From: an uncultured Thermoleophilia bacterium
GTDB lineage: Bacteria > Actinomycetota > Thermoleophilia > Gaiellales > Gaiellaceae
Reading direction: 5' to 3'
DNA length: 64,000 nucleotides
NCBI GenBank assembly: GCA_963851065.1
Contig: CAWKNW010000017.1
Span: 165,198 to 229,197 of the forward strand
In this document: piece by piece, positions 1 through 64,000 of the stretch
How positions within the stretch are numbered: the stretch's first letter is position 1
Layout of the letters: each line of letters starts with the position of its first letter
Notes under the pieces: model-generated
Database searches by the model: none
What the model was told of the DNA's origin: nothing
Seen by the model: the letters and a program-made list of their open reading frames with translations, nothing else
Program-made: the position numbers and the translations under genes

Positions 1-608
1 GGAAGAAGGTGAAGTCCGGCCGAGTACGCGGTGGCGATCACGATCAGCGCGACGATGTCGTCGACCACCGAGAACGTCAGCAGGAAGGCGCGCAACCGGA
101 CCGGAAAGCGCGGCCCGACGAGGGCGAGCATCCCGAGCGCGAAGGCGGTGTCCGTCGACATCGCAACGCCCCAGCCGTGCGCCGACGAATGTCCCGCATT
201 GAACGCGAGGTAGATCGCGACGGGCACGATCATCCCCCCGAGACCCGCGGCCAGCGGCAAGGCAGCCCTTCGCCGCTCGCGCAGCTCGCCCAGATCGAAC
301 TCGCGCCGTGCCTCGAGGCCGACGACGAGGAAGAACAGCGTCATCAGCCCGCTGTTCAACCAGTAGCGAAGGTCATGCGAGATGCCGTGGTCGCCGATCC
401 GAATCGAGAACGTCGTCGTCCACACCCGTTCGTACGACCCCAGGTCGACGTTTGCCCACACGAGCGCGGCGATCGTCGCGGCGAGCAGAACCGCGGCACT
501 CCCGGTCTCGGTCCGCAGGAAGCGGCGCAGCGGTGTCTCGAGGTTTCTCACCCACGCCGTGCGGCCCGAGAAGGGAAGACTCGCCTCGGCGCCGGTCCCC
601 GTGGACAC
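1..608 (-). CDS. nhaA: Na+/H+ antiporter NhaA, 5' portion (3' end lies beyond the window start)
   Basis: It is not in the ORF track because no stop lies in the window. Manual minus-strand translation gives [28 protein letters not shown] and [36 protein letters not shown]. These match the NhaA N-terminus and its conserved DD helix. The start is placed at the in-frame GTG at 608 and is uncertain. Confidence 0.7.
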
Positions 609-716
609 CGGCCGATCATACGAACGCAGGGCCCCGCGACCGGCCCAGGGCTGACCGCGCGGGCGATACCGACGGAAGCTCTCGCTACCGTTAGGCTCGT
701 GAGCGCGACGCCCGCG

Positions 717-1127
717 ATGCCGATTCGCAAGCGCATCGCACTGATCGCCCACGACAACCGCAAGCCCGACCTGGTCGAGTGGGCCGTCTTCAATCGAGGC
801 ACGCTTGCCCAGCACGAGCTCTATGCGACCGGGACGACCGGCGCGCTCGTCGCGTCCAAGCTCGACCTACCGGTGCACCTGTTCCTGAGCGGACCGCTCG
901 GCGGAGATCAGCAGGTCGGCGCGGCGATCGCCGAGGGTCGGATCGATTTCGTCGTGTTCTTCTGGGATCCCCTCGAGCCCCAGCCACACGACGTCGACGT
1001 CAAGGCGTTGCTCCGGATCACCGTCGTCTGCAACGTCCCGATCGCTTGCAACCGCTCGACGGCCGACTTTCTCCTCTCGAGCCCCTTGATGGGCGAGGCG
1101 TACCGGCCCGCAGCGGCACAGGTTTGA
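717..1127 (+). CDS. mgsA: methylglyoxal synthase
   Basis: This is the C-terminal 136 aa of track ORF 9..1127, from the internal ATG. It contains [36 protein letters not shown] and [20 protein letters not shown], typical MgsA motifs. The upstream part of that ORF is antisense to nhaA. Confidence 0.9.
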
Positions 1128-1136
1128 AGAACCAGC

Positions 1137-1472
1137 TCAGCGACCGGACAGGCGACGCTCTTCCTCGACGGTCAACTCGGCCGTCGGGACCGCCTCGAGC
1201 CGCTCGTCCGGAATGACGGCTCCGCTCTCGATCGAGAGACCGTACGTCCCGGCGGCCAGCCGTGCCTCGGCCCGCTCGACGGCGGCAAGCTGCTCGCGAA
1301 GATCCTGCTCGCGGCCCTTGTCGAGCTCGTCCTGATAGAGATCGGTAGCCAGGTTCCCCGGATCGAACTCGTCGCCCGGCTCACCGTCCTCCTCGTGGGA
1401 CGTCCGACCCAGCCCTCGCTCGATGCGCCGTCGCTCGGCCTGCAACAGCTCGCGTGCCCGCTCAGTCTCCAT
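1137..1472 (-). CDS. DksA/TraR-like protein lacking all zinc-finger cysteines
   Basis: The 111-aa protein has a coiled-coil acidic N-terminus. Its C-terminus, AGTYGLSIESGAVIPDERLEAVPTAE, aligns with the DksA/TraR GTYG-C-x2-C-G-x-I-x3-RL-x-A-x-P region, but the protein contains no Cys. Confidence 0.6.
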   Translation of the reverse strand: METERARELLQAERRRIERGLGRTSHEEDGEPGDEFDPGNLATDLYQDELDKGREQDLREQLAAVERAEARLAAGTYGLSIESGAVIPDERLEAVPTAELTVEEERRLSGR

Positions 1473-1550
1473 GGTCGAAGAATATGCGCGCAGGAGGTCC
1501 GACTAGACCGACATGCGCAGAACGGGCTCGACCACAGTCTTCGCCCAGGA

Positions 1551-2054
1551 TCAGACCTTCGCGTATGCCTGCCGGGCCAACTTGAGCACGCTCGCGGTGC
1601 CCGCGCCGCCGTTCACTACCCACACCTCGACCCAGTAGGCGCCCTTCGTGAACGTCACGGCGACGAACGCGGTGCCCGGTTTGGTGTTCGTGACCAGCTT
1701 CGCGTTCGCCCCGAGGCCCGCCGCCTTGCGCGACACGGTCCCTGGCGGCCAACTCGAAGGCTTGAACGTCTTCGGGGCCACCGACACGACCAGCTTCGCC
1801 GACGCGTACGTCCACGTGCAGTTCTTCGCCACCTTCCCGTGGGACTTGCTCGATCCGGGCGTCCCGAACTCCGGCGTGTCGGAGGAGGCGCCGAAAGCGG
1901 CGTTCACCGCACCTGCGCTCACAGCCGAACACGGGTCCAGTGACGCAAGCTGTTGCGGCCCGGCGGTCGCCGGCGAGACGAGGAGCAGGCCGACGCCGAC
2001 GAGGCCGGCGATCGCCGGGGCGAGGCGGCGGAGGAAGGCGGTCCGAGTTCTCAT
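1551..2054 (-). CDS. secreted hypothetical protein (N-terminal signal peptide)
   Basis: This is the C-terminal 167 aa of track ORF 1551..3068, from an internal ATG. MRTRTAFLRRLAPAIAGLVGVGLLLVSPATAGP is a signal-peptide-like N-terminus. No family was recognised. Confidence 0.55.
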   Translation of the reverse strand: MRTRTAFLRRLAPAIAGLVGVGLLLVSPATAGPQQLASLDPCSAVSAGAVNAAFGASSDTPEFGTPGSSKSHGKVAKNCTWTYASAKLVVSVAPKTFKPSSWPPGTVSRKAAGLGANAKLVTNTKPGTAFVAVTFTKGAYWVEVWVVNGGAGTASVLKLARQAYAKV

Positions 2055-2147
2055 AGACGCGGGACTGTAGCGCTTCCGAGCTCCACTTCGACATCGGCGT
2101 CTTCGTATCATCGGTCGGTGGCTTTCGACGCGGAGGGCGGAGGGACG

Positions 2148-3125
2148 ATGCTGGCAGCGCGTTATCCCACGTCGGGCCCCGACGCCGGAACGCTCGAGGT
2201 CGTGGAGGTCTCGCGGCCGGAGCCGCGCCCCGGCCAGGTGCTGGTGCGGATCGCCGTCGCGGGGGTCAATCCGAGCGACTGGAAGTCGCGGCGGCGCGGC
2301 GGCACGACCGCCGGCCTCGACTTCGTCGTCCCCGGTCAGGACGGCGGCGGTGAGATCGCCGCGGTCGGGGCAGGTGTCGACGCGGCGCGCATCGGTGAGC
2401 GAGTCTGGCTCTTCGAGGGCCAATGGCAGCGAGCGCAGGGGACCGCTGCTCAGTGGATCGCGATCGACGCGAGCCGGGCCGTGCCCCTCCCGGATTCCGT
2501 CTCGTTCGACCAGGCTGCGGGGCTCGGGATTCCGGCGATGACCGCCCACCGCTGCCTGCACGCCGACGGCCCCGTCGTCGATGCGGCGGTCCTCGTCCAC
2601 GGCGGAGCCGGCGCCGTCGGGCACGCCGCGATCGAGCTCGCCCGGCACGCCGGCGCCCGCGTCGCGGCGACCGTCAGCTCGGACGAGAAAGCGCAGCTCG
2701 CAAGCGACGCCGGAGCCGAGCTCGTCGTCAACTACCGGAGCGAGGACGTCGCCGCCGCAATCCGCGCGTGGGCGCCGGACGGAGTCGCGCGCGTCGTCGA
2801 CGTCGACGTCGCCGCGAACCTGGGGATCGACACGAAGGTCGTCGCGCCGAACGGCGCGATCGCCTCGTACCTGGTGCGACCCGAGCCGGTCGTGCTCGGC
2901 CGCGAACTGATGGCCAACAACGTCGTCCTGCGCTTCGTGCTCGTCTACACGATGCCCGAGGAGGCGAAGCGCGGAGCGGTCGAGGCGATCGACGCGGCGT
3001 TGCGGGCCGGCGCGTTGACGCCGCTGCCGTCGACGCGCTTCCCGCTCGGTGAGATAGCCGCCGCGCACGACGCCGTCGAGAGCGGTGCCGTCGGCAAGGT
3101 GCTCGTCGACCTGCCCGTCGGCTAG
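2148..3125 (+). CDS. NADPH:quinone reductase / zinc-type alcohol dehydrogenase superfamily (MDR) oxidoreductase
   Basis: It starts at the internal ATG of track ORF 1953..3125. Motifs include VLVRIAVAGVNPSDWK, the Rossmann motif VLVHGGAGAVGHAAIELA, and an MDR-like C-terminus ending GKVLVDL. Confidence 0.85.
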   Translation: MLAARYPTSGPDAGTLEVVEVSRPEPRPGQVLVRIAVAGVNPSDWKSRRRGGTTAGLDFVVPGQDGGGEIAAVGAGVDAARIGERVWLFEGQWQRAQGTAAQWIAIDASRAVPLPDSVSFDQAAGLGIPAMTAHRCLHADGPVVDAAVLVHGGAGAVGHAAIELARHAGARVAATVSSDEKAQLASDAGAELVVNYRSEDVAAAIRAWAPDGVARVVDVDVAANLGIDTKVVAPNGAIASYLVRPEPVVLGRELMANNVVLRFVLVYTMPEEAKRGAVEAIDAALRAGALTPLPSTRFPLGEIAAAHDAVESGAVGKVLVDLPVG

Positions 3126-3940
3126 AGCCGATCGAGCAGCTCGCCGATGCCGGCGACGCTCTCGTCCGGCCTCTGCAGCGCCGGGAGCCGGCCGAGCGGT
3201 GACGCGCCGGTGATGCCCGTCTGCACGAGCACCGTGTGCGAGCCGCCGAGGTTCCCGAGGGCGATGTCGAGGGCGACGTCGTCCCCGATCACCACGAGCT
3301 CGCGGGCCGGAAGATCGAGGCGGTCGACGATCTCGCGAACGGCGGGACGCGACGGCTTGCCGACGATCGTCGGCCGTGCACCGGTGACCTTCGCGAGTGC
3401 AGCCGTCACCATCGCGCCCCGGCTGAAGATCGGGCCGTCCGCACCCGAGTACGCGGCCACATAGCTCGCGGTCAGGAGCGCCGCTCCCTTGGTGATCGCG
3501 CGCGCCGCCTGTTCGAGCTCATCGAAGTCGAAGTCCGCCGGATGAGCGACGAACACGACCTCGAACCGGTCCTTCGCGTCGACCAGCCGCACGCCTGCTT
3601 GCATGAGCCGTTCGTGCGTCGCAGGGGTGCAGAACGCAAGCACGCCGGCATCGCGGTGCCTGCGGCCCAGGAACGAGATCGCGCAGCAGACCGGTGTCAG
3701 CACCTCGTCGTCGCGGACGTCGAGACCCCCCTCGCGCAGCTCGGTCGCCAGGACCTGCGGCGAGACATGGCTCGCGTTCGTGAAGATGACGAACGGCCGC
3801 CCCGAACGCCGGATCGCGGCAAGCAGCTCCCGGGCGCCGGCGATCGGCTCGTGCCCGCTCCGAGTGCGCTGGATCAACGTTCCGTCGAGGTCGAGCACGA
3901 ACCCCTTCGCCTCCTGCAACGCCGTCATCCGCGCCGCCAC
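3122..3940 (-). CDS. HAD-superfamily subfamily IIA (NagD-like) phosphatase
   Basis: FVLDLDGTL is the catalytic DxDGT motif, followed by FVIFTNAS, GKPS and VIGDDVALDI motifs. The second Met, at 3928, would give an ATGA overlap with the upstream stop at 3925-3927. Confidence 0.8.
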   Translation of the reverse strand: MAARMTALQEAKGFVLDLDGTLIQRTRSGHEPIAGARELLAAIRRSGRPFVIFTNASHVSPQVLATELREGGLDVRDDEVLTPVCCAISFLGRRHRDAGVLAFCTPATHERLMQAGVRLVDAKDRFEVVFVAHPADFDFDELEQAARAITKGAALLTASYVAAYSGADGPIFSRGAMVTAALAKVTGARPTIVGKPSRPAVREIVDRLDLPARELVVIGDDVALDIALGNLGGSHTVLVQTGITGASPLGRLPALQRPDESVAGIGELLDRL

Positions 3941-5391
3941 AGCAGGTCCGTCTCGTCCTTGGTCAGGCTGAGGTAGGTCACCTCGGGCCGCCGCGCGAGC
4001 TCGCGGAGGAGGGTGACGAGCGGGCTGCGGCGGCCGGGAACCGCGGCCGGCGCACCGCCCACCATCGCGTCGACCTGCTCGGCGGGCATCGTCAGCCGGA
4101 GGAGCAGTTCCTCGTCGGAGATCCGCTCCCCGAAGCGGGCGCGTGCCCCCTCGAGGGAGAGCGGCTCGACCCGGCGGAGCTCGGCCGCGCGCGGCAGCGA
4201 GAGCACCCGGTCTGCGACATCCGGCGCCGGCGGTGCGGGCGGCTCACCGAAGTGCCCGAGGAAGTAGCGCACGATCTCGTCGGGAACGTCGCTGTAGCGC
4301 TCGGCGCCGCGGTGAACGGCCATCACGTTCATCACCGCCTGGGTGACGAGGAACTGCGCGTACGGGGTGACGACGATCGGATAGCCGAAGTCGGCACGCA
4401 CGCGCCCGATCTCCTCGATCGACTCGTCGAAGAGCTCCGGGCGGCGCATCTCCTCGAGCTGGCGGCGCATCGTCGTCACCACCCCGCCCGGAAGCTGATG
4501 GTGGTAGTAGCCCGCGTCGTACTCGGCCGGCACGCCGAGCGGGAGGCCTCGATCGGTCGCGAGCCGGCGGAAGTGCGCCGACACGGCAGCGAGCGCATCG
4601 CGATCGAGACGGTGCGAGAGCCCGGAGGCCTCGAGGTTGCGCAGCGTCGACTCGGTCGCCGGCTGGGAGGTGCCGTTGGCGAGCGGCGCGACCGCCGTGT
4701 GCAGGGTGCCGAATCCGAGCTGCGCCCCCTCGACGTAGACGAGCGGCGCAAGCCCGATCGTGCAGTGGCTGTGCAGCTCGACCGGTCGTCCCGCAAACGC
4801 TCCGAGGAAGAGCGGCGCGAGCTCCCGCACTCGGTCGACGGTGAGCAGCCCGCCAGGGTCCTTGAGGTAGAGGCGATCGACATCCGGCATCGCCGCGACA
4901 GCCGCCGCACGCGTTGCGTAGTGCTCGTCGTCGTGCACCTCGCTGATCGAGTAGGTGAGCCCGATCACGACCTCCTCCGCTCCCTCCTGCTTCGCGATCC
5001 GTGCGATCTGCGCGAGCGCCCGCGGGTCGTTCATCGGATCCGCGATCTGCACTCGGCGGATGCCGTTGCGAACGACGAGGCGCAGCGCCAGCCGGATCAC
5101 CTCCTCCTCCGCCGGCTCCCAGGAGATGAAGCGCATGCCGGTGGTCAGGAAGGTCAGGAGCGTCCGCGGCATCGCTGCGCTCATCAGTCGAATTCGCTCC
5201 CAGGGATCCTCGTGATGGAAGCGCACCGAGACGGCCATGTGCGTGCTCGAGGTGAAGTCGAGAGCGCGATGACCCACGCGGTCGAGGGTCGGCGCGATCG
5301 AGACGACGTCGGGCGTCGTCAGCCCCGTCGCGCCCCAGAGGCTCTGGTTCCCGTCACGCGTCGTCGTATCGACCAGCTCGATCGTCGTCAT
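3925..5391 (-). CDS. biotin-dependent carboxyltransferase subunit (OadA / PycB / transcarboxylase 5S type), without a fused biotinyl domain
   Basis: This is 488 aa from the internal ATG of track ORF 3925..5922. Motifs are MTTIELVDTTTRDGNQS, LYLKDPGG (carbamyl-Lys position), ELHSHCTIG (metal His-x-His) and the YYHHQLPGG region, typical of the pyruvate-carboxylase CT fold. It has an ATGA overlap with the upstream BCCP stop. Confidence 0.85.
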   Translation of the reverse strand: MTTIELVDTTTRDGNQSLWGATGLTTPDVVSIAPTLDRVGHRALDFTSSTHMAVSVRFHHEDPWERIRLMSAAMPRTLLTFLTTGMRFISWEPAEEEVIRLALRLVVRNGIRRVQIADPMNDPRALAQIARIAKQEGAEEVVIGLTYSISEVHDDEHYATRAAAVAAMPDVDRLYLKDPGGLLTVDRVRELAPLFLGAFAGRPVELHSHCTIGLAPLVYVEGAQLGFGTLHTAVAPLANGTSQPATESTLRNLEASGLSHRLDRDALAAVSAHFRRLATDRGLPLGVPAEYDAGYYHHQLPGGVVTTMRRQLEEMRRPELFDESIEEIGRVRADFGYPIVVTPYAQFLVTQAVMNVMAVHRGAERYSDVPDEIVRYFLGHFGEPPAPPAPDVADRVLSLPRAAELRRVEPLSLEGARARFGERISDEELLLRLTMPAEQVDAMVGGAPAAVPGRRSPLVTLLRELARRPEVTYLSLTKDETDLLWRRG

Positions 5392-5792
5392 TCGACCTCG
5401 ACGCGGAAGAGCGGCTGCCCGAACTCGACGAGCTCTGCGTTCGCGGCGCAGATCTCGACGATCGTGCCGGAGACGCCGGCGACGATCGAGTTCATCATCT
5501 TCATCACCTCGATCAGGCACACCACGGTTTCCGGCTCGACCCGCGTGCCGACATCGACGTACGCAGTGGCACCAGGCGCCGAGGCGCGGTAGAACACGCC
5601 GAGGATCGGGCTCTCGATCGCGTGCAGCTCGCCCACGGGAACCGCGGCCGGCGGCTCCGGCTCGGCGGCCGGCGGCTTCGGGCCGCGCCGTACGTGCAGC
5701 TGCAACTCGGGCGTGTCGATCCGCAGCTCGTCGAGCTCCGACTCGTCGATCAGCCGCAGGATCTCGCGGACGTCGTCGTCGTCCAGAGTCAC
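5388..5792 (-). CDS. biotin carboxyl carrier protein (AccB-like)
   Basis: This is 134 aa from an in-frame GTG. It has an AccB-like N-domain (ILRLIDESELDELRI), a Pro/Ala linker and the biotinyl-lysine motif CLIEVMKMMN. The GTG at 5792-5790 overlaps the upstream TGA at 5791-5789. Confidence 0.85.
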   Translation of the reverse strand: MTLDDDDVREILRLIDESELDELRIDTPELQLHVRRGPKPPAAEPEPPAAVPVGELHAIESPILGVFYRASAPGATAYVDVGTRVEPETVVCLIEVMKMMNSIVAGVSGTIVEICAANAELVEFGQPLFRVEVE

Positions 5793-6844
5793 GATCCTTG
5801 CTCCCGCGGCTTGACGCCGAGCGTCGCCATGACGAGGTCGAGCGCCGAGTCGCCGGTAGGCCCGTGCGTTCGCGGAGCAGCCGTGACGGGCCTCGCCTGC
5901 AGCACGTAGGTCCTCCCCGCACCGTCGATCGCCCACTCGACGTCCTGGTGGCAGCCGAAGTGGCGCTCGACGTCGCGCGCGACGCGCATCAGCTCAGCAA
6001 GGTGAACATCGTCGAGACACGGTGTGTGTGCACGGTCAGGCGCCACGTCGACGCGCACGGTGCCGGCGCCGTCCGGGTCCGGCCGATACTCCACCAGCTT
6101 CGCGTTGACCGAGCCTCGCACGACCTCACCGGTCACCTTGCTGACGAGGTACTCGTCCGGCGTGACCTCGCCGCCGACGACCGCCAGTCCAAGCCCCCAA
6201 CTCGCGTCGATCGCGACGACGCTCGGATCGCCGCTCACCGGGTTGCAGGTGAACAGGACGCCCGCGATCTCGGCGTCGACCATCCGCTGGACGGCGACGC
6301 CCATCGCGGGCGCCAGCGCGGTGTCGCCGAGTCGGGCGCGGTACGTGATCGACGGCGGGCTGTGCAGGCTCGCCCAGCAGCGCTGCACCGCATGGCAGAG
6401 CTGCCCCGGGCCGCGCACCCAGAGATACGTCTCCTGCTGGCCGGCGAACGTCGCCTCGGCGCTGTCCTCACCGAGCGCGCTCGAGCGCACGGCCACGGCT
6501 GGGTCGCGCTCACCGGCGTCGGCCGCGAGGTCCGCGTAGCGCTCGAGCACTTCGGCCCGGACGGGCGCCGGCAGCTCGGCGGCCCCGATCGCCGCTGTCA
6601 GCTTGGCGGAGGCGGCCTGCACGGCGGCGAGATCGTCGACGTCGAGCCCGGCGAGTACGCCGTCGAACGACTCGCGGAGACCGGCGGACTCGAGAAAGGC
6701 GGTGTACGCGCCGGCGGAGATCGCGAATCCGCCGGGCACCGGGATGCCGCCGGCGAGCAGCTCCCCGAGCGCGGCGCTCTTGCCTCCGAAGTGCTCCTCG
6801 TCGCGCAACCTGAGGTCGGCGAGCGGCACTGTCGCCGCGTTCAC
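5789..6844 (-). CDS. PEP synthase/PPDK N-terminal ATP-grasp domain protein (phenylphosphate synthase beta, PpsB-like)
   Basis: The 351-aa protein contains GGKSAALGELLAGGIPVPGGFAI, AVRSSALGEDS, GVAVQRMV and DVEWAIDG...YVLQARPVT. That is only the nucleotide-binding domain of PEP-utilising dikinases. The GTG start directly abuts the upstream TGA. Confidence 0.85.
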   Translation of the reverse strand: MNAATVPLADLRLRDEEHFGGKSAALGELLAGGIPVPGGFAISAGAYTAFLESAGLRESFDGVLAGLDVDDLAAVQAASAKLTAAIGAAELPAPVRAEVLERYADLAADAGERDPAVAVRSSALGEDSAEATFAGQQETYLWVRGPGQLCHAVQRCWASLHSPPSITYRARLGDTALAPAMGVAVQRMVDAEIAGVLFTCNPVSGDPSVVAIDASWGLGLAVVGGEVTPDEYLVSKVTGEVVRGSVNAKLVEYRPDPDGAGTVRVDVAPDRAHTPCLDDVHLAELMRVARDVERHFGCHQDVEWAIDGAGRTYVLQARPVTAAPRTHGPTGDSALDLVMATLGVKPREQGS

Positions 6845-8683
6845 TCAGGGCGCCTCGTCGAGGATGTCGACCACGCCGGTCGCACCGTCCACCCGCAGCA
6901 GCTGCCCCGTCTTGATGACGGCCGTCGCGCGCCCCGTGCCGACGACTGCCGGCTTGCCGTACTCGCGGGAGACGATCGCCGCGTGCGACATGACGCCTCC
7001 GATGTCGGTGACGGTTGCCTTCACCTTCGGGAAGATCGGCGCCCACGCGGGCGACGTGATCGTGCACACGAGGATCTCGCCGTCCTGCACCGAGCCGAGC
7101 TCACTCGGATCGTTCAACACGCGCGCCCGTCCTTCGACCGTACCGGCGGATGCCGCGGCTCCGTGCAGCCGGCGCTGGGTGCCTTCGAGCGACGCCGCCC
7201 ACTCCTGCAGCCGCTGCGGTGTGACGCCCCACAGCATCACCGCCATCGGATCGTTGACCGACTCGGGCATCGCGCCGAGCGCCGGCGGCGGCGTCCACTC
7301 CTCGAGCCGCGCGAGCAGGGCACGGCGCCGCGCGACGATCGGCGGCCAGTAGTCCGGCCCGAGCGGCGGTCCGCCGGTCGCCCACATCAGGCAGAGCTCC
7401 TCGAGCGCGGACATGACCTCGTGGCGACCGAGCTGGAAGATGTCCTCGCCGTCCGCGAGCCAGCCGTGGTTCGCGAGCACGGCACCGAACTCGCGCATCT
7501 TGTTGTAGTAGCTCGTGAGGAACCAGTAGTCGCAGTAGAACTTGTGCTCTTCGACGTACGGGAACACCGTGCGCGACAGGCCGAGCAGCTCGGCGAACGA
7601 GCCCTTCGCGTCCTCGGGCAGGAGCTCCGCGTAGCCCTCGGCCAGCCGGTCGCGCTCCTCGCGCAGCCTTTCGATCGGCCGTTCGACGTTCTCCCCCGCC
7701 ACCAGCGCGGCGACGTGCCCGACCAGCGAGGCATAGGGAATCGTCGGGTCGTCGTTCCAGCTGCGGTAGTAGTGGTAGAGGCCGTCGCCCGTGGCCATGT
7801 TGAACCACGGGTCCTTCACCTCCTCGAGCTCCGCGAGCCACGCCCGGCCCGCCTCGCTCCCCGCGAGCTCGGCGTCGATCTCGGCCGGCGTTCGTCCCTG
7901 AACGAACGCGCCGGCGAGACCCGTGTCGACTGCGAGACGGGCGAGCCGGCGAAGCTCGGCGTCGGGCCGAAAGAGCAGAACGTCGATCCCGGCGATCATC
8001 TGCGCGATGTGCTGCTCCGGGATGTCGGGCAGGTGCGCACGGCAGAACTCGGAGAAGGTCAGGTAGGCGCCGTAGCCCAGGAGCAGGAACTCGAAGTGGT
8101 GATGCCACATCAGCTCGCCCAGCCGCAGAGTCCGCTGGTAGCCGTCGAGCAGCGGGAAGTAGCTCGCGACGCGGTCGTTCTCGAACACGAGCTCGTCGGG
8201 CTCGTACTCGGGCAGGTCGTGCACCTCGATCGCGTGCAGCTCGGCGATCAGGTTCTCCATCTTCGTCCGCCACCCCGCGTACAGCTCGTCCCAGTTCGCG
8301 AAGTAGTGGCCGGCGCGGCGCTGGAAGTACTCGGCACGCTCGGCCATCTTCGCCGGGTCCGTGACCGGGTTGACGGTGATGTACACGTAGCCGTTCACGA
8401 TCCGGTAGTCGACCCCCATCGCGGGCGGGACGGCGAACGCACGGTTCTGCCAGGCGCCGACGGCGTAGTACGGGCCGTCGATCGAGACGATGTCGAATGC
8501 CGGCATCGGCATCGGGAAGTGCATCGAGTTCCAGAACCAGAGCCGTCCCTCGTCTATCTCACGGCGCTCCTCGGTGAAGAGCGTGTAGTAGGGGTAGAGC
8601 TCCTGCCAGCCCTCGCACCCCGGCGGCGTCTCGATCGAGAACGGGCTGGGAAAGGCGCTCACGGCGCCCGTGGATGTCGTCAT
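6845..8683 (-). CDS. PEP-utilising-enzyme mobile (phosphohistidine) domain protein with a large non-canonical N-terminal domain (phenylphosphate synthase alpha, PpsA-like)
   Basis: The 612-aa protein has the C-terminal swivel-domain motif ITSPAWAPIF...DIGGVMSHAAIVSREYGKPAVVGTG. The N-terminal ~500 aa (FPSPFSIETPPGCEGWQELYPYY...) is not the pyruvate/PEP TIM barrel. A strong GAGGAG sits 7-8 nt upstream of the ATG. Confidence 0.85.
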   Translation of the reverse strand: MTTSTGAVSAFPSPFSIETPPGCEGWQELYPYYTLFTEERREIDEGRLWFWNSMHFPMPMPAFDIVSIDGPYYAVGAWQNRAFAVPPAMGVDYRIVNGYVYITVNPVTDPAKMAERAEYFQRRAGHYFANWDELYAGWRTKMENLIAELHAIEVHDLPEYEPDELVFENDRVASYFPLLDGYQRTLRLGELMWHHHFEFLLLGYGAYLTFSEFCRAHLPDIPEQHIAQMIAGIDVLLFRPDAELRRLARLAVDTGLAGAFVQGRTPAEIDAELAGSEAGRAWLAELEEVKDPWFNMATGDGLYHYYRSWNDDPTIPYASLVGHVAALVAGENVERPIERLREERDRLAEGYAELLPEDAKGSFAELLGLSRTVFPYVEEHKFYCDYWFLTSYYNKMREFGAVLANHGWLADGEDIFQLGRHEVMSALEELCLMWATGGPPLGPDYWPPIVARRRALLARLEEWTPPPALGAMPESVNDPMAVMLWGVTPQRLQEWAASLEGTQRRLHGAAASAGTVEGRARVLNDPSELGSVQDGEILVCTITSPAWAPIFPKVKATVTDIGGVMSHAAIVSREYGKPAVVGTGRATAVIKTGQLLRVDGATGVVDILDEAP

Positions 8684-8751
8684 CCGAACGCTCCTCTTCG
8701 TGCCCGCCGGGGTGGCGAGCTCGCTACGGAGCCTAATGAGATAATCGTGGC

Positions 8752-10008
8752 ATGCCGCGCGGGCAGATCACCTCGAGCGGGGTACGCCGCCGCATCCCGG
8801 GGCTGACCCTCGTCGAGCACGAATTCTCGACACCGCTCGACCACGCCGGCGACGGCGGAGAGGAGCTCATGCTGTTCGCCCGGGAGCTGATCGGCGACTC
8901 GCCGGGCGCCGAGAGCTTTCCGCTGCTGGTGTTCTTCCAGGGCGGACCGGGGTTCGAGGCGCCCCGGGCCCTCAGCGCACCGGAACCGAGTGCCTGGCTG
9001 CAGCGCGCACTCCGCGAGTACCGGGTGTTGATGCTCGACCAGCGCGGGACCGGCCGGTCGACGCCCGTCGGGCGACTCGACGGACTGAGCGCTCGGGATC
9101 AGGCCGCCTATCTGACGCACTTTCGCGCCGACTCGATCGTGCGTGACGCAGAGCGCGTCCGGGCGGCACTCGACGTCGAGCGGTGGTCGGTGATGGGACA
9201 GAGCTTCGGCGGCTTCTGTGTCCTCGCCTACCTGTCGGCCTTCCCCGGCTCGTTGCGCGAGGCATTCTTCTGCGGCGGCCTTCCTCCGATCGGGCGCCCC
9301 ACGGACGACGTCTATACGCGCACGTACGCGCACGTCCGGGAGCGGTGCCGCCGGTACTTCGAGCGATACCCGGACGACCGGGAGCGGGTCCGCGCCATTC
9401 ACCGGCAGACAGCCGAAGGATCGATCACTCTGCCGACAGGCGAGCAGCTGACGGCGCGCCGGTTCCGCCAGCTCGGCCTGATGCTGGGGATGAGCGACGG
9501 CGCCGAGCGGCTCCATGCGATCCTCGAGCTTCCGACCGACTCGCCCGCCTTCCTGTTCGACGTGGCGAACGGCAGTGACTTCTCACGCAATCCGCTCTTC
9601 GCAGCCGTTCACGAGTCGTGCTATGCCGACGGCTGCGTCACCGCCTGGTCGGCGGAGCGCACCTTGCCAAGCGACTTCGACGACGTCGAGCTCTTCACGG
9701 GCGAGCACGTCTTTCCGTGGATGTTCGAGGACTACGCTGCGTTGAGACCCCTTCGCGGGGCTGCGGAGCTCCTGGCGCATCACTCGTGGCCGCGCCTCTA
9801 CGACGACACGCGACTCGCGGCGAACGAGGTGCCGGCCGCAGCCGTCATCTACGCCAACGACATGTACGTCGATCGCGACCTGTCCGAGGAGACGGCCGGC
9901 CGGGTCGGGAACCTGCGGCGGTGGCTGACGGACGAGTACGAACACGACGGGATCCGCGTCGACGGTGCGCGCATCCTCGACCGGCTGATCTCGCTCGTGC
10001 GCGGCTAG
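8752..10008 (+). CDS. prolyl aminopeptidase / alpha-beta hydrolase (S33 family)
   Basis: The 418-aa protein contains LLVFFQGGPGFEAP, MLDQRGTGRSTP and GQSFGG (the nucleophile elbow). A GATAAT-like -10 box sits about 6 nt before the ATG, which suggests a leaderless mRNA. Confidence 0.85.
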   Translation: MPRGQITSSGVRRRIPGLTLVEHEFSTPLDHAGDGGEELMLFARELIGDSPGAESFPLLVFFQGGPGFEAPRALSAPEPSAWLQRALREYRVLMLDQRGTGRSTPVGRLDGLSARDQAAYLTHFRADSIVRDAERVRAALDVERWSVMGQSFGGFCVLAYLSAFPGSLREAFFCGGLPPIGRPTDDVYTRTYAHVRERCRRYFERYPDDRERVRAIHRQTAEGSITLPTGEQLTARRFRQLGLMLGMSDGAERLHAILELPTDSPAFLFDVANGSDFSRNPLFAAVHESCYADGCVTAWSAERTLPSDFDDVELFTGEHVFPWMFEDYAALRPLRGAAELLAHHSWPRLYDDTRLAANEVPAAAVIYANDMYVDRDLSEETAGRVGNLRRWLTDEYEHDGIRVDGARILDRLISLVRG

Positions 10009-10012
10009 ATAG

Positions 10013-10045
10013 AGGGGGCGAGTGCCGTACCGGCACTCGCCCCCT
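10013..10045. terminator. bidirectional stem-loop terminator between convergent genes
   Basis: AGGGGGCGAGTGCCG-TAC-CGGCACTCGCCCCCT is a perfect 15-bp stem with a 3-nt loop. It starts 5 nt after the aminopeptidase stop and sits upstream of the convergent membrane-protein stop. It has no long T tract. Confidence 0.6.
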
Positions 10046-10064
10046 GGAAGAAACGTCCCCGGAC

Positions 10065-10484
10065 TCAGAGATCCGATCGTTCGGGGTAGCCCTCCCACCG
10101 TGCCGTCAACGCGAAGAGGACGATGATGTTCAACGTGATGATCACGAGCGACCACAGCGGGTACCCGCTGTTGCCCAGCCAGCCGAGCTGAGCGATGATG
10201 TTCAGGGCGACGACGACGATCGTGAACCAGCGTGCCCAGCCCGAGCCGCTCCAGAGGGCGAGCCCGGCGAGAACGAGCACGACGCCCCAGAGCATCGTGA
10301 CCCAGCCCCAGGTCGTCGTGTCGAACACGACGAGCTGGTTGCCGTGAATCACGTAGTACTGACCGCGGATGACCGCGATCAGGCCCTCGAAGAAGTCCAA
10401 CATTCCGACGATCAGCATCACGACCGCCGCGAAGCCGATCCAGCCTGCCATCGGTTGCTTCACTGCTACCACCTCCACCTTCAT
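10065..10484 (-). CDS. integral membrane protein (4 TM; resembles the DUF7144 family)
   Basis: The 139-aa protein has four hydrophobic segments and the conserved-looking motifs FDTTTWGWV and GSGWARWF. Confidence 0.7.
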   Translation of the reverse strand: MKVEVVAVKQPMAGWIGFAAVVMLIVGMLDFFEGLIAVIRGQYYVIHGNQLVVFDTTTWGWVTMLWGVVLVLAGLALWSGSGWARWFTIVVVALNIIAQLGWLGNSGYPLWSLVIITLNIIVLFALTARWEGYPERSDL

Positions 10485-10543
10485 TCTTCTTGCCTCGCAC
10501 GCGGTTCGACACGCGCGACCGCGTTCCTACGGTTCACACCTTC

Positions 10544-12493
<1,950 letters not shown>

Positions 12494-12500
12494 GAACGGA

Positions 12501-12758
12501 TCATGGCATTGCGGGCTCGAGTGCCTCGAGACCGCGGAGGTCGACGCAGGTGATGCCACGGACCGTGGCAAACACCATCACAACACTCCCGCAACTGCGG
12601 CATCGGACGACGGTGCCGGGCGCGCGCAGGTAGACCTGGAACTCTGCGACGCACGCACGCGCTCCACAGCTCGCGCAGGTGCCCGTCGCGGCCGTCGACT
12701 CGGCACCGAAGACGTCGAACAGCAACCCGGCGATCGCATTTCCATCGAGCGCGTGCAT
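12501..12758 (-). CDS. small Cys-rich protein (resembles the DUF6510 family)
   Basis: The 85-aa protein contains LDGNAIAG, CASCG and RCRSCG. It overlaps the upstream stop by 1 nt (TGATG). Confidence 0.65.
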   Translation of the reverse strand: MHALDGNAIAGLLFDVFGAESTAATGTCASCGARACVAEFQVYLRAPGTVVRCRSCGSVVMVFATVRGITCVDLRGLEALEPAMP

Positions 12759-13501
12759 CAGGTTGGCCCGAACCGCTCGGTCCTGATCCGTCCGGGGTCA
12801 TGGCCGAGACCAACGAGCGCACCGGCGGCGGCTTCGACCAGCCCGGTCGGCCCGCAAACGTAGACGAGCGGACGGTCATGGGGCGGCCAGCTCACGTCGG
12901 CAAGGAGCTCAGCGTCGATCCGGCGTGTGTAACCGCGCCACCCATCCGGCCGCTCGCGGGTGAGTGTGAAGCGGATGTCGATCTCGTCGTCGGCGGCGAT
13001 CCGCATCAACTCGTCGTGATAGACCACCTCGGAAAGCGACCGCGCCGAGTAGAGCAGCCGTACCGGAACGACACTCTCGAGCGCCCGATGATGGCGAAGC
13101 ATCGACCTGAGCGGCACCACCCCCGAGCCGCCGGCGACCAGGAGCAGAGGGCCTCCGAGAGGCTCGTTCCAGACGAAGTAACCGCCGACGGGCCCACGAA
13201 GCTCGAGCTTGTCGCCGGCGCGGAGCTCCTCGGTGAGGTACGGGGACACCTCGCCGTCGTCGAGCCGCTCGACGGTCAGCATCAGATAGCCGTCCTCGGG
13301 AGCAGATGCGATCGAGTAGCTGCGCTGGGCCTGGTAGCCGTCCTCCGCGGTCAGTCGGACGTCGACGTGCTGACCCGCCTCGTGCCCACTCCAGTCGGGG
13401 AGGTCGAGAACGATGCTCTTGGCGCGTGCCGTCTCCTCGAGGAGCTCGATCACCGTGCCGACCTGCCAGTTCAGTCGCCGACGTAGCGCTGTTCTTTCCA
13501 T
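12758..13501 (-). CDS. FNR-type FAD/NAD(P)-binding oxidoreductase (ferredoxin reductase-like)
   Basis: It starts at the internal ATG of track ORF 12758..13897. Motifs are RSYSIAS (FAD RxYS), LRGPVGG and LLLVAGGSGVVP (NAD binding), plus YVCGP. Confidence 0.8.
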   Translation of the reverse strand: MERTALRRRLNWQVGTVIELLEETARAKSIVLDLPDWSGHEAGQHVDVRLTAEDGYQAQRSYSIASAPEDGYLMLTVERLDDGEVSPYLTEELRAGDKLELRGPVGGYFVWNEPLGGPLLLVAGGSGVVPLRSMLRHHRALESVVPVRLLYSARSLSEVVYHDELMRIAADDEIDIRFTLTRERPDGWRGYTRRIDAELLADVSWPPHDRPLVYVCGPTGLVEAAAGALVGLGHDPGRIRTERFGPT

Positions 13502-14073
13502 GGATCGCCGTAGTTGTGGTAGCCGTAACCCTCCCAGAAGCCGGGCTCGTCCTCGTCGCGGAGTTCGAGACCGCGCACCCACTTCGCGCTCTTCCAGAAA
13601 TAGAGGTGGGGCACGAGCAGCCGAGCAGGCCCGCCGTGCTCTGCCTCGAGCTGCTCGCCGTCGTACTGGTATGCGATCCACGCCTTGCCCCCGCTCAAGT
13701 CGTCGAGCGGCAGGTTGGTCGTGTAGCCGCCGTCGCTGAACGCGAGTGCGTATTCCGCGCCGGTCTCGACGCCTTCGAGCAGCGTGTCGACCGAGACGCC
13801 GGTCCACCCCGTGTCGAGCTTCGACCACTTGGTGACGCAGTGGATGTCGACCGTGATCGTCTCGTTCGGGAGCTCGCCGAGCTCCTCCCAGCTCCACGAG
13901 ACCGGCTTGTCGACGGCGCCGCGGATCGTGAAGCTCCAGTCCGAGAGGGACGTGTGCGGTGTAGGCCCCGCCGAGAGCACCGGAAAGTCGTCGGTGACGT
14001 ACTGCCCGGGAGGCACTCTCCCGGCCTCGACCGGCCGGCGGCGGCCCTGGAAGCCCCGTGAGACGGGCGTCAT
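13471..14073 (-). CDS. sulfite-oxidase-like molybdopterin-binding oxidoreductase (small form)
   Basis: The 200-aa protein contains TVDIHCVTKWSKLDTGWTGV, GGPARLLVPHLYFWKSAKW and GYHNYGDPWKEQRY, typical of the short molybdopterin oxidoreductase domain family. Confidence 0.8.
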   Translation of the reverse strand: MTPVSRGFQGRRRPVEAGRVPPGQYVTDDFPVLSAGPTPHTSLSDWSFTIRGAVDKPVSWSWEELGELPNETITVDIHCVTKWSKLDTGWTGVSVDTLLEGVETGAEYALAFSDGGYTTNLPLDDLSGGKAWIAYQYDGEQLEAEHGGPARLLVPHLYFWKSAKWVRGLELRDEDEPGFWEGYGYHNYGDPWKEQRYVGD

Positions 14074-14134
14074 GCGTGTGCCCCGATCGCTCTTGAAGCC
14101 ATTGCTCTACACCTCCCTGCTTCGGCGGCGACCG

Positions 14135-15664
14135 TCATGCTTCCACGGTGGCGGGAGCCGCTTCCGGCTCAGCCTGCACTCCCCGCCTCAGCCCGACGAA
14201 CGCGACGACGGCGGCAACGCCCATGATCGCGGCCATCGCATGGAGGACCGAGCGAGTGGCGTCCGCGAAGTCGAGGCGCACGAAGTGCGGAATCGTCCCG
14301 GTTCCGGCCCGTGACCCCTGCTGCGACAAGGCCGACGCCTTCGTGGAGGCCTGCGCCCTCGGCAGGCCCTGCGCGACGAGCGAGCTCGTGAGTTGCGAGT
14401 GCATCTGTGAGACGAGGAGACTCCCGAGGACCGCAATGCCGAGGCTGGCGGCATAGTTGCGCACGGTCTGGGTGATGCCCGTGGCTTCGCCGTAGGTAAA
14501 CCGCGAGGCACGGTTGACCGCGTCCGTGCTGGCAGGGCCGAGCATGAAGCCCATGCCGGCACCGGCGAGGATCACGTACCAGACCTGGTTGCCCAGATCG
14601 AGCTCGGTCACCTTCCCGGCCCACAGCCAGTAGCCGACGACGGCCAGCACGCAGCCGAGCACGACCGGACGCTTGGCGCCGATGCGGTCGAGCATCCGCC
14701 CACCGATCTGGGCGGCGACCACGAACCCGAGGAAGAAGTACAGGAGCACCAGGCTCGCCGACGATGCCGACTTGCCCAGCGAGATCTGCGCGTACTCGCT
14801 CGCGAAGAAGAAGACCGGGATGAAGACCATGTTCGAGACGCCGAGAACGAGGTTCTCGACGAAGAACGGGCGAATCCGGAAGATGCTCACCTCGATCAGC
14901 GGAGACGAGACGCCGCGCTCATAGAGGAAGAAGGCGACGAGGAGCAGGGCGCCGACGACCACGCAGGCGATCGTCTTCGGGTCCGACCATCCCCATGTGC
15001 CCGACTGCTGGAACCCGAAGATGCTGAGCGCAACACCCGACGCGATGAGCACCAGCCCGCGGTAGTCCATGGGAGCCGGGCGATGGTCGGTGACCGGCCT
15101 CGAAACCATGATCAGGATCAACGCGATGATCGCGATCGGAATGTTCACCCAGAAGATCGCGCGCCAGGTCCACTGCGTGAGATATCCGCCGAGCACAGGC
15201 CCCACGGCGGTCAGCCCACCGGCAATTCCGAAGAAGAGCGCCAACGCTTTCCCGCGCTGGTGCAGCGGAAAGGTCTGCACGACGATCGCGAGCGCGGCCG
15301 GGAACATGAGCGCGCCGCCGACGCCCTGAAGAACGCGGAACGTGACGAGCCACGCCTCGGCAACGCTTCCCTTCGGCGTGAGGCCACAGAATGCGGATGC
15401 TCCCGCGAAGACGATGACGCCGATCGTGACCATCTTCTTGTGGCCGACGGTGTCGGCAAGGCGGCCGCCGAAGGCGAAGAAGGCGGCCAGCGACAGCAGG
15501 TAAGCGTTGATCGCCCACTGCACGCCGGTGCTCGTCAAGCCGAGCTCGTGTTGGATGTTGGGCGCGGCGATCGAGACGATCGTCTGATCGATGAAGGTCA
15601 TCGAGACGGCGAAGATCATCGCCGCGAGAATCAGATTCCTCGATTGGACAGGGGTCGCGGTCAT
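14135..15664 (-). CDS. MFS transporter, DHA2 (14-TMS EmrB/QacA-like) family
   Basis: The 509-aa protein has about 14 hydrophobic segments and the MFS motifs GGRLADTVGHKK and LQGVGGALMFP. Confidence 0.9.
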   Translation of the reverse strand: MTATPVQSRNLILAAMIFAVSMTFIDQTIVSIAAPNIQHELGLTSTGVQWAINAYLLSLAAFFAFGGRLADTVGHKKMVTIGVIVFAGASAFCGLTPKGSVAEAWLVTFRVLQGVGGALMFPAALAIVVQTFPLHQRGKALALFFGIAGGLTAVGPVLGGYLTQWTWRAIFWVNIPIAIIALILIMVSRPVTDHRPAPMDYRGLVLIASGVALSIFGFQQSGTWGWSDPKTIACVVVGALLLVAFFLYERGVSSPLIEVSIFRIRPFFVENLVLGVSNMVFIPVFFFASEYAQISLGKSASSASLVLLYFFLGFVVAAQIGGRMLDRIGAKRPVVLGCVLAVVGYWLWAGKVTELDLGNQVWYVILAGAGMGFMLGPASTDAVNRASRFTYGEATGITQTVRNYAASLGIAVLGSLLVSQMHSQLTSSLVAQGLPRAQASTKASALSQQGSRAGTGTIPHFVRLDFADATRSVLHAMAAIMGVAAVVAFVGLRRGVQAEPEAAPATVEA

Positions 15665-15819
15665 GCCGGCATCCTGTCTCCTTCGCTATCCACCGTCGTC
15701 GATCCCACGCGACAAGTCTGCCTGCCGGTTCGAGTTTCCATCGGCGATGTCATACACTCTCCTCGCACACGTAGGTCGATCGTTGGATGTCTGCATTCGA
15801 GGATTGAGGGGAACCGAAC

Positions 15820-15975
15820 GTGGAACCAAGGACCTCGCTGACGACGGTCGCGAAGTCGCTCGACGAAGCGATGCGGGAAGCTCGGCTGAAGAACGAGCAG
15901 CTGCGCCGAAGGCGGCGCTCGGACAAGCCGGCAACCGAGCGGCATCACCTCGCCGAGCTGGCGCAACGCGCGTAG
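15820..15975 (+). CDS. possible small basic protein (51 aa), unassigned
   Basis: It is not in the ORF track because it is under 60 aa. It has a GTG start preceded by GAGGGG about 8 nt upstream and a high GC3. The sequence is VEPRTSLTTVAKSLDEAMREARLKNEQLRRRRRSDKPATERHHLAELAQRA. No family was recognised. Confidence 0.25.
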   Translation: MEPRTSLTTVAKSLDEAMREARLKNEQLRRRRRSDKPATERHHLAELAQRA

Positions 15976-16025
15976 CCTCCAGCCCGACCACCCTGCTGGC
16001 GATCGAGACGCCCCACGGCCCTGCG

Positions 16026-16598
16026 GTGGCCCAGGTCACGAGGGTCCCCGAGGCCCGGGGAGCGCTCGTCCTCGGCCACGGCGCCGGCGGGGGCATCGCG
16101 GCACGCGACCTGGTTGCAGCATCGGAGGCAGCAGGCTCGGCCCGCTTCTCTGTCGCACTCGTCGAACAGCCCTACCGCGTCGCCGGGCGGCGGAGCCCCG
16201 CGCCGGCGCACCAGCTCGACGCCGCGTGGGTCGCAGTCGTCCAGCACCTGGCCCTGAAGGAGCTCCGGGGGCTTCCGCTCGTGACCGGCGGCCGCTCGTC
16301 CGGTGCCCGGGTCGCCTGCCGCACCGCATCGGCCGTGGGCGCGATCGGCGTCCTCTGCCTGGCGTTCCCGCTCGCCCCACCCGCCCGCGCCGGGAAGGAG
16401 CCGGCGCCCAGCCGTCTCCCCGAGCTCGACGCGATCACCGTGCCGACGCTCGTCGTCCAGGGAACGAACGACCGCTTCGGGATGCCGCCACCCTCCGCGC
16501 AGCGCAAGGTCGTCCAGGTGCGAGGCGACCACAGCCTCCGCTCCGATCTCGGCACGCTCGCCACGGCCGTCGACGAGTGGCTGACAGCTCTTCTCTAG
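16026..16598 (+). CDS. alpha/beta-fold hydrolase (dienelactone hydrolase / KANL3-like)
   Basis: This is the C-terminal part of track ORF 15591..16598. Motifs are ALVLGHGAGGG, GGRSSGARVA (nucleophile elbow), LVVQGTNDRFG and GDHS. The start is uncertain. The GTG at 16026 is the first canonical in-frame start after the small ORF, but homologues probably include the preceding LLAIETPHGPA. Confidence 0.6.
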   Translation: MAQVTRVPEARGALVLGHGAGGGIAARDLVAASEAAGSARFSVALVEQPYRVAGRRSPAPAHQLDAAWVAVVQHLALKELRGLPLVTGGRSSGARVACRTASAVGAIGVLCLAFPLAPPARAGKEPAPSRLPELDAITVPTLVVQGTNDRFGMPPPSAQRKVVQVRGDHSLRSDLGTLATAVDEWLTALL

Positions 16599-16607
16599 CA
16601 TCGGAGC

Positions 16608-17294
16608 ATGAGCTGGGACGAGCGGATGTCCGAGCGGTACGACGAGTGGTCCGCGGACATGACGGACGACGTGCCGTTCTACGTTCGCCTCGCGCGTGAG
16701 ACGGATGGACCGGTCGTCGAGCTCGCCGTGGGCAACGGCCGGGTCGCGGTTCCCGTCGGCCGCGCGATCGGTCGTTCGGTGATCGGGATCGACTCGTCTC
16801 CCTCGATGCTCGAACAGGCGCGGACTGCTGCCGCCGGGGCGGGAGTGGAGCTCGACCTGCGTCTCGGAGACATGCGCGACTTCGAGCTCCACGAGCCTGC
16901 GGCACTCGTCTACTGCCCGTACCGGGCGCTCCTGCACCTGCCGACGTGGGCCGACCGGCGGCGGACCTTCGAACGCGTCACCGCGGCGCTCCGGCCCGGC
17001 GGCCGGTTCGCGTGGAACGTCTTCGCGTTCGACCACGCGATCGCAGCTCGCCTCGACAGGGTGCACGAGCTCCAGCCCGTTCCCCACACCCTCCACTACT
17101 CGGTCGGCGACAACCGCATCGACATCGTCCTGGACGGCGGCGGCACGAGCTCGCTCTGGTGGGCGACGAAGAACGAATGGCTCGGCCTGCTCGACGTCGC
17201 CGGGCTGGAGCTCGAGACGCTCGACGGCGACTTCGCCGGGACTCCGGTCGACGACGAGAGCCGCGAATACGTCTTCGTCGCCCGGCGACCATGA
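16608..17294 (+). CDS. class I SAM-dependent methyltransferase
   Basis: The 228-aa protein has the SAM motif VVELAVGNGRV followed by GIDSSPSML and LRPGGRF. Confidence 0.85.
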   Translation: MSWDERMSERYDEWSADMTDDVPFYVRLARETDGPVVELAVGNGRVAVPVGRAIGRSVIGIDSSPSMLEQARTAAAGAGVELDLRLGDMRDFELHEPAALVYCPYRALLHLPTWADRRRTFERVTAALRPGGRFAWNVFAFDHAIAARLDRVHELQPVPHTLHYSVGDNRIDIVLDGGGTSSLWWATKNEWLGLLDVAGLELETLDGDFAGTPVDDESREYVFVARRP

Positions 17295-18455
17295 CGGCGC
17301 GCGTCACGTCGATCGCCCTGCTCGTCGTGGCCGCGCTCGCTGCGGCGGGTTGCGGCGGCGCGAAGCGCAGCTCGCCGACGACCACGACCTCGACGCAAAG
17401 CGCATCCGGCACTGTCTGGCTCTGCCGGCCCGGCCAGGCGCAGAACCCGTGTCTCACGAGCCTCGCGACGACGGTCGTCGAGCCGAACGGGGCGACGCAC
17501 GTCGTCCCCGCCTCGCCCGCGAAGAGCCCTCCGGTCGACTGCTTCTACGTCTACCCGACGGTCAGCAACCAGCCGACGGTGAACGCGAACCTCGAGACCG
17601 GGCTCCGGGAGACCGCCGTCGCCGTCACCCAGGTGTCGCGGTTCTCGCAGGTCTGCAAGCGTCTATGCGCCGGTCTACCGCCAGATCACCCTCGGCGCCC
17701 TCGATCACCCGCGCCGGATCACGCTCGCCGACGCGCGCATCGCCTACCGGAGCGTCCTCGATGCGTTTCGCGACTACCTCGCCCGCTACAACCACGGCCG
17801 CGGCATCGTGTTCATCGGCCACTCGCAGGGCGCGACCATCCTGATCAGGCTGCTGCAGCGGGAGGTCGACGGGGACCCGACGCTCCGCAACCGGCTCGTC
17901 TCCGCGCTGATTCTGGGCGGAAACGTGACCGTTCCCAAAGGTGAGACTGTCGGCGGCGACTTCGCGCACATCCCCGCCTGCACGTCGAGCACCGAGACGG
18001 GCTGCGTCGTCGCCTACTCGAGCTTCGCGAGCAAGCCGCCGGCGAACAGCCAGTTCGGACGGACGAGCTCCGACGGGGGCGTGCGCCTCCTCGCGCCGCG
18101 CAGGCTCTCACCTGCGCTCAGGATCTTGTGCGTCAACCCGGCCTCGCCGTCGGGCGGGGCGGCGCCGCTCGATCCCTATCTGCCGTCGTTCGCGTTGGGC
18201 GTCCTCGCGCCTACGTCGATCCCGACGGTGCAGACGCCGTGGGTCGCATTTCCGGGTGCGTACACCGGCCGCTGCGAGACGTCGGGGAATGCGACGTGGC
18301 TCCAGGTCACACGCACGCCCGGCGTCGCCGACGGTCCCGCGCTCACGCGCGCGGAGCAGCCGGAGCTCGGCCTGCACGTGCTCGACGTGAACCTCGCCCT
18401 CGGCAACCTCGTCCGCCTCGTCCGGACCGAGGCGGCGGCGTACCACCGCCGCTAG
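17291..18455 (+). pseudogene. DUF3089-type lipase-like lipoprotein, reading frame broken near 17657-17661
   Basis: The N-terminal part (MTARVTS...AALAAAGCGG lipobox ...DCFYVYPT...FSQVC) is in frame 2 (track ORF 16946..17944). The conserved continuation VYAPVYRQITLGAL...GIVFIGHSQGA...CVVAYSSF is in frame 0 (track ORF 17808..18455, open upstream to at least 17631). One protein is therefore split by a 1-nt shift. Confidence 0.7.
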
Positions 18456-19669
18456 AGCTTCTCGAGCTCGAACTTCGCGTGCACCGCGCGCACCGCGGCC
18501 TCGACGTCGTCCTCACGGACGACGCACGAGATCCGGATCGGAGACGTGGAGATGATCGCGATGTTGATGCCGGCCTCGGCAAGCGCGTCGAACATGTCCG
18601 CCGCAACACCGGGGTCCGACTTCATGCCGGCCCCGACGAGCGAGACCTTCGCGATCCGGCGATCAGCGGACACGCCGGCCGCGTCGAGGATCGCGGCTGC
18701 TTCCTGCAGCACCGGCTCCGCGCGATCGAGGTCGTCCCGCGGCAATGTGAACGAGATGTCGGTGCGACCTTCCTCGGAGACGTTCTGCACGATCATGTCG
18801 ACGTTGATCCCGGCCTCGGCGAGCGGGCGGAAGAGCGCGGCCGCGATCCCGGGCCGGTCGGGAACGCCGGCGATCGTGACCTTCGCCTCAGATGTGTCAT
18901 GGGCGACGCCGGACACGATTGCGCGCTCGAGCATGTCCTCCTCCTTGACGATCCAGGTGCCGTCGCCGGCGTGGAAGGACGATCTCACATGGATCGGCAC
19001 ACCGGCGTTGCGAGCGAGCTCCACCGAGCGCAGCATCAGCACGCGGGCACCACACGCGGCGAGGTCGAGCATCTCCTCGTACGAGATCGACGCCAGCTTC
19101 GATGCGCCCGGAACGATCCGCGGATCGGCCGTGTAGACGCCGTCGACGTCCGTGTAGATCTCGCAGACGTCGGCGTGCAGGGCGGCGGCGAGCGCGACGG
19201 CCGTCGCGTCGGAACCGCCCCGTCCCAGGGTCGTCACGTCCCGTCCCGGCGAGATGCCCTGGAAGCCGGCGACGATGGCGATCTTCCGCTCCCCCAGCGC
19301 CTGGCGCACCGGCTCGACTCGTACCTCCACGATGCGTGCCTGGCCGTGGGCACCGTCCGTCACGATTCCCGCCTGATCCCCGGTGAACGACACGGCAGCG
19401 AGCCCGAGCTCGTTGAGGGCGATCGAGAGCAGGGCGATCGAGATCCGCTCGCCGGCCGTCAGGAGGACATCGAGCTCCCGAGGGTTCGGCGAGCTCGAGA
19501 GCTGCCGTGCGAGGTCGAGGAGCTCGTCCGTGGTCGCGCCCATCGCCGACACGACCACGCACACGTCGGCGCCCGACTCGGCCGTCGCGGCGATCCGGCG
19601 CGCGACGTTCTCGATTCGCTCCGGATCTCCCACCGAGGTCCCGCCGAACTTCTGGACGACGAGACCCAC
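18452..19669 (-). CDS. lysC: aspartate kinase (paralog 1), with C-terminal ACT domains
   Basis: The 405-aa protein contains [28 protein letters not shown] and [17 protein letters not shown], plus two ACT-like repeats. It has a GTG start. Confidence 0.9.
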
Positions 19670-19695
19670 GTCGATACTTTATCTTTTGAAGCCTG

Positions 19696-19971
19696 ATGAC
19701 GGAGATTCGCATCCCTCCCGTGCTCCGCCCCGAGGCCGCCGGCAACCGCTCCGTCGCCGTCGATGCGTCGACCGTCCGCGAAGCCCTCGGCCGGCTGGTC
19801 GCCGAGTATCCGGCACTCGAGAGCCGGGTGCTCGACGGTGAAGGCGTGCCGAGCTTCCTCAATGTCTTCGTGGACGGAGACGACGTGCGGCTGCTCGACG
19901 GGTTGGAGACGCCCGTCGAGGCGACTTCGACGATTCTCCTGCTCCCGGCCGTCGCCGGCGGCGGGCTGTAG
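19696..19971 (+). CDS. MoaD/ThiS-family sulfur-carrier-like protein
   Basis: The 91-aa protein has a beta-grasp-like pattern. Its C-terminus is LLLPAVAGGGL, a Gly-Gly followed by one extra residue or so. Confidence 0.75.
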   Translation: MTEIRIPPVLRPEAAGNRSVAVDASTVREALGRLVAEYPALESRVLDGEGVPSFLNVFVDGDDVRLLDGLETPVEATSTILLLPAVAGGGL

Positions 19972-20045
19972 ACTCTCGACACGATGCACGGCGCGACCGA
20001 GAAGATGCTCGTCCTGATCACGGTCATCGCCTGCGCGCGACTGGC

Positions 20046-20075
20046 CTAGCCGGACACACCCGTCCTTCCGGCTAG
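20046..20075 (+). promoter_or_regulatory. stem-loop in the moaD-like/thrC-like spacer
   Basis: CTAGCCGGA-n12-TCCGGCTAG has perfect 9-bp arms. The 5' arm contains the TAG stop of a 21-codon mini-ORF at 19984..20049. Confidence 0.35.
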
Positions 20076-20100
20076 AGCCCGACCAGGGGACGGGGGCACG

Positions 20101-21309
20101 GTGACGATGACGCCGTTCGCGCTTCGCTGCCGCGTGTGCGAAGAGGTGGCACCGCCGGAGCCGCTCGACGCCTGCCGGCGCTGCGACGGCCCGACCGATG
20201 TGACCTACGACTGGGACCGCGTGGCCCGGCTCGCGACGCGCGAGGCGATCGCGGGCGGGCCGGCCTCGTTGTGGCGCTACCACCCACTCCTGCCGGCCGG
20301 CGCCCGCATCGAGCACGGCGCCGGGTGGACCCCGCTTCGGCGTGCCGAGCGCCTGTCCGAGGCGCTTGGCATCGACCTGCGTCTGAAGCTCGAGGACACG
20401 AACCCGACGCGCTCCTACAAGGACCGTCTTGCAGCGGTCGCCGTCTCGGCTGCGCTCGATCACGGCGTCACGACACTCTGCTGCTCGTCGACCGGCAACC
20501 TGGGTGACGCCGTCGCCGCGGGCGCCTCCGCAGCCGGGCTCGAGGCAGTCGTGCTCGCCCCGGAGGGCGGCGAGTCGGCGGCGGTCGCCGCACGCCACCC
20601 CGGCGCCCACGTCTTCGCCGTCGACGGGACGTATGACGAGTGCCGCCGGCTCGAGCTCGAGCTGGGCTCGCTGTTCCCGTGGGGATTCGTGAGCGGGAAC
20701 CTGCATCCCTACGCGTCCGAGGGCGCGAAGACGATCTCGTTCGAGGTCGCCGAGCAGCTGGGCTGGCGGCTGCCCGACGCCGTCGTGTGCCCCGCGGCGA
20801 GCGGGACGCTGTTCTCGAAGCTCGCGCAGGGGTTCACCGAGCTCGTCCGCGCAGGGCTCACCCATGGGCCGTTGCCCCGCCTCTTCGCCGCCCAGGCGCA
20901 GGGCTCGAGCCCGATCGCAGATGCCTTCACCGACGACCGCCGGATCTCTCGCGTCGAAGCCGATACGACATTCGCGTCGCTGGCGGTCGGCGACCCGTCG
21001 TACGGAGACCTCGCGATCGGAGCAGCACGCGCCACCGGCGGACGGATCGTCGCGGTGCCCGCGGAGGAGATCCGGGCGCACACGGAACTGCTCGCGTCCA
21101 CCAGCGGCGTCACGCCGGACGCGTCAGGCGGCGCAGCGCTCGGCGCTCTCGTCGACGCCGTCCGGCGGGGCGACATCCAGCCTGGAGCGCTCGTGGTGCT
21201 GGTCGTCACCGGTGCGAGGCCCGAGCCCTCGGACGGGGACGAGTCGCGTGCCACGACCGTGAGACCCGATGCGCGCGACGTCTTGGCGGCGCTCGGCCTG
21301 CGCTCCTGA
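20101..21309 (+). CDS. threonine-synthase-family PLP enzyme with an N-terminal Zn-ribbon (ThrC-like paralog A)
   Basis: The 402-aa protein contains CRVCEEV...CRRCDG (Cys4 ribbon), NPTRSYKDR (PLP lysine), SSTGNLG and a Gly-rich PLP phosphate loop. It is about 45% identical by eye to the ORF at 28199..29416. Confidence 0.85.
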   Translation: MTMTPFALRCRVCEEVAPPEPLDACRRCDGPTDVTYDWDRVARLATREAIAGGPASLWRYHPLLPAGARIEHGAGWTPLRRAERLSEALGIDLRLKLEDTNPTRSYKDRLAAVAVSAALDHGVTTLCCSSTGNLGDAVAAGASAAGLEAVVLAPEGGESAAVAARHPGAHVFAVDGTYDECRRLELELGSLFPWGFVSGNLHPYASEGAKTISFEVAEQLGWRLPDAVVCPAASGTLFSKLAQGFTELVRAGLTHGPLPRLFAAQAQGSSPIADAFTDDRRISRVEADTTFASLAVGDPSYGDLAIGAARATGGRIVAVPAEEIRAHTELLASTSGVTPDASGGAALGALVDAVRRGDIQPGALVVLVVTGARPEPSDGDESRATTVRPDARDVLAALGLRS

Positions 21310-21319
21310 TCGACCCACG

Positions 21320-23772
21320 ATGGCCGACACCGCCGCCCCGCTCCGCCGCGACGTCCGGCTGCTCGGGACGATTCTCGGCGACGTGCTCGTCGAGCAGGAA
21401 GGTCGCTGGCTGCTCGACCTCGTCGAGCGCATTCGCAGAGTCACGCGTGACGCGAGGCGCGACGGCACCGTCGCGACCACCGACGTGGTCGACGATCTCG
21501 ATCCCGACGCGCAGGCCCTCGTCCTCCGCGCGTTCGGGCTCTACTTCCAGCTCGCGAACCTCGCCGAGCAGCACCACCGGCTGCGCCGCCGCCGCGAGGA
21601 CGCGCACGAAGGGCGGACTCCCCGGGAGTCGCTCGAGGACGCGTTCCGGCGCCTCGCCTCCGTCGCGTCCGACGACCTGAGCAACGCGCGCGCGCCACGT
21701 CGGTCCGGCTCGTCCTCACCGCCCATCCGACCGAGGCGACGCGACGAACCGTGCTGCTCGCGCACATCAGGATCGTCGAGCAGCTCGTTCGGCTCGACGA
21801 CGCACGGCTGTCCGCAGACGAGCGGCGTGCAGCCGAGCAGCGGATCGCGGAGGAGGTCACGCTGCTGTGGCAGACCGACGAGGTTCGGCACGACCGGCTT
21901 CGCGTCACGGACGAGATCCGTCATGGGCTGTGGTTCTTCGAGCACAGCCTGATGTCGGCCGCGACCGATCTCTTCGGGGAGTGGCGCGAGCGGCTCCCCG
22001 GCGCGCCGCCGCCGATCTCGTTCGGCACGTGGATCGGCGGCGACCTCGACGGGAACCCGGCGACCGGTGAGGCTTCGATCAGGGAGGCGCTCGGTCGCGC
22101 TCGCAGGCTCGCCGTCGAGCGCTACCGGGCCGAGGTGCGCGCGCTCGCCGTCGAGCTCGCGCCGGCCCGCTCGCTCGTCCGCATCTCCGACGACCTCGAA
22201 GCGTCCCTCGCGCGCGACGAGAGCGAGCTGCCGGGTTACGCGGCCGAGATCGGGGCTCGCAACGAGCTCGAGCCGTACCGGCGGAAGCTCTCCTTCATGT
22301 GGTGGCGTCTCGGCAACGACGGCTACCGGCATCCGGAGGAGCTCCTCGCCGACCTCGGCGTGATCCGTGCGAGCCTCGCCGCCAACGGCGGAGCGAGGGT
22401 CGCCGACGGCCGCGTCGCGCGGCTCGAGCGGATGGTCGAGCTGTTCGGCTTTCACGTCGCCTCGCTCGACGTCCGCCTGCATGCTCGCGACCTCGAGGGC
22501 GAGCGCGCCGGACAGGCGGTCGCAGCGGCCGCCGAGGAGCGCCGCCGGCTCGGGCCGCGCGCGGTCGACACGCTGATCGTCTCGGGAACGTCGACTGCGG
22601 CGGACGTCGTCCGCGCACTCGCGCTGAGCGACGAGCCGCTCTCGGTCGTCCCGCTGTTCGAGACGATCGACGATCTCGAGCGCGCTCCGGAGATCCTCGA
22701 CGACCTGCTCGAAGACGAGCGGTTCGCAGCCCGGGTCGCCGCCCATGGCCGCAACGTCGAGGTCATGGTCGGCTACTCCGACTCGGGCAAGGACGGCGGC
22801 TTCCTCGCGGCCCAGTGGGCGATCTACCGCGCCCAGGAGCGGCTCGCCGACGTGGCGCGCCGACGAGGGGTCGAGCTGACGATCTTCCACGGCCGCGGCG
22901 GGAGCGCCGGTCGCGGCGGCGGGCCGACGCACGCGGCGATCGCCTCCCAGCCCCCCGGCCATCCGCCCGGCCGGGTCAAGCTCACCGAGCAGGGCGAGAC
23001 GATCTCGTTCAAGTACGGGCTCGAAGGGCTCGCACGCCGGAACCTCGAGGCCGCGCTCGCCGGAACCCTGCTCGCGACGTTTCCGGAGCACGCGTCGCCC
23101 CTTCCCACGGGGGCCGACCGCCGGACACTCGACCGGCTCGCCGAGAGCTCCCGCACCGCCTACCGGCGCTTCGTCTGGGAGAACGACGCGTTCGTCGGGT
23201 TCTTCCGCGCCTTCACCCCCGTCGCAGAGCTGACGTTGCTCGAGATCGCCTCACGTCCCGCCCGGCGTCCGGACGACGTGGACTTCCTGGCGTCGCTCCG
23301 GGCGATCCCTTGGGTCTTCTCGTGGACGCAGAACCGTGTGCTGCTGCCGGCCTGGTTCGGTTGCGGCACGGCGTTCGCGGCGGCCGGGGACGACACCCTC
23401 CGCGACCTCTACGAACGACTGCCCTTCTTCCGGACCGTCGTCGACAACCTCGAGATGACGCTCGCGAAGTCGAGCCTGCCGATCGCGCGTGGCTATCTCG
23501 CGCTGGTCGACGACCCCTCGCCGTTCGACGTGATCGCCGCCGAGCACGAGCGCACGGTCGCGGGCGTGCTCGCGGCAACGGGCGTCTCCCGGCTCCTCGA
23601 GCGCCAGCCGATGCTGCGGCGCTCGATCGATCTTCGCAACCCCTACGTCGACCCGATGAACGCCGTCCAGGTCGGCCTGCTCCGCCGCTTCCGCGCCGGC
23701 GACGACGGCGCGCAGCTCCCGCTGCTGCGCTCGATCGCCGGGATCGCGGCCGCGCTCCGAAATACCGGTTAG
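21320..23772 (+). pseudogene. ppc: phosphoenolpyruvate carboxylase, reading frame interrupted near 21686-21702
   Basis: The N-terminal 125 aa (MADTAAPLRRDVRLLGTILGDVL...FQLANLAEQHH) is in one frame (track ORF 21269..21952). The conserved VRLVLTAHPTEATRRTV and the remainder through GYSDSGKDGG, FHGRGGSAGRGGGP and the C-terminal RNTG are in the -1 frame (track ORF 21751..23772). The switch coincides with a (CG)5 tract at 21686-21695. Confidence 0.8.
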
Positions 23773-24008
23773 GGGCCAGGCACCGGTGACGAGTCTGTGA
23801 CGTCTTGTCCACAGGGGTGCGCTGGGGGCGCCATCGGTGCGATCCTGGCGCTCGTTGGACGCCGCGGGAGGTGTCGGGAGGACACCGCGGCGGGTTGGGG
23901 CTCGCTCGGAGCCGCCTCGACAACGTGCTCGGCCGGCAGGTGGGATGCCTGCCGCAGGCGGCCGCCGCATGGACCACGGCCCGCGGGGCTCGGCCGCCGT
24001 CTGCTGCG

Positions 24009-24599
24009 CTACGAGATGCCGGCCAGGTCGAAGCGCGGCCGGTACGTCGCCTCGAACGCGTCGATCGCCGCCTCCCGCTTGAGCGTCCGCGCGATCTCGT
24101 CGAGCCCGTGGACGAGCGTCTCCTGCGAGTGCGCGTCGAGCGCGAACTCGAGCCGCAGACCGTCGGGGTGCGTGATCACGAGCCGCTCCAGGTCGACCGT
24201 CAGCTCGTTCCGCCCCCCGACCGCCTCGCGCAGCCGCGCGACGTCCTCCGCGGGAAGCGCGATCGGAGCGAGCCCGGTATTGACGGCGTTCGTCCGGAAG
24301 ATGTCGCCGAAGGAGGGCGCGATCACGACGCGGAAGCCGAAGTCCTCGAGCGCCCAGGCCGCGTGCTCGCGCGACGAGCCGCAGCCGAAGTTGCGGCCGG
24401 CGATCAGGATCGCCGCGTCACGGCTCTCGGGCCGGTTGAGCACGAAGTCGGGATCGCGCATCCAGTCGAAGAACAGAAACTCGCCGTAGCCCGTCCGCTC
24501 GATCCGCTTCAGGAACTGCTTCGGGATGATCTGGTCGGTGTCGACATCGGCACGGTCGAGGACGACAGTGCTTCCGCTAACGGCCTTGAGCGCCCTCAT
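24009..24599 (-). CDS. leuD: 3-isopropylmalate dehydratase small subunit
   Basis: MRALKAVSGSTVVLDRADVDTDQIIPKQFLK and GRNFGCGSSREHA are present. The start is taken at the ATG at residue 8 of the track ORF. The preceding MAGAGAG belongs to the repeat element. Confidence 0.9.
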   Translation of the reverse strand: MRALKAVSGSTVVLDRADVDTDQIIPKQFLKRIERTGYGEFLFFDWMRDPDFVLNRPESRDAAILIAGRNFGCGSSREHAAWALEDFGFRVVIAPSFGDIFRTNAVNTGLAPIALPAEDVARLREAVGGRNELTVDLERLVITHPDGLRLEFALDAHSQETLVHGLDEIARTLKREAAIDAFEATYRPRFDLAGIS

Positions 24600-24663
24600 T
24601 CCCGCTCCAGCGCCGGCCAAGCCGGCACTTCCGCTCTTTGTGAGCCTCCGTCCAGCCTACGGC
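24600..24663 (-). repeat. conserved intergenic element, copy 1 (leuC|leuD spacer)
   Basis: This 64-nt spacer matches 35758..35821 at about 54 of 64 positions without gaps. It contains the palindrome GCCGGCCAAGCCGGC flanked by direct CCGCTC repeats. On the mRNA strand it ends in GGAGCGGGA immediately before the leuD ATG. Confidence 0.65.
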
Positions 24664-26061
24664 TCATGCCAGCTCCCGCACGTCGGCGAAGCGTCCCTTG
24701 AGCGCGGCGGCGGCGGCCATCGCCGGCGAGACGAGGTGCGTCCGCCCGCCCGCTCCCTGCCGGCCCTCGAAATTGCGGTTCGAGGTCGAGGCGCAGCGCT
24801 CTCCGGGCTGCAGCACGTCCGGGTTCATGCCGAGGCACATCGAGCAGCCGGCGCGACGCCACTCGAATCCTGCCGCCTGGAAGATCGCGTCGAGGCCCTC
24901 CTCCTCGGCCCGCCGCTTCACCTGCGCCGAGCCGGGCACGACGATCGCGTGCACGCCGTCGGCGACGCGCCGACCCGCCACGACCTGGGCGGCGATGCGC
25001 AGGTCCTCGATGCGCGCGTTGGTGCACGAGCCGATGAACACCTTGTCGATCGCGACCTCGACGAGCGGTGTTCCCGGCGCGAGGTCCATGTAGCGGAGCG
25101 CGCGTTCGACCGCGTCGCGCTGCTCGGGGTCGGAGAACTCGGCCGGGTCGGGGACGACGCCGTCGACCGGGGCGACCATCCCGGGATTCGTTCCCCACGT
25201 CACCTGGGGCTTCAGCCGCGACACGTCGATCGTCGCCGTCTCGTCGTACGCCGCGCCCCCGTCGGTCGGAAGCGCACGCCAGGCGTCGAGCGCGGCCTCC
25301 CACGCCGCTCCGGCGGGCGCGCACGGCCGTCCCTCCAGGTACGCGAAGGTGACGTCGTCCGGCGCGACCAGCCCGGCCCGTGCGCCGGCCTCGATCGACA
25401 TGTTGCAGACCGTCAAGCGGCCCTCCATCGAGAGCGCGCGGATCGCCCCGCCCGTGTACTCGATCACACGTCCTTGCCCGCCCGAGACGCCGATCTGGCC
25501 GATGGCCGCGAGCACCATGTCCTTCGCCGAGAGCCCGAACGGCAGCTCTCCGACGAAGTCGACCTGCATCGTCCGCGGCAGCATCTGCGGCAGCGTCTGG
25601 GTCGCGAGCACGTGCTCCACCTCGGACGTGCCGATGCCGAAGGCGAGCGCACCGAGCGCTCCGTGTGTCGAGGTGTGGCTGTCGCCGCAGACGATCGTCA
25701 TCCCCGGCTGCGTGAGCCCGAGCTCGGGGCCGATCACGTGCACGATTCCCTCGCGGCCGTTCCCGGTCGCAAACAGCAGAACGCCGAAGTCCTCGCAGTT
25801 TCGCCGCAGTGCCTCGAGTTGCGCCCGTGCGAGCGGATCGGTGATCGGGCCGTCGAGCGTCGGGACGTTGTGATCCATCGTCGCGACCGTGAGGTCCGGG
25901 CGCCGTACCCGCCGGCCGGCGACGCGCAGAGATTCGAACGCCTGCGGGCTCGTCACCTCGTGCACGAGATGCAGGTCGATGTACAGCAGCGCCGGACCGT
26001 CCGCCGTCCGGTCGACGACGTGCGCGTCCCAGACCTTGCGAAACAGCGTGCGCGGGCTCAT
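24664..26061 (-). CDS. leuC: 3-isopropylmalate dehydratase large subunit
   Basis: [28 protein letters not shown] and the aconitase-family Cys ligands ([19 protein letters not shown]) are present. It has an ATGA overlap with the pheA stop. Confidence 0.92.
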
Positions 26062-26882
26062 TTGACCTCCGCCGGATACGAGCCGAACAGCCGGAGCTCG
26101 CGCGTCTCGGCGCGCAGATCGCGCAGCGCCGGGCGCACGGTGGGATCGAAGACCTGCCCGTCGAGGACGACGTCGAACCGGTACCGCCACGGCGAGTTCG
26201 GCAACGGTCGAGACACGAGCTGCACCAGGTTGACGTTGTAGCGCGCGAACGCCCCGAGCGCGTGGAACAACGCACCCGGCCGATGGTCGGTGACGAACGA
26301 GAGCGCGGTTCGCCAGCCGTCGGCGCCTGCGATCTGCGTGTAGGGGGCAAGAGCGACGAAGCGCGTGAACGCCGCCGGGCGGTCACCGACGTCGTCGGCG
26401 ATCACCACGAGGTCGTAGTGGTCCGCCGCCTCGCGGCTCGCGATGGCGAGCTCCTTCGGGTCACGCGACTCCGCCACCTCGCGGGCGGCGTCGGCGGTCG
26501 TGGCCGCCGGGATGCAGCGAACGTCGAGGTCGGCGAGCAGGTCGCGGCACTGGTCGAAGGCGGCCGGGTGCGAGCGGAGAGTCGTCGCACCGTCGAGGCT
26601 CGCGCCTGCCACACCGACGACGCAGTGGAGGATGGGCAGCGACGCCTCCCGCACGATCGAGAGCGGCGCGCGGTAGAGCAGGTCGTGCGTCTCGGCGATC
26701 GGCCCGACCAGCGAGCTCTCGATCGGCAGCACGCCGAGGCTTACCTCGGCGGCCGCCGCCGCGTCGACCACGGCGGTGAAGCTGGGCAGGCCCACCGAGC
26801 AGACGGCGTCGGGAACGAGGACGGCCGCCGCCGCACCGCTGTGGCTGCCGGCAGGGCCGGGGTAGCCGACGGTGATGCTCAC
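26058..26882 (-). CDS. pheA: prephenate dehydratase with a C-terminal ACT domain
   Basis: This is 274 aa from the in-frame GTG of track ORF 26058..27725. Motifs are [26 protein letters not shown] and LVSRPL. It has a GTGA overlap with the leuB stop. Confidence 0.85.
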
Positions 26883-27904
26883 CGGACGCCGCTCCCGCCG
26901 CTGGCGACGAGGCGTCCGGAGAGCGACGCCAGCACCGCGTCGCCGAACGCTGCAGTCGTTGCGTCTCCGCCCAGGTCCGGCGTCGGATGGGTTGTCAGCG
27001 TCTCCTCGACCGCCGCGACCACGGCTTCGGCGAGATCGCGCCGATCGAGCGAATGCTCGAGCAGCAGCGCGAGCGACCTCAGCATCGCCGCCGGGTTGGC
27101 GACGCCGGTGCCGGCGATGTCGGGCGCCGATCCGTGGACCGGCTCGAAGATGCCGGGACCGCCGTCGCCGAGGCTCGCCGACGCAGCCAGGCCGAGACCG
27201 CCGGTGACGGCCGCGGCGACGTCCGAGAGGATGTCCCCGAAGGTGTTCTCGGTCACGATCACGTCGAAGCGGTCGGCGTTCGTGACGAGCTCCATCGCCG
27301 CGCTGTCGACGAGCGCATGCCGCAGTTCGACGTCGGGATACTCCGCCGCCACCTCGGTGACGACCCGCCGCCAGAGGCGCGACGTATCGAGCACGTTTGC
27401 CTTGTCGACCGAGACGAGAGCCCCACTGCGACCGCGCGCGAGCTCGAACGCGCGGCGCGCAATCCGCTCCACCTGCGACGGGTGGTACTCGCACGTGTCG
27501 AAGACGGTGCCGTCGGACAGCACGCCGCGACGACCGAAGTAGAGCCCGCCGACGAGCTCCCGCACGATCAGGAGGTCGATACCGGACGCCGTCGCCGGCC
27601 GGAGGTTGGCGTAGACGTCGAGCGCCTTGCGCAGGCCCATCAGCCCCGCTTCGGGCCTGACGGCACCGCCGTCCCAGCGCGGGCCGCCGACGGCTCCGAG
27701 CAGGACCCCGCGCGCCTCCCGGCACGCATCGAGCGTCGCCGGCGGCAGTGGATCGCCGACCTCGTCGATCGCGGCGCCTCCGAACGGCAGGCTCACGACC
27801 TCGACGTCGACCGGCAGCTGCTCGAGCACGCGAACCGCCTGCTCTGCGACCTCCGGACCGATCCCGTCGCCGGGCAGGGAGACGATGAGGCCCCCGCTAC
27901 TCAT
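26879..27904 (-). CDS. leuB: 3-isopropylmalate dehydrogenase
   Basis: The 341-aa protein contains [36 protein letters not shown] and HGSAPDIAG, so all canonical motifs are present. Confidence 0.92.
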
Positions 27905-28202
27905 CGCGTACCTCGCGCTTCACGAGGTCGAGCACGAACCGGTGCAGCTCGGCGAGCCCGTCCTCGGAGAGCGGCCCGCCGTTGACGCGCTTCAAGTACT
28001 GCGCAAGCCACGCTTCGCGCGCCGGATCGAGGAAGTCGATGCCCCGCTGCACCTTGTAGCGCCGCAGCTTCTCGACCGCCTGGATGCGCGCGTTCACGAT
28101 GCCGAGCAGGCGCACGTCGAGCGCCACGATCTCGTCGCGGAACGACTTGATCACCGGATCCGTCGCCCCGGTCGTCGCGGACTCACGCTCCGGCGCCGTC
28201 AT
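27897..28202 (-). CDS. chorismate mutase (AroQ class)
   Basis: The 101-aa all-helical protein contains FRDEIVALDVRLLGIVNARIQAVEKLRRYK and DPAREAW. It has an ATGA overlap with the upstream stop. Confidence 0.8.
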   Translation of the reverse strand: MTAPERESATTGATDPVIKSFRDEIVALDVRLLGIVNARIQAVEKLRRYKVQRGIDFLDPAREAWLAQYLKRVNGGPLSEDGLAELHRFVLDLVKREVRDE

Positions 28203-29416
28203 ACCGTCACGCCCAGCTCGGCGAGCAGCTCATCGACGTCGGCGGCGATCTCCGTCCCGCCGCGGACGTCGACCACCTGCGGAGTCTTCAAGCCGGTCCC
28301 CGTGACGAGCACGACCACCCGGTCGGTCTCGCCGATCGCTCCCGCCGCTGCCGCAGCTCGCAGTGCACCGACAGCGACGCCGGCCGCCGTCTCACCGAAG
28401 ATGCCGCTCGTCGAGGCGAGCAGCGACATGTTCGGGCCGACGTCGGCCTCCGGCACGGCATAGACGGCGCCGCTCGAGGTGCGGGCAGTCGCGATCGCCA
28501 GGTCGCCGTCGGCGGGCGCGCCGATCGCCAGCGAATGCGCGACCGTGTCCGGCCGGACGGGCGACACCGGCCGGTCGTCGGAGAAGGCATGTGCGATCGG
28601 CGCGCATCCCTCCGCCTGCCCGCCGTACAGGCGCGGCCTCTCGCCGGTGACCAGGCCGAGCTGTCGAAACTGCTCGAAGCCTTGCCAGAGCTTCGTGAAG
28701 AGCGATCCGGAGGCGATCGGAGCGACAACGGCGTCGGGCGTCTCCCAGCCGAGCTGCTCGGCGATCTCGAACGCGAGCGTCTTCGATCCCTCCGCGTAGT
28801 ACGCGCGGAGATTGACGTTCACGAACGCCCAGTCGAGCTCACCGGCAAGCTCGACGACCAGGCGAGAGCAGTCGTCGTAGCTGCCGTGGACCGCGTACAT
28901 CTCGGCTCCGTAGACCCCGGTCTGCAGCATCTTCTCCGGCTCGACGGTGCTCGGGTAGAGCACGACCGAGCGCATTCCGCTCGCCGCCGCCCGCGCGGCG
29001 ACGGCGTTGCCGAGGTTGCCGGTCGACGCGCACGCGAGGGTGTCGGTACCGAGCTCGGCCGCCTTGGCGGCCGCGACCGCAACGACACGATCCTTGAACG
29101 AGTGCGTCGGGTTCGTGTGGTCGAGCTTCAACCACACCTCCGCCACGCCGACCGCGTCTGCCAACCTCGGCGCGGCGAGGAGCGGGGTGAACCCAGGACC
29201 GCTGGCAGCGTCGGCGGGTGCCGGTACCGGCAGCAGGGCTTCGTACCGCCACAACGAGTGCGGCCCTGCTTCGATGCGGGCTCGCGTCGCACGGCTCGCC
29301 ACGTCCGTCCAGTCGTAGACCGGCTCGAGCGGGCCGAAGCAGCGCACGCACGTTCCGCTCGCGACGGCCGGATACTCCGCCTCGCAGACACGGCATCTCA
29401 ACGTGTCGACAGGCAT
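28199..29416 (-). CDS. threonine synthase-family PLP enzyme with an N-terminal Zn-ribbon (ThrC-like paralog B)
   Basis: The 405-aa protein contains CRVCEAEY...CVRCFG, NPTHSFKDR and ASTGNLG. It is a paralog of 20101..21309. Confidence 0.85.
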   Translation of the reverse strand: MPVDTLRCRVCEAEYPAVASGTCVRCFGPLEPVYDWTDVASRATRARIEAGPHSLWRYEALLPVPAPADAASGPGFTPLLAAPRLADAVGVAEVWLKLDHTNPTHSFKDRVVAVAAAKAAELGTDTLACASTGNLGNAVAARAAASGMRSVVLYPSTVEPEKMLQTGVYGAEMYAVHGSYDDCSRLVVELAGELDWAFVNVNLRAYYAEGSKTLAFEIAEQLGWETPDAVVAPIASGSLFTKLWQGFEQFRQLGLVTGERPRLYGGQAEGCAPIAHAFSDDRPVSPVRPDTVAHSLAIGAPADGDLAIATARTSSGAVYAVPEADVGPNMSLLASTSGIFGETAAGVAVGALRAAAAAGAIGETDRVVVLVTGTGLKTPQVVDVRGGTEIAADVDELLAELGVTV

Positions 29417-29432
29417 CTCCCCTCCTCTGATC

Positions 29433-31121
29433 TCACGCTGTCCTCGCTCCTTCGGACGCCGAGCCGACGCTCGCCGCGTACTTGGCGAACACGCCGGTCG
29501 AGTAACGCGGCTCGGGCGGCCGCCACGCCGCGGCGCGCTGCGCGAGCTCCTCCGGTGCCACGTCGAGGACGAGTTGACGCCCTTCGACGTCGATTTCGAT
29601 CGGGTCGCCGTCCCGAACGTGCGCGATCGGCCCGCCGCGGAATGCCTCGGGAGCGACGTGGCCCACCATCAGCCCGTGTGTGGCGCCGGAGAACCGGCCG
29701 TCCGTGATCAGCGCGATCTCGTCACCGAGCCCTTCGCCGACGAGAGCCGCGGTCACGTGCAGCATCTCGCGCATGCCCGGCCCTCCGGCCGGGCCCTCGT
29801 ACCGGATCACGACGACGTCGCCGGGCCGGATCGACTGCGCCTTGACGGCTGCGAAGCAATCCTCCTCCGACTCGAAGACGCGAGCAGGGCCGCGATGATG
29901 CAGTCGCTCGTGGCCGGCAAGCTTCACGACGCAACCGTCGGGCGCGAGGTTGCCGCGCAGGATCGCGAGGCCCCCCGTCGGCTTCAACGGATGGTCCCAA
30001 GAGACGACGACGTCCTGGCCGGGACGCTCGTGCACGCCGTCGGCGACCTCGCGCAGCGACCGGCCGTCGACACCAGACGCCTCCTCGTTGACGACGCCTG
30101 CGCGCACGAGCTCCCGCGCGACCAGGGCGACGCCTCCAGCGCGATAGAGGTCGGTCGCGACGTAGCGCCCGGCGGGCTTGATGTCGGCAACGATCGGCGT
30201 GCGCGCCGAGATGCGGTCGAAGTCGTCGATCGACAGCTCGACTCCCGCCTCGGCGGCGATCGCGAGCAGGTGCAAGACGCCGTTCGTAGAGCCTCCGGTC
30301 GCCGCGATCGCCGCAATCGCGTTCTCGAACGCCTCCCGTGTCAGGACCTGCGAAGGGCGCCTGTCTTCCTCCACGAGCTTCATCGCCAGCTCGCCCGCGC
30401 GCACGGCCGCCTCCGGTTTCCCGGGATGCGTGGCCGGGATCTCGTTCAACCCGGGGGCGCTGACGCCGAGGAAGTCGAGCGTGGTCGCCATCGTGTTGGC
30501 GGTGAACTGGCCGCCGCACGCGCCGGCGCCCGGGCACGCGACGCTCTCGAGGGCATGCACGTCGGCGTCGGACGCGGTTCCCGCTGCGTGCGCGCCGACG
30601 ACCTCGAAGACGTCCTGGATCGTGACGTCGCGGCCACGGATAGCGCCCGGCCGCGATCGAGCCCCCGTAGAGCACGAGCCCGGGCAATCGAGCCGCGCCA
30701 GCGCCATCACGGCGGCGGGAATCGTCTTGTCGCAGCCGACGATGCAGACGAGGCCGTCGAACAGGTGGCCACGGGCCACGAGCTCGATCGAGTCGGCGAT
30801 CACCTCGCGCGAGACGAGCGATGCCCGCATGCCGGCGGTGCCCATCGACACACCGTCGGAGACGGAGATCGTGTTGAACTCGAGCGGCGTGCCGCCGGCG
30901 CGGCGAATGCCTTGTTTCACGTACCCGGCCAGCACCCGGTGGTTCAGGTTGCACGGCATCGTCTCGATCCACGTCGTCGCGACGCCGACGAGCGGGCGGG
31001 CCAGGTCGTCATCGGTGAAGCCGACGCCCTTCAACATCGCGCGTGCAGGAGCACGGTCGACGCCGTCGGTCAGCGCCGCGCTGTGCCGCTTCGCGGGACT
31101 GCTCTTCCCGTACACGCTCAT
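29433..31121 (-). CDS. ilvD: dihydroxy-acid dehydratase
   Basis: The 562-aa protein contains the [17 protein letters not shown] and GHVAPEA motifs. It has an ATGA overlap with the thrB stop. Confidence 0.95.
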
Positions 31122-31986
31122 TCAGTGTGAGCCCCCTCTCGCGCCACGCCGAGCGTGAGCACGGTCGTTCCCGCGGGCAGCGTCGACTCGAGCTCGCGTG
31201 CAACCGCGCCCGCGCGTTCGGGCTCGGCCCAGACGACGACCGACGGGCCGGACCCGGAGAGCGTCACACCGGCCGCGCCGGCCGGCGGCCGGTCGCGCAG
31301 AATCCGCAGAAGGGGGGCCCCGTCGACGCGGTACTGCTCGTGCAGACGGTCGGAGAACGCGTCGGCGAGCAGGCTCGCATCGCCCGAGGCGATCGCCGCG
31401 CCGAGCAGAGCTGCGTGTGCGGCGTTCACCGCCGCATCTTCGTGACTGACCGTCGACGGGAGGCCGTTGCGCGAATGTGCGGTGTTCGTCCGCTGCGCAG
31501 GCACCGCGATCACCGGGGTCAGCGGCAGGCCGGAGGCGATCTGCGCGACGCGCCGGACACCGTTGTGCTTCCAGGTGACCGACACCCCACCGAGCAGCGT
31601 CGCGGCAAGGTTGTCCGCGTGGCCCTCGAGCTGTTCGCCGAGTGCGAGCAGCTCGACCAGAGAGATCGCGCGGCCGGAGGCCGCCGCACCGGCAACGAGG
31701 CCGATCGCGATCGCCGCCGCGCTCGACCCGAGGCCGCGCTCGAGCGGAATGCGGTTGACGAAACGGAATCTGAACCGGTCGGGAGCAGCGACGAGCTCGA
31801 AGGCGCGAAGGGTCAGATGCGCGGCATCGGCGGCGAGCTCGTCCGCACCTTCGCCCTCGATTTCGACGACCGGCCCCTCGTCCACCTCTTCGACGACAGC
31901 CTCGTTCCAGAGGTCGAGCGCAGCGGCGGCGGCGTCGAACCCGGGGCCGAGGTTCGCGGTCGAAGCGGGTGCGAGCGCGTGGATGG

Positions 31987-31990
<4 letters not shown>
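31118..31990 (-). CDS. thrB: homoserine kinase
   Basis: The 290-aa protein contains [13 protein letters not shown] and the GHMP kinase motif [12 protein letters not shown]. It has an ATGA overlap with the thrC stop. Confidence 0.9.
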
Positions 31991-32921
<931 letters not shown>

Positions 32922-32931
<10 letters not shown>

Positions 32932-34229
32932 CCGAGCTCCGTCACGCCGCGCTCCGAGACGACCGGCAGCGGCAGCGAGCGCCGGTGGACCTCGGGCAGG
33001 CTGCCGAGCGCGTCCAGCGCGTCGGCCAGGGCTCCCGCGCGCGCCTCGTGCGTCACGACATGCAGCGCGGCGCCCGACCCGTTGGCGTGCTGGACGAGGC
33101 GAGCGATCGAGATCTCACGCTCGGCGAGCTCCTCCGCGACGCGGGCGAGCGTCCCGGGCCGATCCTCGACCGACAGCCGGAAGTAGAACGGCGACCTGCT
33201 GTCGCCCGAGGGCAGCCTCGGCAGCTGCCGCCACGCAGCGTCGTTCTGCAGGAACCCGGTTCCCATCGTCCCGAGCACGCTCGTGATGTCCGCGACGACG
33301 GCGGACGCCGTCTCGATGCCGCCTGCACCGGGCCCCTCGAGCGTGATCTCGCGGATCGCGTCGCCCTGCAGCATCACCGCGTTGAACGCGCCGTCGACCT
33401 TCGCGAGCGGATGCTGCTTGTCGACGAGGGCGGGCCGTACGTTCACGTCGAAGTGCCCGTCGACGAGCCGTGCCGTGCCGATCAGCCGGATCACCATGTC
33501 GAGCTCGCGCGCCGCCGCGACGTCGAGCGGATCGATCGTCGTGATGCCGGAGTAGTCGACGTCCTCGAGATCGACGCGTGAGTTGAACGCGACGGTCGCG
33601 AGAATCGCCATCTTCGCGGCAGCGTCGGCCCCGGACACGTCGTCGGTCGGATCCGACTCGGCGAACCCGCGCTTCTGCGCCTCCGCGAGCGCCTCGTCGT
33701 ACGTGCGGCCGCCCTCCATCTCCGTGAGCACGAAGTTGGTCGTGCCGTTGACGATGCCGAGGACGCGATGGACGTTGGTCACGACCAACGACTCGCGCAG
33801 CACCTTGATCACCGGGATGGCGGCACAGACGCTCGCCTCGAAGCGCAGCTGGACTCCCTGCGAGGATGCGGCGGCGAACAGCTCCGCACCGCGCCGCGCG
33901 ACCAGCTGCTTGTTCGCCGTGACGACGTGGCGTCCGCGTCGCAGCAACTCGAGCACGTAGTCGCCCGCAGGCTCGAGCCCGCCCATCACCTCCGCGACGA
34001 CGGCGATCGACGGATCGTCCGCGATCTCGCGGAAGTCGCCGGTGAGCACACCGCCCGCGGGCGGATACTCACGCTCCTTCCCCGGATTGCGCACGAGCGC
34101 CTTCACCACACGCAGGCGGTGGCCCGTGGCCCGCTCGATGTCGTCGGCCGACTCGGTCAGCAGCCGGTTGACGGCCGCGCCGACCGTCCCGTACCCGAGG
34201 AGTGCAATCGGGACGTCAACGGACGCCAT
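32922..34229 (-). CDS. hom: homoserine dehydrogenase with a C-terminal ACT domain
   Basis: It contains [14 protein letters not shown] (Rossmann motif) and [10 protein letters not shown], and has an ACT-like C-terminus. The start is taken at the ATG at residue 8 of the track ORF. Confidence 0.9.
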
Positions 34230-35220
34230 GGACCTCCGCGGTCTCCTCACGGACGTTCAGCGCCCGCAGCCGCGCGCCGACCTGCTCGAGTTGGGTCTCG
34301 GCCAGCTTCCGGCGGTACTCGTCGAGGACAGGTTGTCCCCGATCCATCTCCGCGATCCACTCGCGCGCGAACGAGCCGTCTCGAATCGCCGCGAGGACGG
34401 CGCGCATGTTCTCGCGGACGTGCTCGTCGACGACCTTCGGGCCTACCGCGTGCGATCCGTACTCCGCTGTGTCGGAGATCGAGTAGTGCATCCGCTCGAT
34501 GCCGCCCTCCCAGATCAGGTCGGTGATCAGCTTCAGCTCGTGGAGGCACTCGTAGTACGCGATCTCGGGTTGGTAGCCGGCCTCGACCAGCGTCTCGAAC
34601 GCGAGACGGATCAGCTGCGTGACGCCGCCGCAGAGCACGCTCTGCTCGCCGAACAGATCGGTCTCGGTCTCCTCCGCGAAGGTGGTCTCGACCATCCCCG
34701 CGCGGGCGGCGCCGAGCGCTGCGCCGTACGCAAATGCAAGCTCGAGCGCGCGCCCGCTCGCATCCTGCGCGACAGCGACGACCGCCGGAGTCCCGTAGCC
34801 CTCCTCGTACAGCCGGCGCACGATGTGCCCGGGCCCCTTGGGCGCGACCATGATCACGTCGTGCCCCTCCGGCGGTGCGATCCGGCCGTAGTGGACGTTG
34901 AAGCCGTGGGCGAAGAGCAGCGCGGCACCGGGCTCGAGGTTCGGCGCCACCTCGGACTCGTACAGCGCCGGCTGGGCGCCGTCGGGGACGAGGAAGACGA
35001 CGAGTTGCGCTCCGCGCACCGCGTCGGCGACCGACCTGACCTTCAGCCCCGCTTCCTCGGCCGCCGCCTTCGAGGCGCTGCCCTCGCGAAGGCCCACTTC
35101 GACCTCGACGCCCGAGTCGGCCAGGTTCAGCGCATGAGCGTGACCCTGGCTGCCGTACCCGAGGACGGCGACCTTGCCGTCGAGAAGCCCAACGTTTCCT
35201 TCTTTCACGATCTCGGCCAT
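34216..35220 (-). CDS. ilvC: ketol-acid reductoisomerase
   Basis: The 334-aa protein contains [23 protein letters not shown] and [11 protein letters not shown]. Confidence 0.95.
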
Positions 35221-35235
35221 ACGGTTCCTTTCAGG

Positions 35236-35751
35236 TCAGACTTGGACGGACGGACTGGAAGTGCGCACGGACGCGCTCGGGCGACGGAGCCCGACCCGCC
35301 CGGTGCGCACGAGCTCGCGAACACCATACGGGCGGACCAGCTCCTCGAACGCCTCGACCTGGTCGGGGCGGCCGACGAACTCGAAGGTGATCGCGTCACG
35401 GCCGATGTCGGCGACACGCGCCCCCGCAACCTGGCTCAGCGCCACGAGGTCGGCGCGGCGGTCGGGCGCGACGGTGACGGTGATCAGTGCCAGCTCCCGC
35501 TCGACCGCCTCGTCCGGCTTGAGCTCGGTGACGCGAAGCACGTTCACCAGCTTGTGCATCTGCTTCTCGATCTGCTCGAGCGAGTGCTCGCTGCAGTCGA
35601 CGCGAAGAGTGAGGCGAGAGATGTCGGACCGCTCCGTCGGCCCGACCGCGAGGCTCTGGATGTTGTAGCCGCGCCGCGAGAAGAGCTGCGACACACGCGC
35701 CAGCGCCCCCGGCTTGTTCTCGAGGCGAACTGAGATCGTATGTGTACTCAC
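35236..35751 (-). CDS. ilvN: acetolactate synthase small (regulatory) subunit
   Basis: VSTHTISVRLENKPGALARVSQLFSRRGYNIQSL is an ACT domain. The start is taken at the GTG at residue 10 of the track ORF. The preceding MAGAGAGNQ lies in the repeat element. Confidence 0.9.
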   Translation of the reverse strand: MSTHTISVRLENKPGALARVSQLFSRRGYNIQSLAVGPTERSDISRLTLRVDCSEHSLEQIEKQMHKLVNVLRVTELKPDEAVERELALITVTVAPDRRADLVALSQVAGARVADIGRDAITFEFVGRPDQVEAFEELVRPYGVRELVRTGRVGLRRPSASVRTSSPSVQV

Positions 35752-35757
35752 CTGGTT

Positions 35758-35821
35758 CCCCGCTCCGGCGCCGGCCAAGCCGGCACCTCCGCTCCTTGGC
35801 CGGCTCCGTCGAGCCTACGCC
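35758..35821 (-). repeat. conserved intergenic element, copy 2 (ilvB|ilvN spacer)
   Basis: This core lies within the 94-nt spacer 35752..35845 and matches 24600..24663 at about 54 of 64 positions. It has the same GCCGGCCAAGCCGGC palindrome, flanking CCGCTCC repeats and a GGAGCGGGG Shine-Dalgarno-like 3' end. Confidence 0.65.
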
Positions 35822-35845
35822 GGCGAGCGTTTGCGGCGATCGGGC

Positions 35846-37585
35846 TCATACCGGCACCTCCGTGTCCGGCGCCTCGATGATGTCGACGGCGGCGGCGCCG
35901 GCCGGCACCATCGGGAAGCACTTCTCCTCCGGGTCGCAGCGGACGTCGACGACCGCGGTCCGTCCGGCTGCGAACGCGGCGGTGAGCGCCGCGTCCAGAT
36001 CGTCCTCGCTCTCGACGGTGAAGCCGGCACAGCCGTAGGCCTCGGCGAGCTGGGCGTAGTCCGGGACGGCGTGCGTCAGGTGCGTCTGGGCGAAGCGCTC
36101 GTCGTAGAACATCTCCTGCCACTGTCGCACCATCCCGAGCCACCCGTTGTTGAGCACGACGGCGATCACGGGAAGCCGCTCGAGTGCGGCGGTCGCGAGC
36201 TCCTGGCACGTCATCTGGAAGCAACCGTCGCCGTCGACGCACACCACGGTCGCATCGGGACGCGCAGCCTTCGCACCGATCGCCGCGGGCAGCCCGTAGC
36301 CCATCGTCCCGAGGCCGCCCGAGGTGATGAACGATCGCGGCCGGTCGCAGACGAGGTACTGCATCGCCCACATCTGGTGCTGGCCGACGCCCGTCGTCCA
36401 GACCACGTCCTCCGCGCGCGTTGCAGCGAGATCGCGGAGCGCCTCGACCGCGGTCTGCGGCTTCAGCACGCCCTCGGTCTTCGTGTACCGGAACGGGAAC
36501 TGCTCGCGCCAGTCCTCCACCTGGCGAAGCCACGGCTCGTGTCCCGGCGCCCGGCCTTCCCGCACCCGCTGCAGCTCCTGCGACAGCTCGGTGAGCGCGA
36601 TCGACAGCGGCCCCACGACCGGGATGTCCGCATGGCGGATCTTTCCGACCTCGGCCGCGTCGATGTCGAAGTGGATGACCTGCGCCCCCGGCGCGAACGC
36701 GGAGACCTTCCCGGTGACGCGGTCGTCGAAGCGCGTACCGACGGCGATCACGAGGTCGGACTTGTTGAGCGCCCAGTTCGCGTACTTCGATCCGTGCATC
36801 CCCGGCGGGCCGTAGTTGAGCGGATGCGAGTCCGGAAGGCAGCCCTTCCCCATCAGCGTCACGACCGCCGGGAGCCGGGCCGACTCGACGAGCTCGAGCA
36901 GCTCGGCGCACGCGTCGGCGTTGAGGACACCGCCGCCCGCATAGATGATCGGCCGCTCGGCGGCCGCGATCGCCTTGGCGGCCTCGTGCACCTGCTTCGG
37001 ATGCACCTTGCGCGGCGGCTTCCAGCCCGGCAGGTCGACCTCCTCGGGGTAGGCGAAATCGAGCTCGGCCTCCTGCACGTCCTTGGCGACGTCGACGAGC
37101 ACGGGCCCCTGCCGTCCCGTCCGGGCGACATGGAACGCGGCTTTGAGGACGTGCGGCAGCTCCTCGACGTCCTGGACGAGCCAGGAGTGCTTGACGATGG
37201 GCATCGTGATGCCGGTCGCATCCGTCTCCTGGAACGCGTCGGTCCCGATCAGCGACGAGCGCACCTGCCCTGTGACGCAGACGAGCGGCGTCGAGTCCAT
37301 CCAGGCATCGGCGATCGGGGTGACGAGATTCGTGGCGCCCGGGCCCGAGGTCGCGATCGCGACGCCGACCTTGCCCGATGCGCGCGCATAGCCCTCGGCC
37401 ATGTGGCCGGCTCCCTGCTCGTGGCGGGCAAGCACGTGCCGGACCGACGTCCCGCGCGCCATCGCGTCGTACGTGGGGAGGATCGCGCCGCCCGGGATGC
37501 CGAACGCGACGTCGACGCCCTCGTGCTCGAGTGCACGCAGGATCGCGTCCGACCCCAGCATCTTCGTCTGCTTCGTCATCTCCAT
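35846..37585 (-). CDS. ilvB: acetolactate synthase large (catalytic) subunit
   Basis: The 579-aa protein is a ThDP enzyme with GIPGGAILP, GGLGTMGYGLPAAIGA and GDGCFQM motifs. The third codon is an ATG that forms an ATGA overlap with the upstream stop. Confidence 0.95.
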   Translation of the reverse strand: MEMTKQTKMLGSDAILRALEHEGVDVAFGIPGGAILPTYDAMARGTSVRHVLARHEQGAGHMAEGYARASGKVGVAIATSGPGATNLVTPIADAWMDSTPLVCVTGQVRSSLIGTDAFQETDATGITMPIVKHSWLVQDVEELPHVLKAAFHVARTGRQGPVLVDVAKDVQEAELDFAYPEEVDLPGWKPPRKVHPKQVHEAAKAIAAAERPIIYAGGGVLNADACAELLELVESARLPAVVTLMGKGCLPDSHPLNYGPPGMHGSKYANWALNKSDLVIAVGTRFDDRVTGKVSAFAPGAQVIHFDIDAAEVGKIRHADIPVVGPLSIALTELSQELQRVREGRAPGHEPWLRQVEDWREQFPFRYTKTEGVLKPQTAVEALRDLAATRAEDVVWTTGVGQHQMWAMQYLVCDRPRSFITSGGLGTMGYGLPAAIGAKAARPDATVVCVDGDGCFQMTCQELATAALERLPVIAVVLNNGWLGMVRQWQEMFYDERFAQTHLTHAVPDYAQLAEAYGCAGFTVESEDDLDAALTAAFAAGRTAVVDVRCDPEEKCFPMVPAGAAAVDIIEAPDTEVPV

Positions 37586-38490
37586 ACCTCGTCGAAGTGG
37601 TCGACATCGGTGCGCGCCTGGGGCAACAGCTCGAGCACCGCGTCGGTGAAGGAGCGTGTGTCCCGTGGAGCCGTACCGTCCGACCGCGATGATGCCGCAC
37701 CGACCGCCCGCTCGAGCGTCCGCGACGAGGCACGTCGCTCGAGGCCCTCGGCCAGCAGTAGGGAGGCCGTCAGCAGCATGCCGGTCGGATCGACGACGCC
37801 GAACCCGGCGACGTCGTCGGCCTCCGACGAGCCCGGCGCGAACACGCCGGGCCCTTCGTCAGACAGCCAGGCGTGCGCAACCGACGCCTGCGTGCCGGCA
37901 AAGTGCGCCGCGGCGTCGACGATCCCTGAGTGCAGCTGCGCCTCGGCGACGATCACGTCGAGCTCGTCGGGGCACTCACGCAACCGGATCAACGTCACGC
38001 CGAGGCCCGCCTGTTCGACCTCGAGACCGTCGTGCCGAGCTCGTCCGCGCTCGACCGCCTCCCTCCAGTCGGGCGACTCGCCGACGGTGAGGATCCGGCC
38101 ACGCCGCGCGCTCGCACAGGCGAACGCCCGCTCGACGGCGACGTCGTTGGCCCAATCCGCCACCGGCGCCATGACGACGAGATCGCGGCCCGGGCCCAGA
38201 TGGATGCCGGCGGCGCGCCAGGCGAGCTGCAGGTCGGCCTTGACGCCCTCGAGCGCCGGAGAGGCCGACGACGCGACGAGGATCGCGTCCGCGTCCCGGT
38301 AGCGCGCGCGAGTCTCGGCCGGCAGCGGGTGGCCGGAGCGAGTCACGCCTTCGCCCGCGAACGGCAGGTGGACGTCGTCGAGCGACCAGCCGTGGAGCCT
38401 GGCCACGCCGTCGAGTGCCCGCGTCGCCGCAGCCATCAGCTCGGGCCCGACGCCGTCGCCCGCCAGACACGCAACGGTCTTGCTCGTCAT
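37576..38490 (-). CDS. isocitrate/isopropylmalate dehydrogenase-family protein with degenerate catalytic motifs
   Basis: This is 304 aa from the internal ATG of track ORF 37576..38613. The N-terminal VACLAGDGVGPEL and GHPLPAET align with LeuB. The RELTGG, DKANV, GDILSD and HGSAPD motifs are replaced (DLVVMAPV, VGESPDW, HSGIVDAAA, PGSSEADDV). It has ATGA overlaps on both sides. Confidence 0.7.
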   Translation of the reverse strand: MTSKTVACLAGDGVGPELMAAATRALDGVARLHGWSLDDVHLPFAGEGVTRSGHPLPAETRARYRDADAILVASSASPALEGVKADLQLAWRAAGIHLGPGRDLVVMAPVADWANDVAVERAFACASARRGRILTVGESPDWREAVERGRARHDGLEVEQAGLGVTLIRLRECPDELDVIVAEAQLHSGIVDAAAHFAGTQASVAHAWLSDEGPGVFAPGSSEADDVAGFGVVDPTGMLLTASLLLAEGLERRASSRTLERAVGAASSRSDGTAPRDTRSFTDAVLELLPQARTDVDHFDEVWR

Positions 38491-39626
38491 GCAGGAACCT
38501 CCTTGAAGACATCGTCGAGAGACACCAGCGCGCCGTGGTCGGCGAGCCCCTTGAACTTCTTGAAGGCGGCATCGACCTGGTCGCGGTCGAGTCTCCGTCC
38601 CGCATCGGCGCACGCGCGCGCGAACGCGTGCCTGCCCGAGTGCTTGCCCAGCGGCAGGGTGACGGCCGCGCCGAGCTCGGCCGGGTCGATGATCTGGTAC
38701 GTACGAGGGTCCTTGAGCATCCCGTCCTGATGGATGCCGGCCTCGTGCGCGAAGGCGTTCGCGCCGACGATCGGCTTGTTCGGCGAGACGTCGTAGCCGG
38801 TGAGCTCCGCGACCAGCGCCGACGCATCCGGGATCCTCCGCGGATCGACACCGGTCTCGACGTCGAACAGATCACGACGCACACGGAGTGCCATCACGAT
38901 CTCTTCGAGCGAGGCGTTGCCCGCGCGCTCGCCGATGCCGTTGACGGTGCACTCCACCTGGGTTGCGCCGGCGCCGATGCCCGCGAGCGAGTTGGCGACC
39001 GCGAGGCCGAGATCGTTGTGGCAGTGGGCCGAGAGCTCGACACTCGCGAGAGCCGGGCACCGCTCGAGCATTTCCTCGAACAGTCCTGCGTACTCGATCG
39101 GCGACGCGTAGCCGACAGTGTCCGGGAGGTTGATCACGGTGGCACCGGCGTCGACGGCCGTCTCGCAAGCCTCGACGAGGAAGTCCCGGTCGGAGCGAGT
39201 CGCGTCCTCCGGCGAGAACTCCACCTCGTCGACGAGCCCGGCCGCATAGCCGACGGACCACGCGATGCGCTCGAGCACTTCGCCGGGCTCGAGGCCGAGC
39301 TTGCGCTCCATGTGCAGGGCGCTCGTCGCGAGGACCAGATGCACGCGCGTGCGTGGCGCAGCAGCGAGCGCGGCCACGGCCGCGTCGATGTCGTCGCGGG
39401 TCGTCCGTGCAAGCGAGGCGACGGTGACGTGCGAGACCGCGTCCGCGGCCGCTGCGACACCGGCGAAGTCTCCGGGCGACGAGGCTGCGAAGCCCGCTTC
39501 GATCACGTCGACACCGAGCCGCTCGAGCACCAGGGCGATCTCGCCCTTCTCGTCCGGGCGCAGGGCGATGCCCGGCGACTGCTCGCCGTCTCTCAACGTG
39601 GTGTCCAAGATCCTGATCCTGCGCAC
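38487..39626 (-). CDS. leuA: 2-isopropylmalate synthase / citramalate / homocitrate synthase family, short form without the C-terminal LeuA regulatory domain
   Basis: The 379-aa protein contains ILDTTLRDGEQSPG, HCHNDLGLAVANS and EGTVNGIGERAGNA-like (ECTVNGIGERAGNA). It has a GTG start preceded by GAGGAGTGAGGA. Confidence 0.85.
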   Translation of the reverse strand: MRRIRILDTTLRDGEQSPGIALRPDEKGEIALVLERLGVDVIEAGFAASSPGDFAGVAAAADAVSHVTVASLARTTRDDIDAAVAALAAAPRTRVHLVLATSALHMERKLGLEPGEVLERIAWSVGYAAGLVDEVEFSPEDATRSDRDFLVEACETAVDAGATVINLPDTVGYASPIEYAGLFEEMLERCPALASVELSAHCHNDLGLAVANSLAGIGAGATQVECTVNGIGERAGNASLEEIVMALRVRRDLFDVETGVDPRRIPDASALVAELTGYDVSPNKPIVGANAFAHEAGIHQDGMLKDPRTYQIIDPAELGAAVTLPLGKHSGRHAFARACADAGRRLDRDQVDAAFKKFKGLADHGALVSLDDVFKEVPA

Positions 39627-39723
39627 TCCTCACTCCTCGGTCGGCGCCCATGTGCAGGCGCACTTCTGCCGCTTGACGGTCGGCGTGTGCGGCGTCTACT
39701 GGCCGCGTGAGTGCGTCCTCCCC

Positions 39724-39807
39724 CTAGAGGGGGAGAATCGAAATGACCGTAAGGACGACGACGCCGTCGGCGGGCGGAGTGCGCAGCTGGACGTCGCGAG
39801 TGGTCAT
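39724..39807 (-). CDS. candidate branched-chain-rich leader peptide (27 aa) of the amino-acid super-operon
   Basis: It is not in the ORF track. The sequence is ATG...TAG, giving MTTRDVQLRTPPADGVVVLTVISILPL. Nine of the last 12 residues are Val, Leu or Ile. The stop codon lies in the loop of hairpin CUCCCCC-UCUA-GGGGGAG (39735..39718). Confidence 0.4.
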   Translation of the reverse strand: MTTRDVQLRTPPADGVVVLTVISILPL

Positions 39808-39816
39808 CTCTCTGCC

Positions 39817-39845
39817 AGTGTGCCGAGCATCAGGAGGGCTGTCAA
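39817..39845 (-). promoter_or_regulatory. candidate promoter of the leader/leuA operon
   Basis: On the minus strand there is TTGACA, a 17-nt spacer, then CACACT, ending 9 nt before the leader ATG. This gives a near-leaderless transcript. It lies just downstream of the hxlR stop at 39880. Confidence 0.35.
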
Positions 39846-39879
39846 GCGCAGCGCTTCACTTTCGGAAGCGACGAAACAG

Positions 39880-40245
39880 CTAGCGGCGGGCGGTGGCAGC
39901 GCGCCCGGTCGCCGGCTCGACCACCATCCACGAGCGGCCGAAGCGCCGCATCTCGCGGATCACCGGAAGGAGCGCCCGCCCCTTCTCGGTCAGCTCGTAC
40001 TCGACGCGCGGCGGCGACTCCGGGTAGCTCCAGCGGACCAGCACCCCCTGGCGCTCGAGCATGTCGAGCCGCTCGGAGAGCGTTCGTGGACTGATCCCAG
40101 GGCAGGCGTGCTCGAGCTGCATGAACCGGCGCGGGCCTTCCGAGAGGTCGTGCAGGATGAGCGCCGTCCACTTGGTGCCGATGATCTCCGCCGTCGCGGC
40201 GACGGCGCAGTTGCCGTCGTGCACGTCGTTCATCGTGCGCTTCAT
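39880..40245 (-). CDS. HxlR-family winged-helix transcriptional regulator
   Basis: The 121-aa protein contains CAVAATAEIIGTKWTALILHDL, GPRRFMQL, ISPRTLSERLDMLERQGVL and VEYELTEKG. Confidence 0.85.
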   Translation of the reverse strand: MKRTMNDVHDGNCAVAATAEIIGTKWTALILHDLSEGPRRFMQLEHACPGISPRTLSERLDMLERQGVLVRWSYPESPPRVEYELTEKGRALLPVIREMRRFGRSWMVVEPATGRAATARR

Positions 40246-40256
40246 CGAGCCGCAGT

Positions 40257-41717
40257 CTACTGGCCGGCGCGGCTCGTAGCTATCGAAACGAAAGTGCCAT
40301 CAGCGCGGGGCGCAGGACGGACGGCGCTGTCCAGCCACCCGCGGACCGCGTCGGCGCAGTCTCGCCCCTCGCGAATCGCCCAGACCACGAGCGACTGGCC
40401 ACGCCGGGCATCGCCGGCGGCGAAGACGCCGCCGATGGAGGTCGAGTAGCGCGACGCGTCGGCGTTCCCGCGCGCGTCACGCTCGACCCCGAGCTGCGCG
40501 AGCAGCTCCGGCTCGGGCCCGAGAAACCCCATCGCCAGCAGAACGAGCCCGGCCTGCCGCGACTCTTCGGTTCCCGGCACGAGCTCGAACGGCGGCACGC
40601 CGGTGTTCCGCTGCCAGTGGATCCGGTCGACTCGGCCGTCGGTACCGGTGAGCCGAGTCGTCGAGATCGAGAAGTCACGCGAGCCTCCTTCCGCGAGCGC
40701 GTAGGACGTGCGGAGCTTCATCGGCCAGCGCGGCCACGGCGTCACCTCGTCCGGCCGCGTCGGAGGCGGCTCGCCGAGCAACTCGATCTGGGTCACCGAC
40801 GCCGCGCCCTCGCGATGCGCGTGGCCGACGCAGTCGGCACCGGTGTCGCCGCCGCCGATCACGATGACGTGCCGGCCGGCGGCGCTGATCGCACCACCGG
40901 CCGACCCGGAGACGACACGTGCGCGGTCGTACAGGTAGTCCATTGCGAAATGCACGCCGTCGAGCTCGCGGCCCGGAACCGGGAGATCGCGCGGAACGCG
41001 CGCGCCCGTCGCGATCACGACCGCGTCGAAGCGCTCGCGCAGCTCGTCGCCGTGCACGTCGACGCCCACGTCGACGCCGTAGCGGAACTCGACGCCTTCG
41101 GCAGCGAGTTGCTCGACGCGGCGGTCGACGAGTCGCTTCTCGATCTTGAACTCGGGCACGCCGAAGCGCACGAGCCCGCCGGCGGCCTCGTCGCGCTCGA
41201 ACACGGTCACCGCCTCGCCGGCGCGCGCGAGCTGCTGGGCGCAGGCGAGCCCGGCCGGCCCGGAGCCGATCACGGCGACGCTCCTGCCCGTGCGTGTTGC
41301 GGGCGGTCGCGGCGCGATCCAGCCCTCGTCCCACGCGCGGTTGACGATCGCAAGCTCGACCTGCTTGATCGTGACGGCTTCGCCCTCGTTGATCTCGAGC
41401 ACGCACGCCGCCTCGCACGGCGCCGGGCAGAGACGTCCGGTGAGCTCGGGGAAGTTGTTCGTCCGGTGCAGCTGGTCGATCGCCTCGCGCCAGCGGTCGC
41501 GGTAGACGAGGTCGTTCCAGTCGGGGATCAGGTTCCCGAGCGGGCAGCCGTGGTGGCAGAACGGCACGCCGCATTCCATGCAGCGTGCCGCCTGCTCACG
41601 GATGCCGACCACTGGGAGTGTCCCGACAAACTCGCGAAAGTCTCCGACGCGCGCGCGGGGATCGCGCTCGGGCGCCGGCTGGCGATCGTGCTCGAGGAAG
41701 CCGCGCAGCTTGCCCAT
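40257..41717 (-). CDS. gltD: glutamate synthase small subunit (NADPH)
   Basis: The 486-aa protein has Fe-S Cys motifs (CMECGVPFCH, CPAPCE) and the dinucleotide folds VAVIGSGPAGLA and VIVIGGGDTGADC. Confidence 0.95.
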   Translation of the reverse strand: MGKLRGFLEHDRQPAPERDPRARVGDFREFVGTLPVVGIREQAARCMECGVPFCHHGCPLGNLIPDWNDLVYRDRWREAIDQLHRTNNFPELTGRLCPAPCEAACVLEINEGEAVTIKQVELAIVNRAWDEGWIAPRPPATRTGRSVAVIGSGPAGLACAQQLARAGEAVTVFERDEAAGGLVRFGVPEFKIEKRLVDRRVEQLAAEGVEFRYGVDVGVDVHGDELRERFDAVVIATGARVPRDLPVPGRELDGVHFAMDYLYDRARVVSGSAGGAISAAGRHVIVIGGGDTGADCVGHAHREGAASVTQIELLGEPPPTRPDEVTPWPRWPMKLRTSYALAEGGSRDFSISTTRLTGTDGRVDRIHWQRNTGVPPFELVPGTEESRQAGLVLLAMGFLGPEPELLAQLGVERDARGNADASRYSTSIGGVFAAGDARRGQSLVVWAIREGRDCADAVRGWLDSAVRPAPRADGTFVSIATSRAGQ

Positions 41718-41880
41718 CAGTGTCCCTTCCAGGAGTGCCGTCTAGCTTCTGGGTCGCGAGCACCAAGCGATGCAAGGACGCAGGGAGCGCTCGTAGCCAA
41801 GGCTACGGGCGCGACCGAGGACGCAGCAGCGCGCCGTGTGATCGCGGGCCAGAAGCGGGCATGTATTCCTGGGAGGGGCA
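41718..41880 (-). other. 163-nt structured spacer between gltB and gltD
   Basis: Nested inverted repeats are CCCTTCCAGGA (41724-41734) with TCCTGGGAGGG (41867-41877), plus inner CTTCTGG/CCAGAAG and CGCGA/TCGCG pairs. A central hairpin GTAGCCAAGGCTAC (41793-41806) is flanked by direct AGGACGCAG repeats (41775-41783 and 41818-41826). Confidence 0.5.
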
Positions 41881-44800
41881 CTAGGCCGCTTCGGTCTCTC
41901 GGGTGAGGAAGCCGACGCCGCCGGCCGAGACCGCCTCGGCCAGGACGCGCTTGAAGTCGTGCGGCATCACCTTGACGAACCGGGTGAGCGATTGCTCCCA
42001 GTCGGCGAGCAGCCGCCCGGCGACCGGCGACCCGGTTCGCTCGGCGTGCTCAGACACGAGCAGCGTGAGCGCCTCCTCGTCGGCCTCGTCCAGGGGGTCG
42101 AGCGCCACCAGCTCGGTGTTGCAGCGCCGGGCGAACGTCCCGGCCTCGTCGAGCACGTAGGCGACGCCGCCGCTCATGCCGGCGGCGAAGTTCCGCCCGG
42201 TCGGGCCCAGTACGGCGACACGGCCGCCGGTCATGTACTCGCAGCCGTGGTCGCCCACGCCTTCGACCACGGCGTGCGCGCCCGAGTTGCGCACGCAGAA
42301 ACGCTCGCCGGCGAGCCCGCGGAAGAACGCGCGGCCGGCCGTGGCGCCGTAGAGCACCGTGTTGCCGACGATCACGCTCTCCTCGGCGGCAAAGGCAGCA
42401 TCGTCCGGCGGCCGCACGGCGAGCACGCCGCCCGAGAGGCCTTTGCCCGCGTAGTCGTTCGCCTCTCCGACGAGGGTCAGCTCGACGCCCGGGGCGAGCC
42501 AGGCGCCGAACGACTGGCCGGCCGAACCGTCGAGCCGGATGCGAATCGTGCCGGGTGCAAGGCCGGCACGCCCGTGCCGCTTCGTCACTTCGTGTGAGAG
42601 CAGGCCGCCCACCGTCCGGTTCGAGTTGCCGAGCAGGAAGCTCCCCGCGAACGGCTCCCCGCGGTCGATCGCGCGGCGCGCAGCCTCGATCAGCTCGAAG
42701 TCGAGCGCTCCGGCGAGTGGCGAGACCTGGGGACGGGTGCGGCGAAGAGGCGTCCCCGACGGCGCGTCGGGCGCGCGCAGGACGTTCGACAGATCGATGC
42801 CGCGCGCCTGCCAGCGGGCGATCGCGTCGTCCGGCTCGAGCAGGTCGACGCGCCCGACCAGATCCTCGAACCGCCGGACGCCGAGCTGCGCCATCAGCCG
42901 GCGCACCTCCTCGGCGACGAAGAAGAAGAACTCGATCACGTGCTCCGGACGGCCGCGGAAGCGCTCGCGCAGCTCGGGATCCTGCGTCGCGATCCCCACC
43001 GGACACGTGTTCAGGTGGCAGGCCCGCATCATCACGCAGCCGGTTGCGATCAGCGGCGCCGTCGCGAATCCCATCTCGTCGGCGCCGAGCAGCGCCGCGA
43101 TCACGACGTCGCGCCCGGTCTTCAGCTGCCCGTCCGTCTGCACCCAGATCCGCGAGCGGAGGTCGTTCAGGACGAGTGTCTGCTGTGTCTCGGCGAGCCC
43201 GATCTCCCACGGGATCCCGGCGTGCAGAATCGACGAGATCGGGGAGGCGCCGGTGCCACCGTCATGCCCGGAGATGAGAACGTGGTCGGCGTTCGCCTTG
43301 GCGACGCCGGCGGCGACCGTGCCGACACCGACCTCGGCAACGAGCTTCACCGACACGCGGGCCCCGGGGTTCGCGCAGCGCAGGTCGTAGATCAGCTGCT
43401 TGAGGTCTTCGATCGAGTAGATGTCGTGGTGCGGCGGCGGTGAGATGAGGCCCACTCCGGGCGTCGTCAGGCGGACGCCGGCGATGTACGCGTCGACCTT
43501 GTGTCCCGGCAGCTGCCCGCCCTCGCCGGGCTTCGCGCCCTGCGCCATCTTGATCTGCAGCTCGTCGGCGTTCGTCAGGTAGTCGATGTTCACGCCGAAG
43601 CGGCCCGACGCGACCTGCTTGATCTTCGACCTGCGCTCGTCGCCGAACCGCGCCGGATCCTCTCCGCCCTCACCGGTGTTCGACCGGCCGCCGATCCGGT
43701 TCATCGCGACGGCGAGCGTCTCGTGCGCCTCACGCGAGAGCGACCCGAGCGACATCGCGCCCGTCGAGAAGCGCTTCACGATCTCGGCAGCGGGCTCGAC
43801 CTCGTCGAGCGGAACACCACCGCCCTCGGCGAGCCGGAAGCGCAGGAGGCCGCGGATCGTCGAGGCGCGCGCGGAGGCCGCGTTCACCGTCTCCGAGTAC
43901 TGCTCGTAGGTCTCGAACCCGCCGTGACGCACGGCGTGCTGAAGCAGCGCGATCGTCTCGGGATTCCACTGGTGGTGCTCGCCGCCCGATCGCCAGGCGT
44001 AGAGGCCGACCACCGGCAGGAACGCATCCGCCTCGCCGGGATAGGCCCGCGCATGCCGCGCCAGCGCGTCGATCGCCAGCTGGTGCGCGCCGATTCCGCC
44101 GATGCGGGACGGCGTCCCGGTGAAGTACCGGTCGACCAGTTCCTGGGAGAGCCCGACCGCCTCGAAGATCTGGGCGCCGCAGTACGACGGGACGGTGGAG
44201 ATCCCCATCTTCGAGATCGCCTTCAGCAGCCCCTTGCCGATCGCCTTCACGGCCCGCGCGCGCGCCTCGGCCGGCGACAGCTCGAGCACGCCGTCCGTGA
44301 CGAGATCGTCGAGCGTGGCGAGCATCAGGTACGGGTTGACGGCGGCCGCGCCGTAACCGACCAGCACGGCCACGCTCTGGACGCTGCGCGGCTCTCCCGA
44401 CTCGACCACGAGCCCTGCCTGGAGGCGGGTGCCCGCGCGGACGAGGTGGTGATGCACGGCGGCCGTCGCGAGCAGCGAGGGCAGGGCCACGCGTTTCGGC
44501 CCGACCGAGCGATCCGAGAGCACGAGGATGTTCGCGCCGGCGAGGAGCGCCCCGTCGGCCTCGGCGCAGATGCGCACAACAGCGCTCTCGAGCCCTTGCG
44601 GGCCTTCGTCGACCGGCCAGGTCGTGTCGATCGTCGCCGCCCTGAAGACATCGGAATCGACGGCGCGCAGGCGCTCCAACTGCTCGTCGTCGAGGATCGG
44701 GTTCTCGATCACGAGCTGGCGCGCATGCGCCGGCGACTCGCCGAGCAGGTTCCGCTCCGACCCGACGAGCGTCTGCACGCTCATCACGACCGCCTCGCGG

Positions 44801-46353
44801 ATCGAGTCGATCGGCGGGTTCGTGACCTGCGCGAAGAGCTGCTTGAAGTACGAGTAGAGCAGCGGATGACGTTCTGAGAGCACGGCGAGCGCCGTGTCGT
44901 TCCCCATCGAGCCGACCGCCTCCTCGGCGTTCGCGGCCAGCGGAGCGAGCATCACCTTCATGTCTTCCTGCGTGTAGCCGAACGCCAGCTGGAGGCTCCT
45001 GAGCGGTTGCGCGAGCGGCCTTCCCGCGTGCTGCGGCAGATCGGCCAGCCGCACCGATCCGCGTTCGAACCAGTCGCCGTACGGCCGGCGTGCCGCGACC
45101 TCGTGCTTGACCTCGTCGTCCGGGACGACCCGGCCCGCCTCGAGGTCGACGAGGAAGAGCTTCCCCGGCTGGAGGCGGCCCTTGCGCTCGACCTGGCTCG
45201 CCGGCACGTCGAAGACGCCGGCCTCGGACGCGAGCACGACCCAGCCGTCCTTCGTCTCGAGCCAGCGGCCCGGCCGCAGGCCGTTGCGGTCGAGTGTCGC
45301 ACCGATCACGCGGCCGTCCGTGAACGCGAGCGCCGCGGGCCCGTCCCACGGCTCGATCAGGCAGCCGTGGTAGGCGTAGAAGCCCTCGAGCGCAGGTGAC
45401 AGGTCGCCCGGGCGGTGCGCCTCCGGCATCATCATCATCAGCGCGTGCGGGAGTGACCGGCCCGAGAGCACGAGCAGCTCGAGGACGTTGTCGAAGGTCG
45501 CCGAGTCCGAGCCGCCCTGCCGCACGACCGGGAGCACCTTCGCGAGGTCGTCACCGAACAGCTCCGACTGAAGCTGCGACTCGCGCGCGCCCATCCAGTT
45601 CGCGTTGCCACGGATCGTGTTGAACTCGCCGTTGTGCGCGACGAACCGGTAGGGATGCGCGAGCTCCCAGCTCGGGAAGGTGTTGGTGGAGAATCGGGAG
45701 TGGACGAGTGCCAGCGCGCTCGCGAATTCGCGGTCCTGCAGGTCGGGGAAGTACCGGCGGAGCTGCGGCGCGGTCAGCATCCCCTTGTAGACGATCGTCC
45801 GTGACGAGCAGCTCGGCACGACGAGGTCGGCCCCGGCGAGCCGCTCTGCGACCCGTCTGATCACGTAGAGCTTGCGCTCGAAAGCGTCCTGGTCGGCGGC
45901 GAGCTCGCCGCAGGCGCGGATGAAGAGCTGCCTGATCCGCGGTGCGTGGAGCTGTGCAGTCGAGCCCGCCTCGGTCGGGACGACGGGAACGTCGCGCCAG
46001 CCGATCACCTCCTGGCCCTCGCCCGCCACGGTCGCGGCGAGCAACTGCTCGAGCTCCTCGCTGCGTCGCCGCTCACGCGGCAGGAAGCAGACGGCGACGC
46101 CGTACTCACCCGGCGGCGGCAGCTCGAGCCGACGGGCGAGAAACGCGTGCGGAAGCTGGACGAGGATGCCCGCGCCGTCTCCGGTCTCGGCGTCCGCGCC
46201 GGCCGCCCCGCGGTGCTCGAGCCGTTCGAGCGCGGCCAGCGCCCGGACGATCACCTCGTGCTGAGACCGGGCGTCGAGCCGCGCCACGAACGCGATCCCG
46301 CACGCGTCGTGCTCGTACGCCGGGTCGTACAGGCCCTGAGCCTTCGGCTTCAT
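41881..46353 (-). CDS. gltB: glutamate synthase large subunit
   Basis: The 1490-aa protein has an N-terminal amidotransferase (HDACGIAF) and the FMN and GXGXG domains throughout. A GAGGAGCGGAG Shine-Dalgarno sequence lies upstream. Confidence 0.97.
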
Positions 46354-46538
46354 CTCCGCTCCTCTTGTGCTGCTAGTCCGGCGGGGAGCGGTGGAGATTC
46401 GCCGGCTAGCCCTGTCGCGGGCGCGCGAACGTGAAAATGGGCTTCGAGACGACGTTCGAGTTCGCGGCGCGGCGGCTCATCGCTTCAAAGAGTAAAGAAA
46501 CGACGGCGCCGGCGCAAACCGGGGATAGTTCAGAGCCG

Positions 46539-47141
46539 ATGCTCGAGGAGTTCACGCTGCTCGACTGGAAGCGGCGCATTTTCGATCTCTACGCCTCGCT
46601 CCGCGCGGATCCGGAGCCGGAGCACGCCTGGCAACGCTGGCGCGCCACACGCGACGAGCTCTTCCGGTCGCATCCGCAGTCGCCGGTCCCCCCGGAGCAG
46701 CGCACCTCGTTCGCAGGACTTCGGTACTTCGACTACGACCCGGCACTGCGCGTGCTCGCGATTGCCGAGCCGGCGGAGCCGATGCTGCGGGAGATCGCAA
46801 CGTCGGGCGAGCGACCGTACGCGTTTCGCCGCTTCGCGCGGGCACGATTCGCGCTCGCCGGTGAGGGTCACTCACTCGACCTCTTCTGGCTCGAGGGCTA
46901 CGGCGGTGGCGTCTTCCTGTCCTTCGCCGACGCGACCAGCGGCCGGGAGACGTACGGCGCCTGCCGCTACCTGCTCGACACGGTCAAGGGGGCCGACCTG
47001 GGGGAGCTCGACGGCGGGCTCGTGCTCGACTTCAACTTCGCCTACAACCCGTCCTGTTCGTACGACACCCGCTGGGTGTGCCCGCTCGCCCCGCCGGAGA
47101 ACCGGCTCCCGGTGCCGGTGCGGGCCGGCGAGCGCTCCTGA
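46539..47141 (+). CDS. DUF1684 domain protein
   Basis: It starts at the internal ATG of track ORF 46431..47141. Motifs are SFAGLRYFDYDP, SGRETYGACRYL and FNFAYNPSCSY...WVCPLAPPENRL. Confidence 0.8.
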   Translation: MLEEFTLLDWKRRIFDLYASLRADPEPEHAWQRWRATRDELFRSHPQSPVPPEQRTSFAGLRYFDYDPALRVLAIAEPAEPMLREIATSGERPYAFRRFARARFALAGEGHSLDLFWLEGYGGGVFLSFADATSGRETYGACRYLLDTVKGADLGELDGGLVLDFNFAYNPSCSYDTRWVCPLAPPENRLPVPVRAGERS

Positions 47142-47145
47142 CCGG

Positions 47146-47778
47146 TCAGACGGCGCGGCCGAGCTTGTCGAGGTCGTCCGCGACGAGGCCCGGCACGAAC
47201 GGCATCAGAAAGCCTGCGCGCTCGTCGCCGTGCCGGTCGATCAGGTAGAGAGCCGTCGAATGGACGATGTCGCCGCGAACCGGGATCACCGTGATCCCGT
47301 ACGCCCGCCAGACCGGACGCAGCTCAGCGCGCGTGCCCAGAAGCCACGACACGCTGCCGGGAAGCCGCCACTTACGGACGGCTTGCGCCACCGTCCGCGG
47401 CGTGTCACCGGCCGGGTCGACGCTCACGACGACCACGTGCGGCCGCTGCGCGGCCGGCACCTGGCGGATCGCCGCGGCGGTCATCTTCCCTTCGAGCGGG
47501 CACGCCTGCCTGCACAGCGAGTCCTCGAACATCAGCACCACGGTCCGACCGCGAAGCGAGCGCGACGAGATCCGCCGGCCGTGCTGGTCACGCAGGGCGA
47601 AGGCCGGCGCAGGTCGTGCACCGGCCGGCCAGGTCGCCTGTCCGTGGAGTGACGGCAGCTTCGGTGCTGCAGGCTTGGCGGCGGCCGTCGACGCGCCGAT
47701 CCGGCCGTGGAGCGCGGCGCCGATCACGATGCCGACGGCAGCGGCAACGCTGAGGCTGAGGATGGTCAGGCGCCGCAC
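47146..47778 (-). CDS. SCO1/SenC-family copper chaperone (thioredoxin fold)
   Basis: The 210-aa protein has an N-terminal TM/signal segment, the CRQACP (CxxxC) copper motif and a downstream conserved His (IVHSTALYLID). It has a GTG start 3 nt after the upstream stop. Confidence 0.85.
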   Translation of the reverse strand: MRRLTILSLSVAAAVGIVIGAALHGRIGASTAAAKPAAPKLPSLHGQATWPAGARPAPAFALRDQHGRRISSRSLRGRTVVLMFEDSLCRQACPLEGKMTAAAIRQVPAAQRPHVVVVSVDPAGDTPRTVAQAVRKWRLPGSVSWLLGTRAELRPVWRAYGITVIPVRGDIVHSTALYLIDRHGDERAGFLMPFVPGLVADDLDKLGRAV

Positions 47779-47781
47779 TGC

Positions 47782-47898
47782 TCAGAGATGCTGGCGACGG
47801 CGGACGGCCCACAACCACCAGCCGCCCACGAGCAGGAGCAGCATGAGCGGCAGCACGAGCGTCAGCACTGCACCGATCTGAAATGAGGCAACGAGCAT
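47782..47898 (-). CDS. 38-aa single-TM peptide within the oxidase operon
   Basis: This is the C-terminal tail of track ORF 47782..48729, read from an ATG: MLVASFQIGAVLTLVLPLMLLLLVGGWWLWAVRRRQHL. Its ATG overlaps the ctaG stop (TGATG). Confidence 0.4.
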   Translation of the reverse strand: MLVASFQIGAVLTLVLPLMLLLLVGGWWLWAVRRRQHL

Positions 47899-48758
47899 CA
47901 GATCTCCCTCGGTCGAAGGTCTTCGGCGGGTCGAAGGCGACGCGGGCGACGGCTGTCCATCGCCGGCTCGAGCCACCGCGAGACCGCGAAGAAGAGAGCG
48001 ATCGTGAACGGGATCGAACCGGGAACCCACATCACACCGGCTGCGAGCTGCTGGTCGGCGAGGGCCGACAGCCCACCCGGGCGGACGGCGAGATCGGCAT
48101 ACCCGCTGTACAGGGCATGTGGCGCCAGGCCGAGCACGACGGCGAGCGCCCAGCTGACGAGCATTGCCGCCGTGCCGTAGGCGACGCGGCCGAGGTCGGT
48201 GAGCTGCGGCCGCGGGCTCGGCAGGAGGTGAGCCCAGAAGAGCAACGCGCTGGTGAAGAACAACGCGTGCTCGAGATCGTGCACAGGGCCGTCCCTGAGC
48301 GTGAGGTCGTAGAGCGACGGGAGGTGCCAGGCCAGCAACATGCCGTTGAAGAACGCGAAGGCCGGCCAGGGCGACGCGACCCACCGCGCCGCCGCACGGA
48401 CGGGCGAGAGCGGCTCGCCCGCCAGCACCGCACGGGCGACGGGGCGTCGCACCCCGACCGGGAAGGGGCGCACGATGCGCGGCCACGGCCGGCCGAGCAG
48501 CAACAGAGGAGGCGCGACCATCATCAGCAGGATGTGCTGCACCATGTGCACCCAGAACAGCGTGGTCGCGTACGCATCGACGGGCGAGTCGACGGCCAGC
48601 GCCAGCGTGAGGAGCCCAACGTAGAAGGCGGCGCCGCGGCCCCGCTTCGCGGCGTCTCCCGGCGTGACACTCGCCCGGCCGCCGAGGAAGTACAGGACCC
48701 CGGCGGCGACGATCGCCGCGAGCGGCCACTCGAGCGGCCAGTTGGACGCCCGCAGCAT
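47898..48758 (-). CDS. ctaG: cytochrome c oxidase assembly factor CtaG (Caa3_CtaG family)
   Basis: This is 286 aa from the internal ATG of track ORF 47898..49343. It is a polytopic membrane protein with WVHMVQHILLMMVAPPLLLLGRPW. Its ATG overlaps the ctaE stop (TGATG). Confidence 0.8.
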   Translation of the reverse strand: MLRASNWPLEWPLAAIVAAGVLYFLGGRASVTPGDAAKRGRGAAFYVGLLTLALAVDSPVDAYATTLFWVHMVQHILLMMVAPPLLLLGRPWPRIVRPFPVGVRRPVARAVLAGEPLSPVRAAARWVASPWPAFAFFNGMLLAWHLPSLYDLTLRDGPVHDLEHALFFTSALLFWAHLLPSPRPQLTDLGRVAYGTAAMLVSWALAVVLGLAPHALYSGYADLAVRPGGLSALADQQLAAGVMWVPGSIPFTIALFFAVSRWLEPAMDSRRPRRLRPAEDLRPREI

Positions 48759-49438
48759 CAGAGCAGGTAGAGGATGACCCAGGCGATCACGGCGACCCCG
48801 GCCAAGAACACCGCGTAGAACGACATCGCCTCGAGGGAAGGCCGCACGAGCGAGAGCGGGTCCTCGATGTCCGGCTCGGTACGGTGGGGGTCGCCGGAAG
48901 CCTCTCCCGGGCCGGGCGCGCCGCGGAGCGTCTTGCGATAGCGAATCGACGTGGCCAGGGTCGTCTCGAGCCAGTACGCGAGGCCGAGCACGAACAGGGC
49001 CTGGAAGCCTGTCCAGCCGACGTAGACGCTCGCGAACCCGCCCTCCGTCGGCCCGAACCCCTGGGTCGCCCAGCCGACGATCTGGATCGCGACCGCCGCG
49101 ACGAGCGCCGCGAGGGCGATCGCGCCCTTCACGCGCCAGGCGGGACGGCGCTCGGCCAGATGATCGCGGTATCCGAGCCGGAGGAGCGCAGCAGCCAGGA
49201 CGATCGCGACCGTCACGAGAATGCCGACGACCTGGGGTGGGTCGACGTGCGCCGGGCGCCAGAGCCCGTGCGAGTTCAGCGACCGGAGGTAGAAGTACGC
49301 GAAGAGGAAGGCGAAGAAGAAGAACAACGTCGCCGAGGCCCACAGGCGGGAGCCGACGCGGAGATTCGCCGCCACGATCTCCGGCGGCTCGCGCTCGACG
49401 ACCGAGTAGTCGCTCGCGGTGCTCGTGAGCTCGCTCAT
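48758..49438 (-). CDS. ctaE: cytochrome c oxidase subunit III
   Basis: This is 226 aa from the internal ATG of track ORF 48758..51223. It has five hydrophobic helices and the FFFFAFLFAYFYLR and WTGFQALFVLG motifs. It has an ATGA overlap with the ctaD stop. Confidence 0.85.
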   Translation of the reverse strand: MSELTSTASDYSVVEREPPEIVAANLRVGSRLWASATLFFFFAFLFAYFYLRSLNSHGLWRPAHVDPPQVVGILVTVAIVLAAALLRLGYRDHLAERRPAWRVKGAIALAALVAAVAIQIVGWATQGFGPTEGGFASVYVGWTGFQALFVLGLAYWLETTLATSIRYRKTLRGAPGPGEASGDPHRTEPDIEDPLSLVRPSLEAMSFYAVFLAGVAVIAWVILYLL

Positions 49439-51291
49439 CGCGTCTGCCTCGCCGGGGTGATCACCGGACGGGCGGGCACGCCCGCTCCTTCGCCGTACGG
49501 ATACGGGTCGGGGCCGAACGTCGGGATGCGATCGAAGTTCTGGACCGGCACGGGCGAGGGCAGCTCCCACTCGATCGACTTGGAGTCCCAGGGATTCGCG
49601 CCTGCCGGAACGCGGGCGAAGAACATCGACCACACGAAGTTGGCGATGAAGATCAGCATCGAGAAGCCGAGGACGAACGCGGAGATCGAGACCCAGACGT
49701 TGGCGCCCTGCAGGTAGCCGGCGTAGGTCACGGAGCGGCGCGGCATGCCGAGGAAACCGATCACGAGCAGCGGCCCGAACGTCGAGTTGAACGACACGAA
49801 CATCAGCCAGAAGTGGACCTTCCCCCACCCCTCGTTGATCATGTAGCCGGTCATCTTCGGCACCCAGTAGTAGATCGCCGCGAAGAACGTGAAGATCAGC
49901 CCGCCCATGATCGTGTAGTGGAAGTGGGCCATCGAGAAGAAGCTGCCGTGCGTCGTGACGTCGCTCGGCACGTCGGACAGGAAGACACCCGTCAGGCCGC
50001 CGATCAGGAAGTTGAAGAGCCAGGCGAGACAGAACAGCATCGGAACCGTCAGCCTGATGCGACCGGCCCAGAGCGTCCCCAGAGCGCACAGGAAGATGAA
50101 GCCGGTCGGCAGCGAGATCAGCTCGGTCGAGAGCATGTAGAACGGTCGGAGATCGGCGTTGATCCCGCTCACGAACAGGTGGTGCTGCCACACGAGGAAG
50201 GAGAGCAGCGTGATCCCCAGCATCCCGCTCACCGCCAGGCGATAGCCCCAGACGGGCTTGCGCGCGAAGACGGGCAGGATCTCGAGCAGGATGCCCATGC
50301 CGGGCAGCGCGAGGACGTAGACCTCCGGGTGGCCGAAGATCCAGAAGAGGTTCTGGTACAGGTAGGAACTGCCGCCGCTCTGCGGGTTGAAGAACCCGGT
50401 CTGCGCCGTCCGGTCGAGCAGCACCATCAGCAGCGCCGAGATCAGCACGGGCGCCGCGAGCAACATCAGCACCGCCGTCGAGACCGTCCCCCACACGAAC
50501 ATCGGCAGGCGCCCCCACTTCATCCCGGGCGCGCGCATCGTGATCACGGTCGCGATCATGTTCAGGCCGAGCAGGCACATCGAGAGGCCGACGAGCGCGA
50601 AGAACGCGATATACGCGTCCATCCCCCAGTTCGCCTGGTTCGCGAGCGGCTCGTAGCCGGTCCACCCGGTCGGGAAGCCCCCGAACACCCACGTGGTCAT
50701 CAGGAGCACACCGCCCGCCATCAGGAGCCAGAAGGTCAGCGCCTCGATCCGCGGGAAGGCCATGCGACGGGCGCCGATCATGATCGGCAGCAGGTAGTTG
50801 GCGAACGGGCCCAGGATCCCGCTCGTCATCATCCCCATCATCATCGTCCCGTGGACGCCGACCAGCGTGAGGTAGTTGTTCGCGTTCCACGCGTGCTGGT
50901 CGGGGGTCAGGAGCTCGTAGCGGATGAGCATGGCGTTCAGCCCACCGATGAAGATGAACACGCCGACGCCGACGAGGTACTGGAGCCCGACCACCTTGTG
51001 GTCGGTGCACAGCCCGAAGTAACGGCCGACGCCCCCGGTCTCCTTCTCGCGCAGGCTCGCCGGCCTGCCGAGCAGGCGCATCACCGGGTAGTTCGCAAAA
51101 CCCAGCCCGACCAGGAAGCCGAGCACGCCGGTGAAGTACGCGCAGAACAGCGCGATGTCGTTCTGTCCCGTGTCGCTGAAGTAATCGATGCTCTTGCCGT
51201 GGATCTGATGGCCGAGCACCCACCCGACGTAGAACCCCACGAGCCCGAGCACCACGGCGCTGAGCAGGTTGAAGCCGAAGAGGCGGCGCAC
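49435..51291 (-). CDS. ctaD: cytochrome c oxidase subunit I (with an ~95-aa two-helix N-terminal extension)
   Basis: This is 618 aa from the in-frame GTG. It contains TDHKVVGLQY, HGTMMMG, WIFGHPEVY (CuB His) and the FFSMAHFHYT heme ligands. The start sits 2 nt after the ctaC stop. Confidence 0.93.
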   Translation of the reverse strand: MRRLFGFNLLSAVVLGLVGFYVGWVLGHQIHGKSIDYFSDTGQNDIALFCAYFTGVLGFLVGLGFANYPVMRLLGRPASLREKETGGVGRYFGLCTDHKVVGLQYLVGVGVFIFIGGLNAMLIRYELLTPDQHAWNANNYLTLVGVHGTMMMGMMTSGILGPFANYLLPIMIGARRMAFPRIEALTFWLLMAGGVLLMTTWVFGGFPTGWTGYEPLANQANWGMDAYIAFFALVGLSMCLLGLNMIATVITMRAPGMKWGRLPMFVWGTVSTAVLMLLAAPVLISALLMVLLDRTAQTGFFNPQSGGSSYLYQNLFWIFGHPEVYVLALPGMGILLEILPVFARKPVWGYRLAVSGMLGITLLSFLVWQHHLFVSGINADLRPFYMLSTELISLPTGFIFLCALGTLWAGRIRLTVPMLFCLAWLFNFLIGGLTGVFLSDVPSDVTTHGSFFSMAHFHYTIMGGLIFTFFAAIYYWVPKMTGYMINEGWGKVHFWLMFVSFNSTFGPLLVIGFLGMPRRSVTYAGYLQGANVWVSISAFVLGFSMLIFIANFVWSMFFARVPAGANPWDSKSIEWELPSPVPVQNFDRIPTFGPDPYPYGEGAGVPARPVITPARQTR

Positions 51292-51293
51292 GG

Positions 51294-52148
51294 TCAGCCC
51301 GCCCGTCCTGTCGGCTGCGGGTTGTAGGACTTCGCGTACGCCGGCAGCTCCTTCGTCACCTCGCGGAACATCGCCTGCTGGCTCGCGATCCAGCTCGCGA
51401 ACTGAGAGTCGCTGACGACCCGGCCGGTGTCGAACATGTAGCCGTGAAAGAGCCCGCACAGCTCGGCGCAGCGAATCGAGAACGTCCGCACGGTCTTCGG
51501 CTTCACGTAGGCGACGTTGTCGACGCCCGGGTTCGCATCCGCCTTGACACCGAGCTGATACGCCCAGAACGAGTGGATCGCGTCGAGCGAGGTGACGTGG
51601 AACGCAATCTGGCGGTCGACGGGGATGACGAGCTGCGGCGTCTCGACGCCGCCGTACGTCGGATAGCGATACGTGAACTCCCACTGTTGGGCGATCACCT
51701 GAACCGGCAACGCCACGCCGGACGGCTTCGACAGCGGCGTCGGGCCCTGCCCGCCGCCGGAGCCGTTGGTTGTGAGCAGCGCGGCCGACCCGAAGATGGC
51801 GAGGAACAGCACGGCGATCGTCGTCGTGACGAGCCAGATCACCTGCAGACGCGTGTTGCCGCGGATCGGCGCCCCGTCACGCTTCTCGTCGTCGTCGCGA
51901 ACGCGAAAGACGACGAGCACGTACGCGAGGTACACGAGGATGAACATCGTGATCGGTGTCATCAAGACCAACATCACGGTGTTCGAGAACACCTGCGCCT
52001 TGGCCACGTCGGTCGCCTTGCCGGGAGGCATGTTCGGCCCGAGCACCCAGATCACGAGCGGCAGCGCGATCAGCGTCGCGATCGCGGTCAGGATCCCGAT
52101 CCGAAGCGAATGGCCGCCCCGAGCGGCGCCGGTCGGCTCAGACGACAT
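51294..52148 (-). CDS. ctaC: cytochrome c oxidase subunit II
   Basis: This is 284 aa from the internal ATG of track ORF 51294..52403. It has two TM helices and the CuA site HSFW...CAELCGLFHGYM. Confidence 0.9.
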   Translation of the reverse strand: MSSEPTGAARGGHSLRIGILTAIATLIALPLVIWVLGPNMPPGKATDVAKAQVFSNTVMLVLMTPITMFILVYLAYVLVVFRVRDDDEKRDGAPIRGNTRLQVIWLVTTTIAVLFLAIFGSAALLTTNGSGGGQGPTPLSKPSGVALPVQVIAQQWEFTYRYPTYGGVETPQLVIPVDRQIAFHVTSLDAIHSFWAYQLGVKADANPGVDNVAYVKPKTVRTFSIRCAELCGLFHGYMFDTGRVVSDSQFASWIASQQAMFREVTKELPAYAKSYNPQPTGRAG

Positions 52149-52866
52149 TGATGAACCCGTCCATGTACCCGATGGTCTGCATCGGGCCGCCGAACCCGTA
52201 GAGGAAGCCCGCGGCGCAGGGCACGAAGCACTGCCAGCGGTAGTGACCCTTCGGGCCCGTACGGAACGTGAAGGTGATCGTGTTGTGCGCGTTCGCCATG
52301 CTGCAGGGCGCGAAGTCGCACTGATTCTTCGCGTCGTCGGCGACTCCCTTGAGCGGTACGAGCACGTCGAACGCGGGAATTGCGAACGTATGGGAGGCGT
52401 CATCGGGCGGGATCCGGCTCATCGCCTGCCCGTTGACCGTGAAGGTGCCGCCGACGAGGCCGCGGGACTGCGAGAGGAACGGGTTCCGCAGTCCGCTGTT
52501 GCCGTCGAACTGGTAGACCGTGACGTGCACGAGCGCGTTGGCGGGAAGCTCCCAGACGGTGGTGCGGACCCACTGGCCGTTCTCCCGGGTCAGGTACGAG
52601 ACCCAGTTCGGATTCGGCGAGAGCTTCGAGCCGACGGCGGCCACCGTCTGCAGCGTCAGGTTGACCGACCGGCCGTTCGCCGCGTTCGCCGCGGCAGGAG
52701 AGTAGGGCGTCGGGCCGTTCGTCAGGAACGCGATGTACAGCCCGATGAGCACCGAGACGACCACGACGGCAGCCGCGACGACGACGCCGTTGCGTGCATT
52801 CGAGCTCACCGCGGTCGCGTATACGCCTTTTCCAAGCGCGACGCACCTTTCTGACGAAACTGTCAT
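52138..52866 (-). CDS. membrane-anchored cupredoxin-like protein
   Basis: The 242-aa protein has one N-terminal TM helix and a beta-rich domain. Candidate copper ligands are HTFAIP and WQCFVPCAAGFLYGFGGPM. Its 3' end overlaps the ctaC start by 11 nt. Confidence 0.65.
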   Translation of the reverse strand: MTVSSERCVALGKGVYATAVSSNARNGVVVAAAVVVVSVLIGLYIAFLTNGPTPYSPAAANAANGRSVNLTLQTVAAVGSKLSPNPNWVSYLTRENGQWVRTTVWELPANALVHVTVYQFDGNSGLRNPFLSQSRGLVGGTFTVNGQAMSRIPPDDASHTFAIPAFDVLVPLKGVADDAKNQCDFAPCSMANAHNTITFTFRTGPKGHYRWQCFVPCAAGFLYGFGGPMQTIGYMDGFINVV

Positions 52867-52890
52867 CTCGCTGTCATCTGGCCGTCATCT
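52861..52890. promoter_or_regulatory. three direct TGTCATCT-type repeats with 11-bp phasing (candidate OmpR-family binding site)
   Basis: TGTCATCT at 52861, TGTCATCT at 52872 and CGTCATCT at 52883 lie in the divergent region between the cupredoxin/cta operon and the small-TM/RR/HK operon. The first repeat contains the cupredoxin ATG. Confidence 0.45.
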
Positions 52891-52957
52891 GCCGCTTCAC
52901 ATCGAACTCTCAGCCGGCGTTCAGCGGACTCTCGAACCCCGCGCCGAGACTCGGCCC

Positions 52958-53131
52958 ATGACACTCACAACACTGATCACCGTGAACGCGCTCCTCGCCG
53001 GGACAGTCGTCTTCGCGATCGTGTGGCTGCTCGGCTCGGCGATTCGCGCCGACCGCGATGCCGGCGCGCCGCGGGAGACCTCGGCCGAACCGGCCCGCCT
53101 GCCCGTGGGCGGCGAGCGGATCGCCGCCTGA
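52958..53131 (+). CDS. 57-aa single-TM protein upstream of the response regulator
   Basis: This is the tail of track ORF 52733..53131, read from an ATG: MTLTTLITVNALLAGTVVFAIVWLLGSAIRADRDAGAPRETSAEPARLPVGGERIAA. Confidence 0.4.
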   Translation: MTLTTLITVNALLAGTVVFAIVWLLGSAIRADRDAGAPRETSAEPARLPVGGERIAA

Positions 53132-53146
53132 CACCCGGGATCTTTC

Positions 53147-53178
53147 GCGTCGGCGGCGTATAGACTCGCCGCCGACGC
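53147..53178. promoter_or_regulatory. perfect 12-bp inverted repeat directly upstream of the response-regulator start
   Basis: GCGTCGGCGGCG-TATAGACT-CGCCGCCGACGC ends 3 nt before the ATG at 53182. The AT-rich loop resembles a -10 box. Confidence 0.5.
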
Positions 53179-53181
53179 GGA

Positions 53182-53847
53182 ATGAAGATCCTTGTCATCG
53201 AGGACGAGCCCCGGATCCTCGAGTTCCTTCGCCTCGGGCTCGAGGCAGAGGGATTCATCGTCGAGGGGGCCGAGGACGGCGCGGCCGGTCTTGCGGCCGC
53301 CCTCGCCGAGCCCTACGAGCTTGTCGTCCTCGATCTGCTCCTGCCCCGTCTGGACGGGCTCCGGCTCCTAGCGGAGCTGCGGCGCGAGCGGGCCGACCTG
53401 CCGATCCTCGTCCTCTCGGCGCGCTCGGACCTTCCGACCAAGCTGCGCAGCTTCGACCTCGGCGCCAACGACTACCTGTCGAAGCCGTTCTCGTTCGACG
53501 AGCTCGTCGCCCGCGTGCGGGTGCACCTTCGCCGCGGGCGCGACGCGGCAGACGGTGCGAGCCTGCGGATCGGTCAGCTGTCGCTCGATCTCGCGCGGCG
53601 CCGGGCCGAGACGGAGACAGGCAGCATCGACCTCTCCGACCGGGAGTTCCGGCTGCTCTACCACCTCGCGGCCCACGCCGGCGAGATCGTGAGCCGGGAG
53701 CGCCTCCTGTCCGAGGTCTGGGGCTACTCGTTCGATCCCGGCTCGAACGTCGTCGACGTCTGCGTCCGCCGGCTGCGCAAGAAGCTCGGGCCGGAGTGGC
53801 CGATCGAGACGGTGCGACATGCGGGCTATCGGCTGGCCACGGCCTAG
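53182..53847 (+). CDS. OmpR/PhoB-family response regulator
   Basis: The 221-aa protein has the receiver motifs KILVIEDE, LVVLDLLLP and LSARSD, plus a winged-helix output domain (LSDREFRLLYHLA, VDVCVRRLRKKL, GYRL). Confidence 0.92.
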   Translation: MKILVIEDEPRILEFLRLGLEAEGFIVEGAEDGAAGLAAALAEPYELVVLDLLLPRLDGLRLLAELRRERADLPILVLSARSDLPTKLRSFDLGANDYLSKPFSFDELVARVRVHLRRGRDAADGASLRIGQLSLDLARRRAETETGSIDLSDREFRLLYHLAAHAGEIVSRERLLSEVWGYSFDPGSNVVDVCVRRLRKKLGPEWPIETVRHAGYRLATA

Positions 53848-54937
53848 CCTGCTCGAGCTCGGCTGGGCGGCGCTCGTGGTCGCCTGCCTGGTGCTGATGA
53901 TCCTCTCCCCACCGTGGGAGACGATCCCGTTTCACGTCATCTGGATCAGCTTGACGCTCTTCTACGGGTTTCGGGTCTGGCGGACCTCGACCACAGCAGG
54001 TGTGCTCGTTGCCATCGCGATCGGCTCTGGCGCACTGATCCTTCGCGACACGTTCGATGGCAAACAGCCGTGGGGCGAGTTGTTCGAGGTTCCGCTGCTC
54101 TCGGCGATGTTCCTCGCGATGGTGTGGCATGCGCGCCGCCGCGTACAGGCACTGGCAACCGCCAAGGCGCTTGCCGACGAACGCGCCTCGCTCCTCGAAC
54201 AGGAGGAGCGTCTGCTTCACGACGTCTCCCACGAACTACGGACGCCGGTGACGATCGCCCGGGGTCACCTCGAGCTCCTGCAACGACGCCTCGACGGCGA
54301 GGCACCCGAGCTCGACGTCGCGTTCGACGAGCTGGCGCGGATGGAACGCATCGTCGAACGCGTGCTGCTCCTTGCCCAGGCTGAGCGAAGCGACTGGCTC
54401 GTGCCCGGGCCGATCCCGCTCGTCGCGTTTCTCGAAGACGTGCTCATGCGCTGGGCAGGGATTGCGCAACGAGCGTGGCGGCTCGGCGAGATCGTCGACG
54501 TGACGGTGACGGCGGACGAGACGTGGATTAGAGCCGCCCTGGATGCACTGCTCGAGAACGCCGTCGAGCACACCGAAACCCACGGCCAGATCATGCTTGC
54601 CGCCCGAGGTGACAGCGATTCCGTCGTGATCTCGGTCGAGGACAACGGCCGCGGGATCCCCCCGTCACAACTCGAGCACGTGTTCCAGCGCTTCGCGCGG
54701 GCCGACGAATCGAGGTCGAGGCGTGCCGGAGGATCCGGCCTCGGTCTCGCGATCGTCGCGGCGATCGCCCGTGCCCACGACGGCTCGTGCACCGCCTCGA
54801 GCGGTGACGGCAGAACCGTGTTCGAGCTGCGGCTGCCGCTGCACCAGGCCTGGCGGGGCGATCGCGAAGAGGCTCCCGGGCCGCTCCCGGCCGCGAAACC
54901 TGCCGTCGCCGCCGGATCTGCTTCAATCGCCGGGTGA
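53819..54937 (+). CDS. sensor histidine kinase (intramembrane-sensing type, no obvious periplasmic domain)
   Basis: The 372-aa protein has about 4 TM segments, then the H-box HDVSHELRTPVT, the N-box LLENAVEHT and the G-boxes DNGRGIP and GGSGLGLAIV. Confidence 0.9.
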   Translation: MRAIGWPRPSLLELGWAALVVACLVLMILSPPWETIPFHVIWISLTLFYGFRVWRTSTTAGVLVAIAIGSGALILRDTFDGKQPWGELFEVPLLSAMFLAMVWHARRRVQALATAKALADERASLLEQEERLLHDVSHELRTPVTIARGHLELLQRRLDGEAPELDVAFDELARMERIVERVLLLAQAERSDWLVPGPIPLVAFLEDVLMRWAGIAQRAWRLGEIVDVTVTADETWIRAALDALLENAVEHTETHGQIMLAARGDSDSVVISVEDNGRGIPPSQLEHVFQRFARADESRSRRAGGSGLGLAIVAAIARAHDGSCTASSGDGRTVFELRLPLHQAWRGDREEAPGPLPAAKPAVAAGSASIAG

Positions 54938-56505
54938 CCGCCCTCTACCGCAAGTACCGGCCCCAGACGTTCGCGGAGGTGGTCGGGCAGGAAGCGGTCG
55001 TCCGGACGCTCACCAACGCGATCGAGCAGGACAAGGTCCGTCAGGCGTACCTCTTCGCCGGCCCCCGGGGAACCGGGAAGACCTCGCTCGCTCGCATCCT
55101 CGCGAAGTCGATCAACTGTGCGCACGGCCCGACGGCGACACCGGACGGCACCTGCCACTCTTGCGTCGCGATCGCGGCCGGCACGTCGCTCGACGTCATC
55201 GAGATGGACGCGGCGTCGCAGCGCGGGATCGACGACATTCGCGAGATCCGCGATCGCGCGGCGCTGCAGCCGGTCGAGGGCCGGATGAAGGTGTACATCC
55301 TCGACGAGGCGCATCAGCTGACCGATGCTGCGTGGAACGCGCTGCTCAAGCTGATCGAGGAGCCGCCGCCCCACCTCCTCTTCATCTTCTGCACCACCGA
55401 GCTGCAGAAGGTCATCCCCACCGTGCGCTCGCGCTGCCAGGCGTTCGTCTTCGAGCGCCCGCGGCTTCCCGATCTGGTACGCAAGCTGCGCCGGATCGCG
55501 GACGCCGAGGGGATCGACGTGCCCGACGCCGCCCTCCACCTGCTCGCCCGCAGCGGGCGCGGCGCCTATCGCGACGCGGAGTCGACGCTGGACCAGCTCG
55601 CCTCCGCGACCGGCGGCGCGATCGGCGTCCAGGACGTCCTTCAGCTTCTGGGCACGGTCGAGGACGAAGTGCTGTTCCGGCTCTGCGACCTCATCGTCGA
55701 CGGCGACACGGCGGGTGCGCTCACATTTCTCGAAGAGCTGTCGGAGCGCGGCCAGGATCTGGGGCGACTCGTCACCGACCTGCTCGAGCACCTCCGTCAC
55801 CTGATGCTCGTTCAGCACCTCGGCGAGGTACCGGGCTCACTGCCGGTCACCGAGGAGTCGCGCGAGCGCCTGCGTGAGCAGGCGAACCAGCTCCCCGCGC
55901 CGGCGGTGATCCGCCTCATCGACCTGCTGGCGGTCGCCGTCGACGACATGCGCCAGGGCGGAGACCCACGGCTGCCGCTCGAGCTCGCACTCGTCAAGGT
56001 GACGCGCCCGGCCTCCGACCTGTCGCGCGAGTCGGTCGGATTCCGGCTCGACCGGCTCGAGGCCGGAGCGCCCGCTCAGCCGTCGCCACCCCGGGCCGAG
56101 CCGCCGCAGCCCGCCCCCCACGGCGGCGAGCCGGCACCGACGGGCTCGGTCGACCTGGGACAGCTCCAGGAGGCCTGGCGGCGCTCGATCCTGCCCGCGA
56201 TCGAACAGCGGTCGATCCCGATCGGCAAGACCCTGGCAGAGGCGCACCCGGCGAGCCTCGCCGGCGACACGCTGACGCTCGAGTTCCCCCAGACCGCGGC
56301 GTTCCACCTGCGTCTGGCCGAGGATCCGAAGAACGCGGCGATGCTGCGCGAGGCGCTGTACGAGGTGACAGGGCGGGAGCTCGCCGTCACCTTCGAGCTG
56401 GGCGACGAGCAGGAGGCGGCCGAGGACGACGACGCCCCGGCAGGCGAGGAGGACGTCCTGAAGCTGCTGCAGAGCACCTTCGACGCGCGGGAGCTGGACG
56501 AATGA
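54934..56505 (+). CDS. dnaX: DNA polymerase III subunit gamma/tau
   Basis: The 523-aa protein contains ALYRKYRPQTFAEVVGQ, GPRGTGKTS, a C-x-C zinc module, YILDEAHQL and SRCQ. Its GTG start overlaps the kinase stop (GTGA at 54934-54937). Confidence 0.95.
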   Translation: MTALYRKYRPQTFAEVVGQEAVVRTLTNAIEQDKVRQAYLFAGPRGTGKTSLARILAKSINCAHGPTATPDGTCHSCVAIAAGTSLDVIEMDAASQRGIDDIREIRDRAALQPVEGRMKVYILDEAHQLTDAAWNALLKLIEEPPPHLLFIFCTTELQKVIPTVRSRCQAFVFERPRLPDLVRKLRRIADAEGIDVPDAALHLLARSGRGAYRDAESTLDQLASATGGAIGVQDVLQLLGTVEDEVLFRLCDLIVDGDTAGALTFLEELSERGQDLGRLVTDLLEHLRHLMLVQHLGEVPGSLPVTEESRERLREQANQLPAPAVIRLIDLLAVAVDDMRQGGDPRLPLELALVKVTRPASDLSRESVGFRLDRLEAGAPAQPSPPRAEPPQPAPHGGEPAPTGSVDLGQLQEAWRRSILPAIEQRSIPIGKTLAEAHPASLAGDTLTLEFPQTAAFHLRLAEDPKNAAMLREALYEVTGRELAVTFELGDEQEAAEDDDAPAGEEDVLKLLQSTFDARELDE

Positions 56506-56532
56506 GCGGAGGGTTTCGACCTCGACGCGCTG

Positions 56533-56829
56533 ATGAAGCAGGCGCAAGAGATGCAGGCGCAGGTGCAGAAGCTGCAGGAGGAGGCGGGCAACGAGATCGT
56601 CACCGCGACCGCCGGCGGCGGCATGGTCACGGTGACCGCGACCGCGGCCGGCGAGATCAAGCAGATCGAGATCGACCCGAAGGCGATCGACCCGAGCGAT
56701 CCCGAGCTGCTCGCCGACCTCGTGACCGCCGCCGTCAACGAGGCGCTTCGGAACGGCCAGGCGCTCCTGGCCTCGAAGCTCGGCGAGGCGATGCCGCCCG
56801 GCCTCGGCGGCCTGCTGCCGGGGCTGTAG
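56533..56829 (+). CDS. ybaB: nucleoid-associated protein YbaB/EbfC
   Basis: The 98-aa protein contains MKQAQEMQAQVQKLQEE, GGGMVTVT and DPELLADLVTAAVNEA. Confidence 0.9.
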   Translation: MKQAQEMQAQVQKLQEEAGNEIVTATAGGGMVTVTATAAGEIKQIEIDPKAIDPSDPELLADLVTAAVNEALRNGQALLASKLGEAMPPGLGGLLPGL

Positions 56830-56865
56830 GCCTTCCCAGCCGATGCGCGGGGGCACAATGCAGGC

Positions 56866-57456
56866 GTGTTCAGCCCGTCGGTCGAGAATCTCGTCGCCCA
56901 GCTGACGCGTCTCCCCGGGATCGGAGCGCGCACGGCCCAGCGTCTGGCGTTTCACATCCTGCAGCGTCCCGCCGACGAGGCGCTGGCGCTCGCCGGCGCG
57001 CTGACCGACGTGAAGGAGCGCGTCCGCTTCTGTGTCGAGTGCGGCAACCTGACCGAAGAGGAGCGATGCGGCATCTGCACGGACACACGCCGCGACCACG
57101 CGCTCATCTGCGTGGTCGAGCAACCGGTCGACCTCGTGTCACTCGAGCGAACGCACGAGTTCCGTGGTCTCTACCACGTGCTCGGCGGCGCACTGAGCCC
57201 GCTCGACGGTGTCGAGCCGAGCGACCTTCGCATCGACGAGTTGATCGAGCGCGTCGAGGCGAACGGCGTGCAGGAGGTCGTGCTCGCCACGAACCCGAAC
57301 ATGACGGGCGAAGCGACCGCAGCATTCCTGGCCGACCGGCTACGTGGACGCGTCCGCGTCACGCGGCTCGCCAGCGGTCTCCCGGTGGGCGGGGACCTCG
57401 AATACGCCGACGAGGTCACCCTCGGCCGCGCGCTCACGGGCCGTCGCGAGATGTGA
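56866..57456 (+). CDS. recR: recombination protein RecR
   Basis: The 196-aa protein has the helix-hairpin-helix LPGIGARTAQRLAFH, the zinc finger CVECGNL...CGIC and the Toprim region VVLATNPNMTGEATA. Confidence 0.95.
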   Translation: MFSPSVENLVAQLTRLPGIGARTAQRLAFHILQRPADEALALAGALTDVKERVRFCVECGNLTEEERCGICTDTRRDHALICVVEQPVDLVSLERTHEFRGLYHVLGGALSPLDGVEPSDLRIDELIERVEANGVQEVVLATNPNMTGEATAAFLADRLRGRVRVTRLASGLPVGGDLEYADEVTLGRALTGRREM

Positions 57457-57882
57457 CGGGTCTTCGTGGCCGAGCGCGACGCCGACGGCGAGCGTCAGGA
57501 AGCGCTCCGTTCGGTAGGCGATCCAGAAGCAGAGAGCGGCGACCGGCAGCTCCGCGAAGACCGCTTCGATGATCGCCGTCCGCGTCTCGGCTCCGTGGCT
57601 CTCCAACACGACGTCGAACCACGCGTCGGCAAGCAGGAGCGTTCCGGTCGCGGCCGCGAACGCTGCGACCCACGGCGAGCGGCGCCATGCGGCGACCGCC
57701 GTTCCGGCGAAGCCAATGGCGAGGCCGATGTCGAACCCGGTCCACGCGACGTCCCAACGGCGGGAGAGGTGCTCCGGCGGCAGCGACGCCGACAGCCAGA
57801 TCGCCCACGGCACGAGAGCGATGCCGATCGCGGCGAAGACCGGGACGACCCAGTCGCGCAAGGTTCTCGGGCGGTGGCGCAA
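57340..57882 (-). CDS. hypothetical 4-TM membrane protein
   Basis: This is the internal part of track ORF 57340..58062, read from an in-frame TTG. Hydrophobic segments include [56 protein letters not shown] and [17 protein letters not shown]. The 3' tail overlaps recR antisense by 117 nt. Both ends are uncertain. Confidence 0.5.
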
Positions 57883-57904
57883 GGCGTCCCTACACTGTCG
57901 CAGA

Positions 57905-59134
57905 ATGGCCGTGGCCGAGTACGAGGCGATTCCGACTCTCGGGCAAGCCCCGCGTTCTCCGGGCGTCGTCGTCATGAAGTTCGGCGGCACCTCGGTCGGT
58001 GATGCGGAGCGGCTCAAGCGCGTCGCCCGCCGACTCGTCGCCGCGCGCGAGTCGGGCAGCAAGGTGGTCGGCGTCGTCTCGGCGATGGGACGTCAGACCG
58101 ACGAGCTGCTTTCGCTCGCGCATGACATCTCGGCGAGCCCGCAGCCGCGCGAGCTCGACATGCTGCTCTCCGTCGGCGAGCGAATCTCGTGCGCGCTCGT
58201 CGCGATGGCGATCGTCGACCTCGGGCACCGCGCGATCTCGCTCACCGGTTCCCAGGCTGGAATCGTGACCGACTCGTCGCACACGAAGGCGAAGATCGTC
58301 GAGGTGCGGGCGCGCCGGATCCACGAGGCGCTCGACCGCGACGAGATCGTGCTCGTCGCAGGGTTCCAGGGCGTCTCCAGCGAATCGCTCGACGTGACGA
58401 CGCTCGGTCGCGGCGGCTCCGACACGACGGCGGTCGCGCTTGCGGCCGCACTCGGTGCCGGCGCCTGCGAGATCTACACCGACGTCCGCGGCGTGTTCAC
58501 CGCTGATCCGCGGCTGGTGCCGGGAGCGCGCAAGCTCGACCGCGTCAGTTTCGAGGAGATGCTCGAGATGGCGTCGTCGGGGGCCGGAGTGATGATGGCG
58601 CGGTCGATCGAGATCGCACGGACGCACACTGTTCGTCTCAACGTTCGCTCCTCGTTCGAGGACGACGACGGGACGTGGATCACGGAGGAGGACGATCCGA
58701 TGCTCGAGAAGGCGCTGATCTCGGCGGTCGTGCACCAGCGGCAGGAGACGGTCTACCGCACCCACGGCACGACGCCGGCTCGGCTCTTCACCGCGCTTGC
58801 CGAGGCGAACGTCAACGTCGACACGATCCTGCAGGAGCGCGAGGGCGAGGTCGTCTTCTCGGCGCCGCCCGAGGACCGCGAGGCAGTCGTCAGCGCGCTC
58901 GACGGCCTCGACGCATCGTGGGAAGCGCGAGACGACCTCGGAAAGGTGTCGGTGATCGGTGCCGGCATGAAGAGCCACCCGGGCGTGGCCGCTCGCACGT
59001 TCGCGACACTCGAGCAGGCGGGCGTCAAGCCTGCGGTCGTCTCGACCTCGCCGATCAAGATCGCCTGCCACGTCGAGGCGTCACAGGTCGATGCCGCCGT
59101 CCGCGCTCTCCACGAGGCGTTCGACCTTGCGTGA
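57905..59134 (+). CDS. lysC: aspartate kinase (paralog 2), with C-terminal ACT domains
   Basis: It contains [25 protein letters not shown] and [17 protein letters not shown], plus two ACT-like repeats. The start is either the ATG at 57905 (TACACT -10-like box 9 nt upstream, so leaderless) or the ATG at 57974. Confidence 0.85.
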
Positions 59135-60065
59135 GCAGCGCCGCATCGGCGTCGTCGGCGGCACGGGCGCGGTCGGCACGGTCACACTGGATCTCCTGCA
59201 GTCGCGCGGGTTCGATCACGTCCGCGTCTTTGCGTCCGCGCGTTCCGCGGGCAAGCTGGTCGGGGCCGCGACGGTCGAGGAAGCGACACCTGAAGCGCTG
59301 GCTCGGGGCGACATCGACCTGTTCCTCTTCTCCGTGGGCACGACCGCGTCACGCGAGCTCGTCCCTCACGCGGTGCGCGGCGGTGCGATCGCGATCGACA
59401 AGTCAGCGGCATACCGGCTCGCCCCGGACGTGCCGCTCGTGGTGCCGGAGGTGAACGGCGGTCGCGCGCTCGAGAACAACGGGATCGTCGCGAATCCGAA
59501 TTGCTGTGCGATCCCGCTCACATGCGTGCTGAAGCCGTTGCACGACGCCGCCGGTCTCGTCCGCGTACGCGTAGCGACGTACCAGTCGGTGTCCGGGGCG
59601 GGCGCCCAGGCGATGGAGCGGTTGCGCACCGAGCCCCAGGACGAGCACGACCTGCGCATGGACTGGTCGTTCGACGGCGAGGAGTTCGACGAGGAGGTGA
59701 AGCTCCGCGAGGAGACCCGCAAGATCCTCGAGCTGCCGGAGCTGCCGGTGCAGGCGACGTGCGTGCGCGTGCCGGTGATGATCGGCCACGCCGAGGCGGT
59801 CTGGGTCGAGCTCGAGGAGGAGCTCTCGACCGACCAGGCGCGCGGGCTGCTCGAAGCCGCGCCGTCGGTGCAGGTCGAGGACGTCCCGTCGCCCGGCAAG
59901 GCCCGCGGCCTCGACGACGTGCTCGTCGGGCGCATCCGCCGCGACCCGACCGTCGAGCGCGGCCTTGCGCTCTTCCTTGCGTCCGACAACCTGCGCAAGG
60001 GCGCAGCGCTCAACGCGATTCAGATCGCGGAGCTCCTCCTCGACCGCGAGCGCGCGGCGGCCTGA
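59127..60065 (+). CDS. asd: aspartate-semialdehyde dehydrogenase
   Basis: It contains [21 protein letters not shown] (active-site Cys) and SVSGAG. The TTG start overlaps the aspartokinase stop by 8 nt, and the exact start is uncertain. Confidence 0.9.
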
Positions 60066-60070
60066 AACCC

Positions 60071-60098
60071 GGTGCCTGGCACCGAGGTGCCAGGCACC
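60071..60098. terminator. stem-loop terminator after asd (between convergent genes)
   Basis: GGTGCCTGGCAC-CGAG-GTGCCAGGCACC is a perfect 12-bp stem with a 4-nt loop. It is followed by TTACTTTC on the plus strand and begins 6 nt after the asd stop. Confidence 0.65.
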
Positions 60099-60108
60099 TT
60101 ACTTTCGC

Positions 60109-60732
60109 CTACGGCCGCGGTGCGGGCACGGGCTCGGGGACCCCGAAAGCTTCCTTCACGACGCGCAGCACCTTCTCCCTCGTCCCCTCGGCGACCGGCT
60201 GGAGGCCGCCGAGCTCGAGCCGCGAGAGCGACACGCGCCCGGCCGCGCGGAGGGCCCGGAACCCGAAGTCGGCCAGGAAGTCCTGCGGGAACACGGTCCG
60301 GTGCACACGGAAGCGCTCGTAGCTCGACTCGCCCTCCGAGTACCGGTACGAGAACGCTTCCAGGCCATGGAAGCCGCGCTCGCGCGCCTCGCCGATCGCC
60401 GCCAGGAACAACGACTGGAGCACCCACGGGCTCGAGGGATCGACGAGGTAGGCACACGTGACGAGCATGGCGTCGTTCGAAGGAGGTCCCCCCGGCAGTT
60501 CGTACGCGCGTGGAAACGACTGCGCCGGCCCGTACTGCATCGACGCGAGCACCCGCTCGTCGGCGTCGTAGTAGACGGTTCCGAATGCTCCGAACTCGAG
60601 CTCGACCTTCTCCATCCACCGGTCCTTGTCGAGCGCCCGCCGGCCGCGCGTCTGCCACCAGACGCATTCGTGGCAGACCGACGGAGCGGTCTCGAGCGTG
60701 AGCTTCGTCAGCCCGGCGAGGCGAGTGGGCAT
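60109..60732 (-). CDS. conserved hypothetical protein (possibly acetyltransferase-fold)
   Basis: This is 207 aa from the internal ATG of track ORF 60109..61110. It has N-terminal CHEC and WWQ motifs and good GC3 bias. The function is not recognised with confidence. Its ATG overlaps the upstream stop (TGATG). Confidence 0.55.
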   Translation of the reverse strand: MPTRLAGLTKLTLETAPSVCHECVWWQTRGRRALDKDRWMEKVELEFGAFGTVYYDADERVLASMQYGPAQSFPRAYELPGGPPSNDAMLVTCAYLVDPSSPWVLQSLFLAAIGEARERGFHGLEAFSYRYSEGESSYERFRVHRTVFPQDFLADFGFRALRAAGRVSLSRLELGGLQPVAEGTREKVLRVVKEAFGVPEPVPAPRP

Positions 60733-61001
60733 CAGCGGCGGGCGACGTCGTCGACGACGACGTGAACGGCAACGGGCCGAACATCCGCCATCCGCTCGAG
60801 ATAGTCGAGCACGCGCTGCTGCACCTCCGCCGCGACGGCCGGAATGTCGGCGCCGTAGTCGACGACCACGTGCACCTCGATCTCGCCGTCGGCGGCTCGT
60901 GCCGCACGGCGCTGCTTCGTGTGGACGCCCGGAACCTCGGCCGCCGCGTCGACGGCGTACCGTGCGAGCACCTCGGAGGAGATCACGCTGTGTCCTTCCA
61001 T
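60732..61001 (-). CDS. Asp23/Gls24-family envelope-stress protein
   Basis: The 89-aa sequence is MEGHSVISSEVLARYAVDAAAEVPGV...IEVHVVVDYGADIPAVAAEVQQRV. An alternative ATG lies 4 codons upstream. Confidence 0.8.
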   Translation of the reverse strand: MEGHSVISSEVLARYAVDAAAEVPGVHTKQRRAARAADGEIEVHVVVDYGADIPAVAAEVQQRVLDYLERMADVRPVAVHVVVDDVARR

Positions 61002-61786
61002 CTCTCCGCACATCGTAGGACGAGCTCGGTCGCTTCGGGGCGCGCGAAGTAACGGAACGGGACGAAGGTCGTGCCGAGCCCGGGCGAGACGTGCATCGTC
61101 GTCGCCCCACGCCGATAGACGCCCTGGGCGTAGCGGGCGCGGGGATGAGCGAGCAGCAGCCGTCCGCCGGCGTACGGGACGACGATCTGGCCGGCGTGGA
61201 GGTGACCGGCGAGGATCAGGCTCCACCGGCCGGGCGGGGCGAAGTCGATCACGCGTGGGAAGTGGCAGAGCAGCAGCCGGAAGGGAGCGTCCGACGGCGC
61301 GAAACCGCTGCCGCGGCGAGCGAGCCAGAAACGCGGATCGACGCCCGCGACCTCGATCCGGCACCCGCGCTGCACGATCTCGACGCTCTCGTCCCGAAGC
61401 AACTGCCCGGCGCCGATGCCCTCGAGCGAGACCGGGCGCGAGAACGGGTCCCGGGTCAACGCGTGGTCGTGGTTGCCGAGCACGACGAACGGCGAGCCGA
61501 GCCGCTGGAGCAGCCGCTCGAGAAGCGGCGTCCCGCGCGGTCGCGAGACCAGGTCGCCCGTCACGCACACGAGGTCAGGCTCGCGACCGGCGACCCAGTC
61601 GACGGCTCGCTCGACGGCGTGCCGGCCGCGCGACGGAACGCCGAGATGGAAGTCCGAGAGGTGGGCGATCCGGAGCCCGTCCAGCTCACCCGGCAGCCCC
61701 GGCACCGGTAGCTCCAGCACGCGAAGCCGCACCCAGCCCGCCTCGAACGCACCCCAGCCCAACCCTGCGAGTGCGACCGCACCCAC
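60983..61786 (-). CDS. calcineurin-like metallophosphoesterase (YaeI/YkuE-like)
   Basis: This is 267 aa from the in-frame GTG. Motifs are HLSDFHLG, VTGDLV, VLGNHD, GHLHAG and an N-terminal TM-like segment. Confidence 0.8.
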   Translation of the reverse strand: MGAVALAGLGWGAFEAGWVRLRVLELPVPGLPGELDGLRIAHLSDFHLGVPSRGRHAVERAVDWVAGREPDLVCVTGDLVSRPRGTPLLERLLQRLGSPFVVLGNHDHALTRDPFSRPVSLEGIGAGQLLRDESVEIVQRGCRIEVAGVDPRFWLARRGSGFAPSDAPFRLLLCHFPRVIDFAPPGRWSLILAGHLHAGQIVVPYAGGRLLLAHPRARYAQGVYRRGATTMHVSPGLGTTFVPFRYFARPEATELVLRCAERWKDTA

Positions 61787-61812
61787 AGCGACGGCGTGTC
61801 TGTGTGCGACGC

Positions 61813-62697
61813 TCAGACCTCGATCTTCTCGAGCATCGGCTTCACCGACACCACGTGCCGCTTGAACCTGAGCTCGGACTCCTCGAGGCCCGCGGCGACA
61901 CCGACCAGCTGTGAGAGATGGAGGATCGGCATCTTGAAGTCGCGACCGGTCGCCGCCTTGAGCTTGGACTGCCACGCATCCAGCGAGAGATGGCACAACG
62001 GGCACGGGGTGACCATCGCATCGGCTCCAGCCTCGACCGCCTGCTCGATCGGCTGGATCAGCTCTCCGAGAGCAGTCTCCTCGCGTGCCTGGATGATCGG
62101 GAACCCGCAGCACTTGATCTTCGCCGGATAGTCGATCGCCTCGCCCCCGCAGGCCTCGATGATGCGCTCGAGGGACCACGGCCGGTCCGGGTCCTCGAAT
62201 CCCTGGATGCGCGAGGGGCGGAGGATCTGGCAACCGTAGAACGGTGCGATCTTCAGTCCTTTGAGACCGCGGTGCGCTGCGGTCTTCAGCTTCTCGTAGC
62301 CCTCACCCTCGGCGATCTCCCAGAGCAGGTGCCTCACGTCGACGTCACGCTCGTACGCGGGAACGCCTATCGAGACCAGGTTCTCGTTGATTCGTGCCCG
62401 CAGGTCGGTGTCGCCGACGAGCATGAAGTTCGCCTGGCGCAGGTTCAGCGTGCAGACGTTGCAGACCGTCAAGAGCGTGTCCACGCCTTCGGCGGCCGCG
62501 TACGCCAGGATGCGCGCGTTGAGGTGGAGGTAGTAGTCGGGCTCGGCTTCGTGAATGTCGCCGGCGCCGCAGCACGTCACCGACTCGAGCTCCACGAGCT
62601 CGAGGCCGACCTTCGGCGCGAGCGCCTGCGTGGCCGAGTCCAGCTCCTTCGCCGACAGCGAGGCGAGACAGCCCTTGTAGTACGCGACCCGCCTCAT
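61813..62697 (-). CDS. CCG-domain (HdrB-like) subunit of a type-E-like succinate dehydrogenase / fumarate reductase
   Basis: This is 294 aa from the internal ATG of track ORF 61813..63579. It has two Cys-rich CCG motifs (VTCCGAGD, KCCGFPI) plus CNVC and PCPLCH. It has an ATGA overlap with the sdhB stop. Confidence 0.85.
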   Translation of the reverse strand: MRRVAYYKGCLASLSAKELDSATQALAPKVGLELVELESVTCCGAGDIHEAEPDYYLHLNARILAYAAAEGVDTLLTVCNVCTLNLRQANFMLVGDTDLRARINENLVSIGVPAYERDVDVRHLLWEIAEGEGYEKLKTAAHRGLKGLKIAPFYGCQILRPSRIQGFEDPDRPWSLERIIEACGGEAIDYPAKIKCCGFPIIQAREETALGELIQPIEQAVEAGADAMVTPCPLCHLSLDAWQSKLKAATGRDFKMPILHLSQLVGVAAGLEESELRFKRHVVSVKPMLEKIEV

Positions 62698-63794
62698 GCC
62701 GTCGTCACTCCCTCCTCGTCTGCGATGTACGGGCGCGGGAACGCGCCCGGCCGTTCGTAGATCTGTTCGAGCGTCTCGTCCGAGCCGTGCCCGTGCGCGA
62801 GCTTCGCGAGCGCGCGCTCGCCCTGAACGATGCCGGCGTATCCGCTCACTCCCTGGTCGCGAACCAGGTCGTGCAGGTGTCGCGCCTCGCGGACGTTCTT
62901 CGCCACGTGCGGAGGGACGGGCAATGGGACCTTTCCCTTGGCCGCCAGATCGAGCGCGAAGCGGGTCTGCTTGATCGCCGCGACGATACCCTGCGTCTTC
63001 GGGACGAGCTCGGTCTCCCGGAGCCAGCCCGTGGTCTTCGCGGAGACGACGAACCACCTCGCGTGCTTCGCTCCCATGTCGCCGTCGATGCCCTCCTTCA
63101 TCGACTCGGCGCCGAGCTTGGCGATCGCGTCGCGCGGATCCACACCCTTCGGGCACCGCTCGTTGCAGAAGTAGCAGCGCGTGCACTCCCAGATGCCGTG
63201 CTCGCCGTTGAGCGCGTCGAGACGCTCTACCTTGTGCCCGTCGCGCGGGTCGCCGACGAAGCGCATGGCCTTCGCAAGAGCCTGCGGCCCGGTGAACCGC
63301 GGGTCGGACTCCATCGCGTTGCACTCCGAGACGCAGCAGCCACAGTTGATGCAGAGCGACTCCTTGTGGATCACGTTCATGCGCTCCTGGCGGATCACGT
63401 TCTCCTTGCCGAGCGGAGGCTCGTCGTAGCCGGGGCGCAGGAAGGGGTCGACGCTCCTGAACTTCTCCCAGAAGGGGCCCATGTCGACCACGAGGTCCTT
63501 GACGATCGGGAGGTTGCCCATCGCGGAGATCACCGGGACGTGGCCCGCCTGCGCGACGTCGTACATGCGCACCTGACACGCGAGCACGGCGGCGCCGTCC
63601 ATGCGCATCCCGCAGGAGCCGCAGATCATCATCCGGCAGCTCTTGCGATAGGCCAGCGTGCCGTCGTGCTTGTCCTTGACGATGTCGAGGCAGTCGAGGA
63701 GCGTCGCCTCCTCGGGCGCGTCGACCTCGAACTCCGCCAGCTCCCGCTCGCCGCTGCGCGCGTTGTAGCGCCAGACCTTGAGGCCGACCTGCAC
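62694..63794 (-). CDS. sdhB: succinate dehydrogenase/fumarate reductase iron-sulfur subunit with a ~110-aa C-terminal extension
   Basis: The 366-aa protein has the 2Fe-2S motif CRMMICGSCGMRMDGAAVLAC, the 4Fe-4S motif CINCGCCVSEC and a third cluster motif CTRCYFCNERCP with four Cys. Confidence 0.9.
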   Translation of the reverse strand: MQVGLKVWRYNARSGERELAEFEVDAPEEATLLDCLDIVKDKHDGTLAYRKSCRMMICGSCGMRMDGAAVLACQVRMYDVAQAGHVPVISAMGNLPIVKDLVVDMGPFWEKFRSVDPFLRPGYDEPPLGKENVIRQERMNVIHKESLCINCGCCVSECNAMESDPRFTGPQALAKAMRFVGDPRDGHKVERLDALNGEHGIWECTRCYFCNERCPKGVDPRDAIAKLGAESMKEGIDGDMGAKHARWFVVSAKTTGWLRETELVPKTQGIVAAIKQTRFALDLAAKGKVPLPVPPHVAKNVREARHLHDLVRDQGVSGYAGIVQGERALAKLAHGHGSDETLEQIYERPGAFPRPYIADEEGVTTA

Positions 63795-63796
63795 GG

Positions 63797-64000
63797 CTAG
63801 TACGTCCGTTCCATGGGCTCGTACTGTGTCACGCGAACGTCCGAGTAGGACAGCTGCGGCGCCCCGTCGACCCAGCGGGAGATCGAGTGCTTCATGAAGT
63901 TCTCGTCGTCACGCGTCGGATAGTCGTGGGGGCGTGCATGCGCGCCGCGGCTCTCCTTGCGCGCGAGGCCCGCCTGCACCATGCACCAGGCGAGGTCGAG
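63797..64000 (-). CDS. sdhA: succinate dehydrogenase/fumarate reductase flavoprotein subunit, C-terminal end (5' part beyond the window)
   Basis: The track fragment reads ...LARKESRGAHARPHDYPTRDDENFMKHS...YEPMERTY. The RGAH motif and C-terminal domain are typical of SdhA/FrdA. Confidence 0.9.
   Translation of the reverse strand, partial: LDLAWCMVQAGLARKESRGAHARPHDYPTRDDENFMKHSISRWVDGAPQLSYSDVRVTQYEPMERTY

Follow-up and report, generated by a model that had tools for sequence, protein, structure and literature searches.

A Thermoleophilia operon related to the Hpe/Acv clusters for phenolic ketones that lacks a biotin carboxylase gene of its own

Within the window, the 64,000-nucleotide stretch of DNA from an uncultured Thermoleophilia bacterium analyzed here, five minus-strand genes form an operon that is, by sequence comparison, homologous to and syntenic with the characterized Hpe and Acv systems. 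The operon is probably a member, from soil actinobacteria of the Thermoleophilia, of this family, whose modules serve the catabolism of phenolic (4-hydroxyaryl) ketones, with biotin carboxylase (BC) acting in trans. In the Hpe pathway, encoded by hpeHICBAD(EF) of Rhodococcus rhodochrous GD02 (PMC9618137; PMC12167813), HpeHI acts as the kinase on 4-hydroxyacetophenone and acetovanillone, HpeCBA accepts only the phosphorylated forms for carboxylation, which uses ATP and HCO3-, and HpeD dephosphorylates the carboxylated product (PMC9618137). In both systems, which act on hydroxyphenyl ketones of the lignin type, the phenolic hydroxyl is phosphorylated, the acetyl group is carboxylated by a biotin enzyme, and the phosphate is then removed (PMC9618137; 10.1101/2022.04.28.489975). 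A reading made from the sequence alone (the sequence-only reading) had proposed a phosphotransfer module preceding biotin-dependent carboxylation and a phosphatase step, which is essentially this experimentally established pathway. It had placed the phosphate on an oxo/enol group, however, whereas in Hpe/Acv the phosphate goes onto the phenolic hydroxyl and the carboxylase uses its own ATP-dependent BC. The same reading knew of no characterized system of this composition and held that PpsA/PpsB-type kinases partner with UbiD-type carboxylases and not with biotin enzymes; both statements are contradicted by hpeHICBAD and acvABCDEF (PMC9618137; 10.1101/2022.04.28.489975). A characterized homologous cluster of known function, which that reading had itself named as refuting its proposal, therefore exists.

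In the proposed mechanism, the ATP-grasp subunit KinB would present ATP to KinA, the alpha subunit, whose swivel histidine would take the beta-phosphate (ATP -> AMP + Pi) and hand it to the phenolic hydroxyl of the substrate. The carboxyltransferase would move CO2 from carboxybiotin on the biotin carboxyl carrier protein (BCCP) to the phosphorylated intermediate, the predicted acceptor being the methyl or methylene carbon beside the keto group, and the NagD-like HAD phosphatase would take the phosphate off. This would yield a hydroxyaryl beta-keto acid for further processing by enzymes encoded elsewhere. We infer this reaction order for the window system. The BC that charges the BCCP is most probably supplied in trans from elsewhere in the genome, and would belong either to a paralogous full cluster or to a housekeeping carboxylase.

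TABLE 1 Positions of the operon genes and adjoining features in the window
Feature	Position	Strand	Description
KinA	8683..6845	-	612 aa; dikinase alpha subunit, HpeH/AcvA/PpsA-like
KinB	6844..5789	-	351 aa; dikinase beta subunit, HpeI/AcvB/PpsB-like, ATP-grasp domain only
BCCP	5792..5388	-	134 aa; biotin carboxyl carrier protein, HpeC/AcvC-like
Carboxyltransferase	5391..3925	-	488 aa; PycB/OadA/5S-type, Hpe/Acv/Xcc subfamily, without fused biotin domain
HAD gene	3928..3122	-	NagD-like HAD-IIA phosphatase, HpeD/AcvF-like
MDR gene	2148..3125	+	Possible accessory gene (low confidence); zeta-crystallin/QOR-like MDR oxidoreductase
Divergent intergenic region	8684..8751	.	68 nt, 5' of operon; read from sequence

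The five genes (8683..3122) are intact, tightly packed, and translationally coupled, and all previously read coordinates and motifs were reproduced when verified against the sequence (Table 1). The TGA stop of KinA (6847-6845) abuts the GTG start of KinB (6844), while overlaps join KinB to BCCP (GTGA, 5792-5789), BCCP to the carboxyltransferase (ATGA, 5391-5388), and the carboxyltransferase to the HAD gene (ATGA, 3928-3925). The start of the HAD gene at its second Met (3928), which the last overlap requires, agrees with homolog alignments that begin at residues 1 to 4 of this version; a GTG at 3940 is the alternative start. Upstream, a GAGGAG Shine-Dalgarno sequence (8696-8691, minus strand) lies 7 nt ahead of the KinA ATG at 8683, and a gap of 68 nt (8684-8751) lies between the operon and a divergently oriented alpha/beta-hydrolase gene (8752-10008). 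Both had been correctly read, but the promoter assigned to the gap gained no consensus site: a consensus scan of 2900-9000 identified neither a sigma-70-like promoter nor an intrinsic terminator, a negative that is uninformative for this phylum, and it is the position of the gap that suggests a promoter there.

Profile searches (Pfam and NCBIfam) agreed with the earlier domain assignments for all five proteins. KinA contains the motif TDIGGVMSHAAIVSREYGKPAVVG, and its C-terminal swivel phosphohistidine domain carries TDIGGVMSH, of the T-x-x-G-G-x-x-x-H type seen in HpeH, for which a T/S-x-x-G-G-x-x-x-H swivel motif and a His581 mechanism have been described (PMC12167813). As anticipated for its N-terminal part, the substrate-binding region, the Pfam scan found no PEP/pyruvate TIM barrel in KinA, the sole domain being PEP-utilizers at 533-603. 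The protein scored 893 bits against NCBIfam PRK08296.1-5 (cut-off, 578), and its PDB match, to RPH (5FBS), is confined to the swivel domain. KinB has the motifs GGKSAALGEL, GIPVPGGFAI, and EWAIDG and matches Pfam PPDK_N (E 1e-95); its best PDB match is the HpeI crystal structure, 9GOJ (E 1e-77), and it is 43% identical to HpeI residues 28-355. The likening of the pair to PpsA/PpsB was right. Identities to Hpe proteins were measured by using as a proxy a plasmid locus of Rhodococcus sp. JS3073 (L087), ordered KinA-KinB-BCCP-BC-carboxyltransferase-HAD, whose KinB is 97% identical to the crystallized HpeI; those of KinA, KinB, BCCP, the carboxyltransferase, and the HAD protein are 49, 43, 53, 51, and 29%, respectively. 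The 49% identity of KinA to the HpeH ortholog is barely above the ~45% shared mutually by HpeH, CreH, and PpsA (PMC12167813); therefore, it is gene context alone that points to a phenolic ketone as the substrate.

The sequence-only reading had also suggested that the PPDK-type ATP-grasp and phosphohistidine subunits do the work of AccC by charging biotin, for which the sole evidence is an ATP-grasp protein located beside a BCCP where BC is missing. This is highly improbable, as KinA and KinB are 77 and 64% identical to their orthologs in the BC-containing sister cluster L004 and 43 to 49% identical to the biochemically defined HpeHI, with equal length, the same domains, and the same swivel motif in each case. 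Some BC-less relatives also lack KinB or KinA, and the presence of the kinase therefore does not track the absence of BC.

In the BCCP, a Pro/Ala linker connects the conserved N-terminal domain to a biotinyl domain with EVMKMMN; the protein matches Pfam Biotin_lipoyl and falls slightly below the TIGR00531 cut-off (109 versus 115 bits). The HAD protein (motifs DLDGTL, FTNAS, GKPS, and GDD) matches Pfam Hydrolase_6 and Hydrolase_like, scores 104 bits against TIGR01460 (HAD-IIA; cut-off, 100), and occupies the same cluster position as the JS3073 HpeD ortholog. The carboxyltransferase, with DTTTRDGNQS, LYLKDPGG, and HSHCT, matches Pfam PYC_OADA and HMGL-like, and its best PDB matches are PycB (5KS8), OadA (2NX9), and 5S (1RQB). 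The first two would be consistent with a conventional two-subunit pyruvate carboxylase or oxaloacetate decarboxylase formed by the BCCP and carboxyltransferase, with PycA, AccC, or OadB encoded elsewhere and the kinase and phosphatase genes as unrelated neighbors. However, the carboxyltransferase scores under every curated NCBIfam PycB/OadA/5S cut-off (e.g., 289 versus 402), is far closer to its Hpe-cluster counterpart (E 2e-143), and belongs to a five-gene order with stop/start overlaps that the previously proposed neighborhood search found in dozens of species and that matches hpe/acv, making such an enzyme very unlikely.

The absence of BC noted from the sequence was borne out. None was detected in the 64-kb window by tblastn with a cluster-type BC query (E<=1e-5), and Pfam scans of ~45 window ORFs found no Biotin_carb or CPSase domain. 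Across 83 related Thermoleophilia loci, BC is missing in cis from about half, which fall into several separate clades (8 to 11 inferred gain/loss events), and no BC was found within 10 kb of any of the ~48 BC-less loci. The absence in cis is thus real and conserved in many relatives, and throughout the window clade (L002, L003, and L005-L009) the same five genes occupy the same chromosomal site. All five are under purifying selection, with dN/dS of 0.07-0.40 at dS of 0.3-0.77 for each gene (0.19-0.40 for the BCCP within the window clade). The biotinyl-lysine motif E[VI]MKMMN is intact in 38/38 BC-less BCCPs, and R12, D13, Q16, K177, H207, and H209 of the carboxyltransferase are kept in 88-89/89 homologs. 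By these measures the BC-less form appears functional. Some relatives do show a stepwise reduction, in which BC, then the biotinyl domain, and then KinB are lost, and matches are fragmented at loci such as L012 and L016, as would be expected if the BC-less operon were a decaying or nonfunctional remnant of a full Hpe-type cluster or if only the kinase and phosphatase were in use. We regard this as quite improbable given the intact, coupled ORFs, the selection on every gene, and the conservation of catalytic residues across BC-less clades; many of the related loci are long-read (nanopore) MAGs with possible frameshift errors, and the fragmentation may reflect misassembly.

Close relatives within the Thermoleophilia carry clusters with all six genes, as at L004 (carboxyltransferase 74% identical to that of the window), and so does Rubrobacter xylanophilus, where the cluster adjoins pcaB/C/D-like genes and a gene for an AcsA-like ligase. 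In some relatives one or another of KinB, KinA, the biotinyl domain, and the HAD gene is missing in cis, and a single contig carries two complementary partial clusters (L042 and L059) at a distance of 50 kb; sharing of parts in trans is therefore plausible. Alternatively, the BCCP and carboxyltransferase could run without any AccC-type BC, either by transcarboxylation that needs no ATP, with a beta-keto acid (e.g., oxaloacetate) as donor, at the same 5S-type active site or by using the energy of the dikinase-made aryl phosphate to activate bicarbonate. The continued selection on both proteins where BC is missing is compatible with this, the 5S subunit of the ATP-independent transcarboxylase and OadA belong to the same lineage as the carboxyltransferase, and the purpose of the costly phosphorylation is unexplained even in the characterized Hpe pathway. 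We nevertheless consider it unlikely: HpeCBA requires ATP and is not stimulated by HpeD, no column of the homolog alignment distinguishes BC-less from BC-containing carboxyltransferases, and the repeated piecemeal loss of other subunits favors trans complementation over new chemistry. Nor do the BC-less loci share a 12S-type second carboxyltransferase, an OadB-like subunit, or another new conserved partner, the MDR oxidoreductase being the only enriched flank family (27/41 BC-less versus 4/33 BC-containing loci, in four arrangements). The window MDR gene is convergent with the HAD gene, their stop codons overlapping at 3122-3125, and is syntenic in all window-clade loci; its product matches Pfam ADH_N and ADH_zinc_N and, among PDB entries, is closest to quinone oxidoreductase 1YB5. 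The copy of the window clade is just 31-38% identical to the other MDR copies.

The window operon and Hpe have in common the gene order (kinase alpha, kinase beta, BCCP, carboxyltransferase, and NagD-like phosphatase), and the domain families, and both keep the swivel-His motif, the biotinyl-lysine, and the metal and carbamyl-lysine residues of the carboxyltransferase. They differ in that the window has no BC gene between BCCP and carboxyltransferase and no adjoining hpeE/hpeF-like CoA ligase or hydrolase gene, and Ser, not Cys, precedes the catalytic His. The operon lies in a housekeeping chromosomal region, whereas Hpe is found in a transposon-flanked island. Pfam scans across the 64 kb found genes for neither a CoA ligase nor a hydrolase nor ring cleavage, a point against the proposed role. 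The syntenic acvABCDEF of Sphingobium sp. SYK-6, with a PycB-like carboxyltransferase and a NagD-like phosphatase (bioRxiv 10.1101/2022.04.28.489975), is likened here by description as a six-gene kinase/carboxylase/phosphatase module without adjoining CoA-ligase genes. Acv and the related xcc cluster of Aromatoleum aromaticum EbN1 are proteobacterial and, unlike the window operon, have a discrete AccC-like BC (AcvD/XccC). MarK-type clusters, in which a Tm-1-like kinase accompanies acvCDEF in Novosphingobium aromaticivorans (PMC12624787), were also found on plasmids of Sphingomonas bisphenolicum AO1 and Pseudomonas putida YC-AE1; their carboxyltransferases are 46-49% identical to that of the window, with BCCP and HAD phosphatase homologous and the order kept. 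The kinase module of the pathway is exchangeable, as these clusters demonstrate, but their kinase is a single-component ADP-forming enzyme instead of a two-part dikinase, and BC is retained. PpsAB of Thauera aromatica and CreHI of Corynebacterium glutamicum, kinases ~45% identical to HpeH (PMC12167813), are two-component small-molecule dikinases with the architecture and phosphohistidine mechanism of the window type. They differ in the next step, however, which belongs to a UbiD-type phenylphosphate carboxylase for PpsAB and to a P450 system for CreHI, and no BCCP, PycB-type carboxyltransferase, or NagD-like phosphatase is encoded in either cluster.

The conserved lack of its own BC gene is the one feature of the window operon not described in Hpe/Acv systems. 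In actinobacterial acyl-CoA carboxylases, one BC-BCCP alpha subunit serves several carboxyltransferase beta subunits, as with mycobacterial AccA3 and AccD4/5/6. The AccD proteins belong to a different, crotonase-fold carboxyltransferase family and the BCCP is fused to BC there, whereas in the window the carboxyltransferase still has the BCCP beside it and BC alone is missing. Such sharing is nevertheless a precedent for one biotin-charging component serving carboxyltransferases encoded elsewhere, as supply of BC in trans would require.

The five open reading frames (ORFs) of the minus-strand operon, which encode two dikinase subunits (KinA and KinB), one biotin carboxyl carrier protein (BCCP), a carboxyltransferase (CT) and a HAD-IIA phosphatase, lie exactly where a reading of the sequence alone had placed them, with the overlaps, Shine-Dalgarno sequence and motifs that it had quoted, and profile-HMM searches (Pfam and NCBIfam) confirmed its domain assignments. 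A GAGGAG sequence (8696-8691) is located 7 nt upstream of the first ATG (8683). For the HAD gene an alternative GTG start is present at 3940; alignments with homologues begin at residues 1 to 4 of the form that starts at 3928. Neither a sigma-70-type promoter nor an intrinsic terminator was found between 2900 and 9000 in a scan for consensus sequences, which are uninformative for this phylum, and a promoter role for the intergenic region upstream of KinA is therefore assigned by position only. At the other end of the operon, the stop codons of the HAD gene and a convergent MDR oxidoreductase gene overlap in the palindrome CTAG (3122-3125), leaving no space for a terminator between the two. The rest of the window carries housekeeping genes (ilv, leu, thr and asp biosynthesis, PEP carboxylase, glutamate synthase, cytochrome oxidase, dnaX, recR and ftsH), and no CoA ligase, hydrolase (hpeE/hpeF-like) or ring-cleavage genes were found near the operon.

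Positions of the operon genes and their flanks in the window, and of regions with BCCP N-terminal remnants at homologous loci in other genomes (L numbers)
Feature	Sequence	Coordinates	Strand	Details
KinA, dikinase alpha	window	8683..6845	minus	612 aa
KinB, dikinase beta	window	6844..5789	minus	351 aa; GTG start directly after KinA TGA
BCCP	window	5792..5388	minus	134 aa; GTGA overlap with KinB
CT	window	5391..3925	minus	488 aa; ATGA overlap with BCCP
HAD-IIA phosphatase	window	3928..3122	minus	268 aa; ATGA overlap with CT
Alpha/beta-hydrolase gene	window	8752-10008		divergent from operon; 68-nt gap between
Zeta-crystallin/QOR-like MDR oxidoreductase gene	window	2148-3125	plus	flanks cluster
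BCCP N-terminal remnant	L058	9830-11455
BCCP N-terminal remnant	L024	~9840-11431
BCCP N-terminal remnant	L001	9843-10004
BCCP N-terminal remnant	L040, L046, L051, L061

The sequence-only reading knew of no characterized system with this composition, a statement contradicted by the homologous clusters of two hydroxyphenyl-ketone pathways, Hpe and Acv. In Rhodococcus rhodochrous GD02 the genes are ordered hpeH-hpeI-hpeC-hpeB-hpeA-hpeD(-hpeE-hpeF); a two-component kinase resembling PpsAB and CreHI phosphorylates 4-hydroxyacetophenone and acetovanillone, a carboxylase composed of BCCP, an AccC-type biotin carboxylase (BC) and CT uses ATP, Mg2+ and HCO3- and accepts 4-phospho compounds only, and a NagD-like phosphatase dephosphorylates the carboxylated product (Dexter et al. 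2022, PMC9618137). The acvABCDEF cluster of Sphingobium SYK-6 is syntenic, AcvE being a PycB-like CT and AcvF NagD-like (Higuchi et al. 2022, bioRxiv 10.1101/2022.04.28.489975). The BC and CT labels of HpeA/HpeB and XccA/XccC are opposite in Table 1 of PMC9618137 and in bioRxiv 10.1101/2022.04.28.489975; to judge from subunit masses (57.4 and 49.3 kDa) and from synteny, BC is encoded directly after BCCP, and CT by the next gene.

Using tblastn with the window CT against plasmids, a KinA-KinB-BCCP-BC-CT-HAD cluster was identified in Rhodococcus sp. JS3073 (NZ_CP113952). Because KinB of this cluster and the crystallized HpeI segment share 97% identity, the cluster served as a proxy for the characterized Hpe proteins. 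Identity between window and JS3073 proteins was 49% for KinA (HpeH orthologue), 43% for KinB, 53% for the biotinyl domain of BCCP (HpeC orthologue), 51% for CT (E 2e-143) and 29% for the HAD protein (HpeD orthologue, in the same cluster position); the value for KinA is little above the approximately 45% shared among HpeH, CreH and PpsA (PMC12167813), and identities of 43 to 51% to the Hpe proteins are judged insufficient to fix the substrate of the window operon. Two further plasmids, from bisphenol-degrading bacteria, carry the order Tm-1-like kinase-BCCP-BC-CT-HAD, corresponding to the MarK-type variant of PMC12624787. A BC gene was present in every cultured example found in the literature and plasmid comparison. 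A cultured relative, Rubrobacter xylanophilus DSM 9941 (CP073779.1, 576566-589912), has the full six-gene cluster, followed by a gene for an AcsA-like (HpeE-like) CoA ligase and preceded by pcaB/D/C-like genes of the beta-ketoadipate pathway (Lyase_1, Abhydrolase and CMD domains), a neighborhood that supports an aromatic-catabolic role for its clade.

As in the Hpe/Acv clusters, the window dikinase is of the two-component type. In KinA, residues 533 to 603 form a PEP-utilizers mobile domain and the PEP/pyruvate TIM barrel is missing; the protein matches NCBIfam PRK08296.1-5 at 893 bits and carries TDIGGVMSH, which fits the swivel-histidine motif T/S-x-x-G-G-x-x-x-H. KinB is a separate ATP-grasp subunit (PPDK_N, E 1e-95) whose top solved-structure match is HpeI (9GOJ; E 1e-77, 43% identity), itself an ATP-grasp domain (Dexter et al. 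2025, PMC12167813). A search of PDB sequences with the N-terminal 500 aa of KinA gave no match outside the swivel domain. HpeH consists of a substrate domain resembling that of rifampin phosphotransferase (RPH) and a swivel domain with the T/S-x-x-G-G-x-x-x-H motif, in which His581 is essential (PMC12167813), and by analogy the N-terminal region of KinA would adopt an RPH-like fold. Membership of the RPH family was itself rejected: the window protein is split into two genes and RPH is a single polypeptide, NCBIfam RPH models, for which the cut-off is 999, gave 109 and 235 bits, and matches to RPH sequences were confined to the ATP-grasp and swivel domains.

The remaining three proteins likewise have the character of Hpe/Acv components. 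The BCCP is free-standing, with a Biotin_lipoyl/BCCP match and the biotinyl-lysine motif EVMKMMN, and the HAD protein, encoded by the last gene of the module, scored above the cut-off for TIGR01460 (HAD-IIA). The CT matches PYC_OADA and HMGL-like without a fused biotin domain, belongs to the PycB-like Hpe/Acv/Xcc subfamily, and groups with Hpe-type and plasmid Acv-type carboxyltransferases in a neighbor-joining (NJ) tree. A conventional PycB, OadA or 5S subunit was rejected, as NCBIfam scores fell under all cut-offs (289 versus 402, 251 versus 718, 248 versus 756 and 167 versus 827), no C-terminal biotinyl domain is fused, and neither a 12S nor an OadB gene is present in the window; the match to PycB 5KS8 in the PDB search reached only 194 bits.

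Where Hpe/Acv clusters have a discrete BC gene between those for BCCP and CT, the BCCP stop codon of the window overlaps the CT start (ATGA, 5391-5388). In agreement with the sequence-only reading, no BC was found anywhere in the 64-kb window, either by tblastn with the BC of L004, a full sister cluster whose CT is 74% identical to that of the window, or by a Pfam scan of approximately 45 ORFs. To place this absence among relatives, the five window proteins and the L004 BC were located at 84 retrieved loci and in the window. Database homologues of the CT numbered over 6,000, with the best 120 at 65 to 92% identity and, where labeled, assigned to Solirubrobacteraceae, Thermoleophilaceae, Conexibacter or Capillimicrobium, and a scan of species-representative genomes gave at least 586 relatives, of which the top 80 loci are all from metagenome-assembled genomes (MAGs) labeled Thermoleophilia, one of its subgroups, or Actinomycetes/Actinomycetota. 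Counting the main forms at loci with enough upstream sequence only, the five genes of the window co-occurred without BC at 27 loci; BC was adjacent, between BCCP and CT, at 28, and other relatives lacked further components, namely KinA-KinB-CT-HAD (6 loci), KinA-CT-HAD (3 to 4) and KinB-BCCP-CT-HAD (3 to 5). Searches extending 10 kb from the BC-less loci found no BC, and three BC homologues examined among at least 120 matches listed (at least 65% identity) were all in full clusters, one being that of R. xylanophilus DSM 9941. Seven loci (L002, L003 and L005 to L009; CT identity 88 to 92%) are BC-less like the window and have flanks in common with it (convergent MDR oxidoreductase, divergent alpha/beta hydrolase, DUF7144 and FtsH), so BC was lost before this clade arose. 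In the CT tree BC-less clusters are spread over several distinct clades with full clusters in between, and Fitch parsimony required 10 state changes (8 to 11 across 40 bootstrap trees), this being an NJ tree of a single protein in which many loci are from long-read MAGs and apparent frameshifts (e.g., L012 and L016) may be errors. The absence of BC is real and widespread among related clusters.

Pseudogenization of the operon was rejected from dN/dS values (NG86, window versus its clade, dS 0.33 to 0.77), which were 0.07 to 0.17 for KinA, 0.15 to 0.26 for KinB, 0.19 to 0.40 for BCCP, 0.09 to 0.14 for CT and 0.14 to 0.36 for the HAD gene. Each of the 38 BCCPs from BC-less clusters retains an intact E[VI]MKMMN motif, and the metal, carbamyl-lysine and substrate positions of CT (R12, D13, Q16, K177, H207 and H209) are kept in 88 to 89 of 89 sequences. 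No column of the CT alignment cleanly parts BC-less from BC-containing clusters, the strongest having a frequency difference of 0.70; the top-differing columns hold mainly conservative changes, catalytic residues are identical in both groups, and the comparison gave no sign of altered chemistry in BC-less clusters. Given this selection and the intact biotinyl motif and CT residues, biotin-dependent carboxyl transfer is therefore still needed, and something must carboxylate biotin.

The only flanking gene family enriched at BC-less loci is that of the MDR oxidoreductase, which adjoins 27 of 41 BC-less and 4 of 33 BC-containing loci (counts not corrected for phylogeny), but as it cannot carboxylate biotin it was rejected as a BC substitute. 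Homologues occur at L002, L006 to L009, L020, L027, L036, L042, L048, L072, L083 and others. Their placement takes four forms: downstream of the cluster, either convergent or co-directional, or upstream and divergent, either of KinA or of KinB. The copies of the window clade are only 31 to 38% identical to the others and not orthologous, which implies either two or more recruitments of the gene or a coincidental adjacency.

Reduced and fused variants were also observed. Several loci from Thermoleophilia have lost the biotinyl domain and BC but keep an approximately 45-aa N-terminal domain of BCCP (MPLSDDDVREILRLIDE...) and a Pro/Ala linker, either fused in frame to CT (a 541-aa ORF in L058) or as a separate 53-aa ORF (Capillimicrobium parvum). 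This domain, highly conserved in the BCCPs of full and BC-less clusters too, may be a docking or oligomerization element. In one clade of KinB-BCCP-CT-HAD loci (L018, L026, L044 and L048) the KinA gene is absent beside KinB, where an opposite-strand MDR gene is found, and the alpha subunit must be encoded elsewhere. A 556-aa homologue (P0093) with carboxyltransferase domains and Hydrolase_6 (HAD) is either a CT-phosphatase fusion or read-through from a sequencing error.

Homology shows the window operon to encode, in Hpe/Acv order, a predicted phosphohistidine-swivel dikinase, a BCCP, a PycB-type CT and a HAD-IIA phosphatase. By extension from Hpe/Acv, a phenolic OH would be phosphorylated (ATP to AMP and Pi), the phosphorylated intermediate carboxylated at the carbon alpha to the keto group, and the product dephosphorylated to a hydroxyaryl beta-keto acid, with BC probably provided in trans. 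Supply in trans is favored because KinB, KinA, the biotinyl domain and the HAD gene are also absent in cis in various relatives, because extra KinA paralogues adjoin some clusters (L061 and L062), and because in actinobacterial acyl-CoA carboxylases one biotin-charging subunit serves several carboxyltransferases. It is also favored because of two paralogous clusters 50 kb apart in one genome (contig CAWBDI010000004.1), KinA-KinB-BCCP-CT without a HAD gene (L042, 82755-104215) and KinA-CT-HAD (L059, 134274-155728), whose complementary components suggest that subunits are used in trans. The sequence-only reading had offered the dikinase pair as a replacement for AccC, for which we found nothing in favor; HpeHI and the full clusters contain orthologues of both kinase subunits (77 and 64% identity to L004), and the presence of the kinase does not follow the absence of BC. 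That the Hpe-type phospho-aryl-ketone carboxylase of a large fraction of soil Thermoleophilia operates without any AccC-type BC is improbable. Carboxybiotin on its BCCP would then come either from a beta-keto acid donor (e.g., oxaloacetate), by ATP-independent transcarboxylation at the single 5S-type CT site, or through use of the aryl phosphate that the dikinase installs, but no new conserved partner was found at BC-less clusters.

The Hpe/Acv pathway is relevant to lignin valorization, and clusters related to it are common among uncultured Thermoleophilia of soil, to judge from the matches in species-representative genomes, with about half of the sampled clusters lacking BC yet under selection. 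If a common BC acts in trans, these operons would be substrate-specificity modules (kinase, CT and phosphatase) plugged into one biotin-charging unit, which would help in engineering pathways and in interpreting the metabolism of MAGs. Should no BC be involved, biotin-dependent carboxylation would be driven in a new way, by new chemistry; with aryl phosphate as the source, dikinase ATP would pay for carboxylation, and this reading would also account for the phosphorylation of the substrate in the pathway. Either way, the annotation "PEP synthase / oxaloacetate decarboxylase" should be dropped for this operon.

According to the literature the Hpe/Acv pathway is rare, with four fully syntenic genomes and kinase and carboxylase clustered in 52 of 836 cases; BC-less clusters, abundance in Thermoleophilia and N-terminal BCCP stubs are absent from its descriptions. 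Membership of the phenylphosphate synthase/carboxylase system was rejected, as neither a UbiD-type carboxylase nor a PpsC gene is present in the operon or its flanks; unlike PpsABC, which is paired with the UbiD-type PpcABCD, the window dikinase is partnered by BCCP and a PycB-type CT. With the Hpe and Acv clusters the window operon is homologous and would work alike, differing in one defining feature, the BC encoded within the cluster.

Follow-up and report, generated by a model that had tools for sequence, protein, structure and literature searches.

Two operon spacers in Gaiellaceae DNA are probably copies of a MIRU-type mobile repeat found at stop/start junctions

The spacers between leuC and leuD and between ilvB and ilvN in the window, that is, the whole stretch of 64,000 nucleotides that was analysed, are very probably copies of a non-autonomous MIRU-type mobile repeat of Gaiellales that would keep the translation of its neighbours coupled. 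The element is a mobile insertion, as its presence or absence varies at exact sites. It inserts at or beside the 4-nt NTGA stop/start overlap of co-transcribed genes and in the sense orientation. As far as could be checked, it represents an apparently undescribed repeat family of the soil actinobacterial order Gaiellales.

The four genes, all encoded on the minus strand, were confirmed by NCBIfam, as was the long operon for amino-acid biosynthesis that surrounds them (Table 1). Judged by LeuD, the closest named relatives are Gaiellaceae MAGs (Thermoleophilia, Actinomycetota). The remaining operon junctions are overlaps or gaps of at most 16 nt according to the ORF coordinates and the gene calls of the source contig, in agreement with the original prediction. 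The leuC-leuD spacer is exactly 64 nt long (24600-24663), and the ilvB-ilvN spacer comprises 94 nt (35752-35845), of which the shared element forms the 3' two-thirds. Together they constitute an ungapped direct repeat of 61 nt with 87% identity (24601-24661 and 35759-35819), so that the earlier claim of a conserved element common to both spacers holds. The 19-nt core GCGCCGGCCAAGCCGGCAC occurs exactly twice in the window; with up to three mismatches allowed, 0.15 occurrences are expected, and two or more were reached in none of 100 shuffles. For the scan of the window, a covariance model was used that comprises 135 copies, namely 133 from other genomes and both window copies. The runner-up to these two in the window scored 15.2 bits (their own scores are given in Table 1). 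No further copies in the window emerged from motif searches that allowed mismatches or from a covariance-model search without filters.

Table 1 Features of the two repeat copies and their flanking genes in the window.
Feature	Position	Strand	Basis or remark
leuD, downstream of the leuC-leuD copy	24009..24599	-	NCBIfam 3-isopropylmalate dehydratase small subunit, E = 7e-71
leuC, upstream of the leuC-leuD copy, 465 aa	24664..26061	-	NCBIfam, E = 2e-231; gene call on source contig (L001)
leuC-leuD copy, full unit with both flanking ATGA	24596..24667	-	Translation; empty sites in relatives (68-nt insertion, ATGA-flanked)
leuC-leuD copy, covariance-model match	24597-24669	-	87.8 bits
leuC-leuD bridging mini-ORF, 23 codons + stop	within 24596..24667	-	ATG overlaps leuC TGA; TGA overlaps leuD ATG
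leuC-leuD hairpin P1	24641..24666	-	Inverted repeat; minimum-energy fold; family covariation at 5/6 pairs
leuC-leuD P1, 5' arm UGAGCC	24661-24666	-	Contains leuC stop codon
leuC-leuD P1, loop GUAGGCUGGACGGA	24647-24660	-	
leuC-leuD P1, 3' arm GGCUCA	24641-24646	-	
leuC-leuD hairpin P2, 9-bp GC-rich stem, loop UUG	24609..24629	-	Inverted repeat; minimum-energy fold
leuC-leuD GGAG, Shine-Dalgarno-like, 5 nt 5' of leuD ATG	24605..24608	-	Sequence; GGAGCGGG block conserved in alignment
ilvN, downstream of the ilvB-ilvN copy, GTG start	35236..35751	-	NCBIfam acetolactate synthase small subunit, E = 3e-56
ilvB, upstream of the ilvB-ilvN copy	35846..37585	-	NCBIfam acetolactate synthase large subunit, E = 4e-236
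ilvB-ilvN copy with 5' extension	35748..35849	-	Translation; empty sites in L127, L128, L129
ilvB-ilvN bridging mini-ORF, 33 codons + stop, MSPIAANARRRRLDGAGQGAEVPAWPAPERGTR (then stop)	35748..35849	-	ATG overlaps ilvB TGA; TGA overlaps ilvN GTG
ilvB-ilvN core element	35755..35827	-	Family covariance model, 88.7 bits, E = 5e-18
ilvB-ilvN hairpin P1, both arms GCCGGC (35819-35824, 35799-35804)	35799..35824	-	Inverted repeat; covariation
ilvB-ilvN P1, loop GUAGGCUCGACGGA	35805-35818	-	
ilvB-ilvN hairpin P2, 9 bp, loop UUG	35767..35787	-	Inverted repeat; minimum-energy fold
ilvB-ilvN GGAG, Shine-Dalgarno-like, 11 nt 5' of ilvN GTG	35763..35766	-	Sequence

The mobility of the element is seen in the same operon of other genomes. 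We compared the whole operon in four relatives retrieved via IlvC (L126 to L129) and scanned it with the covariance model. In the window, leuC-leuD and ilvB-ilvN are filled, the latter with one copy. The closest relative, L126 (IlvC 97%), carries three tandem copies at ilvB-ilvN and is also filled at CM-leuB, while the single filled sites of L127 (IlvC 96%) and L129 (IlvC 89%) are thrB-ilvD and thrC-CM, respectively; L128 (IlvC 93%) is devoid of copies throughout the operon. The junctions thrB-ilvD in L003 and PALP-thrB in L007 are occupied as well, each by a 64-nt spacer that is the same element as in the window. Conversely, leuC and leuD overlap by ATGA or GTGA, without any spacer, in L126, L127, L128 and L007 (LeuD identity is 87%, 86% and 76% in three relatives with this overlap), and ilvB and ilvN overlap, leaving the site empty, in L127, L128 and L129. 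At leuC/leuD, the sequence GGC-ATGA-GGG of L127 corresponds to GGC-ATGA-(64 nt)-ATGA-GGG in the window, which amounts to an insertion of 68 nt. Across six junctions of this one operon, (A/G)TGA is present on both sides of a filled site and as a single copy at an empty one. Filled sites are flanked by a 4-6-nt (A/G)TGA(GC) repeat, in which a target duplication is indistinguishable from an element that itself ends in ATGA. The array at ilvB-ilvN of L126 (3.0 copies, period 69, 100% matches) is orthologous to the single-copy site of the window.

Beyond this operon, the repeat is widely dispersed. Species-representative genomes were scanned with a pattern derived from the blocks common to four copies, and the scan returned at least 118 matching stretches, at least 117 of them true copies, from at least 90 assemblies. 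Among the matches listed, the true copies are labelled Gaiellaceae, Gaiellales, Thermoleophilia or, more coarsely, Actinomycetes or Actinomycetota; the sole archaeal match among them fails the covariance model. Altogether, at least 145 copies at no fewer than 127 loci were collected from at least 90 assemblies, although the locus counts do not represent fully independent events, as some loci are orthologous between species. The flanking DNA, about 0.9 Mb, contained five additional independent copies, which as a rough estimate suggests tens of loci per genome. At several loci among the matches listed, 2-6 units follow one another head to tail, with a period of 63-72 nt. The downstream genes match at least 134 Pfam families, none of them more than four times (92 proteins or loci among the matches listed). 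A blastn search of plasmids and phages gave no match to the consensus unit. In the literature, we found no paper that prints the core sequence and none on 'MIRU-like' elements or Gaiellales repeats.

The position and orientation of the copies follow the neighbouring genes. Strand and frame of the flanking genes were assigned by a codon-usage classifier trained on the verified genes of the window, which was correct for 80 of 80 windows in a self-check and for 52-53 of 53 on relatives. We adopted it because a caller based on stop-to-stop ORFs and GC frame proved unreliable in DNA of 70% GC; that caller placed ilvN on the wrong strand and was dropped. Among the loci of the matches listed, both neighbours are in sense at 66 of 127 and both in antisense at 4; another 7 have divergent neighbours, the element pointing towards the downstream gene, and convergent neighbours occur at none of the 127. 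For the downstream gene alone, the count is 95 loci in sense and 4 in antisense (among the matches listed). At 65 loci, the upstream stop is no more than 12 nt from GTAGG, and in 61 of these it takes the form NTGA; the downstream start is located 13-14 nt past P2 in 39 of 92 loci and takes the form NTGA in 62 of 84, all among the matches listed. About one third of the loci depart from the simple NTGA...NTGA arrangement, being situated in 5' leaders, after terminal genes or in in-frame fusions to the next gene. The few copies fused to the N-terminus of the following gene include that of leuB in L126.

A short reading frame bridges the two flanking overlaps. This frame, usually of 23 codons and ending in a TGA that overlaps the downstream NTG, is present in 56 of the 69 copies with an NTGA directly 5' (among the matches listed). 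Again among the matches listed, 34 of 51 well-defined loci have a spacer whose length is 1 mod 3 (chi-square p = 2.5e-6), and 20 of 44 single copies have one of exactly 64 nt; internal 1-nt indels are offset further along, so that the total length is preserved. Each conserved block is found in two reading phases (13 versus 14 copies), with four combinations overall, and the resulting peptides are unrelated, for example MSVGSTELTKERRRRLGRRRSGK. As the blocks are read in different phases, what selection preserves is a correctly phased open frame together with the nucleotide sequence and structure, not the peptide. Arrays retain their frame in two modes, either through chained ATGA overlaps (period 68) or through in-frame multiples of three (63, 69, 72), and in L126 one ORF of 79 codons runs through the whole set of three tandem units. 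In addition, a GGAG is found 5-11 nt ahead of the regenerated downstream start, which supports the earlier suggestion that the 3' end of the element supplies the Shine-Dalgarno sequence of the gene that follows.

This arrangement of codons suggests how an operon could accommodate a copy. Ribosomes ending the upstream gene would re-initiate at the start of the mini-ORF, read across both hairpins and terminate where its stop codon overlaps the downstream start. The translational coupling of the gene pair would thereby outlast the insertion and render it near-neutral, and we infer that copies persist at stop/start junctions because insertion there costs coupled genes little. The conserved hairpins and loop most likely serve as a handle for a putative mobilisation machinery, and they may affect mRNA stability or ribosome loading. 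An autonomous parent, with the P1 and P2 modules far apart, was not found in about 1 Mb, where only local partial duplications and deletions of modules were seen. Slippage or unequal recombination is the probable source of the arrays; together with the partial module duplications, the arrays suggest that slippage or recombination took place at the repeated GGAGCGG motifs.

Elements with a comparable organization have been described as mycobacterial interspersed repetitive units, or MIRUs (Supply et al. 1997, as summarised in PMC12548453 and PMC3184786). In the summary of PMC12548453, MIRUs are mobile, insert at start codons and contain an internal ORF coupled at -4 nt; in that of PMC3184786, they measure 40-100 bp and feature tetranucleotide direct repeats and filled versus empty sites. 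Similarly, the Gaiellales unit is short (68 nt, within the 40-100 bp of MIRUs), dispersed between co-transcribed genes and oriented in gene sense. It occurs in filled and empty sites with a tetranucleotide direct repeat, its head-to-tail arrays vary in copy number between relatives, and its internal ORF overlaps the stop codon before it and the start codon after it (-4 coupling). The unit lengths are all 2 mod 3, with 53 and 77 nt for MIRU and 68 nt for the Gaiellales repeat, as a chain of ATGA overlaps requires. In contrast, the hosts belong to the class Thermoleophilia and not to Mycobacterium, and there is no detectable sequence similarity to MIRU292 of M. avium subsp. paratuberculosis (53 bp, PMC7977185), the one sequence compared. 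Local alignment with MIRU292 gave the 8-mer AGGAGCGG as its best match, and 147 of 500 shuffles score as well. Furthermore, the Gaiellales repeat possesses two covarying hairpins and a near-invariant 14-nt loop, of which MIRUs may or may not have an equivalent. We regard the repeat as MIRU-type but as a new family and not a MIRU itself, the sequence comparison covering one MIRU only.

Structurally, the unit of about 68 nt is composed of NTGA, 0-6 nt, hairpin P1, a purine-rich linker AGGAGCGGAGG, hairpin P2, GGAGCGGG, 1-3 nt and NTGA. P1 consists of a 5-7-bp stem, variable in sequence yet paired, and the near-invariant 14-nt loop GUAGGCUYGACGGA, while P2 is a GC-rich stem of 9 bp with the loop UUN. 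Aligning 135 distinct copies reveals two near-invariant blocks, CGTAGGCTyGACGGAG and, in P2, GGCTTnGCCGG, an invariance that is in part imposed by the search pattern, whereas the stems are variable. This is also seen between the two window copies, where the P1 stem of ilvB-ilvN is unlike that of leuC-leuD in sequence and pairing is kept. The palindrome and the flanking direct repeats (GGAGCGG) that had been noticed before are indeed part of the element. The palindrome GCCGGC-CAA-GCCGGC corresponds to P2 of the leuC-leuD copy.

The structure tested across the alignment was ...((((((..............))))))............(((((((((...)))))))))............ and it is supported by covariation. Pairing is possible in 94.5% of cells, compared to 81.9% in shuffles and 23-54% in controls with slid partners. 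Changes on both sides of a pair occupy 245 cells versus 91 in shuffles, and the observed value was reached in none of 500 shuffles. Within P1, five of the six pairs covary, with 4-6 pair types each. P2 is paired in 96.9% of cells across the family and its outer pairs covary, the three innermost pairs being set by the search pattern and uninformative in this respect. At columns 44/60 of P2, U-G is the commonest pair (74 U-G versus 51 C-G), so that only the sense strand can form the whole helix.

Minimum-energy folds of single copies recover both P1 and P2, with weak z-scores of -0.8 to -2.3 in the GC-rich background. In some copies, alternative pairings of GGCUC in the loop compete with P1. The 5' and 3' ends do not pair, and the search for terminal inverted repeats found none, the two internal hairpins being the only ones detected. 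Rfam 15 gave no match at gathering thresholds in the whole window and, with E values up to 10 around the leuC-leuD copy, only two weak and irrelevant matches. An intrinsic terminator was considered for P2 and rejected, as P2 is followed by GGAGCGGG and a start codon, with no U run.

The hairpins and the fixed target also bring to mind a REP/REPIN-like or IS200/IS605-derived element, in which hairpins of single-stranded DNA would be recognised by a Y1 transposase (RAYT/TnpA-type) that inserts beside ATGA, the sense bias being a by-product of strand-specific transposition and selection. GTAG is the signature tetranucleotide of REPs, and the near-invariant segment begins with it. The GC-rich hairpins near both ends, the insertion beside a fixed tetranucleotide without terminal inverted repeats, and the strand-specific pairing with many G-U (or G-T) pairs would suit such an origin as well. 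However, the invariant GTAG starts the loop of P1 instead of flanking a palindrome at its base, P1 and P2 do not resemble one another, and inverted doublets are absent, all multi-copy loci among the matches listed being head-to-tail on one strand. The arrays L016 (+) and L083 (-), 40 kb apart on one 3.1-Mb contig, each follow their neighbouring genes. The loci covered showed no RAYT-type gene, and a transposase or other mobilising protein was likewise not identified. We consider this origin unlikely.

Compared to REP, BIME and REPIN elements as a class, which have known or proposed effects on mRNA stability, the Gaiellales repeat is likewise a short, GC-rich, hairpin-forming extragenic repeat that contains GTAG and often lies between operon genes. 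It differs from them in that its arrays are direct, without inverted doublets or mosaic clusters among the matches listed, its orientation is strictly sense with GTAG inside the loop, and its reading phase is kept, with a start and a stop overlapping the neighbouring genes. With MITEs such as Correia/NEMIS and ERIC, it shares the character of a small non-autonomous insertion with short direct-repeat flanks that is co-transcribed and forms RNA hairpins. Unlike MITEs, it lacks terminal inverted repeats, is strongly biased in orientation and targets a stop/start overlap instead of a TA-type site. Rickettsia palindromic elements (RPEs) are comparable as selfish hairpin repeats that survive by compatibility with translation, and the few in-frame fusions of the Gaiellales repeat resemble them. 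RPEs, however, insert within coding sequences as in-frame peptide segments, whereas the Gaiellales element normally forms a separate, coupled mini-ORF between genes.

The conservation of structure may alternatively reflect an exapted RNA module that is selected for its function, which might be to protect the upstream cistron from 3'-to-5' decay, to provide a processing site or to load ribosomes via its three GGAG motifs. Conservation of the loop and both stems extends over at least 90 species and includes compensatory changes, the element is part of the mRNA owing to its strict sense orientation, and the GGAGGUG and GGAGCGGG motifs are conserved. E. coli REP elements are known to stabilise upstream mRNA. 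Nevertheless, the insertion sites differ between close relatives, the operon of L128 manages without any copy, and one site holds between 1 and 3 copies depending on the genome, all of which render selection for such a module quite improbable.

The original prediction had interpreted the shared spacer as a dedicated cis-regulatory element between the catalytic and small subunits of heteromeric enzymes, tuning stability, processing or translation at leuCD and ilvBN. The element is real and non-random and its hairpins covary, so this part of the proposal stands; its dedication to catalytic/small-subunit junctions does not. Both window copies do precede a small-subunit gene, and hairpins and a Shine-Dalgarno sequence are present. 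In close relatives, however, leuC/leuD and ilvB/ilvN form plain overlaps that lack a spacer, and relatives have copies at thrB-ilvD, PALP-thrB, thrC-CM and CM-leuB. The genome search for scattered copies identified a dispersed repeat, as detailed above by its stretches, assemblies and downstream Pfam families, and at the 92 loci among the matches listed, an AHAS small subunit lies downstream at two only, namely the window and the orthologous site of L126. With copies scattered in this manner and the two junctions not conserved in relatives, the subunit-junction reading is refuted, and we give it almost no credence. That both window copies precede a small-subunit gene is best read as a coincidence of two insertions into an operon with many NTGA junctions. 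A duplicated small protein-coding gene of about 23 aa, finally, is hardly credible: most copies do have an open frame with start and stop, but the same nucleotides are read in different phases to yield unrelated peptides, and frame-shifting indels are compensated for length, not for peptide.

The reading of both spacers as copies of a MIRU-type mobile repeat invites a further, more tentative proposal. It is possible, though we would not count on it, that the 14-nt loop and the hairpins are the handle of a dedicated machinery that integrates the element at NTGA via an ssDNA or RNA intermediate, or that the repeat has been domesticated as a portable 'translational coupler', tolerated or used by the host to re-wire operons. 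If true, either version would mean that the target of a mobile element is a translational signal and not a plain DNA motif, and the question of how MIRU-type repeats move would become tractable, with hundreds of species to compare.

MIRU-type repeats have so far been mycobacterial and are used for strain typing. A second family that follows the same logic without detectable similarity to MIRU suggests a recurrent strategy of small selfish DNA, namely to insert at a stop/start overlap and keep the ribosome coupled. The principle is already known; the family itself looks undescribed, and it appears to belong to a poorly known lineage and to be unusually suited to comparison. Its hosts are abundant, almost uncultured soil actinobacteria, many pairs of filled and empty sites are available for comparison, and the conserved loop and stems offer a handle for finding the mobilising factor. 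In soil metagenomes, the variable-number arrays could be used to tell strains of Gaiellales apart.

For annotation, such spacers have practical consequences. Copies of the repeat can pass for gene-specific regulatory RNAs, and they mislead gene callers into split genes and false N-terminal extensions (MAGAGAG...). The 'MAGAGAG' start of the small-subunit ORFs was correctly suspected to be spurious: it originates from the TTG in the loop of the second hairpin, P2, which happens to be in frame with the downstream gene. The same spurious TTG start was taken by the automatic gene caller for ilvN of L126, resulting in a product of 180 aa.

In both window copies of the mobile repeat, a TTG within the loop of hairpin P2 (positions 35778 and 24620) shares the reading frame of the gene downstream, resulting in a false N-terminal extension beginning with MAGAGAG. 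The original prediction had regarded this shared start of the two small-subunit ORFs as spurious; it is borne out, and the in-frame P2-loop codon is its source. In the same operon of the relative L126, an automatic gene caller took the P2-loop TTG at position 9443 as the start of ilvN, yielding a product of 180 instead of 171 amino acids.

At the junction of the chorismate mutase gene (CM) and leuB of L126, the element is joined in frame to the 5' end of leuB. It constitutes either an N-terminal extension of the protein or a leader preceding an internal GTG start. At this locus, leuB was cut into two pieces by the gene caller. Three copies at other loci (L053, L017, and L096) have a truncated or altered 3' part, and their reading frame continues for 155-292 codons beyond the element. 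As the frame classifier scored the long frame as non-coding in all three, it may have stayed open by chance in GC-rich DNA rather than through in-frame fusion with the next gene. At four loci (L012, L082, L116, and L120), a codon-usage classifier places the coding strand of both flanks opposite to the apparent orientation of the element; these may represent real antisense insertions, copies within genes, or classifier errors.

Partial variants of the element occur at L086, L093, L098, L106, and L036. Some have a second copy of just one module, P1 or P2, and another lacks the middle part between GGAGCGG motifs; these rearrangements suggest that the direct repeats inside the element undergo recombination or slippage.

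In two relatives, the gap between ilvD and thrC is enlarged, measuring 136 nt in L128 and 75 nt in L126, compared to 16 nt in the window. The sequences enlarging it are unrelated to the mobile repeat family. The L128 spacer, too, begins with ATGAGC, and the gene call there is a 52-aa ORF that bridges ilvD and thrC. The L126 spacer is AT-richer and features a GAATGACA/TGTCATTC hairpin. Both may belong to further families of insertions that target sites of this type.

Coordinates of the features described in the window and in loci of relatives
Feature	Sequence	Position	Strand	Remark
Mixed amino-acid biosynthesis gene string	window	24009-46353	minus	unusually long
Enlarged ilvD-thrC spacer	L128	15782-15940
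Enlarged ilvD-thrC spacer	L126	15789-15863
Element fused in frame to leuB 5' end	L126	17340-17470		CM-leuB junction
Copy with truncated or altered 3' part	L053	5002-5074
Copy with truncated or altered 3' part	L017	2045-2117
Copy with truncated or altered 3' part	L096	2018-2090

The biosynthesis string of the window is composed of gltB, gltD, an HxlR-type regulator, leuA-like (HMGL), an Iso_dh paralogue, ilvB, ilvN, ilvC, and hom, followed by the gene of a ThrC-like PALP protein, thrB, ilvD, thrC, chorismate mutase, leuB, pheA, leuC, and leuD. Overlaps of 4-14 nt make up the majority of its junctions, and two paralogue pairs (Iso_dh and ThrC/PALP) lie within it.
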